IMG/VR virus record: IMGVR_UViG_3300044568_004364
Strand: one strand, 5' to 3'
DNA: 64,000 nucleotides
From: a virus
The notes under the pieces are model-generated. The model did not search any database. It was not told where the DNA came from and saw only the letters and a list, made by a program, of their open reading frames with translations. Shown in pieces: positions 1 to 64,000 of this stretch. Position numbers and translations under genes: made by a program. The first letter of the stretch is position 1, and each line of letters opens with the position of its first letter.

Positions 1-3000
1 GTTGATACGCCTCTCCATTCAACTTGCCAGTTATTCCAGTCCGTACCTAAGATATCTAATGCAGGATCTTCAGCAATAAATTTAATTGCGTCAAACGAGC
101 TGTCGTCTTGAACAATCAAGCTTGGGCGACTCACAGTATCTTTCCAGTGATCAACACTTGGATATAAGCTAATCGCGCCACTTACCTTTGCGTAAATATG
201 CGGGTGCACACTAATGTGACCTGTTGCTTTTATGTGAGATACAAGGAGCGCTTCAGAATAATCTAATGTAACTAAGCTGTCGTGAACTCGTATCTTACTG
301 CTATCTACAGTTTTAATTGTGCCTGTAGTAGTTATAGCGCTAGAAATAATTAAGTCAACATTGTGAGTATTATAACGCGGGCGCAGTGTATTTGTGATAC
401 GATCAACGGCGCATGAGTATGAGGGGTTAAACACATCACCAATGCCATGACCAATAAAGTTATCAACAAGAATGCCATTCTTAAATCTTTCGCCAGCATC
501 ATCAAAGATTGGCTTGTCTGCTGCTGAACGTTCTAGCAATGATAATGAAGTATAATATTCAACATTAGATACACGCTTGTCAATAGCACCAATATCTCGC
601 ATTGTGTAACGGCGATTATCAATATAGTTAGGTACTATATCAGTTATGCTGCTTGTGTATGCAGGAATATCAAGAGAATATAGCGTCATGCTATTCTTTG
701 GAGAAGACGGCTCGACTGGAGCCAATGCAGGTACACCTTGAAGTATTGAAAATCTACCTTGAGAATTTACAATGACTTTATCGACTCGTGGTAAGTATAC
801 TGTTGCCGTTGCAGTTATTGCAGTGTTAGGATCTATGACAGATTTGCCTGTGTTGGCCACAATTGAACCTAGTATTCCATTGGTCACGGAATAAACAAGG
901 TCTTGACGGAAGTCGAATGCATCAGCCAATTTAATTCCTGCATATGTCGGGATATCTTCATAGGGTATACCAACATATGAATCTGTTGTATATACTACTA
1001 AATCTTTACTTTCAAGTCCAGCAGGACGTGCATAATATTCATATGTTATAACAACATTGCTACTTGTTATTGCTGTAGCACCAGTGTAACGTATGCGTGC
1101 ATTTGTGTAATATGTATCACGTTGTCCATCATCAAATAATACAAATTGCGATGTAATATTTACACCAGCGCGCACTACACTTTTAATGCGAATAACATCA
1201 GGCTTATCTAAATATAACACTTCATCTGCAGTTATGTTATTTGTGCCTGCAGCTATTGTGTGCGATCCTTCTGTTATTGTTTTCGTCACAAGAGCAGACG
1301 TGTTAGCATCGGTAATTTGTACTGGTGCAATTACACTGTATGTTTGAGCGGCTGTCCAAGCTGCATTTGCAATTGTTATTGTAGCAGTGTTTGCTGAACT
1401 AACGCTATATGTAGTAGGAGTACCGTCAACAAGTACAATTAATGTGTCTGAACTTTGAAATGTTTTACCAGTTCCTGCATTTATTGTAATAGTGCAATTA
1501 GGCGCCGCGCCGCTAACTGTACCAGTATATAATTGCTGTGCATAGTATTTTATACTAGCTAGGTCTTTAACTGCATCATATGGCAATGGGAAAATATTAG
1601 TGTTATTACTTTGTTGTAATAGGTTAGCGCTTGTAACAGTATACCTAAAATTATTACCTGCAATTTGATCTATGTTGTCAAAGCGACGAGCACTCCAATC
1701 AGCCGTTGAAGTTGTAGTATTAAAAACTACATCATACACGAAGCAACGATATTCGGTTGAAGTTACCCCTGTTGATTCAAATGCTCTTATTTTACATGTA
1801 CCAGTAGCAAGTAAAAATGTAAGTGCTACACTAGTTAATACCGTTGTGTTACCAGTTGTAATGACGGTAAACGTGTTGGTTGCGACAGCGGAAACAGTAT
1901 ATAATGCAAGTGGTATTGTTGCGTCTGCACTACTTGTTATAAAAATAATATCACCATTTGATAACCCATGAGAGTTGGCAGTTACGGTTAATGTGGTTGA
2001 CCCTTCAGTTCTTGATGCAAGGATCGTTGTAACTGTTGGTGTTGCATATAAGTTATATGTGTTTGTTACAGTTGATAACGTTGGAACGGTTGAAGATGCA
2101 CCGTTTGCACGTTGGATATTTCCAATAAAGTAACTGCCAATGTTTGCACTAACAGCTGCTTCAAAATCTGCAGTAGTGCGTGCTTTTGGTGCATTTAGAT
2201 TAATGCTGCGGTCAAGCGATACACGGTAACCGTCTACATAAGCAACGCTTTCACCTAGAGTAATATTATAGCGTTCCTTTGCATCTAGGATTGCTGTCTT
2301 CTTAGCTGCGGTTGTAGCAATATTATAACCAGCTGCATTTAAATTATTTGCAGTGTAAGTGCCGTATGTATAATCAACTTCGCTAACTAGACCAGTGCCG
2401 ACCACAGTTGGTGCGGTTGTTGGTGTTAAAATTGCTGTGAATACCTGCCCCACACTTTGCGGCGAAGTTGCACCCAATGCAATCCATTGCGCCTCGGTAG
2501 TCCCAGTTAGACTTTGAATCTTATATGTAATACCGCTCACAATGCAATCCACAGGAAGTGAATCGCCATCATATAGCTCACGCGCTTGCAATGGAAACGG
2601 ATTTACAGTATAGTTACCAGATTCTTCGCTTGTGCGTTTTGCAAGCACGTCATTAATTTCAGAGTACTTACTTGTTTCAGAGATTTCCTCAGGGCGTGAA
2701 GCGTTTACATATAGCAACTTGACATATTCATTTGCAGTTGTAGCCGTGTAGCCTTCTGTTGTTAACCAAGCCAATGAAAGATCGATTTGATAACGATCTG
2801 CACCAGGTGCACTATAGTTGGGTGTGCCTGTTGCATTATCTAGGAGGCTGTCGTCATCAAAATATGAAACAACGTTTTCATCAATCTTTAATAGCGCATA
2901 ACCTGTTAGGAGTGTGCTTTCAGTGCTCTTAGGCACAAAAAGAGTCTGTTGCGGTGTTGCAACAAATGAACCTTTTGTAAAATATACTCCGCTCTCACAT

Positions 3001-3536
3001 ACCACAGCTGCCGCATAACCCAAGCTGCTTGCAATTGATGTTGCATTAGTTAATACTGTGGGAGCAACCGTAGAATCTTCATTGCGTAATGCGATTGAAA
3101 ATGTTTGCACCGTAGACGGATAACTTTTTGCGTTGCTATTTCCAGTGCTAGTATAGGTATAATAAAACTTATATGTACTACCAGTTACAAGTTCAGCGCC
3201 AAGTACTTCTCCATTCAAGTTAAGATAGCGCAGAGTCTTTGCATTTGATGCAATATATGCTGCGGTGTATGCCGATGTTATTGTAGCAAGGTTAAGCTGT
3301 ATGCTATATACATTAGGTAGGAATGAAGCCTTGCCGCCAATCACTGCAGTATCTTTTTTCCATACACTAGATCCTAAACGATTAATTTGATCTTGTAGCG
3401 CGCTCTGTAATTGATTGAGCTCTCGCACTTGTACACTATACCCAGGCTTAAAGAGTATGCGAAGATAATTTTTATCACTGTTGCCAGCAGCAACATAATC
3501 ATCATAATAGTTATTGTTATATGTAGTAATTGACAT
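1..3536 (-). CDS. Large virion structural protein (DUF4815/VrlC-like), 3' end beyond the window
   Basis: Not in the ORF track because it is open at the edge. ATG at 3536 reads MSITTYNNNYYDDY...KNYLRILFKPGYSVQVRELNQLQSALQDQI; near the edge ...RRYTMRDIGAIDKRVSNVEYYTSLSLLE...FKNGILVDNF, motifs typical of this T4-like family. Confidence 0.85.
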   Translation of the reverse strand, partial: MSITTYNNNYYDDYVAAGNSDKNYLRILFKPGYSVQVRELNQLQSALQDQINRLGSSVWKKDTAVIGGKASFLPNVYSIQLNLATITSAYTAAYIASNAKTLRYLNLNGEVLGAELVTGSTYKFYYTYTSTGNSNAKSYPSTVQTFSIALRNEDSTVAPTVLTNATSIASSLGYAAAVVCESGVYFTKGSFVATPQQTLFVPKSTESTLLTGYALLKIDENVVSYFDDDSLLDNATGTPNYSAPGADRYQIDLSLAWLTTEGYTATTANEYVKLLYVNASRPEEISETSKYSEINDVLAKRTSEESGNYTVNPFPLQARELYDGDSLPVDCIVSGITYKIQSLTGTTEAQWIALGATSPQSVGQVFTAILTPTTAPTVVGTGLVSEVDYTYGTYTANNLNAAGYNIATTAAKKTAILDAKERYNITLGESVAYVDGYRVSLDRSINLNAPKARTTADFEAAVSANIGSYFIGNIQRANGASSTVPTLSTVTNTYNLYATPTVTTILASRTEGSTTLTVTANSHGLSNGDIIFITSSADATIPLALYTVSAVATNTFTVITTGNTTVLTSVALTFLLATGTCKIRAFESTGVTSTEYRCFVYDVVFNTTTSTADWSARRFDNIDQIAGNNFRYTVTSANLLQQSNNTNIFPLPYDAVKDLASIKYYAQQLYTGTVSGAAPNCTITINAGTGKTFQSSDTLIVLVDGTPTTYSVSSANTATITIANAAWTAAQTYSVIAPVQITDANTSALVTKTITEGSHTIAAGTNNITADEVLYLDKPDVIRIKSVVRAGVNITSQFVLFDDGQRDTYYTNARIRYTGATAITSSNVVITYEYYARPAGLESKDLVVYTTDSYVGIPYEDIPTYAGIKLADAFDFRQDLVYSVTNGILGSIVANTGKSVIDPNTAITATATVYLPRVDKVIVNSQGRFSILQGVPALAPVEPSSPKNSMTLYSLDIPAYTSSITDIVPNYIDNRRYTMRDIGAIDKRVSNVEYYTSLSLLERSAADKPIFDDAGERFKNGILVDNFIGHGIGDVFNPSYSCAVDRITNTLRPRYNTHNVDLIISSAITTTGTIKTVDSSKIRVHDSLVTLDYSEALLVSHIKATGHISVHPHIYAKVSGAISLYPSVDHWKDTVSRPSLIVQDDSSFDAIKFIAEDPALDILGTDWNNWQVEWRGVS

Positions 3537-4882
3537 TAGAATTGAATGATAATCTTAATTTCTTCAGTTTGACCACTTTGGCGAGTAATAGGCAAGCGAT
3601 TTTCCGTGAAGACCACATCGCCGCTATTTGATATATATTCATTATCATTTACTGCTGTATATGAAACGCTATTTGCACCAGTCGTATATGTACTAGTTCC
3701 TGCAGGAACTATACCTGTTCCCGTAATACTATTTTGATGAAAGTAAACGCGATGTTGGCCGCCAACAACTGCATAGGTATCATAGAACGCGCGTGTGCTG
3801 TTTGTGAATGTTATAACTTCACCTGTGTTTGTAGAGTATGCAGGTGCGCCTGATAAAACAAGATAACGTAATGCCGCGAGTGTTGATGGATTGGCTGTAC
3901 CAGCTGTAATTTCAGGATTTTTAATAAGTGAAATTTGACGGAACGGTATGAATAATCCATCGCTTGAAATATTATCAACTGCATTGATTGATATTGCAGC
4001 ATAAAATGCAGGTAACGTGCGTGATGGGTTATATGCAAAGCCTTCAGCTGGTGCAATATTAGGACTGATCACTGCGCCTGTGCCACCAGTTAGGCCAATA
4101 AATACTCCGCCTAATATATTTTTAGCATTGCTACCTGTATAATCATAACCTGAAGGCAATGCCACACCTGTAATTACTCCACCTGTTGTAGTTACTACAA
4201 CATTTGATACCACAACTGGAGTGGCTGATCCACTCTGACGTGCATTAAATGTTACAGTCTGATTTGAATATCCAGAACCGCCGTTTAATATTGTAAAGCC
4301 ATATAGTAATCCACCGCCATCATTTAGAATTTGTGTTGAATTTGTGTTGTTTGGCGTAGAGCGTATGCTTATAAATTGATCGGTATTAAAATTTGTTACA
4401 TCAGTGTCAATTAATACCCAAATATAATTGTCAGCACCAGTTACTGCACGGTAGTCTAGTGCAGCTGTTGGCAATACGGTTGCTGCTGCGCCAGCATTAT
4501 TACTTAAACAAAGATATACGCGGCCACTTAATGTTGCATAACATGGATACACAGTATCAGCACCGATTGTAGGATAAAAGCAACTACTATCATTTGGTTT
4601 ATATGCTTTATATTTTCTGCCAGTTTCAAATATGATATTTGGAATTGCAATGTGTGTATTTCCTGTGGTAATCTGTATGCATGTAATAAGATTTGAAAGA
4701 ATATCTCGTTCTTCGCCATTAGTACCGTTTATAGATGGTACCACAGCAGGGATGCTTTCATCAGCTGCCCACTTATCAGATTTACCTATACCAAGATAAT
4801 ATTTATTAGCGGCATTGGCAATATCAGCTAGGAATGTTGCTGCATTATTACGGCGAAAGTGTTCTGTTACAATAGCGGACAT
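3536..4882 (-). CDS. gp8: Baseplate wedge subunit, gp8-like
   Basis: MSAIVTEHFRRNNA start, YYLGIGK, VYLCLSNN, FRQISLIKNP, C-terminal ENRLPITR..QTEEIKIIIQF; start trimmed to Met at 4882. Confidence 0.85.
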   Translation of the reverse strand: MSAIVTEHFRRNNAATFLADIANAANKYYLGIGKSDKWAADESIPAVVPSINGTNGEERDILSNLITCIQITTGNTHIAIPNIIFETGRKYKAYKPNDSSCFYPTIGADTVYPCYATLSGRVYLCLSNNAGAAATVLPTAALDYRAVTGADNYIWVLIDTDVTNFNTDQFISIRSTPNNTNSTQILNDGGGLLYGFTILNGGSGYSNQTVTFNARQSGSATPVVVSNVVVTTTGGVITGVALPSGYDYTGSNAKNILGGVFIGLTGGTGAVISPNIAPAEGFAYNPSRTLPAFYAAISINAVDNISSDGLFIPFRQISLIKNPEITAGTANPSTLAALRYLVLSGAPAYSTNTGEVITFTNSTRAFYDTYAVVGGQHRVYFHQNSITGTGIVPAGTSTYTTGANSVSYTAVNDNEYISNSGDVVFTENRLPITRQSGQTEEIKIIIQF

Positions 4883-4916
4883 ATTTGAATTATTTAATGT
4901 ATTTATATATAAAATC

Positions 4917-6305
4917 TTAACCAATAACTATAACGCTGCCAATACTAGGATTGGAGTCGGTGCCACTGACTAAGCTAGCACCAAGAAAGGCAAATTGTGT
5001 AGTCTTTGCGCGGCCGTTTACAACAATTTCATGCTCAGCCGCAGTTAATGCAGATGTTGTGCTAACATTTCCGCCGCCAGTAATTATGTAATTGGTATTT
5101 GGCATAGCAGTTAAAAAGTTCATAATATAATATCCAGTCGCAAGCGCCTTATTCGCGCTTGGTGGTGCAACAGATGGATCAGAAGTTATATAGCTTGGTA
5201 TAATTGAATGAACATTTCCAGCTGCACGTATAACAATACTCTTTACAATAACAGTCCCAGCTGATGATGTGCTAGCATGACTTATTACTGTAAACACCGT
5301 TGGGCTAACAACACTGGCAACCACATAATTACCATCAAACGGGGCAGTACCGCTAGTGACAGTAAAATCTAAAAATACAACCTGCCCCGCAAGATACCCG
5401 TGCGCTGTCACTGTACCTATTGAAACTGTTGTTGAACTGGTTCTGCTGTAAGATCCAACGAGTTCGTCTGTAGATGTTCCATTAAAATTTGCCCAAGCAC
5501 GAATGCCATACACTGGTGCGCTTCCTGTTTGCGCTCCACTTAATTTTTCAGCAGTGACGGCAGCGTTTGCAATCTTGCCTGTTGTCACACCGAGATTATT
5601 AATTTTATCTGTTGTGACTGCGCTGTTTGCAATCTTTGCAGTTGTTACTGCAGAATCAGCAAGTTTATCTTCAATTACTGCAGCGTTTGCAATCTTAATA
5701 CTTGTGATTGCACTATCACCTACTTTATCAACCGTCACGGCGCTAGCGCTGATATTATTGGCAGTGATTGCATTATCTGCTACTTTGGCGTTAGTGATTG
5801 CGCTGGCAGCAACCTTTGCTGTAGTCACTGCACTATCTGCAATTTTGCCAGTTGTCACATTAAGATCGGTAATTTTAATAGTTGTTACTGCATTAGATGC
5901 AAGCTTAGCTGCTGTTACCGCGCTATCGCTCAATGCGGTACTCAGGCTTATATTACCTGCACCGTTTATACCAGACACAACTCCAGCTACATCACCAGAT
6001 AATGTTAATGTGCGTGATGTTTGCCATGCAGCTGCCAATGTAGCAACACCAGTGAATGCAGGCGCAGTAACCGTGCCTGTAAATGTTGGACTAGCAATGT
6101 TAGCTTTAAGGTTTAATGCAGTTGTAATACCGCTTGGTATGGTAGTTACAAAACTAGCTAAGCCGTTTGCCAACTCTAAAGCTGTTATTTTTTTATTTGT
6201 TCCGCCACCTGACATGTCAGTATCACTAATGTCAATAAGTGGTACAATATCACCAGATAATATTGTTGCGGCTGTTAAGTCAGCAAAAGTTGTAATTTTT
6301 GGCAT
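4917..6305 (-). CDS. Tail fibre-like protein with 10-aa (AVTTAKIADS) repeats
   Basis: About 12 decapeptide repeats, KANIASPTFTGTV, RAWANFNG and GYYIMNF..AMPNTNY motifs; lies in the tail module. Confidence 0.7.
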   Translation of the reverse strand: MPKITTFADLTAATILSGDIVPLIDISDTDMSGGGTNKKITALELANGLASFVTTIPSGITTALNLKANIASPTFTGTVTAPAFTGVATLAAAWQTSRTLTLSGDVAGVVSGINGAGNISLSTALSDSAVTAAKLASNAVTTIKITDLNVTTGKIADSAVTTAKVAASAITNAKVADNAITANNISASAVTVDKVGDSAITSIKIANAAVIEDKLADSAVTTAKIANSAVTTDKINNLGVTTGKIANAAVTAEKLSGAQTGSAPVYGIRAWANFNGTSTDELVGSYSRTSSTTVSIGTVTAHGYLAGQVVFLDFTVTSGTAPFDGNYVVASVVSPTVFTVISHASTSSAGTVIVKSIVIRAAGNVHSIIPSYITSDPSVAPPSANKALATGYYIMNFLTAMPNTNYIITGGGNVSTTSALTAAEHEIVVNGRAKTTQFAFLGASLVSGTDSNPSIGSVIVIG

Positions 6306-6324
6306 GGTATTATAATTGTATTAT

Positions 6325-6492
6325 TTATGATGGCGCATTTGCTGCAAGCCAAAGTGTTTTGTAATTTGATCCATATGCTACAAGTAATGCTCGCAGCTCG
6401 ATTACGCTCATGCTATGCGGCACTACTTTGTAATTGGTAATGGTTTGTGAGACGGCGCAAAATGCTTGCTTGATGAGTTGTGCCATAGTCAT
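6325..6492 (-). CDS. Small (55 aa) tail-associated hypothetical protein, possibly truncated
   Basis: MTMAQLIKQAFCAVSQTITNYKVVPHSMSVIELRALLVAYGSNYKTLWLAANAPS* fills the gap between the two fibre genes; below the ORF-track cutoff. Confidence 0.4.
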   Translation of the reverse strand: MTMAQLIKQAFCAVSQTITNYKVVPHSMSVIELRALLVAYGSNYKTLWLAANAPS

Positions 6493-6510
6493 TGAGGTTG
6501 GTGGTTGATG

Positions 6511-8217
6511 TTAAGCCATGCGGCGGCGAACTTGGCCTTCTGGGATATAGTAGAGTTGTCCAATGGCTACGCCACCTGCTGCAGCCGCTGCATCGTTTAC
6601 ATAAGGGCCTACTGGAGCAAGTGCAAATCCCGCGCTACCGTTTGCCGCAATTGCAAGCGCAGTCGCTACGTTTGTGCCGAGTCCCGTCATGTCCGATGGA
6701 GCAACTCGCCCTTCTTGGTCGCCCACAATAGCAATGGTGCCACTAGCTCCACTGATAGGCTGGAGAGTTTGCAGATCAATCGTTAATGTTGGTTCATCGA
6801 TGCCGTTCGTGACATTCCATGACGCTGGATTGATGTTCCATGGTTTGTCGGTTGTGCTTGTAAAGTAAGCGTCATAATTATCGACACCGTCAAAAGTATG
6901 CACAACCCAATCAGTCCCATCATACTCCACCGACCCATTACCCCCAGCCCAACAACGCTTACCGTTAGTTAATGATGCTTGTTCAATTAGATCATCCGTA
7001 AATGCTGGTGTTGTGCCAGTGACTGTGATAACTGATGTTAAAGGTAGCACGTCGAGTGCCGTTCTCATTGCACTAGCTGCCTCTGCGCTGTAGGTGTAGG
7101 ACGTGGCGTTAAAAGTCGTCGCTGAGTTGAACGTTGGTGAGTTGATCGTTGGTGATGTGATCGTTGGTGATGTTGCAAAAACAAGTGAGCCTGTTCCTGT
7201 CTCATCGGTGACTGCTGCGCGTAGGTTGGCGCTGCTTGGAGTTGTTAAAAATGTCGCTACGTTTGCCGCTGGTGTCGTTGTTGCGAGCGTTGTCAGCCCC
7301 AGCGCCGTACGATGCGTTGCCGCCGCGCCTGCGCCATAAGCGAATCCAGACGGTGACAGAGTTAAAGTGCCACCGTTGATCGTGCTGCCGCCAGCTCCTC
7401 CTACCGTGACAGTTCCGGATCCACTTGCGGTCAGATTTGCCGCCGTTGTGACTGCGACGTTAAAGTTTGCCCCGCCTGTCTGACTGTAACCTCCTGAATG
7501 CGTAACAAGTCCCGAAAGAGTTAATCCTGCGATTGACGGCGTTGTCAACGATGGCGATGTGCCAAAAACCAATGCGCCTGTTCCAGCCACGCCTGTGACC
7601 GCTGCGGCAAGATTCGCGCTGCTTGGCGTGGCAAGAAATGTCGCTACGTTTGCTGCTGGTGTCGTTGTTGCGAGCGTTGTCAGCCCCAGCGCCGTGCGAT
7701 GCGCTGTCGCCGCGCCTGTGCCGTAAGTGTAGCTCGTCGCGTTGAAGGTAGCGGCAGTATCAATGTTGATGTTCGTAATCGCCGGGCCATAATCCATGAC
7801 CACGTTCCCTGTCCCTGTGTAATCCAACATCATGTTTTGGAAGCTCCCGGCACTGGGGGAAATTAAGAACGTAGCGACATTAGACCCGAGGTCTGTGATG
7901 TCCCCCGCTTCAATCGCCAGTCCGTATTTAAACGCTGCCGCCGCGCCTGTTCCGTAGGTATAAGTTGTGCTGTTTATTGTTGTAGTGCCAGCCAGTGTGG
8001 TGCCACTTAGTGTTGGATTATTTGATAAAACGATCGAACCAGTTCCGCTTTTGCCATATACATCAACAATGCTAGAAGCTAAGTTTCCAAACAAGATTCT
8101 TTTGTTTGAACCAGCACCACTCATTTCCTTATCACTAAAGTCAACAATTGGAATGTAATCATCTGCAACTGCGGGTTGTGTTAGTGTAGCTAATTGTGAA
8201 AAGCGTATATCTGACAT
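6511..8217 (-). CDS. Tail fibre-like protein
   Basis: Repeated ATFLxTPSSANLxAAVT-x-x-GTGxLVF motifs; N-terminus shared with the 4917-6305 protein (IPxxDxSDxxMSGxGxNKxI). Confidence 0.7.
   Translation of the reverse strand: MSDIRFSQLATLTQPAVADDYIPIVDFSDKEMSGAGSNKRILFGNLASSIVDVYGKSGTGSIVLSNNPTLSGTTLAGTTTINSTTYTYGTGAAAAFKYGLAIEAGDITDLGSNVATFLISPSAGSFQNMMLDYTGTGNVVMDYGPAITNINIDTAATFNATSYTYGTGAATAHRTALGLTTLATTTPAANVATFLATPSSANLAAAVTGVAGTGALVFGTSPSLTTPSIAGLTLSGLVTHSGGYSQTGGANFNVAVTTAANLTASGSGTVTVGGAGGSTINGGTLTLSPSGFAYGAGAAATHRTALGLTTLATTTPAANVATFLTTPSSANLRAAVTDETGTGSLVFATSPTITSPTINSPTFNSATTFNATSYTYSAEAASAMRTALDVLPLTSVITVTGTTPAFTDDLIEQASLTNGKRCWAGGNGSVEYDGTDWVVHTFDGVDNYDAYFTSTTDKPWNINPASWNVTNGIDEPTLTIDLQTLQPISGASGTIAIVGDQEGRVAPSDMTGLGTNVATALAIAANGSAGFALAPVGPYVNDAAAAAGGVAIGQLYYIPEGQVRRRMA
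7229..7727. repeat. Imperfect direct repeat of about 112 bp (7229-7340 and 7616-7727), in-frame within the fibre gene
   Basis: Both copies contain gctggtgtcgttgttgcgagcgttgtcagccccagcgccgt; offset 387 nt (129 codons). Confidence 0.85.
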
Positions 8218-8238
8218 ATATTATTGTATGTATTTATA

Positions 8239-10113
8239 TTAATTACCAAGTGATTCTATTACAAATGTATAGTCTCCACTCTCGTTTACTAAAACATTAA
8301 CTCCATTTTCAATGTAGAGCGTTGCACCATTTGGATTTGTTCTTGGAGCAACTGCACTATATTCATAGCCTGCTAATGTTTGGCCATCAAATCTTAGCGT
8401 TAACGAGGCATCGCCATAATTTTCATCCTGTACATTTTCATCATGAAACAATTCGCTGTATGCCCAATTTAAATATGTGTAATATAAAGAAAGCGAGCTG
8501 TCATTAGATGCAAATGCATTTTGACCCTCAATAACATATGCAGCTGTCGCCTGATAGAATGATTTTTTAAATATATAAACTAATCGTTGCAGTGCAGCTC
8601 GTTCTTCATCTGTTTGCGATGCTACGGAAAGTATATTGAAAATACGTAATGCAGCTGATAACCACCCAGGTTGAGATGTAGGAGTATGCGCGCCTGCAAC
8701 TGGTGGGCGATATGAATTTAACCATGATATATCTTGTTGTGGGCGTGGCGCACTATAGTCAATGGGCTCAGGCCATCCCGTGCGAGCAACAAGTTGAATT
8801 AATATAGCTGCAAATAGTTTTAATCCTGATGGATGTACAAATCGTAAGTAATCATATGACCATGTATCAAGCGATAAAGAACTCTTAATTTGATATGAAT
8901 ATTTTTGCCAAAATACGCCGTCATGTAACTTATAACGATCTGATGGAAATGATCGTGCATCTGTGTATTGCCAAATGAGATATTTCCCATCGGCTGAGCT
9001 TTGCAAGAGTTTCCAAACCGTAGGATCTAAACGAGATGCGCGATAAATTTCGATCGCGTTATTTGCTAGCGTTGATGGGACGCGATTTAACACATCATTA
9101 ATCCTCGACGCAAATTCCGGTATTGCGGTTACTATAAAGGTATGAAGGTATTCTACATTCTGCTCTACAATCACTCTAGTTGCTGGGAATGACGCTTCGG
9201 TTACAATAGCAAAGGCATCTGCGGTGCCCGCCTCACTTGTAATATAAGCCGTGCCGCCAACTTCTGTTGTAATACCATGAGTTGGTAAATCAACGGTACC
9301 AGATGCGATTGGTGTAATTGTTAAAGTATCATACTGTATATTACGATCAGCAACAGCAGTCTCGTTATATGTAAGGTTACTTATAAATGACGATCTCCAA
9401 TCTGCGCCATCTGGCCATACAGCGTCATTCACACTTTCAATACTATATGCTTCATAAAGATAAACCCAACGATCATTTGTGCCGTTGCGTACTACGCGTG
9501 GTTGAGAAGCTGGTGCAAGACCGTCAAGTGTCCATGCAGTATTTGAGTAGCTCCTAAAGATAAATGTATATGGTGCAACCGTGCCAGGGTGTGGTGGTGC
9601 AATTGCTACGTCTGAGGTAATACTTATACGCGATTTATTTGGATTTGTGTTTACCACATTTAATGTAGACAATCTTTCTTCCAAATCAATCCAACTTCCA
9701 CCTCCACTAGAAAGGTCAAATAGGTAATCTTTTGGATAAAATATATTTACCGCTTCATCAAAAAATATCTTAAAGAATGTATGTATACTATCTTCACTGC
9801 CACGAGTGCGATAATATTGCAATATGATTTTGTATAGCGATACTTTATCTAGGACGCGTGAATTTGGAATGTTACGCGCAATAAGACCTTGTATTTCCGA
9901 TAGGTATTTGTCCGATACAAGGTCAATATCCTTTTCACGTGTAATGTTTGCTATTTCATATGAAGGCAGACCAACACTGTTAATATGATCATAATAAACC
10001 TGAATAAAATCCATGAGAGTCTTTGCGCTCTCTTCGATTGCAGATGGAAATAGCGAGGGTGCACGTACACTCTCAAGGTTATGCGGTCGTGAATCTACAA
10101 TACTTAGTGCCAT
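8239..10113 (-). CDS. gp7: Baseplate wedge subunit, gp7-like
   Basis: YYRTRGSEDSIHTFFKIFF, LHDGVFWQKYSYQIKS and FVHPSGLKLFA motifs; next to gp6. Confidence 0.7.
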   Translation of the reverse strand: MALSIVDSRPHNLESVRAPSLFPSAIEESAKTLMDFIQVYYDHINSVGLPSYEIANITREKDIDLVSDKYLSEIQGLIARNIPNSRVLDKVSLYKIILQYYRTRGSEDSIHTFFKIFFDEAVNIFYPKDYLFDLSSGGGSWIDLEERLSTLNVVNTNPNKSRISITSDVAIAPPHPGTVAPYTFIFRSYSNTAWTLDGLAPASQPRVVRNGTNDRWVYLYEAYSIESVNDAVWPDGADWRSSFISNLTYNETAVADRNIQYDTLTITPIASGTVDLPTHGITTEVGGTAYITSEAGTADAFAIVTEASFPATRVIVEQNVEYLHTFIVTAIPEFASRINDVLNRVPSTLANNAIEIYRASRLDPTVWKLLQSSADGKYLIWQYTDARSFPSDRYKLHDGVFWQKYSYQIKSSLSLDTWSYDYLRFVHPSGLKLFAAILIQLVARTGWPEPIDYSAPRPQQDISWLNSYRPPVAGAHTPTSQPGWLSAALRIFNILSVASQTDEERAALQRLVYIFKKSFYQATAAYVIEGQNAFASNDSSLSLYYTYLNWAYSELFHDENVQDENYGDASLTLRFDGQTLAGYEYSAVAPRTNPNGATLYIENGVNVLVNESGDYTFVIESLGN

Positions 10114-10115
10114 AT

Positions 10116-12017
10116 TTAACGGTCTCTATTAAATGTGTTATAGTCAATCGCTCGGTTTGATCCGCCTGTTGCAATTGTATCAGCTTCTCCATATACATTC
10201 AAACGAGATGTACCGATGCGTATAACTTGATTACGCTTGGGTGCAATATCGTTTGAACGTGGTATAAGGTCAATTGTAACTGTCGTATCAGCGTCAACCG
10301 TCAAAGGTTTAACCGTTAGCACTCCATCACTTAATGATAGTGTACCAATATCAGCGTCTCCTAATCTTTGAATGTTATTGCTGTCAAAGGTGTAACTATA
10401 AAGGATTCTTAAATTTGAGTCTGTTGGGTGCGCACGGTCGCCCATATAGTATGTTACACCGCCAGCCACCCAACTCGTAGAATTTACTATACTAAAGCCA
10501 TCATCAATTGTAAGAGCTGTACCATAACGCACAATAATTGATTGCGGCTGTGGTATAAGTGTTTGTGTTGCGCTTAATGCGAATGATTTAGAGACATATA
10601 CGCGTATAAGCGAATTTAATATTGCAGGGCTAATACCATCAACAGCGCGTGTCAATTGTGAATGCCTAAAGACACCATCAAATGATTCCAATTCAGTATC
10701 ACTAAAAGTTATAATGCCATTTGTAACAATGCCTTCCAATTGTGTCTTGGTTAATGTGGTAAGATTTGGATTATATTTAAATAAGACATCCAGCACCAGC
10801 TCAATATATTCAGGATTGACAAGTTCAGGCATAATAGCAAGTACTTTTTTACCACTTAAATATTGCAATACTTCTGCGCGCTCAAGTGCGGATAAATCAC
10901 TATCATCATCTGCAGCGCTTTTCTTAACAGATACAAACACTTTACCATATTGCGGAGGATCGTTTTCTTCGCCGCCCCATACGCTAACAGCTCTAAAGCC
11001 AAATGCGCTACGCAATAGTGTCTTATAGTCATCTGCAGTTACTGCTCGATTTTGTGCAACATATTGTAATGGCGCATTATACTTTATGCTGCTTAATGAT
11101 TCACTGCTTGTGCCACCAACAGCGGCCGACACTGTTTGTAATGTAATTGCGGAAATTGAGTTATTAGAGTTTACGCCGCTATATTTAAATATGTTTGCAC
11201 CGTTTGCGGCCTCACCATCGCTTATAAGATATTGCAATTCCAAGATGTTTAGATTATCTGGCTTCTTGCCAAATACACCATTACCAAATGTTATTACATA
11301 ATTGCCATTAAAGTTTTCATAAAGGAAATAGATTGGAGTAAGACCGTTAATATCATTGATATCGGAAAAAATAGTATAAACTTCAGAAATATCAGTGCGC
11401 CCAGCTTGCTGCTCATTTACCTTTAGCGTGCTCGTATCAATATTCTTGTCTGCAATAATATATTCATTATTGCTAAGATTAGAATTAATTTGCGAGCGTC
11501 GTGTTTGTATTGATCCCTGATATAATTCAACATTTTTTGCTTCAAGCAATCCAGTCGTATTATTGCGGCGACAAATTATGTCAGTTAGATTTACAAATGT
11601 ATAATTTTGTGCTTGACGTGGTATTGCAAAGTTACTGCTAAATGCAGTATTTGCAGGTATTACATATTCATTAAGACCATTGTCGCTTGATGTTATTAAA
11701 ATATTAACAACTGCCTTAGGCGCGCTTGTGCTGTGCGGAGTATAGCCAATAAGCTTTGCAGCAGATACTACATTTTGTCGCAATTGAGCGCTATCAATAA
11801 AACTTTCGTTTACTGCCATATGCGCAATCACTGCATTATAGTGTGTGTTATGCGCTAAGACATCCATGAGAATATTCAAGCCAGAGCCTGTATAGTCCCA
11901 ATCTTTAAACACGCCATCATTAGCTTTAAAGTAGCTAATCAAACTATCCTTGATGTCAGCAAAGTCAAGGTTTGTAACATTTACGGATTGTGCAGGAAGT
12001 ATGTTATTATTAGCCAT
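10116..12017 (-). CDS. gp6: Baseplate wedge subunit gp6
   Basis: LDFADIK, DYTGSGLNILMDVLAHNTHYNA, NESFIDSAQLR, QNRAVTADDY, WGGEENDPPQYGKVF. Confidence 0.95.
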   Translation of the reverse strand: MANNNILPAQSVNVTNLDFADIKDSLISYFKANDGVFKDWDYTGSGLNILMDVLAHNTHYNAVIAHMAVNESFIDSAQLRQNVVSAAKLIGYTPHSTSAPKAVVNILITSSDNGLNEYVIPANTAFSSNFAIPRQAQNYTFVNLTDIICRRNNTTGLLEAKNVELYQGSIQTRRSQINSNLSNNEYIIADKNIDTSTLKVNEQQAGRTDISEVYTIFSDINDINGLTPIYFLYENFNGNYVITFGNGVFGKKPDNLNILELQYLISDGEAANGANIFKYSGVNSNNSISAITLQTVSAAVGGTSSESLSSIKYNAPLQYVAQNRAVTADDYKTLLRSAFGFRAVSVWGGEENDPPQYGKVFVSVKKSAADDDSDLSALERAEVLQYLSGKKVLAIMPELVNPEYIELVLDVLFKYNPNLTTLTKTQLEGIVTNGIITFSDTELESFDGVFRHSQLTRAVDGISPAILNSLIRVYVSKSFALSATQTLIPQPQSIIVRYGTALTIDDGFSIVNSTSWVAGGVTYYMGDRAHPTDSNLRILYSYTFDSNNIQRLGDADIGTLSLSDGVLTVKPLTVDADTTVTIDLIPRSNDIAPKRNQVIRIGTSRLNVYGEADTIATGGSNRAIDYNTFNRDR

Positions 12018-12454
12018 TATCTTATGCGTGTTAAGTAGATTACGATTTCTGTTGTTTGATTATATGATACCTCAAATGATACACTTATACGATATGCATT
12101 ATTGTCAGAGTCATCGGTTACGCTAACTGTAAAGTCTTTAAGCCTAGGCTCATAAGATTTAATCGTGTCCTCAATCTTTCTTTGCAGCTCATATTGTGTA
12201 AGAACATTTGCGTTTTCAAATAGTAATTCGCGTATGCCAGAACTAAGTTCTGGTTGAAAGGGGCGGTCGTATGTTTCGGTTAATAGCAAATTTTTAATGC
12301 TTTGACGTACTGCATCAAGGTCACTGATTGGACGTATGTCATTATAGATTGGGTGTACTGTAAAGGCGTTATCAATGTCAGCATAAACTCCAGTGCGCGC
12401 CACATTTGTTGACTGCGTCTGATTATAGTCTGACAGTGAGAAAGAGGATGCCAT
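12017..12454 (-). CDS. gp25: Baseplate wedge subunit gp25
   Basis: AVRQSIKNLLLT..DRPFQPEL...LLFEN...YEPR. Confidence 0.92.
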   Translation of the reverse strand: MASSFSLSDYNQTQSTNVARTGVYADIDNAFTVHPIYNDIRPISDLDAVRQSIKNLLLTETYDRPFQPELSSGIRELLFENANVLTQYELQRKIEDTIKSYEPRLKDFTVSVTDDSDNNAYRISVSFEVSYNQTTEIVIYLTRIR

Positions 12455-12477
12455 ATGTTACTATTTATAAAATAATT

Positions 12478-14472
12478 TTAAGAACGCGCAAATGCTGGAT
12501 TGGAACGTATTGCTTGTGTGCCAGATTTAAGTTCATTCCTAATACTGTTTGTCCTATCAGTAAATTCTTTTATTGTTTCAGGTCTCCAATATGGATGGTT
12601 CTCCAGTGTTGCTTTTACACTATAATCATACTTACTGCTAAATGCGAGTAACGCTTCTTTCACATTTCCAGTTAGAGCAGCACTTGCAATGTTTACGCCG
12701 CGATCAAATCCTGAAAGGACTGCATTTGTTACAGTTCCTGCAGTGGATGTTGTTGTTGACTGAAGAACATCGCCACTTGGTGCTCCATAAATACCTTGTA
12801 AGATACCGTTTACATTATTGATGTTATTATACGTTTCGTCCAATGATGTTGCTGCGGAGCTGCTTAGTAATCCGACAGGAGCTGCGGTTGATGCAATATC
12901 ATCATGATAGTTGTATGCAAGTTCATGCACTGCACCCAACATAGTTATATAGTCACGCAAACCAGCTTCATCTCCAGCTGCCTTTAAAGATTGTATCTTT
13001 TCATTGTCCTTAAATAATGGCTCACTTAAACGAAACAACATATAATCATACTCTGTCTTTTGTACCGTAGGCTGACGATAGACTGGTGGATTAAACCCAG
13101 GTATAAGTTCTGGTGCGAGCCGTGTATCTGCTTTAATAAGACGTGCTACAGGTCCGCTGTTTGTATCAACTAAGTTACATACATTTACTACTCCAGCTGC
13201 AACATCTTTTATTGTTTGACCGATATTATTTGCTTCAGGAAATGCCGCTTGCAACTTTTCAAGTTGATCTCCAACAAACGCTCCAGTCTTTGCATAAGCA
13301 CCTGAAGACTCTAGGACTGCATTTGCAAATGCCCATGGATTATCTTTAACAAATTGTATAAGTTCCATGAGCTTTTGTACTTGTGCAATTCTTGATTGCA
13401 CCTCGGTTAACATATTAACAATACCAAGCCCAGGCACATAACTTGCAGCCAATTGCACAAGCTTTGCGGCAGCTATGATTGCAAGTTTTTGTGGGAGGTT
13501 ACGCGCGCAATCTGCAATAGTTGCTGCTTGTTGATATAACCCATTATCAAGATTTAAGATTTCACTATTTGCATTATCTACTACTGACAATATACCGTTT
13601 TGTATAAAGTCTCGTTTAGCATTATCATCAGAAAAACCAGTTTCATCAATCCAAATACGAGTCTTACTTGGCAATGCTTGCAGATTACTATTATAGAGTT
13701 GCTCATCTGCAATGCCATCAGCAACGGTGCGAGGCGTTATGACGTATTGCGCATTTGCGCTTCCGACATAATTAAAATCTGTTAGTGTAACAGTTACAGC
13801 GTATGTCCCAGCATTCTTAGGAGCAGCAAGTGGAGAGTCTTGACCTGAATATGTTACACGTGCAGGTATATCAGATCCAAAATTTGGTGCTGCTGTATCT
13901 AGTATTTTTATAGAGGTACTATACGCGCATGCTTGCGGTTTTTTGTTGTCTTTTGTTTCAAGACTTGGAAATGTTATGGCCACAGATAGTGGTGCAACGG
14001 TCAAATACTTTATTGTATCAACTAGTGTTTCAAAAACTGCATCTGGTGAACGTATTGGAAATACTCCTGGGTGTTGTGTTCTTATATCAGTTATGAATAC
14101 ATTGTTTTTTACAATGTCATCGTATGCAGGCACTCCAGCAGGAGGTGTACTGCCATATACAGTTGAAAAATAACCACGATATGTAGCATCGCTCTTTAAT
14201 GTAATGTTTATTGTATAGTCATAGCGCCCTACATTTTTTGGCGCGCCTGTTAATGTGTCTAAGGTGCTGCCATATGTTACACTTATGTTAACGTCAGCCT
14301 GCGGCACTTCAGTCACCTGCCATGGAGTTGATGATACACGCTCTTGTGTAATGCGATAGATCTTTAAAAGACTCTCTATATTTCGCGCTGCTCCGTTATA
14401 TGTCAATGGTACTCCAAAGGCATCACCGTTGGAATCTGCTAGTGTAATGTATAAAAATTTTGATAGTGGCAT
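12478..14472 (-). CDS. Hypothetical baseplate-region protein with MBG-like Ig repeats
   Basis: Two VTY..APKN(A/V)GxY segments; lies between gp5C and gp25; start trimmed to MPLSKF at 14472. Confidence 0.55.
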   Translation of the reverse strand: MPLSKFLYITLADSNGDAFGVPLTYNGAARNIESLLKIYRITQERVSSTPWQVTEVPQADVNISVTYGSTLDTLTGAPKNVGRYDYTINITLKSDATYRGYFSTVYGSTPPAGVPAYDDIVKNNVFITDIRTQHPGVFPIRSPDAVFETLVDTIKYLTVAPLSVAITFPSLETKDNKKPQACAYSTSIKILDTAAPNFGSDIPARVTYSGQDSPLAAPKNAGTYAVTVTLTDFNYVGSANAQYVITPRTVADGIADEQLYNSNLQALPSKTRIWIDETGFSDDNAKRDFIQNGILSVVDNANSEILNLDNGLYQQAATIADCARNLPQKLAIIAAAKLVQLAASYVPGLGIVNMLTEVQSRIAQVQKLMELIQFVKDNPWAFANAVLESSGAYAKTGAFVGDQLEKLQAAFPEANNIGQTIKDVAAGVVNVCNLVDTNSGPVARLIKADTRLAPELIPGFNPPVYRQPTVQKTEYDYMLFRLSEPLFKDNEKIQSLKAAGDEAGLRDYITMLGAVHELAYNYHDDIASTAAPVGLLSSSAATSLDETYNNINNVNGILQGIYGAPSGDVLQSTTTSTAGTVTNAVLSGFDRGVNIASAALTGNVKEALLAFSSKYDYSVKATLENHPYWRPETIKEFTDRTNSIRNELKSGTQAIRSNPAFARS

Positions 14473-14473
14473 A

Positions 14474-15313
14474 TTATGGGATTGGTGGACTTGTTGCCGC
14501 AGGAGTACCGCCAGCACCATCTCCTAAGTGTTTATGGGTAGCGAGTGTAAACATTCCGCCTAATGCTCCAACATCACCTGTGGCAACAAGTGCTCCGCCA
14601 ATTACGTTTACGCGTGATGTTGTTATGTTTGTAATCGAAGAAGTCATGTTTGTTGTTGACGTCGAAGTTAATGATAATATACTTGCGCTGTCAACCCCAA
14701 CTGATAATCCACCAATTATTGCTGCACCGCCAGGCGCATGAGCGCTAAATCCTGTTGAGCCAGCGAACGATATTGACCCTGTACAAACTGCAGTTCGCTC
14801 GCCTATATTTGTTTCATTAATTGGTCCAATAACCATCGTGTTTATTCCGCCAGCACGCACCGTATTATTTATGCCGTTACCTACAATCACATCCTGTTTA
14901 CCAATAATGTTTATCGCGCTGTCAGCACCAACTTCAGTCTTATGTGCGGCACCAACTTTAAGACGATATTCACCTTTTACTGTTTGGCTCATACTGCCGT
15001 TAACTTCAAGATTATAGTCTCCATTCACTGACATATTAACATTGCCATTAACATATACATTTGCATTTCCGTTGATACTAACATAATCATCGCCAATCAC
15101 CACATGATGATTATCGGATACAACAATAACGCGACGTGTACCGTCTGCAAGTATTGTGCGTTCAGTGCCGCTTTTATGGCGCTCATGGATACGCTCTTCG
15201 CCAAGAGTATCATCAACTTCAAAAACGTGCCCGCTGCGAGTTTGCCGCACATGATTAAACGGATATACTCCCTGATCTGATGTGGACGGCGCGCTAAAAG
15301 AATTGTTATTCAT
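14474..15313 (-). CDS. gp5: gp5 C-terminal beta-helix spike encoded as a separate gene, with HxH apex
   Basis: YPFNHVRQTRSGHVFEVDDTLGEERIHERHKSGT, VxGD/N octapeptide repeats, C-terminal LATHKH. Confidence 0.85.
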   Translation of the reverse strand: MNNNSFSAPSTSDQGVYPFNHVRQTRSGHVFEVDDTLGEERIHERHKSGTERTILADGTRRVIVVSDNHHVVIGDDYVSINGNANVYVNGNVNMSVNGDYNLEVNGSMSQTVKGEYRLKVGAAHKTEVGADSAINIIGKQDVIVGNGINNTVRAGGINTMVIGPINETNIGERTAVCTGSISFAGSTGFSAHAPGGAAIIGGLSVGVDSASILSLTSTSTTNMTSSITNITTSRVNVIGGALVATGDVGALGGMFTLATHKHLGDGAGGTPAATSPPIP

Positions 15314-15329
15314 AATGTATTTGAAATAT

Positions 15330-16277
15330 TTATATGTTAAATATGGAAGGCGACAATATTTGAGTTATTGCGCTTTGTGATGTTTCAGAATCTTTCCAAC
15401 GCAATACATATTTCCACTGTGCGAGAGTTGATCTCTCCAAGACGCGTCTTGGCCGTTGACTTCCAGTATTGCCTTCAATGGTAGTATGACGTTCACGCCT
15501 ACGATCATTGCATCCAACTGTAACAATTCCAATATGTCCACCTTCTGCTCTGTGTCGTACTACAATATCGCCTGCTCTCAATGTGTTATCGTCTACAAGA
15601 TGTACATACTTTCTACCAGTAGGAGTGTTTGCCCAATCCCGCCACGCTAGAGCGCTATTTGGATTTTTAGGTAAATCTGAATCTGGTATTAAGCCTGTTT
15701 GCTTGATAGACCATGTAACAAATCCTGCGCACCATAATGTAGGAGGCGCACCATATTTTGCGCCATTTGTGTTATTAATTTCTTTTCGAGCCGCAGCAAT
15801 CATGCCGCGCACAACTGCACTATTGGTAGCAGGGTCAACCTGTGGCGCCGTATCTCCAAATGATGATGTGGCTGCAGGACTACTTATTGGAGCACCTGTA
15901 GAATATCCTGAAGTGTTGTATGTAGATGCTGCACTGATACCGCGTGAATAACTAGTTGCATCTCTAGGTATAACAAACCTGTCTGCTGCTCCGTTTACAC
16001 CTGGGATTACTCCAATGATGACAGGATCTTGCGCATCAGGATCACGAAAGAATCCAAAAACCCAAGAGTCTACAGCCAGTCCCGTTGGACTAGATCCGAC
16101 GCCGTTTGCATTTGCGCTTGTCACTGGCATTAATACCGTTGCCCATGGTAAATCCACATCACGAAGATGGATGTCATCAAAATCATGATAGCCAAAGACA
16201 CGCACTTGTACACGTCCACTATTTAATGGATCTATAATATTTGTTACAGTTGCGTTAAACCAATTTTCGATTTTCAT
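15330..16277 (-). CDS. gp5: gp5 N-terminal OB-fold fused to a CHAP/NlpC-P60-type cell-wall hydrolase
   Basis: WF..V..I.DPLNSGRVQVRVFGYH...LPWA...WVFGFFRD; then WCAGFVTW, GDIVV, GGHIGIV, IEGNT. Confidence 0.85.
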   Translation of the reverse strand: MKIENWFNATVTNIIDPLNSGRVQVRVFGYHDFDDIHLRDVDLPWATVLMPVTSANANGVGSSPTGLAVDSWVFGFFRDPDAQDPVIIGVIPGVNGAADRFVIPRDATSYSRGISAASTYNTSGYSTGAPISSPAATSSFGDTAPQVDPATNSAVVRGMIAAARKEINNTNGAKYGAPPTLWCAGFVTWSIKQTGLIPDSDLPKNPNSALAWRDWANTPTGRKYVHLVDDNTLRAGDIVVRHRAEGGHIGIVTVGCNDRRRERHTTIEGNTGSQRPRRVLERSTLAQWKYVLRWKDSETSQSAITQILSPSIFNI

Positions 16278-16298
16278 TAAATTATATTTGTGTTAACT

Positions 16299-17873
16299 TT
16301 ATGCAGGTGGCAATGGCAAAACACCAGGACTGCCATCAGCAGTGGTCCCGTCGCCAGTTGATTCAGCGTCAGGAAAAATAGCTTCGCTCGGGTCCGGTAA
16401 TGGCGTAGCATTTAGCGGAACATCGCTGTTTATATCTACTGCTGGTGTTGTTGTATCTGCTGGTGGAGTTTCTCCTTCAGCTGGTATAGCTAAAATTGGT
16501 TCGTGATTTGGCACTGGTTCGCTTGTCTTTATAATTGGCAAGTCATTAACACCAAATAGTTTCAAGCGGCATGTATAGACACCATCCGTAAATATATGAG
16601 CTGCAACCGTGATTAAATAATTGCCCGATACGACTGGATCAATTTCACCACTTGTCGCCTTACGCTCTCTCAATGTTTTTGGAACTTTAAGATTTATTAC
16701 TGTTCCAGGGTTTAGGCCTGGGTTACCATATACAACAATCTCATGATCAAATTCATTTACGCGTGCCGCGAAAGATTTGGCAGTTTGTATATTTGGTAGT
16801 AATGATTCTGTAACTGAATTTTTAGGATAATCAAAACTAGAACCACCTGCGTTATTGATTTGTATGTTGCTTATGTTTGCATGAGATATGTCATGCATCT
16901 TTTGTGGCGTATTTCCATTTGGCCCAAGGCCAACACGGTATTCACGTGAAGTCCATTTGTTTGCCGACTCTGTTGTTGTAAGATTTAAGGTGTAATAGCT
17001 TTTTGATGCAATGTCGGTTACGTTAATACGATTTGCATATCCGCCTTCAGCCGCAGTTGCAAGACGATCCATTTTTAAATTGGAGCGCATAGAGAGTATA
17101 CGCTTAACATCTTTTTCATATTTCTCTTTATTTGGTTTGCTATCATCTAATGATTGGCCATACTCATACTTGTATCGTTCGCCTACACTTTTACTCGCAA
17201 GTGAATTAAATGACCCAAAATATACAACATTTCGCGATGTTGATGAAACTTTATTATATAAGAAGAAAGGAGAGCGTACACTATCAAAAGAACGTGAACG
17301 CAACCATTCAGCTGCGGATAATGGAGTTTGTATATTAATAATGCCAGTGAAATTGCTCACTGGCGGTTCTGTATCAATTATTAAATCTGCCAATTCAAGA
17401 TCTGTTACAAATATTTCGCGCAATGCCGCTTCAATGTTTGATACTGAGCGACATATTGTTTTTAATTTACTCGTATATGCAAAGTCTGATATTGCAATCA
17501 AGTTAAATATTTGTGTGTTTGGGTAATCAAGTGTCTTGGTATAGTTACTATATTCCTTGACAGAAAATGTATGTTCAATAACATTTTCTTTATCATAATC
17601 ACCAATAATCTTTAACTTAATAATTTCCTGTCCTGTTAGTTTACCAATAACTCCGCTGCCAAAGATATCATCATTATCACGTATGGTTGCACTGAGAGTT
17701 AAGACAGGCGAAAATATTTCTGCGGTAATATTAAATGATGTTACATATTGCACAATAGACATTTCAGCGCCATCGGCATTGGTCATAATCATGCTCTCAA
17801 CACGAAAATTACCAGAGATAAGTTCGCTATCTCGTGTTGCTGTCTTTGCAGCATTTATATGCGTAGTGCTCAT
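16299..17873 (-). CDS. Baseplate hub protein (gp27-like)
   Basis: Between gp53 and gp5; PFFLY, VYGNPGLNPGTVINL, SGNYLIT..H.F motifs. Confidence 0.7.
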   Translation of the reverse strand: MSTTHINAAKTATRDSELISGNFRVESMIMTNADGAEMSIVQYVTSFNITAEIFSPVLTLSATIRDNDDIFGSGVIGKLTGQEIIKLKIIGDYDKENVIEHTFSVKEYSNYTKTLDYPNTQIFNLIAISDFAYTSKLKTICRSVSNIEAALREIFVTDLELADLIIDTEPPVSNFTGIINIQTPLSAAEWLRSRSFDSVRSPFFLYNKVSSTSRNVVYFGSFNSLASKSVGERYKYEYGQSLDDSKPNKEKYEKDVKRILSMRSNLKMDRLATAAEGGYANRINVTDIASKSYYTLNLTTTESANKWTSREYRVGLGPNGNTPQKMHDISHANISNIQINNAGGSSFDYPKNSVTESLLPNIQTAKSFAARVNEFDHEIVVYGNPGLNPGTVINLKVPKTLRERKATSGEIDPVVSGNYLITVAAHIFTDGVYTCRLKLFGVNDLPIIKTSEPVPNHEPILAIPAEGETPPADTTTPAVDINSDVPLNATPLPDPSEAIFPDAESTGDGTTADGSPGVLPLPPA

Positions 17874-17874
17874 A

Positions 17875-18864
17875 TTATGCTAAGAGTGTATCGTAATACT
17901 GTTCTGAAAATTGGCGTATATAGTCTGGACGTATGACACGCAATTGTCTTTTTGATTCGTTAATCTCTTCTTCGTATTGGAGATATGACTTATAGGTTGG
18001 AGTTGTTATTGTTGTTGATGTTAACACATCATATGCGGTAAGCACTCCGCCATTTAGGTCTAAGTATTGGTATGGTGCGTTCTGATAATAGTCCCAACGA
18101 TATGTCTTGTTATTTAAACCGTTTGTCTTTGTGTTAAACTTTACATTTTTACCCAAGATATATGAATCAACTGTAGTGTTATATCTATTCTTTTCAGATA
18201 ACCCAATTGCATCATAAATCTTAATGTTTTCAAATATTGTATTTAACCATTCATTCTTAAGTGCCAACAGTGCAGGCGTTTGCGTTTCGTTCACCCACTG
18301 TATCTTAAACAAGTCAGAACCGTTTATAAAAGAGTTGCGACTAATTTCAATTCGTGTAGTGCCTATCATGCGATGTATATCATCAATGATAAGAGTATGT
18401 CGCTCAGTGTCATATCTTACAATATTTGCAACTCCAAAGGCTGCATCTGTTAATTTTAAGTATGGCAGGTATTTAGAGTCAAACGGTATACATGAAAAGT
18501 CAATAAGGTTAGTGCCATTTAAATCATTTGGATATAATATCTCTGGTGTCATAGCAGAATAACGCGAGTATTCTTTTTCCATCAGTCGCTCAAACTGATG
18601 AGACGATAGTTGCCATGCGTTATAACCATCATGCAAGAAATCATTTATGATAAAAAACGTCCAATAATATTGAGTATCGTTATATAACTTATATGATACG
18701 ATATCTGGACGTTCTGCATTATCAAGGCTATACAGAGTATATAATAATGCATCATCTGGCAGGCTGTTTTTTGATAATGCCACAGCACGAGTAATATCCG
18801 TAAGCTCAAGAGATGAGCCGTCGGAATACAAGTCATAGTTTACTTTTGGGTAAGGTTTAAACAT
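17875..18864 (-). CDS. gp53: Baseplate wedge protein gp53
   Basis: ERPDIVSYKLY..TQYYWTFFIIND and YEEEINESKRQLRVIRP. Confidence 0.9.
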   Translation of the reverse strand: MFKPYPKVNYDLYSDGSSLELTDITRAVALSKNSLPDDALLYTLYSLDNAERPDIVSYKLYNDTQYYWTFFIINDFLHDGYNAWQLSSHQFERLMEKEYSRYSAMTPEILYPNDLNGTNLIDFSCIPFDSKYLPYLKLTDAAFGVANIVRYDTERHTLIIDDIHRMIGTTRIEISRNSFINGSDLFKIQWVNETQTPALLALKNEWLNTIFENIKIYDAIGLSEKNRYNTTVDSYILGKNVKFNTKTNGLNNKTYRWDYYQNAPYQYLDLNGGVLTAYDVLTSTTITTPTYKSYLQYEEEINESKRQLRVIRPDYIRQFSEQYYDTLLA

Positions 18865-18867
18865 ATA

Positions 18868-19620
18868 TTATTTTGGAAGTGAATCTAGTGTATGCGCTTG
18901 TGTCTCCATGAATGTAACTGTTACAGTGGTTTCAAGTGGAGAACCGTCGGTATGCCACATATTGCTTGTACTGTTATATGCAGTTTGTACACCTGTTAAG
19001 AAGCAAGACCCAATCTTTGGAATATCCTCAATCTCAGGCGCTGAAACACCATCTGACTTACGAAAACTTATCTTCCATTTTGGAGGATATCGCAATTGAA
19101 AGAAGTCACCTTCAGGATATAAGCCAAGACGAAATTCATTTACAATACTTTTAATTGTATTTCTTTCCTTAGAGTTACGTGCAATAAGCTGAAATGCAAA
19201 ACTAAATGTGCGAGTATTTGTTGATGTAAATTCGGTTTGAATATTCTTATTGAGTGTTGTACCTGTACCAATACTAACTGCACTCTGCAATCCTTCACTT
19301 GCACCAGATAGTGCAGTTATACCTTGAATGATTGATCCTATACGTGCATTGCCTTCTGCCTTTGATACTGCAGCAGCTGCTTGCCCCATGACACCGGATA
19401 ATCCTGCACCTTCAGCAATTCGACCAGATAGTGAACTTATTGCACCACCGATAATACCAAGTTCCGTATTATTATAAGTAGACTCGTCACCAAATGTCAA
19501 TGAGCTTGGAATAGGCAAAGCAATAAGCTTGCTCGTTGCACGTGATTGACTGCCTTCACATTCAAACACTACAAACGGTCGCACTGTTAAATTTGCAACA
19601 TCGGACGGAAAAGTTAACAT
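18868..19620 (-). CDS. gp48: Baseplate tail-tube cap gp48
   Basis: IALPIP, RTFSFAFQLIARN..E, YPP, DGSPLE..VTVTFME; start at MLTFP, 5 nt after a TATAAATA. Confidence 0.8.
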   Translation of the reverse strand: MLTFPSDVANLTVRPFVVFECEGSQSRATSKLIALPIPSSLTFGDESTYNNTELGIIGGAISSLSGRIAEGAGLSGVMGQAAAAVSKAEGNARIGSIIQGITALSGASEGLQSAVSIGTGTTLNKNIQTEFTSTNTRTFSFAFQLIARNSKERNTIKSIVNEFRLGLYPEGDFFQLRYPPKWKISFRKSDGVSAPEIEDIPKIGSCFLTGVQTAYNSTSNMWHTDGSPLETTVTVTFMETQAHTLDSLPK

Positions 19621-19632
19621 ATAATTATTTAT

Positions 19633-20088
19633 ATGAAGAAGGGTCAATATTATAAAGGTAAATACAGAGTTGTGCACAAGAACAAATATGAAGGCGACTA
19701 TAATGCAGTTTCATACCGCAGCCTGTGGGAGCGTCAGGTTTTTAGATGGTGTGATGATACCGCCGATGTGGTACGCTGGAGCAGTGAAGAGACAGTGATC
19801 GCATACCGCTGCAAAACTGATGGTAAACTTCATCGCTACTTTGTTGACCTTAAGATACAATTTAAAAATGGAGATACATATCTTATTGAGATTAAACCAA
19901 AAAAACAGACACAAGAACCTAAGCCGCGTCTTATAAAGTCACGCTCATACATTACAGAGGTAATGACATATGCGAAAAACATATCAAAATGGGAGGCAGC
20001 AACTGAATTTTGTACAGATCGTGGATGGCGCTTTCAAATATGGACGGAAGATATTATTAAAGGACTGGGTATTAAACTACTAACGTGA
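19633..20088 (+). CDS. gp4: Head completion nuclease gp4
   Basis: KYEGD...YRSLWER...WSSEE...HRYFVD...IEIKPKKQT...KWEAA...WTED. Confidence 0.95.
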   Translation: MKKGQYYKGKYRVVHKNKYEGDYNAVSYRSLWERQVFRWCDDTADVVRWSSEETVIAYRCKTDGKLHRYFVDLKIQFKNGDTYLIEIKPKKQTQEPKPRLIKSRSYITEVMTYAKNISKWEAATEFCTDRGWRFQIWTEDIIKGLGIKLLT

Positions 20089-20107
20089 CGCAATATAAAT
20101 AGTTTGT

Positions 20108-20692
20108 ATGGCATCTCTTTTTTCTAAAATACACGCACAAGCAGAACGTGCAGGAATAAAGTTACGCACTGTAGAGTCACGTAATTGGTTTTTACGCAAG
20201 ATACAATCAATGACAACCGTGACACCACGACGTGTATTGACGGATACTGCCCTTGAGACACGTAAGCGCCCGCTCATAGGGCGAATGTTTATGTTCTTGT
20301 ACGATCCTAAAGGTAAAGATACGCTTCCGCATTATGATCGCTTTCCTCTTATACTTATGGTTGGTCCAGCAAAGAAGGGTTTTTATGGACTTAACCTTCA
20401 TTACCTTCCTCCGCGTCAGCGTGCGATATTCTTTGACCGTCTGATGGATTATACAAACAATAAAAAGTATAATGAAACAACACGGTTTAGACTAACATAT
20501 GATATGCTTAACGGCATATCAAACCTACGCGCCTTTGCACCATGTTTTAAACACTACTTGTTTGAGCATGTTACATCAAAGACTGTGGAAGTTGCACCTA
20601 GCGAATGGGAGATTGCATTATTCTTGCCAACTGATAGTTTTGTTAAAGAATCAAATACATCCATCTGGAAGACAACACGTAAATTAGTATAA
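20108..20692 (+). CDS. gp2: DNA end protector protein gp2
   Basis: GRMFMFLYDPKGKDTLPHYDRFPL...GLNLHYLP...PCFKHYL...EWEIALFLP. Confidence 0.95.
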   Translation: MASLFSKIHAQAERAGIKLRTVESRNWFLRKIQSMTTVTPRRVLTDTALETRKRPLIGRMFMFLYDPKGKDTLPHYDRFPLILMVGPAKKGFYGLNLHYLPPRQRAIFFDRLMDYTNNKKYNETTRFRLTYDMLNGISNLRAFAPCFKHYLFEHVTSKTVEVAPSEWEIALFLPTDSFVKESNTSIWKTTRKLV

Positions 20693-20695
20693 CAT

Positions 20696-21277
20696 ATGTC
20701 ATCAATAAACGACTTTAAAAACGCAATTGCAATAAACGGTGGGTTTGCGCGCCCAAATCGTTTTGAGGTTTCAATTACTGACATCCCAGGTTTTAATGAA
20801 AATATTGAATCTTTACGTGACCTATCATTTATGTGTGATAGTGTAACAATCCCAGGTAAGCAAATCACTACTCTTGATTACGAAATATCAACACGTCGTG
20901 CACTAAAGATACCAACTGGATTTGTCGACGATGACGTTACTCTAACATTTAACCTGACAAATAATTACATTGCAAAGCGAGCGTTTGACGCATGGACAAA
21001 TTATATTATAGGAGTAAATAGTTACCTAACACGTTATCATGATGAATACACACGCAATATAGTTATTAAACAGCTCGATGACCAGGACAGAGAAACATAT
21101 AGTGTCTTACTGCAACGTGCATACCCATATCAAATACAGAGTGTGGAATTAAGTCATGAAAATGAATCAAGCATTCAAAAAGTGAGTGTGACTCTAACAT
21201 GTGATCGCGTGATACCACGCTTTAAAGATAATATTCCAGATGGTATTGTAATTGTTGGACCTCTTACATCAATCTAA
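20696..21277 (+). CDS. gp54: Baseplate tail-tube initiator gp54-like
   Basis: GGFARPNRFEV, CDSVTIPGKQI, IKQLD, AYP; gene order. Confidence 0.75.
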   Translation: MSSINDFKNAIAINGGFARPNRFEVSITDIPGFNENIESLRDLSFMCDSVTIPGKQITTLDYEISTRRALKIPTGFVDDDVTLTFNLTNNYIAKRAFDAWTNYIIGVNSYLTRYHDEYTRNIVIKQLDDQDRETYSVLLQRAYPYQIQSVELSHENESSIQKVSVTLTCDRVIPRFKDNIPDGIVIVGPLTSI

Positions 21278-21313
21278 TGGGATAAATAACTAAAACTATA
21301 TTATACTAACATT

Positions 21314-22024
21314 ATGGCATTACCAGTACTAACAGCACCAAAATACACGTTGACCGTTCCGTCAACTCAGCAGACAATTGAATATCGTCCATTCCTTGTC
21401 AAGGAAGAAAAGATTCTTTTGCTTGCACAAGAGTCAAACGACCAAAAGGAAATTATGAGCGCAATACGTGATGTTGTTGAGACGTGTACATACGGAACAG
21501 TTAAAGCAAACCTTTTAACATCATTTGACCTTGAATATATTTTCTTAAAGCTGCGCGCAAAGAGCGTAGGTGAAATTGTAAATATTAAATGTAAATGCGC
21601 ATCATGTGAAACATATAATCCAGTAGAAGTTAACCTAGACACGGTTGAAGTCACATGGCCGAGCACAAAGGTGGATAACAAGATTATGTTAACCGATAAG
21701 GTTGGAATTGTCCTACGCCATATATCAGTTGATGACCTAAATAAAATTGGCTTGGGCGAAAACGTACATGTTGAAACAGTTACCAACATGATTATTGCAT
21801 CTATTGAATCAATCTTTGATGATAGCGCTGTATATCCTGCAGCTCAAAGTTCACAAGCTGAATTAAAAGAATTTGTAAATTCACTGAGTCGCTCTCAAGT
21901 ATCTAAGATTGAGGCATATATCGAAAACGCTCCAAAGTTGCAACATGAAATACGCTTTGTATGTGCGCAATGCAAAACAGATAACTCTCAGGTCTTAACT
22001 GGAACACAATCTTTTTTCGCCTAG
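21314..22024 (+). CDS. gp26: Baseplate hub assembly protein gp26
   Basis: MALP..PKY.L.VPST...YRPFLVKEEKILLLA...FDLEYIFLKLRAKSVGE, two CxxC, ends QSFFA. Confidence 0.92.
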   Translation: MALPVLTAPKYTLTVPSTQQTIEYRPFLVKEEKILLLAQESNDQKEIMSAIRDVVETCTYGTVKANLLTSFDLEYIFLKLRAKSVGEIVNIKCKCASCETYNPVEVNLDTVEVTWPSTKVDNKIMLTDKVGIVLRHISVDDLNKIGLGENVHVETVTNMIIASIESIFDDSAVYPAAQSSQAELKEFVNSLSRSQVSKIEAYIENAPKLQHEIRFVCAQCKTDNSQVLTGTQSFFA

Positions 22025-22194
22025 CCCTCTCGCATGATTCTCTGACAAACTATTATCAAACAAACTTTTCACTAATGCAACATCACAAGTATAGTTTGTC
22101 AGAGCTAGAAACCATGTTACCGTGGGAGAGGGAAATTTATATATCGATGTTATTAAATTACATTAAAGAAGAAGAACAACGCAATAAGAAATGA
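22012..22194 (+). CDS. gp51: Baseplate hub assembly protein gp51-like, probably reached by -1 frameshift from gp26
   Basis: The -1 frame reads RLALSHDSLTNYYQTNFSLMQHHKYSLSELETMLPWEREIYISMLLNYIKEEEQRNKK*; no start codon ahead of the conserved YYQTNF part. Confidence 0.8.
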   Translation, partial: FFRLALSHDSLTNYYQTNFSLMQHHKYSLSELETMLPWEREIYISMLLNYIKEEEQRNKK

Positions 22195-23873
22195 ACAACG
22201 GATCACTTGAAACTGTCATAGAAGAATTACGCACCGCAAACACTTCAGCTGATTTGATGCTGGATAATGTTGATACGCTTAACAATCTACGGCTATTGAC
22301 GATTGATATGATTGGGCGGTTTGACATGCTTATAGAGTCAAATGTTAATCTTGGAGAAATCCTACAAGGGAATCGGCTGCAAGAACGAGAAGATCGTGCC
22401 GAATTACTTGCTGCATTACGCGGACGAGGCGGTGGCGAAGAACGAACAGTTCCAGCATCAAGCCCACGAAGTGGCGGTGGTAACCTTGGAATATTTGGCA
22501 CCATAGCAGCAATTGGTGCTGGTATGGTTGGATTTGTAGCTGGCTTCCTAAAAGAATTTAAAGGTATATTAACCAAACCACTAAAACTACTGCGTGAGTC
22601 AAAGACTGGCCAAGCTGTCAAAAATTTATTTACACGCATTGGAAGTTTCTTTGATGATATAATAACACGCTTTAAGAATAACAGTATAGTGCGAAAAATT
22701 ACAGGAGTCTTCGATGCAATTGGCGATCTTGTAACAAAATTTAAAGGCAGTAGTTTATTTAAAGGCTTATCTACATTCCTAGGTAAGATCAAATCTTTCT
22801 TTAACATATTTTCAAATTCTCCAATTGTTAAAGTTGTAGGCGGTGTCTTTGATGTTGCCAAAAAATTATTTGGTGTATTTGGAAATGTATTTAATGGTAT
22901 CAAGTCTGGCTTTAGCACTGGTGCAAAATTAGGAGGTACACTTGGAAAGTTACTTAAAGGAGTTGGTCGATTACTTGTAGGACTAGGTAAAATATTTGGG
23001 TTACCGCTTACAATTATTTTAGGTATCTATGGAGCAATCACTGGATTTATAAGTGGCTTTAAAGAAGGCGGTATCATTGGTGGTATTAAAGGAGCACTGG
23101 TTGGGGTGTTTGATTCAATCATTGGCGGTCTTCTCGATTTAATAAAGGACGGCATATCATGGGTTGCTGGCGCACTTGGTTTTGAAAATGTTGAAAAGGC
23201 GCTTGATAGTTTTTCGTTCACTGGCTTATTTAAACAATTTTTAGATTTTACCTTTGGCATTGCTGAAACTATTGGTGAATTTATTGGATCAGTATTTAGT
23301 AACATTATAGATTTCTTTTCAACGCTACCACTTAAAATTGGACAATTTTTTATTGACGCAATGGATGGCGCAATTGAATTGTTTAGCAGCGTGGGTGATA
23401 CTATATCTGAGTTTCATAAGAAAATATTACGCGCTATACTACCAGATCCAAATGTTAAGCGTGCGTGGTATGATCCGATTGGTATGATCCAAGGTGTGAT
23501 ACCAGATGCGGTATACAAATATGCATTTGGCTCAGCACCAGCAGAAATTTCAGTTGATAAAATGGAAACTGCTAAGGCCTCAGGCGATTTTTCAGCTTTA
23601 AGCAATGATGAAAAGGGAAAAGCCGCAGGATACAATTCTTTCCAAGAATATAAAGATTCTGGTTACCAATTTAAAGAAAACATGCAGAGCATTCCAAGTA
23701 CAACTGGAGCAGCGCTAAAAGCTGCCGGTGCAAGTGTATCAGGCAATTCTACAGTGGTTGTGAATAATAATAACGGTGGAAATGTTAGTAACGTGCGCAG
23801 CAGTAATGTAAATAATAATGCGCCTGCAATGAGTCCAATTATGAGCGCGAGTGGTATGGCATTTAGTTACTAA
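22191..23873 (+). CDS. Tape-measure-like protein (gp29-like)
   Basis: Gly/Phe/Lys-rich amphipathic helices, Asn-rich C-terminus, directly after gp26/gp51 with an ATGA overlap. Confidence 0.65.
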   Translation: MNNGSLETVIEELRTANTSADLMLDNVDTLNNLRLLTIDMIGRFDMLIESNVNLGEILQGNRLQEREDRAELLAALRGRGGGEERTVPASSPRSGGGNLGIFGTIAAIGAGMVGFVAGFLKEFKGILTKPLKLLRESKTGQAVKNLFTRIGSFFDDIITRFKNNSIVRKITGVFDAIGDLVTKFKGSSLFKGLSTFLGKIKSFFNIFSNSPIVKVVGGVFDVAKKLFGVFGNVFNGIKSGFSTGAKLGGTLGKLLKGVGRLLVGLGKIFGLPLTIILGIYGAITGFISGFKEGGIIGGIKGALVGVFDSIIGGLLDLIKDGISWVAGALGFENVEKALDSFSFTGLFKQFLDFTFGIAETIGEFIGSVFSNIIDFFSTLPLKIGQFFIDAMDGAIELFSSVGDTISEFHKKILRAILPDPNVKRAWYDPIGMIQGVIPDAVYKYAFGSAPAEISVDKMETAKASGDFSALSNDEKGKAAGYNSFQEYKDSGYQFKENMQSIPSTTGAALKAAGASVSGNSTVVVNNNNGGNVSNVRSSNVNNNAPAMSPIMSASGMAFSY

Positions 23874-24138
23874 CTGCACCATAGATTATATCAGCAAATT
23901 GGTCAACGCTCTTTACTCCAAAGAAGCTGTGTAAGATGTTGCCGCGTATGCCATAACAAAGCGTATGTGGTATACCCTCTATCTTATGTTGAAATGCTAA
24001 CGGTAAATTCTCTTCACGATCAACGTCAATGACTTCAAGTTGTGCTGGTGTGCGCATACAATACTCTTCTAGTGTATCAAGATGCCGCCTACAGTCAATG
24101 CAATTTAAATATGTAAATACTCGTATTAAGAATATCAT
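23863..24138 (-). CDS. Thioredoxin/glutaredoxin-like protein
   Basis: CIDC motif, IDVD, IEGIPH cis-Pro motif. Confidence 0.75.
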   Translation of the reverse strand: MIFLIRVFTYLNCIDCRRHLDTLEEYCMRTPAQLEVIDVDREENLPLAFQHKIEGIPHTLCYGIRGNILHSFFGVKSVDQFADIIYGAVSN

Positions 24139-24150
24139 AAAATATATATC

Positions 24151-24185
24151 AAAAAAAGGGAGATGGCATATAAACCATCTCCCTT
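24151..24185 (-). terminator. Intrinsic terminator downstream of gp32
   Basis: Inverted repeat aagggagatgg/ccatctccctt followed by T7 on the minus strand. Confidence 0.8.
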
Positions 24186-24207
24186 GTGCGTTATAGTTTT
24201 AAGGTGT

Positions 24208-25122
24208 TTAGCCTTGTGCTAGTTTTGCAAAGTAACTCAACGAGTCATCATTGTCATCGTCATCACTGGTGCTTAGAGCCGGAGCGGGCGCTTCAGTATA
24301 AGCGGGTGTTGCTTCAGCGGTCTTACCAACTGATGCTGCACGCTCATTGATGCTGTGTTCCTCAGTAAGCGAACCACCAATTGCATCAGCACCAAGTACC
24401 TCAACGAGCTTGCGTTTAAGGTCACCATAGCTCTTGTAATTTGCAGGATCAATAAAATCCTTGAGCGAAAACAGTTGATTATATACACGTTCTAATTTAG
24501 CTTCATCTCCGCCAAAGAGTTCAGATGTATTTTCAAATTCGCTCTTATCATAATTACGATATCCTTCAAAGTTGCGAATCTTCAACTTAAAGTTTGCGCC
24601 GCCCCAGAAGTCAAACGGATTCACTGGTGTTTCATCCTGAAATTGTGGCTGCATAATATCCATAATCTTATCAAAGATTTTCTTACCAAATTTGTATAAG
24701 AATACCTTACCTTCATTATCTGGATTTGCAGGATCAGAGACTACAAGAATGTTGCTTACATAGTGCAGGCGACGTTTACGCTCACGCGCAATTTCTTTAT
24801 CCTTTTCATTTCCGCTGTTCCAGAGAATGCTATTAATTTCAGCAACAGGGTCTGGTTGACCGATACTCGTAAGCGAGTTTTCAATATACCAACGGCCTGT
24901 TGGACCTTTGAAACCGTGGTCCCAAAAGCGAACCCATGGGAGATCCTCGCCTTCTTTAGCAGAAAGGAAACGAATAATTGCGTAACCATTACCTGCTTTA
25001 TCAACAGCGGGTGCCCAAAGGCGATCATCACCATAAGTTTTTGGTGATCCGATTTTTTCTGCAGCTTCAACGAGTTTATTAATTGAGGCTGTACGATTTT
25101 GTTTTAGTTTATCAAACGACAT
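24208..25122 (-). CDS. gp32: Single-stranded DNA-binding protein gp32
   Basis: DKAGNGYAIIRFL, WYIENSLTSIGQ.DPV, GKVFLYKFGKKIFDKI, NYDKSEF, acidic tail LSYFAKLA. Confidence 0.97.
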   Translation of the reverse strand: MSFDKLKQNRTASINKLVEAAEKIGSPKTYGDDRLWAPAVDKAGNGYAIIRFLSAKEGEDLPWVRFWDHGFKGPTGRWYIENSLTSIGQPDPVAEINSILWNSGNEKDKEIARERKRRLHYVSNILVVSDPANPDNEGKVFLYKFGKKIFDKIMDIMQPQFQDETPVNPFDFWGGANFKLKIRNFEGYRNYDKSEFENTSELFGGDEAKLERVYNQLFSLKDFIDPANYKSYGDLKRKLVEVLGADAIGGSLTEEHSINERAASVGKTAEATPAYTEAPAPALSTSDDDDNDDSLSYFAKLAQG

Positions 25123-25180
25123 ATGTTTAGTATTACAGTGTATTGTTTTTGTTTTGCGTTGTATTATATCAACAAGATTT

Positions 25181-25209
25181 ATTATATCATAAAGAGTATG
25201 CTATGTAAA
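25181..25209 (-). promoter_or_regulatory. Sigma70-type early promoter for gp32
   Basis: TTTACA-N17-TATAAT. Confidence 0.75.
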
Positions 25210-25264
25210 TAGTATTCTTTAAAAATTTAATATTAGTTGCTGATAGAAATTATTTATATACTCA

Positions 25265-25870
25265 TTAAGATGTGTATATTTTAATGACAGCGTCTCGTGC
25301 GCTTTGGATGTTTATTTTAGGTGCAACGAAAGGGCGGTATCGTTTTACTTTATGAAGGAATTCACTTAAGATACCCAATGGATCAGAAGATGTCTTACCT
25401 AGACGTGAGCTGTAATCACAGAGCAAGTCTAATATTGTTACGCTCTCAAAGGATAGTGTACCATTGGCATAGCGTGTATATATTTGCGGAAACCCGTCGC
25501 CGCTCTCAAATAGAGAGTCAAACGGAGTTGTCGCGCAAGCACCCAATTCATTCTTAAAGTTATATTGCAATGCTTGTAGTTTACTCTGCCATAGCAAATA
25601 TACTTCAGGCGACATATCTCCAATCCAACCCTTACCAGCCAATATATTTGCAGTAAAGAAGCCGATGCAATCACCTCGCTTTGAATAATTGCGTGCAATC
25701 TTTTCATAAAAGAAACGATCTTTACGCGCGAGGAATGAAGATTGCTTTAAGCGTGGTCCTTTAAAGTTAAACTTAAAGGCATCATAACTGCCAGCGGAAA
25801 AATGTAGGCGGCATGCTGTACCTATACTCCATGCATCAAATGGTGATACTTTATTGTCTGCGGCAATCAT
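25265..25870 (-). CDS. gp59: Helicase loader gp59
   Basis: LHF...YDAFKFN, F..RKDRFFYEKIA; lies between gp33 and gp32. Confidence 0.85.
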   Translation of the reverse strand: MIAADNKVSPFDAWSIGTACRLHFSAGSYDAFKFNFKGPRLKQSSFLARKDRFFYEKIARNYSKRGDCIGFFTANILAGKGWIGDMSPEVYLLWQSKLQALQYNFKNELGACATTPFDSLFESGDGFPQIYTRYANGTLSFESVTILDLLCDYSSRLGKTSSDPLGILSEFLHKVKRYRPFVAPKINIQSARDAVIKIYTS

Positions 25871-26109
25871 TAAAATAAGGAAGCTGACGATTTTGGTAAT
25901 AGGTTAACGCGTTGTGATTCAGCTTCCAACTTTTCTTTTAGACTTCCAGTTACGAGTTTTGCAACCTCATCAACTTCAATTCCTTTACCGTCACAATAGT
26001 GTACAATAGCTTCTAGATAACCCATATCATAACGGTTAACACGGCTTTCAACCTCAAGCGCAAATTCTTGTTTGGTGAGGATCTTAATTGGTATTTCTTT
26101 TTCTGACAT
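25870..26109 (-). CDS. gp33: Late transcription coactivator gp33
   Basis: FALEVE...YLEAIVHYC...VAKLV...LKEKLEAE...NLLP. Confidence 0.9.
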   Translation of the reverse strand: MSEKEIPIKILTKQEFALEVESRVNRYDMGYLEAIVHYCDGKGIEVDEVAKLVTGSLKEKLEAESQRVNLLPKSSASLF

Positions 26110-26110
26110 A

Positions 26111-27328
26111 TTAGATTTTTGTTTCAATTACTTTAAGGATGACTGTTTGTTCGTTCACGCGTCCATTAACTTTCTTACGTGTAGATTTGATGGTCTGCAA
26201 GACCTTTTCAATTGCGGCGGTCTTTGCAGTTAATAGTTGTGTAAGCGTCTCTTTTGGTTTACGTAAGGTGCAAGCATAGCTGCGTGTCACGTCATAATCT
26301 TTAAGAGATGTACCTTTAACCTCAAATCCCTTGGTACTGTTGGCAAAGTATACGCCTAAGTTACGTGTCTTTGTATTAAATAATAGGACGCATTGTGCAG
26401 TTGGAACGCGTGTTGGCGATACACTATCGAGATTCCAATCTGAAGAATTCATCTGATATTTAAGACGCGATACTTGTTTTGTTGCATCCTTAACTTTTTT
26501 GGTACGCGGCTTGCGGCTTGCATTGCGCATCTTACCATGAGCTGCAATATCAGCTGCCATGACCTCAAGATTCTTTACAATCTTTTTAAGTTCTGGGCGT
26601 GAATAGCATGAATACCCTTGTACCAATTGCGGATCTTCACGATTTAATGCACCTGCAAATTCTGAGTGTTGACGCTCGCACCAATCAAGAATAGGTTTAC
26701 AACCTTGCGCGGGAATCTTGAGATCACGCAGTAGCGATGCCATGTTAATTGTAACTGCTCCTGTCTTGGTATTACCCCAGCTCTCCAAACACTCCTCAAG
26801 TTGTGGTAAGACTTCTTTTTGTACACGCTCACGAATACGATCCAATGGGCAAATCTTTGCTTTAAGTGGCGTGACTGTTGCAGTTGCTGCTTCATATTTG
26901 CTGTCAGTAATATTTTGTAATGCATTGCGTATCTCTAGATGGACTAGTGTAGCATCATCTTTTGCAACTGGTGGAGTCTCATGAAATGGTAGTTCATTAA
27001 AATAATCTTGTGCGCTTGGATGTAAACTTGGCATGCCACGATCCATGCAACGGATTAACTTGCCTACAGTTGTAGGGAGTGCATGTGGTGGTGCATCTTT
27101 AATTGCAGCCGTTTGGTCTTTTGTATAACCATGACGTTTCATCCAATCCAATACACCTGGGCGCAAGTCGCTTGCATCTAAATAATAATTATAGAAATTT
27201 AATGCGCGTGAACGCATCTTGAAGAAACGCTCAACGTCCCATGTTTCCCAGCCGTGCCATTCAATTTCTTCGCCTGTCCATTTTGAATCTGGCGTAATTA
27301 CTCGCCCTGCTTTAAATACATTGTTCAT
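26111..27328 (-). CDS. Conserved hypothetical T4-like phage protein
   Basis: 405-aa ORF; FNTKTR, VKGTSL, TLRKP and NGRVN motifs usually found upstream of gp33. Confidence 0.75.
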   Translation of the reverse strand: MNNVFKAGRVITPDSKWTGEEIEWHGWETWDVERFFKMRSRALNFYNYYLDASDLRPGVLDWMKRHGYTKDQTAAIKDAPPHALPTTVGKLIRCMDRGMPSLHPSAQDYFNELPFHETPPVAKDDATLVHLEIRNALQNITDSKYEAATATVTPLKAKICPLDRIRERVQKEVLPQLEECLESWGNTKTGAVTINMASLLRDLKIPAQGCKPILDWCERQHSEFAGALNREDPQLVQGYSCYSRPELKKIVKNLEVMAADIAAHGKMRNASRKPRTKKVKDATKQVSRLKYQMNSSDWNLDSVSPTRVPTAQCVLLFNTKTRNLGVYFANSTKGFEVKGTSLKDYDVTRSYACTLRKPKETLTQLLTAKTAAIEKVLQTIKSTRKKVNGRVNEQTVILKVIETKI

Positions 27329-27582
27329 ACGCTTAATAATTTGGTTACACTAGATACTTTAAAACTGCGCCAATCTTCATTCACGAGGTCATAAGCACGG
27401 ACAATATCAGGATTTTCAATTCGAGGTTTTATTGCTGCTGTTGCCGAAGGAATATACTCTGGCATAAGTTCCTTATACAGCGTACATTTAAGTTCACGGC
27501 TTTCGCCATTAGTTTTTGTAAACCATACGGTGGCTGCTCCAGCTCTTAAGACCTCGAGTATATTTTCTCTAGTGTGATTCAT
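27325..27582 (-). CDS. Small SH3-like beta-barrel protein (WYL-like/DUF2693-type)
   Basis: V.FTK.NGE.R.LKCTL ... AYDL...WRSFK. Confidence 0.75.
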   Translation of the reverse strand: MNHTRENILEVLRAGAATVWFTKTNGESRELKCTLYKELMPEYIPSATAAIKPRIENPDIVRAYDLVNEDWRSFKVSSVTKLLSV

Positions 27583-27606
27583 AATATATATTTTCTTTAC
27601 GTTCTA

Positions 27607-27635
27607 ATTTTATCAGGAAACTCTTACATTGTAAA
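27607..27635 (-). promoter_or_regulatory. Sigma70-type early promoter
   Basis: TTTACA-N17-TAAAAT. Confidence 0.65.
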
Positions 27636-27643
27636 TAATAAAG

Positions 27644-28246
27644 TTACAATTGTGGGATATCAGCTCTTAAGTATTTAAAGAGAGCTAGTGTTTGCGCAAT
27701 ATCATAACTTGCATCATGCGCACGTGAATCATCCCATCCTAGTTCAGCGCACTTGCATAGCGTCTCTAGTCTAAAGTTAGGCAGCGCACCACGTACACGC
27801 ATTGTCATCCAAGCTGCAGCCTGCATTACGCAAATAGGTGGATTCCAAAACCAACTCCCAAAGAAAGAGTCGCCATTCTTTTTGAAAAACTCACGCATAA
27901 AGTCTGCATCAAATTTAGCATTATATGCAACAAAATGCAACTTGTCGGCCTTATTATATTTGTCACAATGACGCGATAAGAATCCAACAAATTGACGATA
28001 TGCATCAGGCGCTTTAAGCTGTAGATTATCGAGTGTGTCCGCGGTCATGCCTGTCTTTTGCAATGCTTCGGGCGCAACATGCTCCATCGAGAGCGGTGTG
28101 AACCTCAAGTCAATACGATCAATTTCTTCATATTTCTCATCGGTTACAATTGCACAAATTTGAAAAATGTTATTATTTTCAAAGTCTGTACCTGTAGTTT
28201 CAACGTCTAGGAAGACGCTCTTATAGCCATTATATAGTGTACTCAT
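27644..28246 (-). CDS. DEDDh 3'-5' exonuclease (DnaQ-like)
   Basis: FLDVETTG, YNAKFD, AHDASYD. Confidence 0.9.
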   Translation of the reverse strand: MSTLYNGYKSVFLDVETTGTDFENNNIFQICAIVTDEKYEEIDRIDLRFTPLSMEHVAPEALQKTGMTADTLDNLQLKAPDAYRQFVGFLSRHCDKYNKADKLHFVAYNAKFDADFMREFFKKNGDSFFGSWFWNPPICVMQAAAWMTMRVRGALPNFRLETLCKCAELGWDDSRAHDASYDIAQTLALFKYLRADIPQL

Positions 28247-28251
28247 AAAAT

Positions 28252-28473
28252 TTAATAATGTAAAATGTAAGGCATACCATCTCCGCCAGTGACAAGACGA
28301 CCATTATACGGAAGTGCAGGACGCGGATCAAATCCATGACCGTATGGTGTCACTTGTGCAGAAGGCATCCGATGTGGATATGTTGCAGCGCTATAGCTTT
28401 GACGATAGGGAACGGCGGACGGCTCACATGAAGATAGCGCTGCCACAAGTAATATGTATAGGTATCGTTTCAT
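28252..28473 (-). CDS. Putative lipoprotein
   Basis: MKRYLYILLVAALSSC lipobox-like signal; ATGA-coupled to the upstream micro-ORF. Confidence 0.6.
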   Translation of the reverse strand: MKRYLYILLVAALSSCEPSAVPYRQSYSAATYPHRMPSAQVTPYGHGFDPRPALPYNGRLVTGGDGMPYILHY

Positions 28474-28559
28474 TCCAATGTCCAATCGTAATCGGTTAAA
28501 TCAAATATCCAATCGTAATCGGTTAAATCAAATATCTCATCTTGTACCTTTTCTTCCAT
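28470..28559 (-). CDS. 29-aa acidic micro-ORF with an internal 9-aa duplication
   Basis: MEEKVQDEIFDLTDYDWIFDLTDYDWTLE*; 6 nt after a TATAAT, and its stop overlaps the next ATG. Confidence 0.5.
   Translation of the reverse strand: MEEKVQDEIFDLTDYDWIFDLTDYDWTLE
28481..28536. repeat. Perfect 27-bp tandem duplication
   Basis: tccaatcgtaatcggttaaatcaaata x2. Confidence 0.95.
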
Positions 28560-28565
28560 AGATTT

Positions 28566-28594
28566 ATTATATCAAAACTATGAATACTTGTAAA
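28566..28594 (-). promoter_or_regulatory. Sigma70-type early promoter
   Basis: TTTACA-N17-TATAAT. Confidence 0.7.
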
Positions 28595-28775
28595 GGATAA
28601 AATGATATATATGATAATTTTTTCTATCCTTTATCATCCTTGATGACCGGCAAGCCTGCTTTCAGCACATACTTTGATGCCTTCTTGGAATAGAAGATAC
28701 CTTATTGGTTATTCTATAAACTATAGATTTATCTATACAAAAACTCCGTGAAAATTCACAGTGATGTGAAAATAA

Positions 28776-29528
28776 TTAATTTTTTTTCACTATATCAGAT
28801 TGCAGTTCGGCTGCACTTGCGACGGTGGTTGCATTGCTCTTATCATAGCGTGCACTCTCAATCCATACATTTGCAAAGAAGGTCATACCGTTTTTAACTT
28901 TAAGTGCCTTTGCTGCTTCTGCTGCAGTATATCCTTTATGTTGAGTTGCATATTCTACAACAGAGACTTCATCTGTTTGTGGCGGAGTCTGAGCTTTAGA
29001 GTTGCTCGAACCTTGAGCTAATGCGATAAAATGTTCTTTAGTGACCTTGCGCCCAGGGCATGTTTTTGATGTCTTAGGATCATCACGATGAAACTTTAGA
29101 GTATCTTCATTTAATGGTATATCCAACCATTCAAAAAGAGCTTTAGTTGCCGCTGCAGCAGTGCGTAGTGCGGCTGCGCCACGTCCATTTAGTGGATCTT
29201 CACAATCATAATCGCCAAGGATTTCAATGCCGATTGAAGTGCGGTTAAATGAAACAGCATGTATGCCTGTCATACACAGCGGAGTCATACCAAAGATTTG
29301 ATCATCATCAATGAAAAGATGTGGACCTTTACTCCAACCTAGAGATTGGTAAAAACCTTTGATGTTATGAATATGCTGTACTGTAAATCCGTTTGGACGC
29401 TGTGCTAATGACGGCGCTCCAGTGTGATGGATTGTTACACTCTTAGCAAAGGTTGGCTGTTTTAAGCCGCTAAGATATTCCTTAAATGAATCTACACTCC
29501 AAACTTTACCTACATTCTCGTATGACAT
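28776..29528 (-). CDS. N-acetylmuramoyl-L-alanine amidase (probable endolysin)
   Basis: VTIHHT, GPHLFID, GIHA..FN..SIGIEILGDYD, FHRD...KTCPG; late promoter TATAAATA upstream. Confidence 0.88.
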   Translation of the reverse strand: MSYENVGKVWSVDSFKEYLSGLKQPTFAKSVTIHHTGAPSLAQRPNGFTVQHIHNIKGFYQSLGWSKGPHLFIDDDQIFGMTPLCMTGIHAVSFNRTSIGIEILGDYDCEDPLNGRGAAALRTAAAATKALFEWLDIPLNEDTLKFHRDDPKTSKTCPGRKVTKEHFIALAQGSSNSKAQTPPQTDEVSVVEYATQHKGYTAAEAAKALKVKNGMTFFANVWIESARYDKSNATTVASAAELQSDIVKKN

Positions 29529-29572
29529 AACAGTATTTTTCTACTGTTATTTATACGAGAAACTCTCTGCGG

Positions 29573-29773
29573 TTAAGCAGAGAGTGGATTGAATGTTGAA
29601 GACTTTAGAGCACGCTGATATTCTTCAGCTACTGCATCTTCATATTGATTTTTACTTTCGTCATATTTCGCAGATTCTACGGACTTACAAAGGCTGCGAT
29701 CTGCTGCATGACGTTGTGCAAGAGTAATAATAAGGGCTTTACGATCGGCAAGTTGTTTTTCTAATGTGGTCAT
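29573..29773 (-). CDS. Hypothetical early protein
   Basis: ORF downstream of a consensus promoter; start MTTLEKQ. Confidence 0.6.
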   Translation of the reverse strand: MTTLEKQLADRKALIITLAQRHAADRSLCKSVESAKYDESKNQYEDAVAEEYQRALKSSTFNPLSA

Positions 29774-29797
29774 ATATTTTGTTTTGGTTACAAGATT

Positions 29798-29826
29798 ATT
29801 ATACACTATTTGTAGCCAAATGTAAA
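29798..29826 (-). promoter_or_regulatory. Sigma70-type early promoter with AT-rich upstream tract
   Basis: TTTACA-N17-(TG)TATAAT. Confidence 0.8.
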
Positions 29827-29923
29827 TAAAAAAATGATGAAACTGTGAAAAAAATGAAAAACCTATAGATACGTATAGGTTTTATTTTTCTCCAAAAATC
29901 ATATTTTTTACGAAAAACCGCAT

Positions 29924-30844
29924 TTATGAGCGGAAAAATGACTCTAGGATATGAGCAATAGCGTCATCTTTGGCTTTGAGTTCCACTTCCCAAGTAACAT
30001 CGGAGTGCTGCGCGACCACATGTGGCAGATGAGTTGCATAGTCTGCATGACTACGAGTACTGCCAATACCTTCACTCCAATGGAAGACGGGTGTATGTCC
30101 ACGCCATGTCTTTCTAAAGCGTGCAGCATTTTCCACAGGATCGGATGATGAATTACAAACATCATGCAGGTTATCATATACGAGTGGTATCTTATCTCCA
30201 AAGTTTTCGTATAGTGCATCACAATTCCAATATGCCTTATCCTCGTTTTCTAGGACCAGCCGATTGCGTACACCTTCGTTGCATTGACCTAGGTTGGCGC
30301 AAAAGCGCGAGACATATTCATCTAGCGTTTCGCGACGTTCTTCAGGAGTCTTGTTTAAATGCAAACACATTGGAGAACTGTAGTCGTGTGCAGCACCCAT
30401 CATGTCGAGTACTGCGCTCTGATGATTTAGTTCTAGTATGGTACGGCGTACAACATCAGGATTATAGCTTACAAGTACATTAAATTGGTCAGGATGAGAA
30501 CTTAAGGTAATATCATTCGCACGTGCATAGTCGCCGGCGGCACTTAGGTTTGCGGAGATAGTGTCAAAGTTATGCAGGTCCGTGTATGATAATTCCAGTG
30601 TAGAGTCAGTGACCAACGGGAATAGAGAACTGCTAACACGATAGTGCCGTGCTCCTGCCGCATGTGCTGCACGCAATGTTTGTAGGACATGCCGTGAATT
30701 GTGTAGGATGCGCTCCGATAGTACTTCAATACTCTTTTCTCTAGAGTTGCTTAAAAAGCTTTTGCGAGTCATTGTTTTGGCAGCAACTTTTTGTTTTGCC
30801 AACCGTGCGCTAATACAAACCAATCCTAGTCGAGGTATCTTCAT
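29924..30844 (-). CDS. uvsE: UV damage endonuclease (UvsE/UvdE family)
   Basis: RLGLVC, YRVSS.LFP, SHPDQFNVL, LVLENED, PLVYDNLH, HWSE, HADY, EVELKAKD. Confidence 0.92.
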   Translation of the reverse strand: MKIPRLGLVCISARLAKQKVAAKTMTRKSFLSNSREKSIEVLSERILHNSRHVLQTLRAAHAAGARHYRVSSSLFPLVTDSTLELSYTDLHNFDTISANLSAAGDYARANDITLSSHPDQFNVLVSYNPDVVRRTILELNHQSAVLDMMGAAHDYSSPMCLHLNKTPEERRETLDEYVSRFCANLGQCNEGVRNRLVLENEDKAYWNCDALYENFGDKIPLVYDNLHDVCNSSSDPVENAARFRKTWRGHTPVFHWSEGIGSTRSHADYATHLPHVVAQHSDVTWEVELKAKDDAIAHILESFFRS

Positions 30845-30849
30845 AATTA

Positions 30850-30878
30850 ATTATATACTATAAATGTCACTTTGTAAA
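30850..30878 (-). promoter_or_regulatory. Sigma70-type promoter, 5 nt upstream of the uvsE ATG
   Basis: TTTACA-N17-TATAAT. Confidence 0.75.
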
Positions 30879-30879
30879 T

Positions 30880-30912
30880 AAAAAAAGCCAGAGAAAAACT
30901 CCTCTGGCTTTT
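30880..30912 (-). terminator. Intrinsic terminator
   Basis: aaaagccagag/ctctggctttt inverted repeat with T-run. Confidence 0.75.
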
Positions 30913-30933
30913 GAGCTGTTTTAGTCCCGATCT

Positions 30934-31152
30934 TTATCGACCTTCAATAAATGCATAGAGCGCATTTGCTCTAACAATAATTTCTTGCGGATCTGGCAAT
31001 GTAAGATCAATTTTTGAAATATCTCGATTGCCGTTTTCGTCACATGGAATTGACTCTCGGTGTGATTGCAGTGACTCATGATAGCGAGTCATAATATCAC
31101 CGTGTGCGAGTCCTAGTAATTCCAGTCGTATTTCGTATGCGTTTTTGTTCAT
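30934..31152 (-). CDS. Conserved small T4-like phage hypothetical protein
   Basis: MNKNAYEIRLELL...P..QEII.RA..LY.FI. Confidence 0.7.
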   Translation of the reverse strand: MNKNAYEIRLELLGLAHGDIMTRYHESLQSHRESIPCDENGNRDISKIDLTLPDPQEIIVRANALYAFIEGR

Positions 31153-31219
31153 GTTTTTTCTGTGTCTGTGTTGTTTTTGTTCCGATGGACAACTGCGTCC
31201 ATCAAATTTATATATACAC

Positions 31220-31256
31220 AAAAAGTCTGCAAAGTATAAACATCTGCAGACTTTTG
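31220..31256. terminator. Bidirectional hairpin terminator
   Basis: caaaaagtctgca...tgcagacttttg. Confidence 0.6.
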
Positions 31257-31276
31257 CATTTTATAGAATGTAATAT

Positions 31277-31699
31277 TTACTTTTGTGCGCCGTACCATGC
31301 GCCCAATGCCATGCGGATGCGTTCTTTTTTGCTCTTGCCGTCAAACATTGGATTTTTGCTGTCAATGAAGTCTCTGATCCAAACTCCAGCATCGTCTGAT
31401 GGGTCCAGTGCTTCTGTTACACTGCCACCGCCGTCTTCTTTAGAGTCATGTGAGCTCATGAATTGTGCAACGTCAACAAGCATGTCTGCCGCAACAGCTA
31501 CTTCCGATTGCGCCCATTCAGGAAACTCTTTTCCACTTTGACTAAGCTCAAGACAAGCTTGTGCATTGCGTACTATAGTCTTAAGCTGATTTTCAATCAT
31601 CTTGGAGTCATAATAGTTTTCTTCTTGTAGTGACCCGTTTAGGATTGCAGTCGCAGCGCTTAGCAATCCGTCATTTAAGTTTTGTCCAAATGATTTCAT
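31277..31699 (-). CDS. Hypothetical, probable internal head protein
   Basis: Start MKSF...LLSAATAIL..LQE; C-terminal WIRDFIDSKNPMFDGKSKKERIRMALGA. Confidence 0.65.
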   Translation of the reverse strand: MKSFGQNLNDGLLSAATAILNGSLQEENYYDSKMIENQLKTIVRNAQACLELSQSGKEFPEWAQSEVAVAADMLVDVAQFMSSHDSKEDGGGSVTEALDPSDDAGVWIRDFIDSKNPMFDGKSKKERIRMALGAWYGAQK

Positions 31700-31706
31700 A
31701 TTTTTA

Positions 31707-32975
31707 TTATTCTTCGATTGCGATTTCCATTTCAATGCCTTCCCAAAGGCTAATAACTTTACCAAGATATTTTTCCATCTCTGCAAAATCTTTTTTATAG
31801 CCTTCACCAAATTCTGCAATAATGGATTTTGCAAGATTTGAATTTGGAGAGAAATAACGCTCGCATTTCATTAAAGAAGCAACTGCTTCTTTATATCCTG
31901 CGCTAATTGCATACTTTTCTTTTATTTCATGTCCAGGACAGAAGCTTTCTTTATATTCCAAGTAATGATCAAAGCTCGTCGGAGTATACTTTACTCCTAC
32001 CCCAGCCAGCCTTCCTTTTAGTGAACTTAAATCAAATTTTCTTTTTCCGAGTACATCAAGAACTGCTTTAAAGTATTTCTTATATCCATTTCCCACGGTT
32101 CTATATGAATTTTTCCCGTGGTAATTATTAACAACGTATGTTGCTAATGATTGTGTTGTTTTTTTATTGATAGCGGCAATTTCGTCTTCCAATGATTTTT
32201 CTTCAAGAGTCTCTTCAGATGTTGACTCTAACTTTTCTTTGATTGGTGCCATTCTTTGATACTTGTCAGTATTTGGATATTTGCTACGAACAATTTCAAT
32301 TGCTTTTTGCGCAATCATTTTTGTTTCTTTAGCACCATTTGGCTTCATGACTGCATCATACATTTTTTCCAGCAGTTTATAAATTTCTGGATAACGCTTA
32401 TGGATTTCCTCGCGAGACACACGGAAGGATATGTTTGTAACATCAGTAAGTTTATTATCGGGGAGGTCAATAATGCTTTGTAATTCGTCAATAAGTACAG
32501 CTGGTGTTAATGACTTATAACCACGAGCTTCATTTAATTTAGTGAGCGCGCTCAACACAAAATCGGAACTGCCAATCTTTCGTTGATTAAATGTGATCTT
32601 TGTCTTTGGCAAGTCTTTTGCTTTGAATGTAATACTGTTTACGCCAATTTCAAGTACTCTTCCAAAGTTGGTATCATCACCAATGTTGAGAGTTGCTACT
32701 TTCTTTACAATGTCAATTGTATTTTCATTTAGCGGTGCGCCAAGAGCTTTACGTGCTGCTTCTAAAATAGATTCTGTGTTTTCCATATTTGTATTTGATT
32801 CTTTAAATAGGTCAAGACGAAGAGATGTTAGTGGAATAAGACTAGATCCAATACCACGAACGGCAAGACGTCCATCTTTCATCTTAACAACTTTTTCTTT
32901 AAAGGTAAGAGGACCGTTATACCATACAACGATATCGCCAACCGTAAGAGTATTTATATCCTTTACCGCTGTCAT
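31707..32975 (-). CDS. Hypothetical modular protein with many LxE sites (probable internal head protein)
   Basis: 422-aa ORF, TATAAATA 5 nt upstream, LNE/LEE/IKE motifs separating modules. Confidence 0.65.
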   Translation of the reverse strand: MTAVKDINTLTVGDIVVWYNGPLTFKEKVVKMKDGRLAVRGIGSSLIPLTSLRLDLFKESNTNMENTESILEAARKALGAPLNENTIDIVKKVATLNIGDDTNFGRVLEIGVNSITFKAKDLPKTKITFNQRKIGSSDFVLSALTKLNEARGYKSLTPAVLIDELQSIIDLPDNKLTDVTNISFRVSREEIHKRYPEIYKLLEKMYDAVMKPNGAKETKMIAQKAIEIVRSKYPNTDKYQRMAPIKEKLESTSEETLEEKSLEDEIAAINKKTTQSLATYVVNNYHGKNSYRTVGNGYKKYFKAVLDVLGKRKFDLSSLKGRLAGVGVKYTPTSFDHYLEYKESFCPGHEIKEKYAISAGYKEAVASLMKCERYFSPNSNLAKSIIAEFGEGYKKDFAEMEKYLGKVISLWEGIEMEIAIEE

Positions 32976-32983
32976 AAATCTAT

Positions 32984-33679
32984 TTATACTTTCTCATATT
33001 CAAAGAGTTCTGAAATATCAAGTATGCGACTAATCACGCCATTTCGCGGCATGCTTGCACGACAATGAAAGTGTCCACAGTAGTGTCGCTTAGCACCACA
33101 CTTCAATAGTAACTCGTCCACCTGCTTGCGCTCAACTTTTAACTCGTCCCATAGTGTAGGATCACGGTCAATAACCCATTGTATGCCATTCTTGTCTTGT
33201 GGACCAACCCAAGTTGGAGCGGTATGCGTGATAAGTACATCACACTCTGTTACTAGGTCTTCATCATAAGTCAATCTTTCACCGCTCCACCAACTACGAC
33301 CTGGGACTCGTTGCACGCGATCAATGCTAACCGCGCCACCTACAAACAAGAAGCATTCATCATTAATATTTAGCGTGCTATAGTCAGGCAATAACTTTAA
33401 GTTGTCATAAAGATGATCGCCGTTAAAATAACTAGGATCATCATGGTTGCCGCGTATAGCATACATCACAATGCCACGATTACTTAGCTCAGAGTCAATC
33501 ACACTCAACGATTTGCATTCGACTTTAGGATCCTCTCTAAAGCCAACACCAACATCTCCAACGTGTAATATAACAGCATCACGCAAACTTATGCGATCAA
33601 ACAAATGAAAGAGGCTACTCCACTCACCATGAGTGTCGCCAAGTAATAATAATCGGTCTGTCTTTATATTCGTATTCAT
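32984..33679 (-). CDS. Calcineurin-like metallophosphoesterase
   Basis: GDTHG, GDVG, RGNHD, LITHTAP, CGHFH. Confidence 0.92.
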   Translation of the reverse strand: MNTNIKTDRLLLLGDTHGEWSSLFHLFDRISLRDAVILHVGDVGVGFREDPKVECKSLSVIDSELSNRGIVMYAIRGNHDDPSYFNGDHLYDNLKLLPDYSTLNINDECFLFVGGAVSIDRVQRVPGRSWWSGERLTYDEDLVTECDVLITHTAPTWVGPQDKNGIQWVIDRDPTLWDELKVERKQVDELLLKCGAKRHYCGHFHCRASMPRNGVISRILDISELFEYEKV

Positions 33680-33702
33680 AATCTTGTAGTTCTACATTTT
33701 CT

Positions 33703-33843
33703 TCAATAGTCATAAGCATATTCTAACACCTGCGCACGAACAGGGTTCCCAACAGAGTCCTCAACAGAGTCCTCAACAGAGTCCCCAACAGAGTTCCAAA
33801 CAGAGTTCCTAACAGAGTTCAATATTTTTTCTTCGGTAATCAT
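33703..33843 (-). CDS. 46-aa protein with (N/D)SVx tetrapeptide repeats
   Basis: MITEEKILNSVRNSVWNSVGDSVEDSVEDSVGNPVRAQVLEYAYDY*; explains the 12-bp tandem repeat at about 33745-33820. Confidence 0.6.
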   Translation of the reverse strand: MITEEKILNSVRNSVWNSVGDSVEDSVEDSVGNPVRAQVLEYAYDY

Positions 33844-33853
33844 AATAAAAAAT

Positions 33854-33933
33854 TGGCGCCCTGAAGAGGACTCGAACCTCCATTGACTCCGATTACGGTA
33901 CTACTGCTTAGAAGGCAGTTCCGGTATCAGGGC
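33854..33933 (-). tRNA. Atypical tRNA-Arg(TCT) lacking a normal D-arm, with a long variable region
   Basis: Acceptor GCCCTGA/TCAGGGC-G-CCA; anticodon arm ACTGC-CTTCTAA-GCAGT; T-arm GGAGG-TTCGAGT-CCTCT. Confidence 0.7.
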
Positions 33934-33938
33934 AAAAT

Positions 33939-34025
33939 TGGTACCAATGGTGGGACTCGAACCCACACGCCCATAAGGACAACGGATTTTAAATCCGCGA
34001 CGTCTACCAATTCCGCCACATTGGC
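33939..34025 (-). tRNA. tRNA-Leu(TAA)
   Basis: Cloverleaf with long variable arm and CCA. Confidence 0.92.
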
Positions 34026-34036
34026 ATGTGTTTTAT

Positions 34037-34282
34037 TTATAGCGACTTTAGCAACTCTACAATGAAAAGATCCGTTTCTGTTGCATCACGTTTAAGTTCA
34101 TCGGTTGACCATGTATGAGAACTAGTATATGTCTGTGTAACATATACTTTGTCATCACTAATAAAGTGTGAACAACTCCAATCATAACCACATTTTTTAA
34201 GTGCAGTATAAAATGATTCACGAGCAATTCGCATTCGTTCAGACTCTCCAATTTCAACAATTATTTCTCCTTTAATTTTCAT
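34037..34282 (-). CDS. Hypothetical protein
   Basis: 81-aa ORF in the operon. Confidence 0.6.
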   Translation of the reverse strand: MKIKGEIIVEIGESERMRIARESFYTALKKCGYDWSCSHFISDDKVYVTQTYTSSHTWSTDELKRDATETDLFIVELLKSL

Positions 34283-34288
34283 AATCTT

Positions 34289-34681
34289 TTATTCACATTT
34301 ACGTCCAACATAATCGCCTACAAATGTAGGAGAATCGCCATCATCAAATTCCAATATACGCTCACCAGCGTTTAGCTGTAATGGCAGTGCAGCCGCATCT
34401 TTCAGCGACATTTTCTTTGCACGCTTAGCGGCACGAGGCGCTTTTTTAGCAGCTCTTTCATTTCGCTTAGCTACCGCTGCTTTGAGTCGTTCAAGGTGTG
34501 CTGCTTTCTTAAGCTTAACTCCTTTGACCTTTGCTGCTTTTTTAGCAGCTCTTTCATTTCGCTTGGTTACAGCTGCTTTAAGGCGTTCACGACGTGCTGC
34601 TTTTTTAATTGCAATTGCCTTCTTTTTTTCGAGCTGTTCTGCCTTACGAGCAGCAGCTGTTTTTGATTTGATTTCCTTCAT
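34289..34681 (-). CDS. Highly basic Lys/Ala/Arg-rich (histone-like) protein
   Basis: Duplicated ERLKAAVxKRNERAAKKA; downstream of an early promoter. Confidence 0.7.
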   Translation of the reverse strand: MKEIKSKTAAARKAEQLEKKKAIAIKKAARRERLKAAVTKRNERAAKKAAKVKGVKLKKAAHLERLKAAVAKRNERAAKKAPRAAKRAKKMSLKDAAALPLQLNAGERILEFDDGDSPTFVGDYVGRKCE

Positions 34682-34699
34682 AGTATTGGTTACGTGATT

Positions 34700-34728
34700 A
34701 TTATACACTAAAAAAGCACACTTGTAAA
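34700..34728 (-). promoter_or_regulatory. Sigma70-type early promoter
   Basis: TTTACA-N17-(TG)TATAAT. Confidence 0.8.
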
Positions 34729-34754
34729 ACTAAAAATGAAGAAAAATGCATTTT

Positions 34755-36494
34755 TTATGATTTTTTTACGATTCGATCCATAAATGATGGTGAAAATAAG
34801 GTCTTATTGCTGCTGATAAACCCTTCGGCACGGCTGTCAAGAATGTATGTTATGCTCCAATCATCAGCGGAACGTGTTGTTCGTCCGCATGCTTGCTCGA
34901 GTGTTGATGCAGCTTCTCCTACATAAACATGATATGCAGTTTCATACCGCTTAGCGTTTAATGCACTACCCATGCTAGGATACGATATTTTCACGATGAT
35001 GTTAAAGCGCGCAGCATCACCTGATAGGTCAATTCCTGTTGTCAAGCTAGGTCCAATAAGAACCGCATCAGGCGCGCTATTATCCCAATCACTAAGTATG
35101 CTCATCTTTTCAACGGTGCCACGATATGGTACAAGCCTAAAGTAATGTCGTGATTCACGTGCGATCCTATCCATAATAACATTACTTGTGGTGTGTATAC
35201 AACCGCGTACACCTTTGTGTTCATCAAGTATACGATCAATCTCAGCAATGCATGCAGCCAATCCTTCATCCTGATTCTTATATGTTAGGTTAGCAACATC
35301 AAGACATACAATTGGACTGCGGCGACGATCCCAAGCGCTAGGTAAATTAAACACAACACTCTTTTCCTGTTCGCAGCCAAACCGCTGTATAAGCAGATGA
35401 GGTTGTAAGGTAGCGGACATATAGATTCTTACCTTGGAAAATTTCTTAAAGTGTCGCTGAAATAAGTGCGCATCATTAAGGTTATGATAACGCATTGCAC
35501 CATCTTGCGAACCGTCAACCACCATGCAATCATCGCCTGCTTCACTTATGATAGCTATATAATCTTCTACTTTACAATGGCGATCTTTAACGCCATCGCC
35601 CAATCGGAATAGCATTTTCACTTCACGCGGCAGCTTGTTCATTTGTTTTTTAAGCTTAGCAACATCTGCTTCATCAGCATCAAATAGTCGTGATATTGTA
35701 CCACCAATAAGTGTCGTTATTTGTTTCTTTAGCTCGCGTAATGAGCCTTCATATTCTGTTAATGCTTTTAAGTGAGCCTGTTTATCTTGACTGTTAGAGA
35801 GTCTAAATACCTTTCGTATTGCAGCTTCAACATCACGATATTGTATTTCTTCATAGTGAGCTGCAGACAGCATCATGTTTGTATTGCGCAGCCGCTCGAT
35901 ATAATCTAGCTCGACAGTGCATGCAAAATGATCTTCAATAATGTCAGGCAGCTTATGCGCTTCATCGCATATTACAAGATCACGTGGATGAAATGGTGGA
36001 TTAGCTCCAGATTCGCTCATCTTCTCGTAAACATAATTCATTTGCAGCAAGTAATAGCTGTAGTTAAAGATTGCGCGTGGACTCGCTTGTGCCGCAAGCC
36101 AACGCTGTAGGTATTCACAATTCTTTGCACACGGCATGCTTAGCGCCTCGCTGTTTGTCTTGCGCATAATCTTACACAATCCTAATGAGAACTTTTCGCC
36201 ATTCACGTGGCACTTATATGTATCAACGCCACAAACACTGGCAGCATCTCCATGAACATCACTATACTTTATGGTGTCTTCTTCATATTGTGCTTGCAGT
36301 GATTTTTCACTTGTCAATAAGTATGACAGCATGTTATGTTCTTGTGCTGCTCTCTTTGCGGTTTCTAGTGCAAGCAATCCTTTGCCACTACCTGTAGGTG
36401 CGCAAATAAAAATGTCGGTCTTGCCTTTGGCTATTGCGTCAAAGATTGCCTCAACTGTTGCAAGCTGCAACGGGCGGTATTCGAGTTTATGCAT
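34755..36494 (-). CDS. DinG/XPD-family SF2 helicase
   Basis: APTGSGK, Cys cluster, NYSYY, DEAH, MSATL, GIDL.GD, QACGR..RSADD. Confidence 0.9.
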   Translation of the reverse strand: MHKLEYRPLQLATVEAIFDAIAKGKTDIFICAPTGSGKGLLALETAKRAAQEHNMLSYLLTSEKSLQAQYEEDTIKYSDVHGDAASVCGVDTYKCHVNGEKFSLGLCKIMRKTNSEALSMPCAKNCEYLQRWLAAQASPRAIFNYSYYLLQMNYVYEKMSESGANPPFHPRDLVICDEAHKLPDIIEDHFACTVELDYIERLRNTNMMLSAAHYEEIQYRDVEAAIRKVFRLSNSQDKQAHLKALTEYEGSLRELKKQITTLIGGTISRLFDADEADVAKLKKQMNKLPREVKMLFRLGDGVKDRHCKVEDYIAIISEAGDDCMVVDGSQDGAMRYHNLNDAHLFQRHFKKFSKVRIYMSATLQPHLLIQRFGCEQEKSVVFNLPSAWDRRRSPIVCLDVANLTYKNQDEGLAACIAEIDRILDEHKGVRGCIHTTSNVIMDRIARESRHYFRLVPYRGTVEKMSILSDWDNSAPDAVLIGPSLTTGIDLSGDAARFNIIVKISYPSMGSALNAKRYETAYHVYVGEAASTLEQACGRTTRSADDWSITYILDSRAEGFISSNKTLFSPSFMDRIVKKS

Positions 36495-36500
36495 AAAATT

Positions 36501-36528
36501 ATTATAACATAAACTAGAAGAATGTAAA
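36501..36528 (-). promoter_or_regulatory. Sigma70-type promoter, 6 nt upstream of the helicase ATG
   Basis: TTTACA-N16-TATAAT. Confidence 0.65.
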
Positions 36529-36536
36529 TAAAAAAG

Positions 36537-36818
36537 TTACTTTTCGTGCAAGATATCAATAATACGCTTTTCTTCAGCCTTTAATGTTTCATATTCAACT
36601 CCTAGTTTTTTAGAGTCGGTATTAACTTTAAAAATACCATTGCTTGTCTCAAAGCCACCGCGATCTTCAATTTGAGATACGAGTTCTTTAAGACGTAGTT
36701 TAATCTTAACCAATCGTGAACCATATTCGCGCTTATCGGCGCTGTCTAGCGATTCGTTAATCATAGTGATTTCTTCAGGCGTAAAATAACTCCAAGATTT
36801 AGTAGATGACTCGCTCAT
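36537..36818 (-). CDS. Hypothetical protein
   Basis: 93-aa ORF; AATAAATA late-promoter-like site 7 nt upstream. Confidence 0.6.
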   Translation of the reverse strand: MSESSTKSWSYFTPEEITMINESLDSADKREYGSRLVKIKLRLKELVSQIEDRGGFETSNGIFKVNTDSKKLGVEYETLKAEEKRIIDILHEK

Positions 36819-36828
36819 ACCATATTAT

Positions 36829-38298
36829 TTATTTTATTTTCATGCCAACTCGCACTGCATCAAACAGCGCAGTTGTATCTTTAAAGCTGCTTGGCACACC
36901 TTTTTTAAATGTTGCCATATCATTTGCTTTTGCAGCATCTCGCAATTTTGTTGAACTCATACCTGTTGCATCATCAGAGTCAGGATCGCGTTCAGTGTTA
37001 CTTACAACAGTAATACCGTCAACAAAATGATACTTATTGCTGCCGTTATAACGATTTAGGAGTTCTGTAAATCCTTCAACACGGTCACTGCCACATACAA
37101 GTGTTAATGCAGTATAACCTTTCTTATGTAGGTATACCACAGCATTAAGAACTGTTTTGATGTTAGGATCCTCTACAATATTCTTTGCATACTTTGGAAA
37201 AATCTTACGTAAAAAATCCATCTTAACTTCATAAGGCAACGGATTCTTTTTGGGATCTTGTGTTTGTGAAGAAAAGATTAGAAACTTTCGTCCAGCAGCA
37301 ACCTGCTCTAGTTTCTTAAAGAGGCTTTCGTGTCCAGTATTTGGTGGCTGAAAACGTCCAAACACCATTACTATTTCTTTCTTTTGTGCTTCAGCCAAAC
37401 GATCTTTAACCTTACTTGCTTTGAATGCTGGAGTAGTTACTTTAATATCTCTCCCGTTTATGGTAAGTACCAATCCTTCAATTTCAGGACCTAGCTTAAA
37501 CTTATCAAGGATTGACTCGTGATCCAATATGTATTCTGCAACTTCATCTTTAACACTCTGTATAATTGCACGTAGGTTTGCCTTAGCTTCACGATCATCT
37601 CGCTTAAGCGATTTTAGAGTCTCTTTAGCTTCTTTGCCCAAGCTAAGAATAGGATCAATCATGCCAGAGATATCAATGTCGCCTTTCATTGAAAGCGAAG
37701 GACTCATGACGCGTATGCGTTCATTTGAAGTGGCTATAATATCAGAAAGTATTCTCTCTTCATCTGGATGCGGAGCACCGTTGGAAGAATATACAACAGC
37801 ATGCGGAAATAGTGTTAGGTGCGAGCCCAACTTATTCTTATCATACTTTACAGTTACAAATGTAATACCATCATCATCCAATGCTGCCATCGGATTATAG
37901 AAAATTTCTGTAATAACTTTAACATCATTTGGTACAGCCTTCATTGCAGCCGAACTCATGATGTCATCAAACAAGTTATCATATTGCTGTGCTCTTAGGA
38001 GTGTCTCACCAGATGAGCCGCGTCCTTGTGCATATGTTGAGAATGCGCCACGATCAAAGACTGGTCCGCTGCGTGAACTCTCAAAAAACGGTTTGCCGTT
38101 TGCGTCGCGTCCAAAGCGTGCACCCAATCCATCAATCTTTAATGCAACCTTTAGGTTCTTTAGCTTGCCCCGCATTGCACCTGATATGCTGCGTACAAAT
38201 TCAATAAATTCAAGGTCGTTCATCTTTTGCAGATGCAACATATTTTGACGCGTTGTAGCGACAACCTCTTCAGTTAAGTATCTTTTAAATGATAACAT
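36829..38298 (-). CDS. Fusion of a ligase-like nucleotidyltransferase domain and a cytidyltransferase (HIGH-family) domain
   Basis: N-half LKIDG, TEIF, IEGLVL, IKV (ligase motifs I, III, IV, V); C-half FGRFQPPNTGH, KNPL, GSDRV, MSSTKLR; start MLSFKRYLTEE 1 nt after the upstream stop. Confidence 0.75.
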   Translation of the reverse strand: MLSFKRYLTEEVVATTRQNMLHLQKMNDLEFIEFVRSISGAMRGKLKNLKVALKIDGLGARFGRDANGKPFFESSRSGPVFDRGAFSTYAQGRGSSGETLLRAQQYDNLFDDIMSSAAMKAVPNDVKVITEIFYNPMAALDDDGITFVTVKYDKNKLGSHLTLFPHAVVYSSNGAPHPDEERILSDIIATSNERIRVMSPSLSMKGDIDISGMIDPILSLGKEAKETLKSLKRDDREAKANLRAIIQSVKDEVAEYILDHESILDKFKLGPEIEGLVLTINGRDIKVTTPAFKASKVKDRLAEAQKKEIVMVFGRFQPPNTGHESLFKKLEQVAAGRKFLIFSSQTQDPKKNPLPYEVKMDFLRKIFPKYAKNIVEDPNIKTVLNAVVYLHKKGYTALTLVCGSDRVEGFTELLNRYNGSNKYHFVDGITVVSNTERDPDSDDATGMSSTKLRDAAKANDMATFKKGVPSSFKDTTALFDAVRVGMKIK

Positions 38299-38299
38299 T

Positions 38300-39400
38300 T
38301 TATTTGTATCCTTTGTAATATTCTGCACGCATATCATCAATAGCAGCACGGTCATATTGTGCTCCAATGATTTCGGTAAGTTTTAAGAATGCTGCCATCT
38401 TTTCGGCATTATCTCGTTCAGCATCACCACGATATAATCCTTGTGCGCCTTTTTCAAATAATATATTTGCAAATGCATTGATTAATCGTGTTTGTTCTGC
38501 TGGTGCAATATATTTCTTAATGAGTTCCGCTGCGCCAATAAACGAATCCATCATCTTCATATCCGCATCTGATGGCGTACGCTCAAAGAGTACTTTAAAG
38601 ATAACTTTAAGATCCGTAATATATGTTGATTCACTTGTTGGTATTTCACGATAGACATATAATCCATCCTGCATCATGTGTTTACCTACGCCATCTAGGA
38701 CTGGTGCTATTTTGGTGCGCAATCCATGCTGTACACTAAATGCAAGATCAGATGCTTTAATTTTCGTAGGTGTTTCTTTCTTACCTTTAAGAATGATAAT
38801 ATCACGCAGTGTTTTTGCAGATGCTGCTCTCATAATGTATTTATGAAACACACCTTTAATACCTGCTGTAATATCATTCCATGCAGATGAATGCGAGAAC
38901 ATGCTCCATGCTGTTGGTTTGCCATAAGCAAAGTCAACAAGTTCCATATCTACTTGAATGTTAATGCCAAACTCTGGGAAAGCCCAAAGCGTAATATATT
39001 GCCCCGCGCTTTTCTTAAATCCAATGAGTGAAGCATCACCAAAAGTTTTACCAGTTATGGCTTTAAGAAACTCGCCAAGGTTTTCATCTTGTATCTTATC
39101 AACCTGAGTATCTACATCGCCTACTGTATTCTTATACTTAGTAAATTCGGCTGTAGGAATTGCGCGGTTAAAAAAGTGGAATGCGCTGCCGCTAAGAAAC
39201 TCCTTGCTCTTAAAGAGTTCGCCACTCCATAATGGTAGTCCATACTTTTTCTTGTATGCTTTGTTAACTGCATCTAGTGTGCGGTCAATTTGCACCGTTA
39301 CACTATCACGGTTAATCTTTGTTAGGTCAATGCGATCTGCACCTTGGTCGCCCAACATTAAATTTCCGCCTTCAAGAATATATTGTTTAAATGATTTCAT
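38300..39400 (-). CDS. Pol-beta-superfamily nucleotidyltransferase-like protein
   Basis: LSGS...GDVD...IQVD catalytic pattern; N-terminus MKSFKQYILEGG. Confidence 0.7.
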   Translation of the reverse strand: MKSFKQYILEGGNLMLGDQGADRIDLTKINRDSVTVQIDRTLDAVNKAYKKKYGLPLWSGELFKSKEFLSGSAFHFFNRAIPTAEFTKYKNTVGDVDTQVDKIQDENLGEFLKAITGKTFGDASLIGFKKSAGQYITLWAFPEFGINIQVDMELVDFAYGKPTAWSMFSHSSAWNDITAGIKGVFHKYIMRAASAKTLRDIIILKGKKETPTKIKASDLAFSVQHGLRTKIAPVLDGVGKHMMQDGLYVYREIPTSESTYITDLKVIFKVLFERTPSDADMKMMDSFIGAAELIKKYIAPAEQTRLINAFANILFEKGAQGLYRGDAERDNAEKMAAFLKLTEIIGAQYDRAAIDDMRAEYYKGYK

Positions 39401-39460
39401 GTGATTTTGTAGCCAATAACTTTACTCGTAATAATCTATTTATAATAGATGCAACTTAAA

Positions 39461-39549
39461 TGGCGGAAGCAGAGGGACTCGAACCCCCGAGGGCTTTATA
39501 GGCCCCAGCTGTTTTCAAGACAGTGTCCTCGACCAGCCGGACTACTTCC
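39461..39549 (-). tRNA. tRNA-Ser(TGA)
   Basis: Cloverleaf, long variable arm, G73-CCA. Confidence 0.9.
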
Positions 39550-39558
39550 ATAAAATTT

Positions 39559-39635
39559 TGGTACACAGGGTGGGACTCGAACCCACAAAACCTTGCTTCT
39601 AAGGCAAGTACGTAAACCAATTCCGTCACCTGTGC
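39559..39635 (-). tRNA. tRNA-Leu(TAG), short variable arm
   Basis: CTTGC-CTTAGAA-GCAAG; A73-CCA. Confidence 0.88.
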
Positions 39636-39637
39636 AT

Positions 39638-39957
39638 TGGTGGAGACGACGGGAGTTGAACCCGTGTCCATGACGTGTGCGATTATACAATCTACAACTT
39701 ATTCTCATTTATTCAGACGAGACTCTTAGACACTTATCGTTGTGTCACGACAGCGTTATTCACAATGCTGTACAAATAGATACCGTTCGTGGTATCAACT
39801 ATCCTATGCCGTGCGAATGACAATATAGGAGTCATGTCATTCGACTCACTTAAGCAGCGAGAGCAAGTGTATTTTTGCCGTTTAGTTTTTTGACGAAGGG
39901 AGTCACCCGTGTGTTGCAATATAATCTCTCATGTCATGTCGAAACCATGACATCCCC
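39638..39957 (-). ncRNA. ssrA: tmRNA, tag peptide (A)GKNTLALAA
   Basis: 5' GGGGATG...TTCGAC; 3' GACACGGGTTCAACTCCCGTCGTCTCCACCA; G3:U70 pair; tag frame 39879-39850 ends LAA*. Confidence 0.93.
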
Positions 39958-39964
39958 ATTAAAA

Positions 39965-40528
39965 TTAATTATTTCGATTTTTCCAAACTTTTGCCGCGCG
40001 GAAAAGATGTGCTCCAACTTCATCATGCAGACGATCATCAAATCCCATTCCACCAAACCCGCCATAAATCATATAGTTTGATAGTGTGAAAAACAATTCT
40101 TCCAATTCATCTTCATCTATATCTTCTGCAGCTGCCATTATTTTACGAACAAGTGGATATGTTGGAGTTTTAAGAGCTTCATCAATTGTTTCTTCAACAA
40201 GATCTACTTTCTGATTTTTTTCAAAAGGAACTACGGTTGTATAGTTTCCAGCTTTTACACGTATGTTTACCAGTTTCCCAGGATGAGTTTTTGAATCCAT
40301 TGCGTCATCTGTCGCAATAACAGTATATGCTTTTGAGATGTCTACACCTTTTCCTGGGATTTTTAGATTTGCTTTAAAAGAGTCGCCCTTCTTAATGTCT
40401 TTTGCAATTTTAGTGTTGGACATTTCTTGGAGCTCAACTGTTTCATCTAATTGAGTGCATCCTGTTAAGATCTTTGTGGCCGCAGCTATAAGCGGATCGT
40501 TTTTAATGTTTGTGAAGTTTTCTTTCAT
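39965..40528 (-). CDS. Hypothetical protein, probable internal head protein
   Basis: Shares the N-terminus M.ENFTNIKNDPL.AAA.KI with 40537-40827; LDE/LQE sites. Confidence 0.7.
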   Translation of the reverse strand: MKENFTNIKNDPLIAAATKILTGCTQLDETVELQEMSNTKIAKDIKKGDSFKANLKIPGKGVDISKAYTVIATDDAMDSKTHPGKLVNIRVKAGNYTTVVPFEKNQKVDLVEETIDEALKTPTYPLVRKIMAAAEDIDEDELEELFFTLSNYMIYGGFGGMGFDDRLHDEVGAHLFRAAKVWKNRNN

Positions 40529-40536
40529 ATCTGTAT

Positions 40537-40827
40537 TTATTTATTTGGTCTTTTAGAAAAACGTTCTGCTGCTTTTTTAAGAAATAGCGCAGTTTCAATA
40601 TAATCATCATCTCCGTCGCGTTGGCCATTCCATTGAGTCATATATTCAAGACCATATAACAAATCTTCAAATTCCTTGGCGTCAAGCTTTGTAATTCCAG
40701 ATAGTAATTTAACTGCAGCTGGTGTTTTTGCTATACGTGAATCAGCTTCATGCAATTGACTGCCTATGATTTTTGCGGCGGCGGCTACAAGCGGATCGTT
40801 TTTAATGTTTGTAAAGTTTTCAGTCAT
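40537..40827 (-). CDS. Hypothetical protein, paralogue of 39965-40528
   Basis: Near-identical first 21 aa and similar C-terminal helix pattern. Confidence 0.7.
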   Translation of the reverse strand: MTENFTNIKNDPLVAAAAKIIGSQLHEADSRIAKTPAAVKLLSGITKLDAKEFEDLLYGLEYMTQWNGQRDGDDDYIETALFLKKAAERFSKRPNK

Positions 40828-40853
40828 ATTGTTATTTATCTATTTATAAAAAT

Positions 40854-40927
40854 TGGTAGCCCATGCTGGTATCGAACCAACTTCTCACGGGTCAAAGCCG
40901 TGTGCATTACCTTTATGCTAATGGGCA
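40854..40927 (-). tRNA. tRNA-Gln(TTG)
   Basis: CACGG-CTTTGAC-CCGTG; CCA. Confidence 0.88.
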
Positions 40928-40929
40928 AT

Positions 40930-41004
40930 TGGAGTTGCGTGTGTGAATCGAACACACCAAGACGAGATTTGCAATCTCGCGCCTAACCATTTGGCTTACG
41001 CAAC
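40930..41004 (-). tRNA. tRNA-Cys(GCA)
   Basis: CGAGA-TTGCAAA-TCTCG; U73-CCA. Confidence 0.9.
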
Positions 41005-41009
41005 AAAAA

Positions 41010-41099
41010 TGGCGGAGACAGCAGGATTTGAACCTGCGCAACCGATCAAGGTTGACTACTGTTTAGCAAACAGCTACATTACCACTCTGTCATATCTCC
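41010..41099 (-). tRNA. tRNA-Ser(GCT)
   Basis: Long variable arm, G73-CCA. Confidence 0.9.
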
Positions 41100-41102
41100 G
41101 TA

Positions 41103-41176
41103 TGGTAAGGGATGAAGGTAACGCTCCCTCGTATATTGCGTGTAAAGCAATCGTTCTACTTTTGAACTAATCCCCC
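41103..41176 (-). tRNA. tRNA-Val(TAC)
   Basis: ATTGC-TTTACAC-GCAAT; non-canonical T-loop; CCA. Confidence 0.82.
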
Positions 41177-41192
41177 ATTATAAAAATTTGAA

Positions 41193-41271
41193 GGCCCGTT
41201 AACATCAACACTTTGGAGATATTGACATGCGAGTTCAACCGACGGGCCAAGCGGTTTAGACACCCTCTCGC
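41193..41271 (-). ncRNA. Unannotated pseudoknotted RNA
   Basis: GCGAG/CTCGC, AACCG/CGGTT, loop GGCCCGT pairing with 3' ACGGGCC, plus an intervening hairpin. Confidence 0.5.
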
Positions 41272-41276
41272 AAAAA

Positions 41277-41287
41277 TGGTGCACTCT
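41277..41287 (-). pseudogene. 3' remnant (AGAGTGC-A-CCA) of the disrupted tRNA-Arg(ACG)
   Basis: Exact complement of the 5' acceptor strand GCACTCT at 42285-42279. Confidence 0.8.
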
Positions 41288-41344
41288 CAATTCATCAGTT
41301 TATTATATATTATGTACATTTATTTTAAATTATATAATACAAAA

Positions 41345-41419
41345 TGGTGGCCTGTTGAGGAATCGAACCTCAATTTGGAGTTTCGTAAACTCTCGTCTTA
41401 TCCATTGGACCAACAGGCC
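41345..41419 (-). tRNA. tRNA-Arg(ACG), intact, inside the HNH insertion
   Basis: GGCCTGT/ACAGGCC; AGAGT-TTACGAA-ACTCC; CCA; starts 5 nt after the HNH stop. Confidence 0.88.
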
Positions 41420-41424
41420 TTTTT

Positions 41425-42198
41425 TTATTTATGTCTTCCAAATTTCCATCCATCAGGAGGTAATTCATTTTTTTCAATACGTGCAGATTTTGTTCCATTG
41501 TTAATCCAAACAGTATCAACACTTGAAAATTTCATATTACCAGAATCAATTTGTTTACGCATTCGAATTTTAGCCGAATCAGAAAGTTTTTTTCTAGTTT
41601 TTTTATCTAGTGTTTTACCTTTTCTATTTTTTATTTTTAATAAATGAAGACATTCAGATGAGCACGTTTTATATGTCTTAGAACATTTAAGCTTTAAAAA
41701 AGTACAATTACATATAACACATGTAAAAATTATTTCTATATTTTTCCACTTATTTCTTCCTAAAATCCATCCTTCTGGTATTTTGTCTTCTTTTAATATT
41801 TTTTTATTTTCTTGTAATTCAATATTGCACATCCAACGAGTTCCATATTGTGAATTGCACTCACCACTTTGAGAAATTTTCATACGTTTTGATGCCAATT
41901 TAGAGTGATGTTTTCGAATTTCTTCATACAGACGAGAATTCTTAATATAGGATATACTGCGCTCTTCACATCGCATCGCCATCATATGGCATGCATGAAT
42001 TGTTTGACTATTCTTATGAATCTTATAAAGAAGGATGTGGGCGATCCAATGTTCTCTTCCAGTTAAAACTACTAGATTAGAAGTATCATCAGATCCGCCC
42101 ATTGATTTCATCAAGATATGGTGCTTTTCAGTATATCCAGTTGCCGGATTATTTTGTCGATATGAAATTAGATTATCGTAAATACGTTGGTAGTTCAT
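41425..42198 (-). CDS. Free-standing HNH homing endonuclease (MobE-like)
   Basis: MNYQRIYDNLI..YTEKHHI..SMGGSD..SNLV.LT.REH..AH.LL; two W.N...ENK/SAR..P.GW..GR repeats; own TATAAATA at 42204-42211. Confidence 0.9.
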   Translation of the reverse strand: MNYQRIYDNLISYRQNNPATGYTEKHHILMKSMGGSDDTSNLVVLTGREHWIAHILLYKIHKNSQTIHACHMMAMRCEERSISYIKNSRLYEEIRKHHSKLASKRMKISQSGECNSQYGTRWMCNIELQENKKILKEDKIPEGWILGRNKWKNIEIIFTCVICNCTFLKLKCSKTYKTCSSECLHLLKIKNRKGKTLDKKTRKKLSDSAKIRMRKQIDSGNMKFSSVDTVWINNGTKSARIEKNELPPDGWKFGRHK

Positions 42199-42226
42199 AA
42201 ATGTATTTATACAAATGTGAACTTTA

Positions 42227-42285
42227 CGAACCCCGGACCTCACGGTTCGTAGCCGTGTGCTCTGATCCAGCTGAGCTAAGAGTGC
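42227..42285 (-). pseudogene. 5' part of tRNA-Arg(ACG), interrupted in the T-loop
   Basis: GCACTCTTAGCTCAGCTGGATCAGAGCACACGG-CTACGAA-CCGTGAGGTCCGGGGTTCG, then unrelated AT-rich sequence. Confidence 0.85.
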
Positions 42286-42342
42286 ATAAAAAAAAGACTG
42301 CAAGATGCAGCCTCTTTCCGTTAAAGTTATTCTTGTTAAGAT

Positions 42343-43035
42343 TTAAAATTTTGCGGCAACTTGTACTGCTTTAGCAATATCTTTGAATTTATTGTTATCA
42401 TCTGCTTTAATTAGCACACCTTCAGAACTAAATGAAGAATATTTTGACCAAGGCGTACTGCCATCACCTGTGTTTATGAGACCAGATGGTAACTTGACAA
42501 ATCTCTTTGCACCATCTTTATAAACTACGCAACCAGAACCACAATAGATCATGTCATTAACTGGCTGACCGTTTACTGCTTCAGCATCTTTATTATTTGC
42601 TTTAAGACCGCCGTCAATCATTGGCTCGCCAATACGATCTTCATTTGCAGCTAAAAAGCTATCATAATTGTGTGGTCCCTTTTTAGTCCAAACTGTAATA
42701 TTTGGATCAGATTGGCCACTTGCTTCGTGTAGCCCAGGCATTGCCAAAATAGCTTTCTTAAGATCACCAAGTTTAACCTTAGCACTAAAACCATCTTTAT
42801 CAATTAATCCACCCTTTACAGTCTTGTCTTTATATACAAGTTCGGAACCGTCAAAGTAAAGATTTTTTGAACCGCCAGTAGCAGCTTTAATCTTTGGATC
42901 CTTCACAAGATGCGTAATGATTTCAGTTTCACTCTCAAAGTCAGAGAGTGTTGAAGCGTCATTGAGTGTATATTCTTTCACTGCTGCTTCAGATAGCAAG
43001 AAATTCTTTGCGATGTTAATTAGACCGTCTTTCAT
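42343..43035 (-). CDS. Hypothetical protein, probable internal head protein
   Basis: Start MKDGLINIAKNFLLSE (the longer track ORF overlaps tRNA-Trp); TATAAATA upstream; LHE site. Confidence 0.7.
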   Translation of the reverse strand: MKDGLINIAKNFLLSEAAVKEYTLNDASTLSDFESETEIITHLVKDPKIKAATGGSKNLYFDGSELVYKDKTVKGGLIDKDGFSAKVKLGDLKKAILAMPGLHEASGQSDPNITVWTKKGPHNYDSFLAANEDRIGEPMIDGGLKANNKDAEAVNGQPVNDMIYCGSGCVVYKDGAKRFVKLPSGLINTGDGSTPWSKYSSFSSEGVLIKADDNNKFKDIAKAVQVAAKF

Positions 43036-43069
43036 AATAGTTATATGTTTATTTATAATAATTGATTTT

Positions 43070-43145
43070 TGGCACGGAGAGTGAGAATCGAACTCACCCA
43101 ACAAGATTTGGAGTCTCGTTCGCCAGCCTTGGGACATGCCTCCGC
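43070..43145 (-). tRNA. tRNA-Trp(CCA)
   Basis: CGAGA-CTCCAAA-TCTTG; G73-CCA; irregular D-arm. Confidence 0.8.
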
Positions 43146-43166
43146 ATAATCATATTTATAATAAAA

Positions 43167-43243
43167 TGGTACGCCCACTCGGATTCTAACCGAGGATCTA
43201 TCCATTATGAGTGGATTGCTTTGGAACGCTAAGCTATAGGCGT
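43167..43243 (-). tRNA. tRNA-Met/Ile2(CAT)
   Basis: ATCCA-CTCATAA-TGGAT; CCA. Confidence 0.8.
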
Positions 43244-43253
43244 ATTTGAAAAT

Positions 43254-43333
43254 TGGTACTCCTGATGGGGGATTGAACCCATGACCTCCCACTTATAAGG
43301 CGGGTGCTCTGACCACGACTGAGCTACAGGAGC
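43254..43333 (-). tRNA. tRNA-Ile(TAT)
   Basis: CCCGC-CTTATAA-GTGGG; A73-CCA; T-arm has an extra C. Confidence 0.8.
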
Positions 43334-43337
43334 ATTA

Positions 43338-43412
43338 TGGTCCACACTGACCGTAACGATCGGTCCTCTCAAGATTTTCAGTCTTGTGCTAATCCATCTC
43401 AGCTAAGTGTGG
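43338..43412 (-). tRNA. tRNA-Phe(GAA)
   Basis: CAAGA-CTGAAAA-TCTTG; CCA. Confidence 0.85.
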
Positions 43413-43419
43413 AGAAAGT

Positions 43420-43494
43420 TGGTAGACGTTCTGGGTAATGCTCCCAGTTCTCATGGTTAAAAGCCATGTGCTTCACTATTAAAGCTTAACGTCC
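43420..43494 (-). tRNA. tRNA-Lys(TTT)
   Basis: CATGG-CTTTTAA-CCATG; CCA. Confidence 0.82.
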
Positions 43495-43498
43495 GTTA

Positions 43499-43575
43499 TG
43501 GTACGACTAGAAGGATTTGAACCTTCGACCCCAGCTTTATCAAAGCTGTGCTCTGACCATCTGAGCTATAGTCGT
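43499..43575 (-). tRNA. tRNA-Ile(GAT)
   Basis: CAGCT-TTGATAA-AGCTG; CCA. Confidence 0.9.
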
Positions 43576-43585
43576 ATTAAAAAAG

Positions 43586-43658
43586 TGGAGATGACAGAAC
43601 TCGAATCTGCAACATCCTGCGTGCAAGGCAAGCGCTCTACCAATTGAGCTACATCCCC
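43586..43658 (-). tRNA. tRNA-Ala(TGC), no encoded CCA
   Basis: GGGGATG with G3:U70; loop CTTGCAC. Confidence 0.88.
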
Positions 43659-43667
43659 TTTGAAGTT

Positions 43668-43746
43668 TGGTGGTTGTGATAGGATTTGAACCTATATACT
43701 TAGACTTATGAAATCTACTTCTTACCAAGTCGAAATTCACACAACC
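43668..43746 (-). tRNA. tRNA-Met/Ile2(CAT), divergent D-arm
   Basis: GGTTGTG/CACAACC; TAGAT-TTCATAA-GTCTA; CCA. Confidence 0.7.
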
Positions 43747-43754
43747 ATTGAAAA

Positions 43755-43832
43755 TGGTCAGAGAGGCAGGATTTGAACCTGCGTTGTTCCTAGTTCCAAA
43801 CTAGGTGTGTTAGACCGCTCCACCACCCTCTG
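43755..43832 (-). tRNA. tRNA-Pro(TGG)
   Basis: C1:G72, A73; CCTAG-TTTGGAA-CTAGG. Confidence 0.9.
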
Positions 43833-43845
43833 ATAAAAATTAAGT

Positions 43846-44193
43846 TGAAACACTTCTGCAAGATATACATACTCTTCGTCCGAAGACTTCAGCCATCACG
43901 CTGGTGGAAGAGCCCGTCCCTATGTTTCATGAGCCCGTTTAGGTAAATTAGAACTAGACTGTAGATTGAAGCCTACACTTCTCACGTACTGTCGTGAGGT
44001 CCTTAACGCTTAGACGAAGTCTAGTAAATTGGATGACACACGCTGAAGTTTGAGAGGCAGAAATTTGTTCAAGTATCCGGTCTTGTCGAGATATTGTTTT
44101 GTTTCGGTCTAAAAGACTTACTCCGTAAATCCGCACTCGCAGTCACCCTCTCTTATGGTCTCGTAAATTACATCAGCTAGACCGTCTGTGTCA
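43846..44193 (-). ncRNA. Block of three unannotated structured RNAs, including a tRNA-like element at 43949-44025
   Basis: Closing stems TGACACA/TGTGTCA-TCCA, ACTAGAC/GTCTAGT and TGAAACA/TGTTTCA. Confidence 0.5.
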
Positions 44194-44197
44194 AAAT

Positions 44198-44271
44198 TGG
44201 TACGCCATGTGGGAGTCGAACCCACGCCTCGAACTTGGAAGGATCACGTGCTACCGTAACACTTATAGCGC
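44198..44271 (-). tRNA. tRNA-Gly(TCC)
   Basis: Loop CTTCCAA; imperfect anticodon stem; A73-CCA. Confidence 0.8.
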
Positions 44272-44280
44272 TTTTGAAAA

Positions 44281-44356
44281 TGGCTCCCGAGGCACGACTC
44301 GAACGTGCAACATCTGAGTTAACAGCTCAGCGCATCTACCATTGAGCTACTCGGGA
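44281..44356 (-). tRNA. tRNA-Asn(GTT)
   Basis: TCCCGAG/CTCGGGA-G-CCA; loop CTGTTAA. Confidence 0.9.
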
Positions 44357-44535
44357 GTTGAAAATTGGTATGTCCATAGCATTGCGGCCTACGACTCACT
44401 TAGGACTGAAGCTAGCTACTGAAGATCGTAGCGATCTTTAATTATGATACACTGACATTATCTTCAGCACGGAATTTCAAGCCTGTATGCATACACATAT
44501 GCACCTAACTCACCGAATAGTATCATAATTGAAAT

Positions 44536-44612
44536 TGGAGCCTCCTATCCGACTTGAACGGATAACCTGCTCATTACAAATGAGCTGCTACTGCCAATTG
44601 AGCTAAGGAGGC
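44536..44612 (-). tRNA. tRNA-Thr(TGT)
   Basis: GCTCA-TTTGTAA-TGAGC; CCA. Confidence 0.9.
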
Positions 44613-44722
44613 ATTAAAGAAAGTGGATTTGAGCAGTCAGGTTGTCATCCTGATAGTGACTAGCCAGAGAATGGAGGAGTTGAACCTCCTTTTACTTAGT
44701 CCGAGTTCTCGCTGCTCAAAAA

Positions 44723-44798
44723 TGGTCCGCGGTCATGGACTTGCACCATATTCGCTGCCGTCACAAGGCAGGACATTACTACATATGCTAACCTCGGA
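44723..44798 (-). tRNA. tRNA-His(GTG), atypical U-1/A73
   Basis: CTGCC-TTGTGAC-GGCAG; acceptor CCGAGGT/ACCGCGG. Confidence 0.75.
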
Positions 44799-44804
44799 AT
44801 AAAA

Positions 44805-44893
44805 TGGTGTACGCGGTTGGAATCGAACCAACGATGTTTCTGATGAGCAGGGTTACAGTCTGCCGCCACACAACCAACAGTAGCCTCACGTAC
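44805..44893 (-). tRNA. tRNA-Tyr(GTA)
   Basis: Loop CTGTAAC, variable arm, A73-CCA. Confidence 0.85.
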
Positions 44894-44903
44894 TTTTGAA
44901 AAT

Positions 44904-44978
44904 TGGTACTGCCACGGGGAGTTGAACCCCGCTCTAATGGTTGAAAACCATTTGTCCTAACCGATAGACGATGGCAGC
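44904..44978 (-). tRNA. tRNA-Glu(TTC)
   Basis: AATGG-TTTTCAA-CCATT; CCA. Confidence 0.9.
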
Positions 44979-45154
44979 GTTGGAAAATTAGATGAACATC
45001 AAGCGAAGCAAAATACGGAATCGAACCGTCCCTCCCGTTTTCACGACGGGCGCGCAAGCCATTACACAATAATTGCCATCTTTGACTCAAGGCCTGCAAG
45101 CCTCTCTTCTCAGAGTCTCGATGTTCACTTAACGAGAGTTGCAGCTCTCAAAAT

Positions 45155-45233
45155 TGGTCTCCTAGGTGAGAGTCGAACTCACAATATCACCGCCCCTTGA
45201 AGGCAGTCGCTTTGCCAGTTTGCGTACACGGAG
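45155..45233 (-). tRNA. tRNA-Leu(CAA), with mismatched acceptor stem
   Basis: CTGCC-TTCAAGG-GGCGG; canonical T-arm; two acceptor mismatches. Confidence 0.65.
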
Positions 45234-45244
45234 GATTGAAAAAT

Positions 45245-45287
45245 TGTACGGTGTTTTCTTTGGATTCAGATCACCGAAATTCTGAAT
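45245..45287 (-). ncRNA. H-type pseudoknot motif, copy 2
   Basis: ATTCAGA-ATTTCGGTGA-TCTGAAT-CCAAAGAAAA-CACCG. Confidence 0.65.
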
Positions 45288-45479
45288 AATCATTGCATTC
45301 GTAATAGCTGCAGCGTTAACCACAGTTACAATAGTAACGAAATTAGTACTGCCACGGGGGAGTTGAAATGGGAGTGTACGCAGAACCTTCTACTGCAACA
45401 TGGGTTTGTAAGCCACTATCAACGCACGATACACTGGCATGCTGTTGGTATTCTCTCAATATGAATATTGAGATTAAAT

Positions 45480-45554
45480 TGGTTGCGGCGGGTGGGATTC
45501 GAACCCACGTGCACGGCTTATGAGACCGTTGAGTTACCTCTACTCTACCCCGCG
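45480..45554 (-). tRNA. Initiator-type tRNA-fMet(CAT)
   Basis: 5' CGCGGGG with C1:A72 mismatch; loop CTCATAA; CCA. Confidence 0.85.
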
Positions 45555-45620
45555 ATTGAAAATCTTAACTGTAACGGTATCACAGTCATGCTCCGATGGG
45601 ACTACCCATACTGTTGAAAA

Positions 45621-45663
45621 TGTTCGGTCTTTTCTTTTACATCAGGCGACCGACACCCTGATG
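45621..45663 (-). ncRNA. H-type pseudoknot motif, copy 1
   Basis: CATCAGG-GTGTCGGTCG-CCTGATG-TAAAAGAAAA-GACCG. Confidence 0.65.
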
Positions 45664-45794
45664 GCGTGCATATTATACGATATATGCAAACGAGTAAAAT
45701 TATTGACTACTCATAAAAACCTCGTTTATGATGACACCTATTTGTGCTCGCTTGGGCGTTTCAGGTACTCCCTCGTCATGAACCTTGAATTACT

Positions 45795-45942
45795 ATTTAT
45801 ATATTGTTGAGATATTATATATACTTTTTTATGAAAGTAAATAACTTTTTTTCAACTTTTTTCTTGATCGGAACAGCTTCGATTTATTTACCGTTGCCGT
45901 TCGTTACGAGATTATTATACACTATTTTTTGCGCAATGTAAA
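45795..45942 (-). promoter_or_regulatory. Stacked promoters for the tRNA operon: two sigma70-type and one late
   Basis: TTTACA-N17-TATAAT (45914-45942), TTTACT-N16-TATAAT (45814-45841), TATAAATA near 45795. Confidence 0.75.
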
Positions 45943-45996
45943 TAACTTTATGCAAAAAAATGCATATTCCTATATTGTATATGGTGTAAAAGACGC

Positions 45997-46035
45997 AAAA
46001 AACCGCATCTAAGCACGCGGCCAGATGCGGTTTTT
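45997..46035. terminator. Bidirectional intrinsic terminator after the ClpP-like gene
   Basis: aaaaaaccgcatct...agatgcggtttttt. Confidence 0.8.
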
Positions 46036-46053
46036 ATGAAATATGAGATGACC

Positions 46054-46707
46054 TTATGAGTCTTTCTTAGATTTTTTGGCAGTCTTAGGAGTAGGCTGTG
46101 GTGCCGCTGAGGCAGCTTCTGCAGCCTCACGTGCTGCAGTGCGTGCCTCAAGACGTGTCATTACTTCGGCTGCAGTCATCCAAATGTCACGGTCTTCAAT
46201 CATATCTTTAATTTCAGCTTCACTCAAGAAGTCCGTATACATATCCTTAAAGAGACGTTCACTCCATCCACGCTCGTGAATTAAGCAGCTATACATCTCG
46301 CCACCTTTGCCCATTGTTTGTGAGCTATAGTTGTGAAACAAGAATACACTATGATCAGTAATCATATATTCATCTGCCATAAGGAAGATAAGAGTTGCTG
46401 CGCTCATGCATGCTCCTTCAACACTTGCAATGATATGCGCTTCCGTTTCAGATAGTGCTTGTAAGAATTGAATGGTTGTAAAGATGTTACCGCCTGGGCA
46501 ATTAATGTGAAGTTTAATTACATCAGTTGGGCGGCTATTACGTATATCATGAAACCAATCAACATATTCTGATGGGTCACCAATAGTATCACTAAGGTAA
46601 TATTCCTTTACTGCTCCATAGTCATTTGCATATGAATGCGTATTGTCAGGTTTGAATAGTTTGCCGAATAGTTCGGCGTTATTTTTATTTTTATTATTTT
46701 TATGCAT
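46054..46707 (-). CDS. ClpP-family serine protease
   Basis: LHINCPGG, VEGACMSAATLIF (Ser), FLFH (His), DRDIWMTA.E. Confidence 0.85.
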   Translation of the reverse strand: MHKNNKNKNNAELFGKLFKPDNTHSYANDYGAVKEYYLSDTIGDPSEYVDWFHDIRNSRPTDVIKLHINCPGGNIFTTIQFLQALSETEAHIIASVEGACMSAATLIFLMADEYMITDHSVFLFHNYSSQTMGKGGEMYSCLIHERGWSERLFKDMYTDFLSEAEIKDMIEDRDIWMTAAEVMTRLEARTAAREAAEAASAAPQPTPKTAKKSKKDS

Positions 46708-47401
46708 GTCCGAATAGTTTACTTTTATTGTATTCATTTATTGTATCTATCAACCCAGGAACCCAGGTGTCTCTCTTCTCAACAAAAACGAGAGGCTCTG
46801 TTGAATTTTCAACGGCCATAAGTATTACTAGTTGTGGCACAGGTATACCAGTGCGTTCTTCAAACATGATTGCATATGCTGCAGCCTGCATGAAATAGCT
46901 CTGTATATGATCACGTGTCTTTACACGAGAGCTTGTCTTAAAGTCAACAATACTATGTTTACCATTAAATTTTGCAACAAGATCCACACGACCTGCAACG
47001 CCAAGATGATTGCTATAAAGAGGACATTCTTGTAGCACAACTTCATCAATGTTTGCGTCAATGATAGTTTGTATTGCGCCAAACATACCCTTCACGTGAG
47101 GCATTTCTTGAGGATCAAAATAGTGCTCTTCATTATTAAGATAACGCTCTGCAATGGTATGCATTGCAGTACCACGTGTTGCAGCATGCCGCATAACACG
47201 ATTTGCTTCTTCTTCGCCTACACGTGCGCGCCATTCACGTATACCATCCTTGCTAAGTACACTTAATACTGTTGTAATGCTAGGATAACGACGTCCGTCT
47301 GGTGTAACATATTGGCGTCCAGTTTTTCCAGTGACTGCATCAAGATCGTCATAATCTAGCTTAACAGGAGTGTGCTTGAAACATTTGCGAGCTATCTTCA
47401 T
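46700..47401 (-). CDS. PD-(D/E)XK (Cas4/RecB-like) exonuclease
   Basis: YPSITTVL, RGTAMH, AGRVD, IVDFKTS, YFMQ..AYA.MFEE. Confidence 0.9.
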   Translation of the reverse strand: MKIARKCFKHTPVKLDYDDLDAVTGKTGRQYVTPDGRRYPSITTVLSVLSKDGIREWRARVGEEEANRVMRHAATRGTAMHTIAERYLNNEEHYFDPQEMPHVKGMFGAIQTIIDANIDEVVLQECPLYSNHLGVAGRVDLVAKFNGKHSIVDFKTSSRVKTRDHIQSYFMQAAAYAIMFEERTGIPVPQLVILMAVENSTEPLVFVEKRDTWVPGLIDTINEYNKSKLFGHA

Positions 47402-47550
47402 TTTAAATAGTCCCATTCAGTAAAGATATTACGGTGTGTTTCTTTGTTTTTGCGTGCATCTTCAAAGCGGCTATTCTTTTGCTTATATTTACGCGCACCT
47501 TCATCTACATTACGTTTATTACGATCTCGATTTTTTTTACCTTTTTTCAT
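47398..47550 (-). CDS. 50-aa basic hypothetical protein
   Basis: MKKGKKNRDRNKRNVDEG...FTEWDYLK*; ATGA-coupled to the exonuclease. Confidence 0.55.
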   Translation of the reverse strand: MKKGKKNRDRNKRNVDEGARKYKQKNSRFEDARKNKETHRNIFTEWDYLK

Positions 47551-47558
47551 AAGTACTT

Positions 47559-47816
47559 TTATCGTGTTTCAATTTTACTTTGTCTTCCGCTACTCTTCTT
47601 AACCTTATTTAATACATCATTCCATCCGCTCCCTGCGCGTTGCAATACAGTCAACCCACCAGCATATGAAAGCGCCGGTGCGGCTATAGTTCGCATTACA
47701 CAATCGACGCATTTGCAATGTGGACAAGAATCTGCGCACGGCGCGTCACGAGAATCCAAAGGTAGCCTTAGATCCCATACGGCGGCACAACTCTTGCAGT
47801 TATATGAATATGTCAT
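47559..47816 (-). CDS. FmdB-like zinc-ribbon protein
   Basis: Y.YNCKSC...CPHC...GWNDVLNKVKK. Confidence 0.75.
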   Translation of the reverse strand: MTYSYNCKSCAAVWDLRLPLDSRDAPCADSCPHCKCVDCVMRTIAAPALSYAGGLTVLQRAGSGWNDVLNKVKKSSGRQSKIETR

Positions 47817-47819
47817 ATT

Positions 47820-48263
47820 TTAAATTCCTAGGTCCGTGAATGCCTTTTTAACCAATGAAGGCGTAAGCGTCGAATATTTTTTAGTCAACGCTTTATCTTT
47901 CATAGCAATAAAAATCTCAGCATCCTTTTCACATACCTCTTCAAGCAGACGAATAAAGGACATCTCCTTTTTCATTTTAGGCCAACGTGGATTTCCTACA
48001 AGTAGTAATGGCAGCATATTAACATGTTTTTTCATTGACATGTGCATCATACCAGCTGGCGATGGATTAACCGTATATGGAGGAGCGCCTGCCGGCAAGT
48101 CAAAAACAATATCAGCTCTAAAGGCTGCTTGTAAGATTGTTTTTAATTCATAACTCTCATTCTCTTGTAGCAGCGCAATTCTATCTGCCTGTTTATCAGC
48201 AGTCTGCACGGCTTCAAATACCTCAAACGGTAATTTATTTACATTATTTTTTGCTGTTTTCAT
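47820..48263 (-). CDS. Conserved T4-like phage hypothetical protein
   Basis: FDLP.GAPPY, KKEM.FI.LLE, VKKAF motifs; usual neighbour of RNase H. Confidence 0.75.
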   Translation of the reverse strand: MKTAKNNVNKLPFEVFEAVQTADKQADRIALLQENESYELKTILQAAFRADIVFDLPAGAPPYTVNPSPAGMMHMSMKKHVNMLPLLLVGNPRWPKMKKEMSFIRLLEEVCEKDAEIFIAMKDKALTKKYSTLTPSLVKKAFTDLGI

Positions 48264-48274
48264 AATCTACATTC

Positions 48275-49144
48275 TTATTTATATGTGAAAAATTCTTCGG
48301 CACAATCTACCAACATATTACATCTTTTGGAGATAAGATAATTTAATACCTTACTGTTGGATTTTGCTGGTGCCGCGGCATAAGCTTCATTGATTTTTTG
48401 TACCACTTCATCAGGTATACACGATAAGTCAATGACACGTGAATTGCGAGAATAGTTACGATAGACGTCATCTGGCATAACGTCCCTAAGGTTGCCTTTT
48501 TTCAGTGCAGCATACCATTCATCAATCTTCTTAGCGCTTAATGGTTTTTGACGTCCACCGTCAACAAACACGCGATCTTCAGAGAGTACATTTGGTACAC
48601 CATCTCCGCTGTCCCCACGGAAGATATGTTCACATAGGTAACGATGTGGATTTGAGTCTGTAATTAGTTTTTTAGTCATTGGACTAAATTGAGTTACATT
48701 ATCATACTTTTGCAGCTGGATAAAATCTTTATCAGCGCTAATGATCATGACTGGTTCATAAGAACCAAACTCTTGTGTATTTTCAACAAGTGTTGCAATA
48801 ACATCATCGGCTTCTGCGTGTGGTGCACCAACAACACTATATGGCATATGCTCTATAATCTCATCACGTACTGTATTAATAATGCCAAAGATCATATCCC
48901 AATCTAATGGAGATGAGTCTCTATTCTTTTTGCGTGATGCCTTATATTCAGGATAATATTTTTTGCGCCAACTTCCACTGTCAACAGCGAGAATCATGCG
49001 TCCATACTTATCACGGTATTTGACATTATACATTCTCAAGCTATTGAGAATAATATGACGCATAAAATCTTCAGTAATATTTCCCCGCGCTGATTGAGAG
49101 AAGATTCCCGCAATAGCAATTCCGCTATAGTCTACAATTTGCAT
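48275..49144 (-). CDS. rnh: T4-type RNase H (5'-3' exonuclease)
   Basis: WRK.YYPEYKASRK, EADDVIA, SADKDFIQLQ, GDSGDGVPNVLS. Confidence 0.95.
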   Translation of the reverse strand: MQIVDYSGIAIAGIFSQSARGNITEDFMRHIILNSLRMYNVKYRDKYGRMILAVDSGSWRKKYYPEYKASRKKNRDSSPLDWDMIFGIINTVRDEIIEHMPYSVVGAPHAEADDVIATLVENTQEFGSYEPVMIISADKDFIQLQKYDNVTQFSPMTKKLITDSNPHRYLCEHIFRGDSGDGVPNVLSEDRVFVDGGRQKPLSAKKIDEWYAALKKGNLRDVMPDDVYRNYSRNSRVIDLSCIPDEVVQKINEAYAAAPAKSNSKVLNYLISKRCNMLVDCAEEFFTYK

Positions 49145-49151
49145 ACGGTTT

Positions 49152-49180
49152 ATTATATACTAATTTGCCTAGTTTGTAAA
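49152..49180 (-). promoter_or_regulatory. Sigma70-type promoter, 7 nt upstream of the rnh ATG
   Basis: TTTACA-N17-TATAAT. Confidence 0.75.
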
Positions 49181-49615
49181 TCATTTTTTCCATAAATTTT
49201 TCACATGAGCGCTGTGTATTTTCACACCGATAAACTCATTGTAATAATCATCTGTCAATAGCACTTCTTTAGTGAATTGCCACTTTGCTTCAATATAAGA
49301 TAGTTCACCTTTTGCTTTACAAAACTCAAGTATTTCACGCCGAAAATCAGCTGGACGTTCATCAACCAAAAGCTTAACTTTTTCACTGCTGCCATAGTAC
49401 TTTGCCCAATCACTTTGAATAATGTCAATACGCTTTCGTTTTTGGCCTTTCAGCGGTGGACGTTTTCTTTTTGTAATTAACAGCTTTTTGCCGATATACT
49501 TTTTGCCGTTTAATACATCTGTAATTTCATAGATGAATCCAATGCAGCCTTCTGCAATTTTTAGTTCGGCATCTTCTTTAGTAAAAGTGTTATTTTGATA
49601 CGTCCATGGACTCAT
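49181..49615 (-). CDS. GIY-YIG nuclease (T4 endonuclease II-like)
   Basis: GFIYEIT...KKYIGKK...SDW.KYYGSS...F.REIL...YYN..I. Confidence 0.85.
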   Translation of the reverse strand: MSPWTYQNNTFTKEDAELKIAEGCIGFIYEITDVLNGKKYIGKKLLITKRKRPPLKGQKRKRIDIIQSDWAKYYGSSEKVKLLVDERPADFRREILEFCKAKGELSYIEAKWQFTKEVLLTDDYYNEFIGVKIHSAHVKNLWKK

Positions 49616-49624
49616 ACGATTTAT

Positions 49625-49822
49625 TTATTCATCGTCTTCTGAGTCGCCTTCGGTGCCATACAAATGGTGTGTACCACAAAACGGGCAAAACTCTGGATAT
49701 AATTCATCGCGTTCTAGGTCGCCAAAATCGTCTTCATCGTCACAATAGTATTTGTCGTCATCATCGTCCCAAATAACTTCATATACATACTTGCATTTTG
49801 GGCATCTATTATTTTCGTTCAT
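49625..49822 (-). CDS. Small acidic zinc-ribbon protein
   Basis: CPKC ... FCPFCG. Confidence 0.7.
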   Translation of the reverse strand: MNENNRCPKCKYVYEVIWDDDDDKYYCDDEDDFGDLERDELYPEFCPFCGTHHLYGTEGDSEDDE

Positions 49823-49827
49823 TGTCT

Positions 49828-51480
49828 TTATGCTTCACATGTAGTGCAGGTTGTAATTGAACGTGCAAGTTCTTGTGAAGGATTTGTACCACGTTGATAA
49901 TACAAGCTCTTAATGCCGTTCTCCCAGGCAAAGATCATAAGTTCATTTACAAGCTTTGGCTTTGCATCAGATGAAATCATGATGTTTAAACTCTGCCCTT
50001 GGTCAATGTATGGTTGGCGTTGTGCAGCTTGAATAATAATATCCTTCTGAGAAATTTCGCCAAACGTTTTAAATACAGCGCGCTCTTCAGGAGTTAGTGT
50101 TGTTAAGTGTTGCACGCTGCCACCATGAACAAGTATATCTTTCCAAACATCAGATTTATCCAATCCTTTGCGCTGCAGCAATGTTTTAAGATAAGGATTC
50201 TTAAATGTGAATTTACCTTTGGCAAGATCCTTAACAAAGTAATTACTATTAAGCGGCTCAATACTTGGACTTACTTGTCCTAAGATAAAGCTGCTGCTTG
50301 TTGTAGGTGCAACCGCCAGTGTTGTTGTATTACGGCGCCCATAACCAACAAGCAACTCAGGCTCTCCATATAGTGTGGCAAGTTCCGTTGTTGCTGCATC
50401 GGCGTCTTCACGTATCTTACTCCAAATTTGAATGTTACGTGCTTGTGCTTCAATACTCTCAAATGCAACATCATTCTTTTGTAGGTAATTATGCCAACCT
50501 AGTACTCCTACGCCCAATGCACGTTGGCGTATTGCAAAATTACGTGGCGCGCTCATGTGAGCCATACCTTCGGTCTTGTCTATAAATTCCGTCATAACGG
50601 CATCCAAGAAATATACGAGTGTTTGTATGGCATCTGTCTGCGCAAGTTCGTCCCACAGCTCAAGGTTGAGGCTGCTAAGATTGCATACAAAACTTTCGTC
50701 GGCCGTTGTGCTTAGGAAAATTTCACTGCATAAGTTACTGGCATGAATAGTTTTACCTTTATCCTTATAAACCTGCGGTGCAGCATTGTTTGCGTTATCA
50801 CTAAAGAAAATGTATGGATATCCACTCTCAAATCGTTTCTTGATAACCTTGCCCCATACCGAACGTTTTTCTTTATCGCCCGCCTTCATTAAATTCATCC
50901 ATTCATCACTAACAGTAACGCCAATACTCATATTTTGTATCTTATGGCCTTCACCTCGAATTTTTAAAAATTCTTCAATATCTGGATGATCAATTGGTAG
51001 GTATGCCGCAAAGGAGCCACGTCGTACATTGCCTTGCGAGACAACATCCATAAGTCCTTCATACAGCTCCATAAAATGGACTGCACCAGTACTTGTTCCT
51101 CCGCTGTTAATAGGTGCGCCGCGTCCACGTACATCACCAAAGTATGCGCTTGTTCCTCCGCCATGCTTTGTCATCATTGCAATCTCAGCATATTTACTGC
51201 CAGCAATTTCTTCAAGCGAATCGCTAATATAACTGCCAAAGCAACTAATAGGTAACCCGCGCTTACGTCCAAAGTTGCTCCAGATTGGGCTGCTTAAAGA
51301 ATAATAACCAGCATGTAAGTAACCTAAAAATTTTGAGCCAAAGCCTTTAAGATTTAATAATTTCTCTGCATGCGCCGCAATATCAGCCATGCGCGCCTCA
51401 GGCGTTTCGCCTTCTACCAAATAGCCACGTTCAAGGAATTTTCTTGAATCGGCATTCAACCAATGTATTTGTTCATTCAT
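49828..51480 (-). CDS. nrdA: Class I ribonucleotide reductase alpha subunit (short, no ATP-cone)
   Basis: ISCF, SNLCSEI, APTTSSS, DQGQSLN, KSLYYQR, C-terminal CTTCEA. Confidence 0.95.
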   Translation of the reverse strand: MNEQIHWLNADSRKFLERGYLVEGETPEARMADIAAHAEKLLNLKGFGSKFLGYLHAGYYSLSSPIWSNFGRKRGLPISCFGSYISDSLEEIAGSKYAEIAMMTKHGGGTSAYFGDVRGRGAPINSGGTSTGAVHFMELYEGLMDVVSQGNVRRGSFAAYLPIDHPDIEEFLKIRGEGHKIQNMSIGVTVSDEWMNLMKAGDKEKRSVWGKVIKKRFESGYPYIFFSDNANNAAPQVYKDKGKTIHASNLCSEIFLSTTADESFVCNLSSLNLELWDELAQTDAIQTLVYFLDAVMTEFIDKTEGMAHMSAPRNFAIRQRALGVGVLGWHNYLQKNDVAFESIEAQARNIQIWSKIREDADAATTELATLYGEPELLVGYGRRNTTTLAVAPTTSSSFILGQVSPSIEPLNSNYFVKDLAKGKFTFKNPYLKTLLQRKGLDKSDVWKDILVHGGSVQHLTTLTPEERAVFKTFGEISQKDIIIQAAQRQPYIDQGQSLNIMISSDAKPKLVNELMIFAWENGIKSLYYQRGTNPSQELARSITTCTTCEA

Positions 51481-51500
51481 AATCTAAATTTATATATCGC

Positions 51501-52505
51501 TTAAAACAAATCAAACAAATCGTCTTCGCTAAAGCTTTGGCCTTTTTTGCTATATTCCGTTGGGCGGCTATGGAAAAAGTCGGTCATGTTATTACCATGC
51601 AACTGCTCGTCAAACCAAAGAGTATCTTTTAGCAGTGTCTCATCGCATGTGAAAGGTTGTGCAAATCCAATTGCAACCATGCTTTCATTTATACGACTCT
51701 TGATAAACTCTTTAAGAATTGGTGCACTTAGTCCGTGTTCGTTTACGCCGTTAACCATCCAATCAACAATCTTGCTCTCAGCTTTAAATGCCTCGATTGC
51801 TTCACTTGCAATGCGCTCTTCAAGTTCAGCGTCAAAGAGTTCAGGATGCTCTTCACGTATGGTATTAATAATCTTAATACCAACAAGTGCATGAATATTT
51901 TCTTCATTGCGAGTATACTTAACTTGTTGGTCAGTATCTTTAAGCACATTCTTAAATGTAGCAAACCAATTAATTACATAAAATTGGCTAAAGAGACTTA
52001 CGTTTTCAACAAATAGAGTAAACAAGATAAGAGCATATAGGTATTGCTTTTTGCTATCCTTATAAAAACGGTGTGTATATTTCTTAAGATACTTAACTCG
52101 TCCTTGAATCCATTCCAGCTTGAGGTTCTCTTCAAAGATATCTTCAAGTTCAAGAACAGATAGCAACCGCTCATATGCGCTGTTATGAATAACTTCAATG
52201 TTGGCCATTACATAACCCAAGTCTTGTAGTGCAGGATGCGGCAAGTTTTCTCCAAGTTTTGCCCAGAATGTTTTTACCGCAACTTCAATTTGACCAACAG
52301 CACTCAATGTGCGTACAATAATCTCACGATATTGATCTGTTAATACGGTCTTGAATTGATGAACATCTGCACTAAAGTTAAATTCTTTATCTGTCCAAAA
52401 ACCATTATGCATGGCCTCAATGAATTGTTCAGTCCATGGATAATGGTTTGGTTTTCGTGAAATTTGTTCTTCAAAAATGCTGTGTTGTTTTGTCTCGTTA
52501 TTCAT
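51501..52505 (-). CDS. nrdB: Class I ribonucleotide reductase beta subunit
   Basis: FW, EVIH..AY, ENVSLFSQF, EENIH, DFF..RPTEY. Confidence 0.95.
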   Translation of the reverse strand: MNNETKQHSIFEEQISRKPNHYPWTEQFIEAMHNGFWTDKEFNFSADVHQFKTVLTDQYREIIVRTLSAVGQIEVAVKTFWAKLGENLPHPALQDLGYVMANIEVIHNSAYERLLSVLELEDIFEENLKLEWIQGRVKYLKKYTHRFYKDSKKQYLYALILFTLFVENVSLFSQFYVINWFATFKNVLKDTDQQVKYTRNEENIHALVGIKIINTIREEHPELFDAELEERIASEAIEAFKAESKIVDWMVNGVNEHGLSAPILKEFIKSRINESMVAIGFAQPFTCDETLLKDTLWFDEQLHGNNMTDFFHSRPTEYSKKGQSFSEDDLFDLF

Positions 52506-52529
52506 AAATCGTAAAGCGTGTATACTATT

Positions 52530-52557
52530 ATTATATACTAATAAAGTAAAATGTAAA
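52530..52557 (-). promoter_or_regulatory. Sigma70-type promoter for nrdB
   Basis: TTTACA-N16-TATAAT. Confidence 0.65.
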
Positions 52558-52562
52558 CAAGA

Positions 52563-52856
52563 TTATTTACGATTTTCATTCATAGCCCGACGGCGTATGC
52601 TACGCAATGCGCCATTATTTGAATCTCTCAAAATGACGGTATGTTTTGGATTTTTCTTTGCGTAATTATACAAGCTCTGTTGCTCGTCATCAGCCAAGTC
52701 TAGGTATTTACCCCAGCGCTCAAACTTATTACGACCTGTTTCGAAGCGTCGGAATATTTCAGATGGTACATTAAACAAGCGCCATGTAGCGCCTGTCTTT
52801 GGGTAATCTGATGGTGGCATCGCTACCGATGCGGTTGTCGTGTCTTCAGTTTTCAT
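52563..52856 (-). CDS. Conserved phage hypothetical protein
   Basis: F.RF..GR.KFERW.KYL...YAKKNP...IL.DS..GA. Confidence 0.7.
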   Translation of the reverse strand: MKTEDTTTASVAMPPSDYPKTGATWRLFNVPSEIFRRFETGRNKFERWGKYLDLADDEQQSLYNYAKKNPKHTVILRDSNNGALRSIRRRAMNENRK

Positions 52857-53437
52857 TGAACAATATCATGTTGAGTAATTAGGATCCGTTGATGTGTTTT
52901 ATTGTGTGTTGCTGTATATACAGGTACGCCAAAAATAGTTCCGCATGGTGCAACATTTTCACTTATTGTTACCAGTGACTTTTTAAGAGCTAGGACTTCG
53001 CCTGTAAGTGGCAGCGCAACGTCATGACGTAATGTATAGCGCCCTGCACGTAAATGTTGATCTTCTGTCAGGTACCAACGTGATTCATTTAACGGCGCAG
53101 TATTGATATCAAATCCAGTAACTTCTAAAAGCGCCTTTGATAGCGCTTCATCCGATAATCCTGTCTTTTCTTTAATAAGATATAATGCAGCTAGGTATGA
53201 TGCAATTGTTGTTTTGCCAAAAGGTAGCTTATTTAGTAAGCGCTTAACATTAAATACAAGCTTATGAAATACATTATATTTACTGCGCTCTTCACTCGTT
53301 TCAGCCTTGCGTAATATATTACCTTGTGCATCTATCAATCCCAACTTATATGCACCCATTTTTTGCCATGGTGTAGTAAGCAAACGAAGAAATCGAAATG
53401 CATAAAATGTATCGGCGGCGCGTGTGAATAGTCCCAT
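52853..53437 (-). CDS. Conserved T4-like phage hypothetical protein
   Basis: YAFRFLRLL.TPW....AYKLGLID..G...FHKLVFNVKRLL...SY.AALYLIKE. Confidence 0.75.
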   Translation of the reverse strand: MGLFTRAADTFYAFRFLRLLTTPWQKMGAYKLGLIDAQGNILRKAETSEERSKYNVFHKLVFNVKRLLNKLPFGKTTIASYLAALYLIKEKTGLSDEALSKALLEVTGFDINTAPLNESRWYLTEDQHLRAGRYTLRHDVALPLTGEVLALKKSLVTISENVAPCGTIFGVPVYTATHNKTHQRILITQHDIVQ

Positions 53438-53441
53438 AAGT

Positions 53442-53810
53442 TTAGAGTGTTTGTAATTTCTTTACGATCAATAGATCAATAGGTATATTTATATATTCTC
53501 CTTTTGGAATGTAATTTAGGTAGAGTAGGAATGTTTTTAGTGCAGGCCAACATTCTTCATCAATACGATAAAAGCACATGCGTGTTGCAGCTTCAGGATA
53601 AAACATATTATAAAATATGATAAGGTGATTAAGTATGAGCCGCTCTTGTAGTATGTCTTTTTCAGTATATCGCCTTAGTAACTTACGTGCATACTTTAAA
53701 TGTGCGAGGTCAGCACTAAATTCGTCAAAGTCCAAACACTTTGGATTATTATAATGCTTAGCTGCATAAAGCATAAAGTTCTTATCATTCAAATCCGTCA
53801 ATAGATTCAT
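53442..53810 (-). CDS. Conserved T4-like phage hypothetical protein
   Basis: NFMLYAAKHYNNP.C...EF..DL...ERLILNHLII.YN.F...LKTFL.YLN. Confidence 0.8.
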   Translation of the reverse strand: MNLLTDLNDKNFMLYAAKHYNNPKCLDFDEFSADLAHLKYARKLLRRYTEKDILQERLILNHLIIFYNMFYPEAATRMCFYRIDEECWPALKTFLLYLNYIPKGEYINIPIDLLIVKKLQTL

Positions 53811-53829
53811 ATTATAATTTATATGAATC

Positions 53830-54144
53830 TTATTGTGCCAGTAGGTCTGTCACCGATTTGCCTTTTTCCCAGAACTTGCAGCTCCAATAGCGTGCTTTCC
53901 ATTTTGGTCCTGGGGCATCATCGCAGCTATGACGTGCGCGGAAGTTTTTAAGACGTGCAGGATCATCACGTTTAATTTCCATATTAGGATCACCAAATCC
54001 AAGCTTGATTACATTGCCTTTATCATTGCGAACATATACATAAAATTTATGCTTATTGTCGTCGCTACGAAACGGCGCATTAAGTGTTACCTTACGCCCA
54101 TCGTATTCAGCCTCTTCGGAGATATATTCTTTAAAGCGCATCAT
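53830..54144 (-). CDS. Conserved hypothetical protein with capsid-targeting-like N-terminus
   Basis: MMRFKEYISEEAEY.GRKV.LN.PF...FGDPNM.IK...FRARH.C....KARYWSC. Confidence 0.75.
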   Translation of the reverse strand: MMRFKEYISEEAEYDGRKVTLNAPFRSDDNKHKFYVYVRNDKGNVIKLGFGDPNMEIKRDDPARLKNFRARHSCDDAPGPKWKARYWSCKFWEKGKSVTDLLAQ

Positions 54145-55412
54145 ATAATTTGATACCAGTTTAGCAGTGCATTAAATGTAGAATTGGTTGCATCCGCAGC
54201 TATTGCTAATGTGTATACATCAGAAACACCTGCTTGAGTTCGACCTAATTGTAAAAATAAACTTCCCAAATTATCCAATTCTACTGATTCGCTGGCATTT
54301 GTAAGGAATCCGGATTTTACTATGGTTCCACCAGTCATAATTGAATCACTTATTGCAAATTCGGTAGTGACGCAATCTGGGTGAACAGTCCATGTAGGAG
54401 ATGTTGTAAAGGTTGCATTTTTTATTAGAGCCCATTGATATTTTTTATTTTGTTCAATAACAATAGAAACACCAGTAGGAATAATTATACCATCTAACTT
54501 AGACGATGATAAGCGAATTGATACAGCATTAAAGAATTTTCCTCGATCAGCAGTTGTCGCATTGGTTTGCCGTGTGACAAATACTGATGCCGACGATGCC
54601 TGACAATATGTAATTGATTCTGGGTTATAGCCACCCTCTGAAATAGCAGTGCTGCATATTTGTTTAAGTGTTCCACTAGCAGATCCTAAATTTTCAATTT
54701 CATATCGTATTGGCAGACATGCAGTTGTCATGTATGTCGTGGTGCGAACATTATCATTATGAAATACATGAGCGACAACAGGTTTACCGTGTACAATAAA
54801 TCCACAACGAACGTCGCCTACACCAAGCCATTCAATGTCAATCCAAAAAATATTAGACTTTGTAACGTCGAGTGTCACGTCTGAATAACCAGATCCATTA
54901 AATTTATCGCCGATCCATTCGCTTTGAGGTACACGAATTGTTGTACCTAAGCTTTGACTGCGAAGCACAAGGAAGTTTCCAGTGCCATCATTTTCTAAAT
55001 ATATTCCATTGTCATTACCAAAATAACCAACTCTTTGGCGTAGCCCAGTGACTGGAGTTGCCATAACAAAGGTTGACATAATGAGCAAACTTTTCCCAGG
55101 TTGATATGGCATTACCCGCTTTGACTCGCGAATGACCTTGCTGCCAGTTGTTGTTGTAACTGACATATTGATTGCACTCTCCGCAGAGACATGAGTGGTG
55201 CTTCCGCCAGACGCAGTTACAGTACTCCATTTATCATTTTCGGTATAACGATGTTGGCTTTCAAATAGCGTGAATGGTTCAGACACACGTAAACGTCCAA
55301 ATGCATCTACAAGAGCGCCACCTGGTGTAATTTGGTCTGATAGCATATTTACCTCGTAACGTGCACCTTGCCGCGTTAGAGTGTTAGTACTTGATATGTA
55401 TTGTGTAGGCAT
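54141..55412 (-). CDS. Hypothetical beta-rich (probably structural) protein
   Basis: DAFGRLRVSEPFTLF, YQPGKS, DIEWLGVG.VR.GF, LPIRYEI, IC.T.ISEGG. Confidence 0.7.
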   Translation of the reverse strand: MPTQYISSTNTLTRQGARYEVNMLSDQITPGGALVDAFGRLRVSEPFTLFESQHRYTENDKWSTVTASGGSTTHVSAESAINMSVTTTTGSKVIRESKRVMPYQPGKSLLIMSTFVMATPVTGLRQRVGYFGNDNGIYLENDGTGNFLVLRSQSLGTTIRVPQSEWIGDKFNGSGYSDVTLDVTKSNIFWIDIEWLGVGDVRCGFIVHGKPVVAHVFHNDNVRTTTYMTTACLPIRYEIENLGSASGTLKQICSTAISEGGYNPESITYCQASSASVFVTRQTNATTADRGKFFNAVSIRLSSSKLDGIIIPTGVSIVIEQNKKYQWALIKNATFTTSPTWTVHPDCVTTEFAISDSIMTGGTIVKSGFLTNASESVELDNLGSLFLQLGRTQAGVSDVYTLAIAADATNSTFNALLNWYQII

Positions 55413-55419
55413 TTTTTTA

Positions 55420-55447
55420 TTTACATTTTAAAATTATGTGGTATAAT
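55420..55447 (+). promoter_or_regulatory. Sigma70-type promoter oriented antisense to the surrounding genes
   Basis: TTTACA-N16-TATAAT with extended -10 TG, same consensus as the minus-strand early promoters. Confidence 0.6.
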
Positions 55448-55490
55448 AATATAGATTCAATATAATACAACAACGTAATTTAAATACGCC

Positions 55491-56261
55491 TTAAGATTTG
55501 ATATTACGTTTTAAAGTATTAATCAATGATGAATCACCTGTAATTATTCCAACAAGTGACAGGAATGTATTCATGATTAGATCCTTTTGAGATGGTGTTA
55601 AAGTTTTGCCATCTTCAAGATTCTTAACAGCAAGAACCAAAGGTTGAATGTTTGTTTCATCTACCAGACCAACAGCTGCAAGCTGTTTAAACTTGGTATA
55701 GTCAACACTTTCATTGGTCATCTTGACATCGCCATATTCATATTCGCCATCATCAATATTAATATCGTATTTCTCGTCAACAGCAGTATATAATTCGTCA
55801 ACCGTTGCATAGATGTTTGAGATAGCCTTTACAATATCGTCATCAATATTTTCTTGATCTGAAATGCAATCATAAATCTCTTCAGTCATTTCTGTAATTT
55901 CATCAAGTAAAGCCAATGCTTCACCTACAGGATCGGTTTCCTCTGCGCCCTCTTTAATGCTGTTGCTGCGCTTTTGTAACTCCTTTACAATATCGTTAAC
56001 TTTTGCATATTTTAATGTACCTTCAATGTCAACCAATGAATATGGTTTGGACGCATTATCGGTAACTGCAACAAAGATGTCAGCATACTTGCCTGCTCTC
56101 ATTGGAAGACCATACAATTCGATAATGTTATCGACATTTGTATAGTAGGTGTTATTCCCAGGTTTAGCTGCTTTAAATCCAAGAGTCTTTAATACGCTCT
56201 TAAGTAATTTAATTTCGACTTCAGATGCCGATTCGTTTAGGATATCATTTAGTTTCTTCAT
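55491..56261 (-). CDS. Hypothetical acidic protein, probable internal head protein
   Basis: MKKLNDILNE start; IKE/TNE sites. Confidence 0.7.
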   Translation of the reverse strand: MKKLNDILNESASEVEIKLLKSVLKTLGFKAAKPGNNTYYTNVDNIIELYGLPMRAGKYADIFVAVTDNASKPYSLVDIEGTLKYAKVNDIVKELQKRSNSIKEGAEETDPVGEALALLDEITEMTEEIYDCISDQENIDDDIVKAISNIYATVDELYTAVDEKYDINIDDGEYEYGDVKMTNESVDYTKFKQLAAVGLVDETNIQPLVLAVKNLEDGKTLTPSQKDLIMNTFLSLVGIITGDSSLINTLKRNIKS

Positions 56262-57268
56262 AGTGATTGAATATATTTATTATAAGTTTCTTTAAGTGTT
56301 ACGATTGACTCCATGTTTGGATTGAGCGATACAAATTCATGAATATGTTCTAGGTCGCAAGAACCTGTTGCAAGTGCAACAATTTTAATCTTACGTGCAG
56401 TCTCTAAGTCAACGGCTTCATCTAACTTATATTCTCCTTTTTTGAGTGTAAGATTAATAACATCGCCTTTTTTGTCGCTCTTTCTATGCTGAACATTAAT
56501 GCGCCCATCAGGAAACTTGTGAAAGATATTAGCTGTTTTTCCATGCAATATATTTCCCGGTGCTGTGATGGTTACAGTACCCATAGAATGAGTACCAGTA
56601 GCTTCATCGAGATTTGCGGATTCAGCATAATATTTTGGATCCAAGAAGTTGATCAAATCTGGGATTTTTGCGTCAACCGTAAATGCATCTGCTTTGTCCA
56701 CTGCCATTGAATATAGTTTTGGATTCATATTATATAAGGTAATCATTATAGATTGTCCTTTACGCAATGCCGGCATTTCCTTTCGCATTTTAGCAGCTGC
56801 ATCAAGCAGTTCTTCAACATCAATTTTTGGAACAGCTTCTTGTAAAGATTCTTCTTTTACAAGTTTACCGGAATTAATGTCATCTTGGTGATCATGGTAA
56901 TATTCACCACTGTATACAACTCCTCCATTTTTTGCAGCATATTCATACGCACCTTTTCTTGTTTTGAAAGGTTTGATTTTTGCTTTGGCGTCCTTATTGT
57001 AAACAACCCATGATTCACCATAAGCTTCTTCCATTTCAAAATATTCGCTGTATTTTTTGTATGCAGCTTTTATTTGATCCGTCGTATGTGAAGGATACAT
57101 CTTTTTGTGTTGAGCTTCAAACTCTTGATATGTTTTTTGTTTCATCTCGGTGTTAAATTGTTGTATGCGTTGCCCTGGGGTGTCCTTTATGTATTTATAT
57201 AATAGGCTAGGTGTACCTTCAAAGCCTGCGCCATATTCTTCATCAAGCTCCAAATTCATGTCCTGCAA
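56258..57268 (-). CDS. Hypothetical modular protein with LxE sites
   Basis: LDEE, LQE, LDE x2; Y...TPGQ motif; internal MKQKTYQEF. Confidence 0.7.
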   Translation of the reverse strand: MQDMNLELDEEYGAGFEGTPSLLYKYIKDTPGQRIQQFNTEMKQKTYQEFEAQHKKMYPSHTTDQIKAAYKKYSEYFEMEEAYGESWVVYNKDAKAKIKPFKTRKGAYEYAAKNGGVVYSGEYYHDHQDDINSGKLVKEESLQEAVPKIDVEELLDAAAKMRKEMPALRKGQSIMITLYNMNPKLYSMAVDKADAFTVDAKIPDLINFLDPKYYAESANLDEATGTHSMGTVTITAPGNILHGKTANIFHKFPDGRINVQHRKSDKKGDVINLTLKKGEYKLDEAVDLETARKIKIVALATGSCDLEHIHEFVSLNPNMESIVTLKETYNKYIQSL

Positions 57269-58226
57269 CTCTTTTCATTTGACGAGTAAATTCATCAAAG
57301 TCTGGTTTCTTTTTATAATATTTAATTGTTCGTGCATCGTCATCTTTACCTTTGATGCGCCAATCATAACCTGCACTTAAACGCTCAGGATCGGTTGTGC
57401 GCACTACACGGCGCTCATAACCATCTTCCCAGCTTTCTTCATAAATAACATCCTGTATAAAAAATTTAGTATGACCTCCAGTTTCAGAAATGCATGTTAT
57501 ATAGTTAGGCCCACGCTCTTTAATTGTATACGATAGCCCATCTTTTTTAGAAATGATTCTTTCGCCAATATTGTATATCTCGCCAGAGATATAACGTTCA
57601 CGTGTTTCACCTAAAGATTGGAATTGTATATGCTTGCGAAAACTATGGCTTTCCTTAAGGCCCATCCCAGTGCGCACTGCATTAAATAACTCTTTAACTT
57701 CCCCAAATGTTTTAGGGCATCCTTCAGCAAATGTCTTTAGGTCATTATTAGCAGCCGCATTACGTTGTACACTTTCATGTAGCGCTGATGGTGCTGGCAC
57801 TATTCGTATACCATCAGAAAATTTATAATAACCATGCACACCGCGTATACCATTATATGCATGCAGCTGTTGTTTAAATTCAACTATATGTTCAGTCCGT
57901 ACTAACATTGTTAGCTTTGTGTAACCCTCATTATAAGCTGATACCGCAACATCTACGGCATCTTTAATATTACAATCACGTATAATATTACGGCCATATT
58001 GTGGAAACATCTTGCGCATATACCGTATTTTATCATCATAGTTTAACGGGTGTTCTTCATACCCTTCAGTTTGAAATGAATATACACGAAGCGTTGCGCT
58101 CTTTTTAGAGTGTACACTTGCAGCATTAAGTAGTGCTTCATCGTGTATTGTTGGTGGATTAAACGAATCATATATCGCAACAAGTTCACGCGTCTTTTCA
58201 GTAATGTATCCTTTAAAGCTCTTCAT
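57243..58226 (-). CDS. Degenerate cytidyltransferase-like protein
   Basis: FNPPTIHD (HIGH-like, G-H lost), HPL.Y..KI.YM.KMFP, LFNAVR.GMG, RERY..G.I; start MKSFKGYITEK. Confidence 0.7.
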   Translation of the reverse strand: MKSFKGYITEKTRELVAIYDSFNPPTIHDEALLNAASVHSKKSATLRVYSFQTEGYEEHPLNYDDKIRYMRKMFPQYGRNIIRDCNIKDAVDVAVSAYNEGYTKLTMLVRTEHIVEFKQQLHAYNGIRGVHGYYKFSDGIRIVPAPSALHESVQRNAAANNDLKTFAEGCPKTFGEVKELFNAVRTGMGLKESHSFRKHIQFQSLGETRERYISGEIYNIGERIISKKDGLSYTIKERGPNYITCISETGGHTKFFIQDVIYEESWEDGYERRVVRTTDPERLSAGYDWRIKGKDDDARTIKYYKKKPDFDEFTRQMKRVAGHEFGA

Positions 58227-58231
58227 TATAA

Positions 58232-58720
58232 TTATTTTTTACGCTGAAAGCGAGCTGCATCTTTTGCGCGAACTTGCGGCAATAGGCGAGCTGCCAAACT
58301 CTTAATGATGGTCTTTTTACGTGCAAGTTGTTTTTCAACACCAGCACGTGCGCCAAAGGAAAGATCTCCTTTATTTTTTCCACCAGTTAGACGCTTTGTA
58401 ATTTCGGCGCGAGCTGCACGCAATGCACGTGCTTTTAATACTACGTTACTTGCACGGCGACGCAACGAGCGCGCACGGCCAATCCTAAGTGCAGACTTGT
58501 TGCGACGAAACGATGCGCGTCTAGCCATACGCTGTGCAGCTGTAAGTACTTCTTTAAGTTCAGGTGTGCTTTCATCAGTTTCAGCACCTTCATCAGCCAT
58601 GAACGGACCTTTCTTACGTTTGCGATATGCATTAATCATTAGGTCTAGCGGATCATAATCGTATGAACCGTCTGTTGGATCAACAGTCATTAGGTCTCGT
58701 AATCTTAGTGGTGTTTTCAT
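58232..58720 (-). CDS. Basic prohead-core-like protein
   Basis: LKEVLT.AQR..R...RRNK...RA.RAAR; Arg-rich after an LKE site. Confidence 0.6.
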   Translation of the reverse strand: MKTPLRLRDLMTVDPTDGSYDYDPLDLMINAYRKRKKGPFMADEGAETDESTPELKEVLTAAQRMARRASFRRNKSALRIGRARSLRRRASNVVLKARALRAARAEITKRLTGGKNKGDLSFGARAGVEKQLARKKTIIKSLAARLLPQVRAKDAARFQRKK

Positions 58721-58742
58721 CGTATAGTATATTTATATATAC

Positions 58743-59210
58743 TTAACCTTTCTTATGGTTTGCCCATAAGTCAGCATCACCAGTTGTTCGTGTTTTACCA
58801 CCAACTATAAAACTATTAACGCGTGCATACGCCCATTGAAATTGTCCTGCTCCCGGGCGATGCCCTGTTTTCCAAGCAGCCATTCCTCGATCAAATACTT
58901 GTTTAAGTATCCCATATGCAATTCCACTTTTTTCAGATTTAGTCTTTAGTCCAGCAAGTTGCGCTTCTTCATCGAGCGTTTGGTATTGATCAAAATCTAC
59001 AGATTCTTTACCATATTTTGCAGCATACGCTTTGGTATATTTGGAAGGAACTGTTTCAGCTGAGGCGTCACCGGGTGCAGGCTTGTATGCCGAAGGATCG
59101 TCATCGTCCTTTGATGCTTGACGATTAAATTGTGCAGCCCGACGTGCGCGTGTGCTCTTTGCAAGACCAGTATAATAGTCTTCATCTAAATATCTTTTAA
59201 AGCTTTTCAT
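58743..59210 (-). CDS. Conserved hypothetical protein with capsid-targeting-like N-terminus
   Basis: MKSFKRYLDE; AYKPAPGD; KSGI.YGILK.V.DRGMAAW.TGHRPG...QWAYARVNSF. Confidence 0.75.
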   Translation of the reverse strand: MKSFKRYLDEDYYTGLAKSTRARRAAQFNRQASKDDDDPSAYKPAPGDASAETVPSKYTKAYAAKYGKESVDFDQYQTLDEEAQLAGLKTKSEKSGIAYGILKQVFDRGMAAWKTGHRPGAGQFQWAYARVNSFIVGGKTRTTGDADLWANHKKG

Positions 59211-59235
59211 ATGTATTGTTTAAATCCTATCATAT

Positions 59236-60288
59236 TTATTTTGCGTATATTCCAGAACCAACCTCTAGATAAAATTTAGCTTCATTTGCTTCTTCACGCA
59301 ATTTTGTTCTTATTTGAAAAATTGCTGCTTTTGTGTTCTTGTCGAGAAAAATCAAATTTGATCCTTTTACTTGTGCTATTAGTTTAACCGATTTTTTGAG
59401 TTTGTTAAAATAGTCTTGCGTGATTTCTTTTACAGCACCGCGTTGTATATCAATTACATCTGCCAAATCATCACCAAATATATTTTTGCCTAAAAAGTTT
59501 AATGCATTGAGCGTAAAACTTGGGCTATTACTATTAAGAAGTATTTTGTCTTTCAAGTCTTCATACATACTTCTAATAAGTGCAAATTTAGCTTTTTGCT
59601 CAACAGGACCAACAAACGACTTTGCGAGTCTAACATATTTTTCTTTTGCATCCCATTTTATATTAAGAGCTTCGGCAATGCCCAACATACCAAAGTATGG
59701 TGAAAGACTTGATACGGTAACCGATTCTGACTTCAACGAAAACGGAATATCACCAGATGTTATCTTTTTATTTCCGTTACGTGTTTGTGCATATATTGTT
59801 AATGTGACATCTCCTTTGATTTTTCCGCCTGAGGATTCTCCAGCAATACCATCAGCAATAACAATAATGTTTATGATATCTGCAGTTTTATTTTTTAAGA
59901 ATGTATTTATGGCAGCATCGGCACGACGGACAAATGCAGAATTTTGAACTGCCTTTATGAGCTGATCTATCTTCCTATCAATGTTTCCAATATCTTTTGA
60001 TGACCTATACAAGACATCATAATCTTTACCAAAAGCACCTTGTATAGATTTTGGTTTTAGTCTCATTTCAAATGAAACGTTAATAAAGTCAGGCATATTT
60101 TTTCCAACCTGACGTTTATTATTGGTCACTACATCATACTTAAATCTTCCTTTTGCAAAAACAGAGGTATCAATCTTAGTGCGAATTTGATTGAGTTTTT
60201 GTTTATCGACTTTTCCATATGCCAAGTACAAACTTAGAGCAATTGTAAAAATGCCTTCAATAACATCGCCTTCATTCAATTTGCCCAT
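59236..60288 (-). CDS. Hypothetical protein, possible PD-(D/E)XK nuclease fold
   Basis: N.GDVIEG...ADG....KGDV...SLK pattern. Confidence 0.5.
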   Translation of the reverse strand: MGKLNEGDVIEGIFTIALSLYLAYGKVDKQKLNQIRTKIDTSVFAKGRFKYDVVTNNKRQVGKNMPDFINVSFEMRLKPKSIQGAFGKDYDVLYRSSKDIGNIDRKIDQLIKAVQNSAFVRRADAAINTFLKNKTADIINIIVIADGIAGESSGGKIKGDVTLTIYAQTRNGNKKITSGDIPFSLKSESVTVSSLSPYFGMLGIAEALNIKWDAKEKYVRLAKSFVGPVEQKAKFALIRSMYEDLKDKILLNSNSPSFTLNALNFLGKNIFGDDLADVIDIQRGAVKEITQDYFNKLKKSVKLIAQVKGSNLIFLDKNTKAAIFQIRTKLREEANEAKFYLEVGSGIYAK

Positions 60289-60300
60289 TGTAATATATAT

Positions 60301-60726
60301 TTATAATTTCATAAACATCTTATATAGCAAGGCTTCCATACGCCGCGCTTCTTTTTCCCACGGGCGTGAATATTCGCATTCTTTACTCTTATAACGTACG
60401 CCATGCCATAGTTCATAATCTCCATGATAGACGAGTTCTTTAAGAGTAAATTGTTTTACGTGTACCAACTCATGAAAGAGCGTAAGTAAGAACTCTTTTG
60501 CGCATTGCACAAGATGTAAGTCAATATAATATGTATGTATATCAGTAGTACTATAGCATAATCCATAAGCGCCTTCCTTCTCTAACAGGTTGTTTGCGCA
60601 CTTAACGGTAAGGTATAGACATCTCTTGCGTGGTAACAATTCTTGTAGAGCAAATGTTATTGCTTTCTTTACTGTCGTTCGCAATTCAGGATCGTGTTTT
60701 AATCCATAGACACGTACTCTTATCAT
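60301..60726 (-). CDS. HEXXH zinc metallopeptidase-like protein
   Basis: TLFHELVHVKQF...PWEKEA. Confidence 0.8.
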   Translation of the reverse strand: MIRVRVYGLKHDPELRTTVKKAITFALQELLPRKRCLYLTVKCANNLLEKEGAYGLCYSTTDIHTYYIDLHLVQCAKEFLLTLFHELVHVKQFTLKELVYHGDYELWHGVRYKSKECEYSRPWEKEARRMEALLYKMFMKL

Positions 60727-60746
60727 ACAATATTAATTATAAACAA

Positions 60747-60778
60747 TTTTGGCGCTACCATTTCTGATAGCGCCAAAA
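60747..60778. terminator. Hairpin terminator
   Basis: ttttggcgcta...tagcgccaaaa. Confidence 0.7.
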
Positions 60779-60800
60779 TGAGTTGGGTTTTTAAAATCTC

Positions 60801-62330
60801 TTATGCGTAATCTTCAATCATACGCGCAAGTTCGCTATCTGGAATTTCAATACCAGCTGCAAGCGCGCCTGCTGACATATTCAATCCACGTGATAACTTA
60901 CGAAGGTTTGCGCTTTGCTTGCTCTTACCTTTGCGAAGTAATTCAACAACATGTAATCTTGATTTTTGGTCCAGTTTCATGCCGTCAGCCAATTCAATGG
61001 TGCCAACAATCTTCTCCATGAAATCATAAATTTCCATTTCGGTTGGATCGATGTTAATAATAAGTGCGCGTGTACGCAGCGCACCATCTGGATCCAATTT
61101 ATCCAAGCTCAAGTTGGAGATAAAGATAATCTTACCAGTAAATTCAAAGTAACGTGGGATTTGACCGTTATCGAGAATTTCTTCGTCTGTAAGATCTCCT
61201 TCAGGATCAACTACGTTTTTGCCCATCTTGTTCCATACGAGCTTACGTACCTTCTTAGTATCGGTTGCCGCTTTAAGAAGGTTACGTGCTTCTTGGTCGC
61301 CCAATGCATCGTCACTATCATCGAAGAATACAACTTCATTCTTATAACGGAACAACAAGCTATATAGTCCAGCAGCACTTGCGCTACCTGTATTCTTGAA
61401 GTAACCGTTACCATCTCTCAATCCAAGGTCGGCAAGAATCTTTTCTGTGGTGTGTGTTTTACCTACGCCGCCTTTACCAGATACAAACAGTGCATTGGAT
61501 GCGCCGTTTACTGTAAATTTAACAAGGCGCTCAAGATCTTGCAATTGCGCTTCAAAGGATAGGCGTGTACGTTGATTTTCAAGCTCGTCAATTTGAGCAT
61601 CTCCTTTATAGCGCTCTATTGAACTACCTTTGGTAATCTTACCTGTTACAATACCAACCTTTTGCAAGATTTCTTCTTTGCCGCTCTTAAGTGCTTTAAG
61701 ATCTTTATTAGAGCCAGCCCAGACATACTTGGTGCCTTGCTTGGTAATAAGATCTGGGTATTTCATTTCAAGCGCATCAAAAATCTTTACGCCTGAACTT
61801 TTAAATGCATTCCAAACTTTACCTTTGCTAAAAGAAGGGTCAACAATCATATCGACAATTTCGTCAAAGATTGTATCAAAGTCGTATTCAGCTGCCTCAT
61901 GCAATACGTTTTCATATAGCGGTACACCATCAGCAATAGTGCTAATAGATCCTAGTGATGGTGTGCCACTGCTAATAATGTCAGCAATCACTGGAAGTGT
62001 TTTTACAAGAGATACAGTTTGATCAAATTCAATGTGAAATGGCGCAGATGAGATACCATCCCAATAGTCAATACTCTCAAGGTTATTTAATCCTGCAGCT
62101 CCACTTTGTTTCCAGTTAAAACGTACGCTAAGTCCTTTACGCACTGCATAGAAACGTAATCCAAAACCAACACCGTTGGAATTTTGATATTGCTCTAGGC
62201 CTGGGTAGCGGAAGAAAACTTTACCAGTCTTCTTTTTAAGATAACGTGAAATAATGAATGCAGCTTTATTAACACCAGAGGTGGATAGCGCTTCGGATAG
62301 GTATTCTTTATAATGATTTAGGCTTGACAT
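60801..62330 (-). CDS. AAA+-type ATPase with an N-terminal extension
   Basis: Walker A GKGGVGKT, Walker B VVFFDDSD, NLLKAA.D, FEFTGKIIFISN, ALRTR; TATAAATA 5 nt upstream. Confidence 0.85.
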   Translation of the reverse strand: MSSLNHYKEYLSEALSTSGVNKAAFIISRYLKKKTGKVFFRYPGLEQYQNSNGVGFGLRFYAVRKGLSVRFNWKQSGAAGLNNLESIDYWDGISSAPFHIEFDQTVSLVKTLPVIADIISSGTPSLGSISTIADGVPLYENVLHEAAEYDFDTIFDEIVDMIVDPSFSKGKVWNAFKSSGVKIFDALEMKYPDLITKQGTKYVWAGSNKDLKALKSGKEEILQKVGIVTGKITKGSSIERYKGDAQIDELENQRTRLSFEAQLQDLERLVKFTVNGASNALFVSGKGGVGKTHTTEKILADLGLRDGNGYFKNTGSASAAGLYSLLFRYKNEVVFFDDSDDALGDQEARNLLKAATDTKKVRKLVWNKMGKNVVDPEGDLTDEEILDNGQIPRYFEFTGKIIFISNLSLDKLDPDGALRTRALIINIDPTEMEIYDFMEKIVGTIELADGMKLDQKSRLHVVELLRKGKSKQSANLRKLSRGLNMSAGALAAGIEIPDSELARMIEDYA

Positions 62331-62360
62331 AAAACTATTTATATAGCATTATTTATAAAA

Positions 62361-62909
62361 TTACACATTTAAGCCACTCACTGCACGAGACTTTCGTCCA
62401 GAACTAAACGGCGTATTGGCCACAGGCGTGTTATCAGGCTCTGTTGAGATGTTTGCCATAGGATCACTAATATCATACAGTCTCATCTTTGGTAAATCAA
62501 TTCCAATAGTAAATCGCTTGTTGGTTGTTGGATCATTGTACCGATTCTTAAGTTGCTTAACCATAATTTGATTCATCTTGTCAAGTTGTTCGGTGCGAAT
62601 AAATGCAAGCATCAAATCGGCTGTTGCAGGTAGTCCAAAACTGTTTTTTGTTAAAATGCCGTTGCAGTAAAATAGGTTATCGCCTGAGGTTGAAATGTCT
62701 GTAGTTTCAACCTCACCAACATCCTCAATAGAAACAATAGGATCATTATAATTTAGGTTAAGATCACTTTTTGTATTCTTATCAATTTTTTCAGTTTCAA
62801 GCGCAATTAACATATCAGTTAATTCAAAAACATCGGTATGTTCGGACACCATACCCTTTGTGATAAGCTCATTTGCTTTAATTAGACAATATTCTTCAAG
62901 CGGTTGCAT
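62361..62909 (-). CDS. gp41: Split-intein C-half (89 aa) fused to the gp41 helicase C-terminal extein (93 aa)
   Basis: IVSIEDVGEVETTDISTSGDNLFYCNGILTKN|SFGLPATADLM...QIMVKQLKNRYNDP...F.IGID..KMRLYD. Confidence 0.9.
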   Translation of the reverse strand: MQPLEEYCLIKANELITKGMVSEHTDVFELTDMLIALETEKIDKNTKSDLNLNYNDPIVSIEDVGEVETTDISTSGDNLFYCNGILTKNSFGLPATADLMLAFIRTEQLDKMNQIMVKQLKNRYNDPTTNKRFTIGIDLPKMRLYDISDPMANISTEPDNTPVANTPFSSGRKSRAVSGLNV

Positions 62910-63957
62910 AGTATTTTTCTTTAATATTTTGTGTTATAGTATTTCTTTTTAATTCAAGATCTTCGTCCGACCATACAATGTATAAATCATGGCCGTACTG
63001 TTTAATAGTATTTTCTTTAATATGGTTATAAGCAAGGTTTTCTTCTTTAGATCCAAAGCCTTTCCACTCAGTTTCAGGACGCGCGTGCCAAAATGCACCA
63101 TTATATTCAATTGTTATTTTTAATGATTGAATCGTAAAATCATAAAAGAAGTTCATGCCATTATAATGATGCGCAAATTCTTTACTTCCGCGAATGCCCC
63201 AAAAGATATCATTTTTATTAACACCTAGTTTTCTAATACTTTTATAAAGCGGGATGAAAAATTTAAGTGATTCCTTTGAGCATTTGCCATTCACTGCAGT
63301 TGTGCCAAACCGTTCAATCAATGTAGCCTTTCGTTTTTCGTGCTGTGCTTTTAATTTAGTCGTACCTATATCAAACCCATATTTTTCAATATAATTTGCA
63401 TATGATAACTCAGATTTTATAGAAATTTGTTTTCTGAGAATTTCCGACTCGTTTAAATCATAGCCTCTAGCAATCCAATATTCAATACAATTGGGTAAAT
63501 ATTCTTTATAACTTAAGCTGTTCAATTTAAATTTATGATGCTTCTTCTTTGAGTTTTTACTTTGCAATTCAGAAACCTGCTTTTTGGCTTCTTCGGCAGA
63601 TAAGCCTTTAGCAATCCAATAAGTAATCGTAAAGCATGAATTAATATTTACCGCTTTGGGCCGCGCCGCGTATGTGGTTTTTAACTTTTTACCTGAGCCT
63701 AAGCCATGTCTAATATCCGCTTTACGATATTGATTATTAGATGAATTGTATTCTGTGAATAATGAAATATATGAATTTTCATTATTCATAAGTATGTCTT
63801 TAAACAATTCATATTTGCGCTTAAGGGACGATGATAGTTTTTTATGACCAATATATTCAGCTATAAATTGAATAAAATATTGTTTTTTATCATCAGGCAA
63901 TTTATTAATTATGTCACGTATGGGTTTTCTCTCTAATGGATCAGTAATAGCTATCAT
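62896..63957 (-). CDS. Free-standing endonuclease (Vsr-like/PD-(D/E)XK) between the gp41 halves
   Basis: YW..KG/RG repeats; SKES..F; FFYDF....I.IEYNG.FWH; Y.VW; own TATAAATA at 63977-63984. Confidence 0.8.
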   Translation of the reverse strand: MIAITDPLERKPIRDIINKLPDDKKQYFIQFIAEYIGHKKLSSSLKRKYELFKDILMNNENSYISLFTEYNSSNNQYRKADIRHGLGSGKKLKTTYAARPKAVNINSCFTITYWIAKGLSAEEAKKQVSELQSKNSKKKHHKFKLNSLSYKEYLPNCIEYWIARGYDLNESEILRKQISIKSELSYANYIEKYGFDIGTTKLKAQHEKRKATLIERFGTTAVNGKCSKESLKFFIPLYKSIRKLGVNKNDIFWGIRGSKEFAHHYNGMNFFYDFTIQSLKITIEYNGAFWHARPETEWKGFGSKEENLAYNHIKENTIKQYGHDLYIVWSDEDLELKRNTITQNIKEKYYATA

Positions 63958-64000
63958 AAAATCTGTAGTATGATATTATTTATAATAATTACATTTTGCC

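Follow-up and report, generated by a model that had tools for sequence, protein, structure and literature searches.

Organization of the split tRNA-Arg(ACG) locus

In a 64,000-nucleotide stretch of viral DNA (IMG/VR record IMGVR_UViG_3300044568_004364, hereafter the window), a gene for tRNA-Arg(ACG) is split in its T-loop by a 937-nt insert, which contains an HNH homing endonuclease gene and a second, complete tRNA-Arg(ACG) gene (Table 1). The minus strand is the coding strand of all parts, which are arranged as the 5' piece of the resident tRNA gene (the stub), a leader, the HNH gene, the carried tRNA gene, a spacer and the 3' remnant of the resident gene. The insert begins directly after GGGGTTCG.

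Table 1. Positions of the features of the locus in the window and the evidence on which each assignment is based.
Feature	Position	Strand	Evidence
Stub: 59-nt 5' piece of the resident tRNA-Arg(ACG), ending at G57 in the T-loop	42227..42285	-	Sequence; identical to the intact L074 tRNA over its 5' portion
Insert, 937 nt	42226..41290	-	Comparison with L074
Leader, 28 nt, left end of the insert; starts with TAAAGTTC and contains TATAAATA	42199..42226	-	Conserved in cassettes in other tRNAs
Probable promoter motif TATAAATA	42211..42204		
HNH homing endonuclease gene (P0001, 257 aa)	41425..42198	-	PHROG 655 profile
Carried tRNA-Arg(ACG), complete and divergent	41345..41419	-	ARAGORN; Rfam RF00005
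AT-rich spacer, 55 nt, right end of the insert	41290..41344	-	L074 homology resumes at 41289; absent from empty alleles
3' remnant of the resident tRNA-Arg(ACG), comprising the final two bases of the T-stem, the 3' strand of the acceptor stem, the discriminator (A) and CCA	41277..41289	-	Acceptor complement; L074 homology
Intact tRNA-Met with the exact 12-nt core GGGTTCGAATCC	45484-45553		

The resident gene has normal acceptor, D and anticodon arms, a normal variable loop and a normal 5' T-stem strand, and it ends with TTCG of the T-loop. Rfam returned a sub-threshold tRNA match for the stub (42218-42285, 25.1 bits; gathering score 29), and when the missing 3' end was completed by computer, ARAGORN called the product as Arg(ACG). 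The 3' remnant reads TG, AGAGTGC, A and CCA. Its AGAGTGC is exactly complementary to bases 1-7 of the stub, and the remnant is continuous with the downstream homology to L001 and L074, two contigs in which the gene is intact. Based on the alignment with L074, the insert has replaced AATCCC, namely three T-loop bases and three of the five bases of the 3' T-stem strand. The sequence-only reading of this DNA had described a split tRNA gene from which most of the 3' T-stem is missing, and the alignment confirms the stub, the remnant and the six missing bases. Because the stub and the 3' remnant, when joined, would lack three T-loop and three T-stem bases, no tRNA can form from them. The alignment shows the resident tRNA-Arg(ACG) gene to be dead and no longer able to yield a tRNA. 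By eye, a hairpin and a T-run can be seen just upstream of the stub; the terminator scan gave no call there.

The carried tRNA gene starts 5 nt past the stop codon of the HNH gene. It scores 54.8 bits against Rfam RF00005 (gathering score 29), and ARAGORN assigns it to Arg with the anticodon ACG; the second complete tRNA with the same anticodon, already recognized at this position from the letters, is therefore borne out by both programs. It is identical to the stub at 38 of 70 aligned positions (~54%). In particular, it has AGGTTCGATT where the resident gene has GGGTTCGAAT, and the anticodon stem differs as well. An exact 39-mer of the carried tRNA found no match among the viral contigs, nor did a distant search of cultured phages with this tRNA.

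The motif TATAAATA in the leader occurs 25 times in the window against 8.1 expected, a three-fold enrichment, and 24 of the 25 occurrences are on the gene strand. It is probably a promoter motif of the window's phage. This phage is not a T-even; its helicase shares only ~30% identity with the helicases of Tenacibaculum, Chryseobacterium and Sphingomonas PAU phages. The motif had been put down as a late promoter; as the phage is not a T-even, this label can be taken only for a motif of the T4 late type, with no timing implied.

Empty, filled and third alleles of the insertion site

Empty alleles were found with a 28-31-nt word from the stub, which retrieved one viral contig (L001) and three metagenome contigs (L072, L073 and L074). 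Each has one intact tRNA-Arg(ACG) at the syntenic site, as had been predicted for relatives without the element, and in all four this gene sits behind the same upstream ORF end and hairpin as in the window. Neither an HNH gene nor a second tRNA-Arg was found near the syntenic site in these contigs. A split gene together with a second tRNA in relatives devoid of the HNH gene, the arrangement that the sequence-only reading had named as speaking against it, was seen in none of the four.

L074 is the most informative for the junctions. It is 95.5% identical to the window up to 41289 and 93.3% identical from 42227 on, the homology breaks exactly at these two positions, and only AATCCC lies between them. 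Moreover, the synteny of L074 with the window is complete: downstream of the site it has the same 100-nt element and then tRNA-Val, Ser, Cys and Gln. The comparison shows the carried tRNA, as far as homology delimits the insert, to lie within the inserted segment of the window. Two further contigs (L075 and L076) have the same filled allele as the window, and L083 represents a third allele with no tRNA-Arg whatsoever at the site. The locus is thus polymorphic for presence and absence at one defined site with clean junctions, being filled in the window, L075 and L076 and empty in L001, L072, L073 and L074. Since empty alleles exist, the cassette is an insertion. The flanks are 93-95% identical, short of near-identical, so a recent date of insertion is unsupported.

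A scan of the viral contigs with the junction GGTTCGTAAAGTTC as a 14-mer gave at least 115 matches, none of them with an HNH homologue, so that all are chance matches. A near-identity search of the whole region in cultured phages returned no match.

Features of the HNH enzyme

P0001 matches the PHROG 655 profile "homing endonuclease" with an E-value of 3.8e-42 over residues 1-231, while the Pfam family HNH_5 stays below its cut-off (19.6 vs 27.5 bits) and NCBIfam gave nothing useful. A tblastn search with P0001 returned 972 phage records, the best of which are annotated as homing endonucleases. The best T-even matches are annotated as MobB-like, at ~39% identity; the earlier designation of the enzyme as MobE-like is consequently correct as regards a Mob-like enzyme in general and incorrect as regards MobE.

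The HNH motif comprises residues 26-54 and aligns to the HNH motif of McrA in a sequence search of the PDB. Among 23 homologues, Asn41, His50 and His54 are invariant, and His26 and His27 are nearly so. The N-terminal half (approximately residues 1-152) is the nuclease part. A Cys4 zinc-ribbon-like motif and WINNG..P.GW repeats occur in the C-terminal half, the part presumed to bind DNA. An AlphaFold model of P0001 is confident, with a pLDDT of 87. With regard to a beta-beta-alpha-metal fold, Foldseek of this model against the PDB gave weak rows for HNH domains only (Cas9 HNH and McrA; E > 0.3), and VIA-align gave helical matches only, with Z < 6; these and the sequence searches of the PDB yielded no clear structural relative for the whole of P0001 or for its C-terminal half. 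The identical protein is present on 14 contigs, the longest of 171 kb. With its intact ORF, its retained HNH residues and the same protein on 14 contigs, the HNH gene looks functional, as judged from its sequence.

Homologous cassettes in other tRNA genes

The homologues of P0001 were followed in rank order on contigs of at least 5 kb (n = 11), together with IMG/VR hits and cultured phages. The same layout recurs among them: a 5' tRNA piece, broken in the T-loop, comes first, then the conserved leader and the HNH gene, and a complete tRNA adjoins or overlaps the stop codon of this gene (Table 2).

Table 2. Broken tRNA pieces and the sequences at the HNH stop codon in relatives of the window cassette.
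Contig or phage	HNH protein	Broken tRNA	At the HNH stop codon
L079	P0005	Gln(TTG)	Gln(TTG)
L081	P0006	Leu(TAA)	Leu(TAA)
L084	P0010	Trp(CCA)	Trp(CCA)
L200	P0012	Pro(TGG)	Pro(TGG)
L201	P0013	Lys(TTT)	Lys(TTT)
L202	P0014	Gly(TCC)	Gly(TCC)
L205	P0017	Gly(TCC)	Gly(TCC)
L002-L007		Val(TAC)	Val(TAC)
L077, L203	P0002, P0015	Arg(ACG), other than that of the window	Odd tRNA-like sequence whose anticodon loop is of the Arg type
Vibrio phage VB_VaC_SRILMA (cultured)		Thr(TGT), broken in the anticodon loop	Thr(TGT)

Broken piece and carried tRNA agree in their anticodon in all nine T-loop cases with an ARAGORN-called tRNA at the stop codon, the Arg case of the window included. Counting the Vibrio phage, the match is ten of ten (Arg, Gln, Leu, Trp, Val, Pro, Lys, Gly twice and Thr), at a chance of ~0.04 per case when ~25 anticodons per array are taken. 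Whether HNH homologues travel with a tRNA had been posed as a question by the sequence-only reading; they do, and its anticodon matches the broken piece upstream. Across the cassettes, the broken pieces and the carried tRNAs are 52-61% identical, and identities this low indicate old alleles and no recent duplications.

The position of the break is similarly uniform. In ten of the eleven rank-ordered homologues, the T-loop is broken at the same position, 27-29 nt before the HNH start codon, and the same leader of that length follows the break. At the other end of the gene, the stop codon lies inside the carried tRNA in many relatives, with overlaps of 1-31 nt. Collectively, these comparisons show that homologous cassettes sit likewise in other tRNA genes, with what is, by its predicted anticodon, a carried tRNA of the same type. 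Besides the tRNA broken in the window, relatives of the enzyme affect at least ten tRNA types in this way.

Several cassettes depart from this layout. In L204 (P0016), the broken piece is Asp(GTC), and the 1.5 kb downstream contain no carried tRNA. The tRNA-like sequence at the HNH stop codon scores 30.7 bits in L077 and has no Rfam tRNA match in L203. In L083 (P0007), a truncated HNH gene follows a complete tRNA-Gln and is flanked by a 26-nt repeat, and for this insertion the window represents the empty allele. Rhizobium phage LG08 has a tRNA-Asn at the HNH stop codon and no clear stub upstream, and Synechococcus phage S-CBWM1 has neither a tRNA at the HNH stop codon nor a clear broken piece upstream. 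Furthermore, when 3' remnants were sought in the relatives as an acceptor complement followed by NCCA, the only convincing one was that of the window. As a clear 3' remnant is kept in the window only, most relatives do not show the carried tRNA inside an insert.

Modular structure of the cassettes and the T-arm core

To compare the cassettes along their length, the window cassette was aligned at the DNA level with ten others. The homology begins at the first base of the leader and, in nine of the ten, ends at approximately nt 481-487 (residue ~152); in the truncated copy of L083, it extends to nt 581. At the protein level, the Arg-type enzymes of L077 and L203 are 67% and 63% identical to P0001 in the N-terminal half and 44% and 40% identical in the C-terminal half. 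For the Gln- and Leu-type enzymes, identity to P0001 is 79% in the N-terminal half and falls to only 10-15% in the C-terminal half. In these alignments, the leader and the N-terminal half are conserved, whereas the C-terminal half follows the tRNA that is apparently attacked and not the N-terminal tree. In the many relatives whose stop codon lies inside the carried tRNA, the putative specificity half of the protein and the carried tRNA would be hard to separate.

Seven of eight broken pieces end in GGGTT(C/T)(G/A). This core is present in about a quarter of the tRNAs of the window and in none of the eight carried tRNAs, an absence that has a probability of ~0.1 by chance and is not statistically significant on its own. 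The intact tRNA-Met in the window contains the exact 12-nt core (Table 1), which indicates that the core alone cannot be the target and that further contacts must decide.

Comparison with known systems

SegB of phages T4 and T6 is a free-standing GIY-YIG homing endonuclease in a tRNA gene cluster (PMC2330249; PMC13096335), and T4 SegB recognizes the T-arm motif GGTTCRANTCC in tRNA genes and drives the inheritance of its tRNA region (PMC2330249). The window likewise has a free-standing nuclease gene within a phage tRNA array. SegB cuts inside tRNA genes at the T-arm motif, and the insertion point in the window falls inside that motif; SegB spreads along with neighboring tRNA genes, and the window cassette carries its tRNA. 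In contrast to SegB, the window enzyme is an HNH enzyme without a GIY-YIG motif and is not a SegB-type member; the Pfam and PHROG matches of P0001 are to HNH families, with no GIY-YIG family among them. Moreover, SegB sits between tRNA genes, and there is no report of SegB splitting one or being fused to an isoacceptor replacement. Its specificity is relaxed over many tRNAs, whereas cassettes of the window type pair with one anticodon each.

Whether Mob HNH enzymes play any part at loci of this kind has been stated to be unknown (PMC13096335). Literature searches led to the SegB papers and to general comments on the occurrence of HNH genes close to tRNA arrays (PMC8421152), and to no description of a split tRNA with a carried isoacceptor. 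The window enzyme belongs to the same profile family (PHROG 655) as T4 MobA-E and I-HmuI-type HNH enzymes, and it shares with them a modular structure of an N-terminal HNH domain and C-terminal DNA-binding modules. Known Mob genes lie between protein-coding genes or within introns, and we know of none described as splitting a tRNA gene while carrying a tRNA. In Aeromonas phage Aeh1, mobE reportedly lies in nrdA, which is split without splicing ("genes in pieces"). As in that case, a free-standing HNH gene lies inside an essential-type gene and the function would be kept without an intron or intein. In Aeh1, however, the two protein halves reassemble, whereas in the window the broken gene remains dead and the cassette brings an entire second copy.

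Integrative elements that insert into tRNA genes do so at the 3' end, of which they bring a duplicate. They resemble the window cassette in that a tRNA gene is targeted and its function restored by carried sequence; in contrast, they use integrases with attP and attB and rebuild the same gene, while the cassette has a homing nuclease and a complete divergent gene. A free-standing homing endonuclease is of a known kind; the way in which this one lives inside an RNA gene is undescribed.

Proposed mechanism and alternative explanations

We consider it highly probable that a free-standing homing-endonuclease cassette occupies the tRNA gene at this locus, and that it does so by providing a substitute and not by splicing out. 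The earlier proposal of such a "break and replace" element gains support from the empty alleles and from the recurrence of the cassette with matching anticodons. During co-infection, the enzyme would cut or nick the intact allele of a related phage, either within the T-arm or close to it. The N-terminal nuclease half, which is conserved, may act on the GGGTTCG-like core, while the variable C-terminal half may read tRNA-specific sequence further 5', probably in the anticodon arm. Repair would then copy the cassette; the left homology arm would consist of the 5' tRNA piece with the DNA upstream of it, and the right one of the 3' remnant with the DNA downstream. The occupied allele would be immune by virtue of its split site, and the carried tRNA gene by virtue of its divergence, having AGGTTCGATT for GGGTTCGAAT and another anticodon stem. 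The lost decoding would be supplied by the carried tRNA, so that the phage would pay little. As the specificity half and the immune tRNA are adjacent on the DNA, they would be inherited jointly as one exchangeable 3' module.

The same parts may also be explained by ordinary intronless homing with imprecise repair. According to this explanation, the usual place of the HNH gene is the spacer that precedes a tRNA gene; its product cuts the allele of this tRNA in the rival phage, and the gene is co-copied with its neighbor, so that the broken pieces would be accidental scars and the carried tRNA a hitch-hiking immune allele and not a selected replacement. Free-standing phage endonucleases do co-convert flanking markers and gain self-immunity from differences in the adjacent gene, as reported for SegB and SegE (PMC2330249). 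The 3' remnant is moreover missing in most relatives, and LG08 and S-CBWM1 show no clear broken piece upstream. However, the shared T-loop break and leader in ten of the eleven rank-ordered homologues are too regular for accidental scars, and both junctions in the window are clean, with only six bases lost. This explanation, which we regard as unlikely, differs from the substitute-bearing cassette mostly in emphasis and predicts the same behavior of the enzyme.

Two other explanations shift the role of the carried tRNA or remove the insertion itself. The carried tRNA might be the point of the element, as a variant that resists a host tRNA-cleaving defense and is spread or amplified by the nuclease, similar to the tRNA-Tyr of SegB against Septu. 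Amplification of a tRNA gene by SegB overcomes Septu, and linkage of SegB to tRNA genes is widespread (PMC13096335); the carried tRNAs diverge strongly from the resident ones, the anticodon stem and T-arm included. Yet the cassette is present in a single copy without tandem amplification, nothing in the data ties the locus to a defense system, and the breakage of specifically the resident isoacceptor gene would be left unexplained, which makes a purely anti-defense role very improbable. We give still less credence to the absence of any insertion into a working gene, in which case the locus would be a split or intron-bearing tRNA gene or simply the product of decay and duplication in a tRNA array. 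Such arrays do hold fragments and duplicates, for example, in L002, which has a fragment-bearing stretch at 2730-2815 and duplicated Arg, Asn and Ser genes. Nevertheless, Rfam found no intron family in the region even at E <= 1, the joined pieces are short by the six T-loop and T-stem bases, and a duplication is at odds with the low identity of the carried tRNA to the broken piece. The empty alleles with an intact gene speak against an intron, a split tRNA and decay alike, and for practical purposes they lead us to reject the intron or split-tRNA explanation.

Beyond the single locus, we lean, by a narrow balance, toward a large modular family of gene-drive-like elements for tRNA genes. In such a family, a conserved 5' module (the leader and the HNH nuclease) would be combined with an exchangeable 3' module, in which the DNA-binding half is fused to an immune tRNA that shares the anticodon of the target and often contains the stop codon, so that the choice of target would always travel with the antidote. 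These elements would be a main force in the turnover, duplication and fragment litter of phage tRNA arrays, and, next to introns and inteins, they would give homing endonucleases a third means of residing in essential genes.

To our knowledge, homing endonucleases are thought to persist in important genes only through self-splicing introns or inteins, or else between genes. The cassettes would add a third strategy, in which a tRNA gene is destroyed and a divergent, presumably working copy is carried along. This strategy may explain features of phage tRNA arrays such as duplicated isoacceptors, tRNA stubs and fast gene turnover, and the cassettes could serve as a natural model of a linked drive composed of a putative cutter and a putatively resistant allele. 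Additionally, the link between the C-terminal half and the tRNA suggests natural DNA-binding modules, each specific for one tRNA gene, and hints at retargeting. It may be speculated, finally, that processing of the carried tRNA by RNase P would also cut the nuclease mRNA, which could keep the nuclease low.

Late-type promoter motif

The TATAAATA motif, a T4-late-type promoter sequence also present in the leader of the HNH cassette, occurs 25 times in the whole window against 8 expected. All but one of the copies (24/25) lie on the gene strand, and most are placed directly 5′ of ORF starts. The helicase of this phage is only about 30% identical to that of any cultured phage. Because of this enrichment and placement, together with the divergence of the helicase, the motif is probably used by a phage distant from the T-evens.

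The tRNA array and the adjacent element

A phage-encoded tmRNA, positioned by both Rfam and ARAGORN, closes the tRNA array of the window, and tmRNA-like matches also occur in three related loci (L083, L084, and L200). Rfam additionally places three tRNAs in the window that have no ARAGORN call. The 100-nt element is conserved in two related contigs with an intact tRNA-Arg(ACG) (L001 and L074) and in L083, a related locus without tRNA-Arg at this position, and is absent from two further contigs with the intact tRNA gene (L072 and L073). In a predicted long-range helix, each side carries the matching pair of neighbouring compensatory changes (GGCC to GATC). The fold energy of the element is no better than that of shuffled sequences (z −0.37). 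The element may be a small structured RNA, comparable to the stable RNAs that T4 encodes in its tRNA region.

Features of the window and of related loci
Feature	Location	Strand	Details
100-nt element	window 41177-41276	-	directly after the tRNA-Arg site; kept across some related loci
tmRNA	window 39638-39957	-	Rfam RF00023, 93.8 bits; ARAGORN tag peptide GKNTLALAA
tRNA-Val(TAC), unusual T-loop	window 41106-41176	-	Rfam 49.7 bits; no ARAGORN call
tRNA	window 43423-43494	-	Rfam 44.4 bits; no ARAGORN call
tRNA	window 43674-43741	-	Rfam 36.3 bits; no ARAGORN call
GIY-YIG (Seg-like) ORF	L002 1227-1979		tRNA-Arg(ACG) starts 10 nt after ORF
Second tRNA-Arg(ACG)	L002 2553-2627		570 nt beyond first tRNA-Arg(ACG)
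Odd tRNA-like sequence	L077 2232-2308		Arg anticodon loop GCG; 30.7 bits
Odd tRNA-like sequence	L203 about 2235-2310		Arg anticodon loop ACG; no Rfam tRNA match
Region holding P0007, truncated HNH relative	L083 1409-2140		194 aa; same zinc-ribbon motif as window HNH

Related cassettes and insertions

The cassettes nearest to that of the window over their full length, L077 and L203, are both Arg-type. Their tRNA-like sequences share DNA with at least the final 13 codons of the HNH gene; the variable region is long and the D-arm is poor. Each represents a tRNA that is degenerate or else atypical. Nuclease families other than HNH may also carry tRNAs, as the Seg-like ORF of the IMG/VR phage locus L002 suggests. 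The array of this phage comprises 34 tRNAs, in which Asn(GTT) and Ser(GCT) are also present in duplicate, and the stretch at ~2730-2815 contains loose tRNA fragments.

In the related phage locus L083, P0007 is placed after a complete tRNA-Gln, and its insertion is bounded by a 26-nt direct repeat consisting of the tRNA-Gln 3′ end and the TATAAATA motif of the following gene. Positions 40838-40866 of the window represent the empty allele for this insertion.

Follow-up and report, generated by a model that had tools for sequence, protein, structure and literature searches.

Phage tRNA arrays are now viewed as counter-defence tools, with phage tRNAs replacing host tRNAs that have been cleaved. 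In the tRNA cluster of phage T4, two stable RNAs of 119-139 nt that are not tRNAs, rnaC (species 1) and rnaD (species 2), are encoded on the tRNA strand and have tRNA-like 3' ends, with a canonical T arm in rnaC; to our knowledge, no function has been known for either since they were sequenced in the 1970s. Short pseudoknotted RNAs of ~35-45 nt are found among the type III antitoxins (ToxI, CptI, TenpI) and as phage pseudo-ToxI, and the idea of a decoy carried by a phage fits these RNAs as well as the element described here. Type III antitoxin RNAs are tandem repeats cut by their own toxin, the gene of which is adjacent. The preQ1-I aptamer (RF00522) is another small H-type pseudoknot, in which an A-rich 3' loop lies in the minor groove of a 5-bp stem 1. 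In E. coli tRNA operons, RNase E cuts within the AU-rich trailers just 3' of the CCA, the following tRNA receives its 5' end from RNase P, and the overhang left behind is removed by exonucleases. In plant viruses, all classes of tRNA-like structures (TLS) carry a pseudoknotted mimic of the acceptor stem with a 3' CCA (PMC8127992), and bacterial RNase P cuts H-type pseudoknots in loop 1, given a 3' RCCA (PMC12710915). The niche of small stable or tRNA-mimicking RNAs in viral tRNA regions is already known; the 43-nt family described here appears to be new to catalogues.

The window, that is, the whole 64,000-nt stretch of viral DNA analysed (IMGVR_UViG_3300044568_004364), originates from lake-water metagenomes. 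The original prediction had placed two 43-nt H-type pseudoknots with identical spacing on its minus strand and had described three stem 1 pairs and one stem 2 pair as changing together; our reading of the sequence agrees on each point. Copy 1, a type A pseudoknot at 45621..45663 (65 bits with covariance model R1, supported by the family alignment and pair counts), reads CATCAGG-GTGT-CGGTC-G-CCTGATG-TAAAAGAAAA-GACCG-AACA on the minus strand from 45663 to 45621. Copy 2, a type B pseudoknot at 45245..45287 (63.7 bits with the same model, supported by pair counts), reads ATTCAGA-ATTT-CGGTG-A-TCTGAAT-CCAAAGAAAA-CACCG-TACA on the minus strand from 45287 to 45245. Both follow the order stem 1 (S1) 5' strand, loop 1 (L1), stem 2 (S2) 5' strand, junction nucleotide, S1 3' strand, A-rich loop 3 (L3), S2 3' strand and tail, with segment lengths of 7/4/5/1/7/10/5/4. 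In copy 1, all on the minus strand, S1 pairs 45663-45657 with 45646-45640, L1 (GUGU) spans 45656-45653, S2 pairs CGGUC (45652-45648) with GACCG (45629-45625), the junction nucleotide G is at 45647, L3 (UAAAAGAAAA) spans 45639-45630 and the tail AACA 45624-45621. In copy 2, on the same strand, S1 pairs 45287-45281 with 45270-45264, L1 (AUUU) spans 45280-45277, S2 pairs CGGUG (45276-45272) with CACCG (45253-45249), the junction nucleotide A is at 45271, L3 (CCAAAGAAAA) spans 45263-45254 and the tail UACA 45248-45245. The copies differ at 15 positions, 8 of which make up four doubly changed base pairs that are still paired (S1 pairs 1, 2 and 7, and S2 pair 5). A direct-repeat search recovered both copies independently, as a 45-nt repeat with 71% identity and 376 nt apart, and the 15 specified bases of their shared 3' part gave exactly two matches in the window, with 0 mismatches; the likeness goes far beyond what chance would produce. 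The two copies are separated by a tRNA and each is single rather than tandem, Tandem Repeats Finder returning 0 arrays between 44500 and 46200.

Pattern scans yielded about 50 further copies in IMG/VR and metagenome contigs, amounting to 30 distinct cores in 34 distinct contexts. A pattern of 20 specified bases, corresponding to the positions common to both copies, matched 24 IMG/VR contigs, all of which proved to be true members with S1 and S2 intact (24/24). To avoid circularity, the scans were repeated with S2, S1 or loop 3 unconstrained, and the same family was recovered. When S2 was left free, all true members still paired CGGU(C/G) with (G/C)ACCG, bar wobble-compatible single changes (UGGUC/GACCG in contig L028, CGGUG/CGCCG in L026 and L029). 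Only four extra matches, all devoid of stem 1, and no new member were obtained when S1 was left free, indicating that, within this collection, S1 never departs from its TCAG/CTGA core. Freeing loop 3 in both sequence and length left AAAGAAAA invariant and revealed one member with a 9-nt loop 3. The loops are almost invariant across the family, with loop 1 reading xUUU, its last U, which adjoins the 5' strand of S2, being invariant, and loop 3 reading AAAGAAAA. None of the 50 pattern matches in 185,579 bacterial and archaeal genomes was a true member, and no true match was returned when each copy was compared by BLASTN with the 50,697 isolate phage records of INPHARED. The chance matches of these BLASTN searches were 20-21 nt long and lay in Bacillus phages, and BLASTN of the 1.2-kb region matched tRNAs only. 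Covariance model R1, run on 25 sources, detected no extra diverged copies, and found one copy in each of five larger contigs (65-112 kb, 31-87% complete). The family is phage-only within these scans.

Standard pairs fill 98.6% of the pair cells over the 30 distinct cores, against 27-37% when the 3' partners were slid by 1-3 columns, and the observed covariation score was reached by 0 of 500 shuffles, bearing in mind that alignment columns fixed by the search patterns cannot vary, by construction, and that L028 was placed in the 30-core alignment by hand. S2 cells are paired in 100% of cases in the 30 sequences. Compensatory changes occur in the family at S1 pairs 1, 2 and 7 and at S2 pair 5, with only wobble-compatible single changes elsewhere in S2; the covariation of S2 therefore represents few independent events, because its single compensatory switch coincides with the split between types A and B. 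Homologues with covariation in other phages were thus searched for and found, and the proposal of a selected H-type RNA pseudoknot is upheld. From sequence comparison, we conclude that the two 43-nt stretches are true copies of a strongly conserved RNA family, predicted to be pseudoknotted, of uncultured lake phages.

The 29 tabulated cores fall into two types, 13 of type A and 16 of type B. Type A combines G7-C18 and C16-G35, usually with G17, and type B combines A7-U18 and G16-C35, usually with A17; one core per type departs from the rule at position 17, and L028 has U17. All differences between the types are located at the S1/S2 junction, as a concerted five-position change, and both types occur together in the phage of the window and in contig L012.

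When each copy was folded alone with nested pairs only, its stability was unexceptional (z -1.3 to -1.9). Taken alone, S1 (-3.7 to -10.8 kcal/mol) and S2 (-3.3 to -7.0 kcal/mol) are both favourable across the family, and the nested minimum-free-energy folds switch between S1 and S2 from member to member. Such unremarkable, alternating folds are expected for a pseudoknot, which the folding program cannot represent. One competing nested fold combines S2 with an inner helix of 3 bp in which the invariant G30 takes part. Upstream of the element, the original prediction described a TGCA...TGCA hairpin ahead of each copy. This holds for copy 1, in which hairpin P0 (45667..45688, minus strand; sequence and MFE fold) comprises TGCATAT, an 8-nt loop and ATATGCA, thus 7 bp, and ends 3 nt ahead of the pseudoknot. 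It does not hold for copy 2, which is preceded by a weak TGCA pairing of 4 bp with an 11-nt loop. In the family, a hairpin upstream of the element is common, and its sequence is not TGCA-specific. Type A relatives display, at a position homologous to P0, a covarying 7-bp hairpin whose AAAGA loop is the second AAAGA motif of this type; compensatory changes affect 5 of its 7 pairs, a count that leans toward structure, since the register of two rows of this alignment was set by hand. A subgroup of type B has ~90 nt of conserved upstream sequence in common, including a compensated hairpin.

Every copy lies within a phage tRNA array, on the same strand as the tRNAs. Among the 34 non-redundant contexts, a co-directional tRNA is present within 400 nt in 32 and an antisense tRNA in none, and 11 have no tRNA within 400 nt upstream. 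The next tRNA begins 6-12 nt past the tail in 18 of the 34 contexts, a spacing that matches the tRNA-to-tRNA gaps of these loci (mode 7-9 nt). In the window, tRNA-Met(CAT), the first tRNA of the array (45484..45553, minus strand; ARAGORN; Rfam, 52.7 bits), is located 67 nt past copy 1 and 196 nt ahead of copy 2, and the tail of copy 2 is followed by an 11-nt spacer, ATTTTTCAATC (45234..45244, minus strand), and by tRNA-Leu(CAA) (45155..45233, minus strand; ARAGORN and Rfam tRNA match). A consensus scan identified two sigma-70-like promoter matches on the minus strand, at 45942-45914 (11/12) and 45841-45814 (10/12). These putative promoters sit in a 27-nt segment that a repeat search found duplicated upstream of copy 1 (45814..45942), and probably mark the start of the tRNA operon, copy 1 being located between the promoter-like sites and the first tRNA. 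A further candidate promoter immediately ahead of copy 1 (TTTACT, 15-nt spacer, TATAAT, overlapping the hairpin) was dropped because its spacer is short, better matches exist 150-250 nt upstream and an RNA-library contig crosses the site. A terminator-like hairpin followed by a T run (45998..46035, minus strand), 3' of the ClpP-like gene (46054-46737), separates this gene from the RNA operon. The nearest real open reading frames (ORFs) are the ClpP-like protease and a PD-(D/E)XK nuclease upstream; the surroundings otherwise contain tRNA genes and spurious short ORFs. River and estuary metatranscriptome contigs match copy 1 at every position and connect it with tRNA-Met, and they also include a type B copy of a relative. 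These contigs are compatible with transcription of copy 1, with DNA carry-over as a possible source, strand and RNA ends being absent from them; stretches that they leave uncovered are uninformative.

The 3' end of the element resembles that of the neighbouring tRNAs. The tail always measures 4 nt, and no indel ever separates S2 from the terminal CA. A43 is present in 30/30 cores and C42 in at least 90%, position 40 is U or A, and position 41 of the 29 tabulated cores is A in 15, C in 8 and G in 6, so that full CCA tails are found in 8 of the 29 (TCCA in 7, ACCA in 1). Directly 3' of the tail of copy 1 lies the trailer TTTTCAA (45614..45620, minus strand), a motif that also follows tRNA CCA ends. 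Over 34 element ends, the profile after the CA reads A (58%) or T (32%), T (100%), T (100%), T (100%), C (52%), A (61%) and A (67%), and over the 256 encoded tRNA CCA ends of the same loci it begins with A (64%) or T (26%), T (82%), T (88%) and T (83%); the consensus of both 10-nt trailers is A or T, TTT, C/T, A, A. The likeness of the two profiles places the terminal CA of the element in register with the CA of the tRNA CCA end. Since trailer and spacing are those of tRNAs, the element would be released from the precursor by the tRNA maturation machinery, in line with the processing from the tRNA transcript that had been predicted.

Does the element belong to a described family? In agreement with the original prediction, which did not recognise the family, no Rfam 15 family overlaps either copy when the whole window is searched at gathering thresholds, and cmscan of a 1.1-kb region and of 96-101-nt slices, admitting E values up to 10, gave chance matches to unrelated families only. 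At E up to 10, there was no covariance-model match to ToxI or other antitoxin RNAs, to the preQ1 classes, to wcaG (RF01761) or to manA (RF01745), and neither copy was called as a tRNA (RF00005) by ARAGORN or by the Rfam tRNA model. No description of the motif was found in Rfam 15 or in the literature searched; it may be an unnamed entry of the 2023 catalogue of 10,006 viral candidate RNAs, which includes about 8,500 unnamed candidates from IMG/VR (PMC10690425). Two memberships that had been suggested earlier are not borne out. Membership in the type III antitoxins (ToxI) is not supported, as tandem repeats, an adjacent toxin ORF and a ToxI match are all lacking: the element is single-copy and flanked by tRNA-type processing signals, and no ToxN/AbiQ, CptN or TenpN-type gene was found among the flanking ORFs adjoining the copies. 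Membership in preQ1-I is likewise not supported, for no match was obtained, no ORF starts after the element in any of the 34 contexts, and no expression platform is present. Unlike preQ1-I, the element has a 7-bp stem 1 and a 1-nt junction loop L2 without the specificity cytosine, and instead of a Shine-Dalgarno sequence, a terminator or a downstream queuosine gene, it is followed by a tRNA, 6-12 nt on.

The T4 record shows ...GCGC-A-CC at the end of the rnaD gene, with an A next to it, and ...CGUUUCG-U-ACA after the rnaC gene, the U-ACA of which equals the tail of type B. With its filters off, covariance model R1 gave at best 5.8 bits (E 0.48) over T4 69500-73500, with no comparable 43-nt pseudoknot, and the resemblance to rnaC and rnaD is limited to context and tail. 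The likeness to the TLS of TYMV (Val), TMV (His) and BMV (Tyr) (PMC8127992) is one of architecture. In the TLS, pairing of a hairpin loop with a 3'-proximal strand gives a helix that terminates in four unpaired nucleotides of the discriminator-plus-CCA type, and host tRNA enzymes are offered a viral RNA, an encounter that is only predicted for the element. As in the TLS acceptor mimic, the hairpin loop is paired, through S2, with the strand that immediately precedes the 4-nt tail, and the two stems would stack. In contrast to the TLS, the carrier is a DNA phage, and the element is a separate small RNA gene in a tRNA array rather than the 3' end of a genome; it is devoid of T-loop, D arm and anticodon-arm analogue, NACA and NGCA tails together outnumber NCCA, its loop 3 is long (10 nt) and A-rich, its stem 1 measures 7 bp, and there is no sequence similarity or Rfam match. 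Specifically, no UUCGAAU-type T-loop was found in the element core, and no anticodon-loop features in the upstream hairpin, the loop of which is 4-8 nt.

Starting from the existence, conservation and base-pairing pattern of the element, its tRNA-slot context and the common trailer, all of which are observed, our leading interpretation is that it is a small RNA excised by the tRNA-processing machinery, in which a coaxial 7+5-bp pseudoknot and a 4-nt tail mimic the acceptor/T arm of a tRNA; we put this forward tentatively, as a serious possibility that falls short of probable. The elements would be genes for a small structured RNA, co-transcribed in the polycistronic tRNA precursor. An endonucleolytic cut in the A/T-TTT trailer and RNase P cleavage at the 5' terminus of the tRNA that follows, together with shortening of the 3' end as far as the N-N-C-A tail, would release a product of ~45-70 nt, made of a variable 5' hairpin and the 43-nt core. 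The geometry of 12 bp (7+5) plus a 4-nt tail follows from the sequence. S1 and S2 may stack coaxially into a quasi-continuous 12-bp helix, with the A-rich loop 3 running along the minor groove of stem 1 and four unpaired tail nucleotides at the helix end. This geometry would correspond to a tRNA acceptor/T-arm minihelix that carries its discriminator and CCA, and it would be built like the acceptor arm of plant-virus TLS. That the element acts on a partner recognising the 3' acceptor end of tRNAs is comparably tentative, with a sizeable chance that stays below even. Candidate partners include RNase P, the CCA-adding enzyme, a 3' exonuclease and a host toxin attacking tRNA 3' ends, and the most plausible action would be that of a competitor or decoy.

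Several features weigh against acceptor mimicry. Position 41, the equivalent of C74, is degenerate, so that a true CCA is missing from most copies, which would be poor pairing partners for the P15 loop of RNase P and for the A and P loops of the ribosome. To measure the 12-bp arm, RNase P and CCA-adding enzymes rely on the T-loop/elbow. The element has neither T-loop nor elbow, an observation that runs against mimicry of the acceptor end. Loop 1, loop 3 and the S1 core (TCAG/CTGA) are nearly invariant, more so than a mimic needs, suggesting a more specific partner or ligand, and the conserved terminal A could be explained by cleavage-site context alone. None of the phage tRNAs in these loci has an acceptor stem CGGU(C/G)/(G/C)ACCG, so no mimicked tRNA identity can be assigned; C1-G72 is found in Pro, Lys, Phe, Ile, His and Met genes alike. 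A decoy role for the element is possible, and its anatomy points to the tRNA 3' acceptor end, rather than a ToxI-type antitoxin, as the thing mimicked. In a bolder version, which we consider unlikely, DNA phages would have here their first mimic of the tRNA acceptor end, a pseudoknotted minihelix of 43 nt freed from the tRNA precursor and acting, as decoy substrate or competitive inhibitor, on host immune effectors directed at tRNA 3' ends, or on RNase P or the CCA-adding enzyme. The effectors that come into question for this version are toxSAS pyrophosphokinases (CapRel/FaRel2 type), MenT-like nucleotidyltransferases and acceptor-stem nucleases, and the A and B junction variants would correspond to two target specificities.

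The position of the element within the arrays can also be read without any mimicry. The copies mostly lie near array heads, copy 1 being ahead of the first tRNA, as are L012a, L105 and L106, and the 11 contexts without a tRNA in the 400 nt upstream go in the same direction. Such a distribution would suit a cis-acting element of the tRNA precursor, a compact and very stable knot organising the maturation or transcription of the untranslated array, whether by insulating the tRNAs from misfolding, by blocking 3'-to-5' exonucleases once endonucleolytic cuts have been made, or by binding RNA polymerase as a processive antiterminator against Rho. Processive antitermination by RNA is known from the HK022 put RNA and from rRNA leader elements, near-invariant loops fit a conserved host machine such as RNA polymerase, and the arrays represent 5-10 kb of untranslated RNA. 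However, 11-13 tRNAs stand ahead of the element in L004 and L011, and the head-of-array position is confounded by the synteny common to related phages. Moreover, with a tRNA 6-12 nt downstream, RNase P would cut the element off the elongating polymerase almost immediately, and a roadblock seems needless, since tRNAs are themselves exonuclease-resistant. A role in cis is, in our view, somewhat unlikely. A decoy or antitoxin-like RNA directed against a host defence nuclease, the idea of the original prediction and one unrelated to tRNA-end mimicry, is an improbable alternative, whether the RNA would imitate a type III antitoxin in the manner of pseudo-ToxI or sequester some other RNA-binding effector: 100-nt slices gave no Rfam antitoxin match, tandem repeats and an adjacent toxin gene are missing, no bacterial counterpart to mimic was found, and this core hardly varies between phages whose flanks are unrelated, whereas known type III antitoxins are diverse and host-specific. 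What speaks for it is the compact pseudoknot with its A-rich linker, the high sequence conservation, loops included, the phage-only distribution in these scans, with 0/50 true matches in bacterial genomes, the coexistence of two types differing at one structural site, as for two target specificities, and the second AAAGA motif in the upstream-hairpin loop of type A.

The conserved single-stranded nucleotides and the topology, which is that of small pseudoknot aptamers, further raise the question of whether the element binds a ligand, like preQ1-I, SAM-II or guanidine-III, with types A and B reading different ligands. The five-position change falls exactly at the helix junction, the ligand site of such aptamers, and a competing nested fold exists (S2 with the inner helix that involves G30). 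Yet the junction loop L2 is one variable nucleotide (G, A or U), which leaves no pocket, and the close tRNA takes the place of an expression platform or downstream ORF, with no Rfam riboswitch match, so we hold this possibility to be very unlikely. Finally, since stem 1 is a palindrome in DNA and the conserved core might be a binding site, the element could act at the DNA level, as a protein-binding inverted repeat, a hairpin promoter or a recombination site. This last explanation is scarcely credible: the orientation is that of the tRNAs in 34/34 contexts, the long-range S2 partners covary, which duplex DNA does not need, and the flanks are those of tRNA genes.

Under the leading interpretation of an excised acceptor-end mimic, DNA phages would share an architectural trick of plant RNA viruses, a pseudoknot imitating the acceptor arm. 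If the element engages RNase P, the CCA-adding enzyme or a tRNA-end toxin, it would provide a minimal natural model of acceptor-end reading and a new class of RNA anti-defence factor, and at 43 nt it is short enough for direct biochemistry and crystallography. Should the unlikely decoy version prove true, RNA-only counter-defence would stand beside the replacement of cleaved host tRNAs by phage tRNAs. If it is a processing or insulating element only, it would define a punctuation signal for multi-tRNA transcripts. This element, nearly invariant across phages with unrelated flanks and missing from Rfam, would also improve the annotation of hundreds of uncultured freshwater phage genomes.

Downstream of the type A element, the variant represented in the window by copy 1 (45663-45621, minus strand), the next gene is nearly always tRNA-Arg(UCU), as observed in sources L003, L012, L013, L105, L106, L007, L053 and L097, and the two are separated by only 8-9 nt in five of these contexts. 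AGA, the codon that this tRNA reads, occurs within the invariant loop 3. The pairing of type A with tRNA-Arg(UCU) probably reflects synteny. Type B elements include a subgroup (L004:4324-4412; L012:8624-8711; L026:3521-3608; L085:99-187) in which approximately 90 nt of upstream sequence are conserved, with a hairpin that reads CCTCTG...CAGAGG in some members and CCC-GAAA-GGG in others. The length of the element RNA in these phages may be about 130 nt.

In the window, the two copies are embedded in a minus-strand tRNA array. Copy 1 is followed by a 67-nt inter-gene stretch (45554-45620, minus strand) bordered at both ends by TTTTCAA-type trailers. Two short hairpins (ATGGG/CCCAT and ACTGT/ACAGT) lie within this stretch, which lacks a CCA-like end; it is possible that it constitutes a further small RNA occupying a tRNA slot. 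The adjacent tRNA-Met(CAT) gene (45484-45553, minus strand) has an irregular acceptor stem, for which the Infernal alignment requires a deletion in the 5' strand, and is followed by A-ACCA. Between tRNA-Met and copy 2 (45287-45245), the repeat search detected a 20-nt fragment (repeat D3, 45340-45359, minus strand) that is 95% identical over 20 nt to the 3' end of tRNA-Glu (44900-44919), both sharing the end ...GGCAGTAC-TAATTT. The fragment is the remnant of a tRNA 3' half that was duplicated and has since decayed. Upstream of the array, two 27-nt segments (45822-45848 and 45923-45949), 78% identical and 101 nt apart, each carry one promoter-like site, and these duplicated sites are possibly tandem promoters of the tRNA operon.

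Further RNA genes are present in the window. A complete phage tmRNA (Rfam, 93.8 bits; tag GKNTLALAA) was identified, the two tmRNA calls spanning 39638-39957 and 39365-39730; the second ARAGORN call, 'tmRNA*', is probably spurious, as it overlaps the first and covers two tRNA genes. At about 42230-42290, a gene resembling tRNA-Arg(ACG) appears to be cut short in its T arm. Just downstream lies a 292-aa ORF (41425-42303) with no Pfam match, and an intact tRNA-Arg(ACG) (41345-41419) is found after this ORF.

Outside the phages, one pattern match, common to two Pseudomonadota MAGs (L141 and L154), is located directly 5' of a Shine-Dalgarno sequence and ATG. It consists of a 5-bp CATCAG/CTGAT hairpin, then AAAGAAAA. 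This match was rejected as a member of the pseudoknot family, and may represent an unrelated 5' UTR element.

The ends of the elements were compared with those of the stable RNAs of phage T4 (NC_000866, source L184, 70908-71171). The rnaC gene ends with ...CCCGG-CGUUUCG-U-A, followed by CA, yielding a U-ACA tail that resembles the tail of type B elements; the rnaD gene, in the same interval, ends with ...GCGC-A-CC, followed by A. The non-tRNA stable RNAs of T4-type tRNA clusters may be recurrently marked by an 'ACA' tail in place of CCA.
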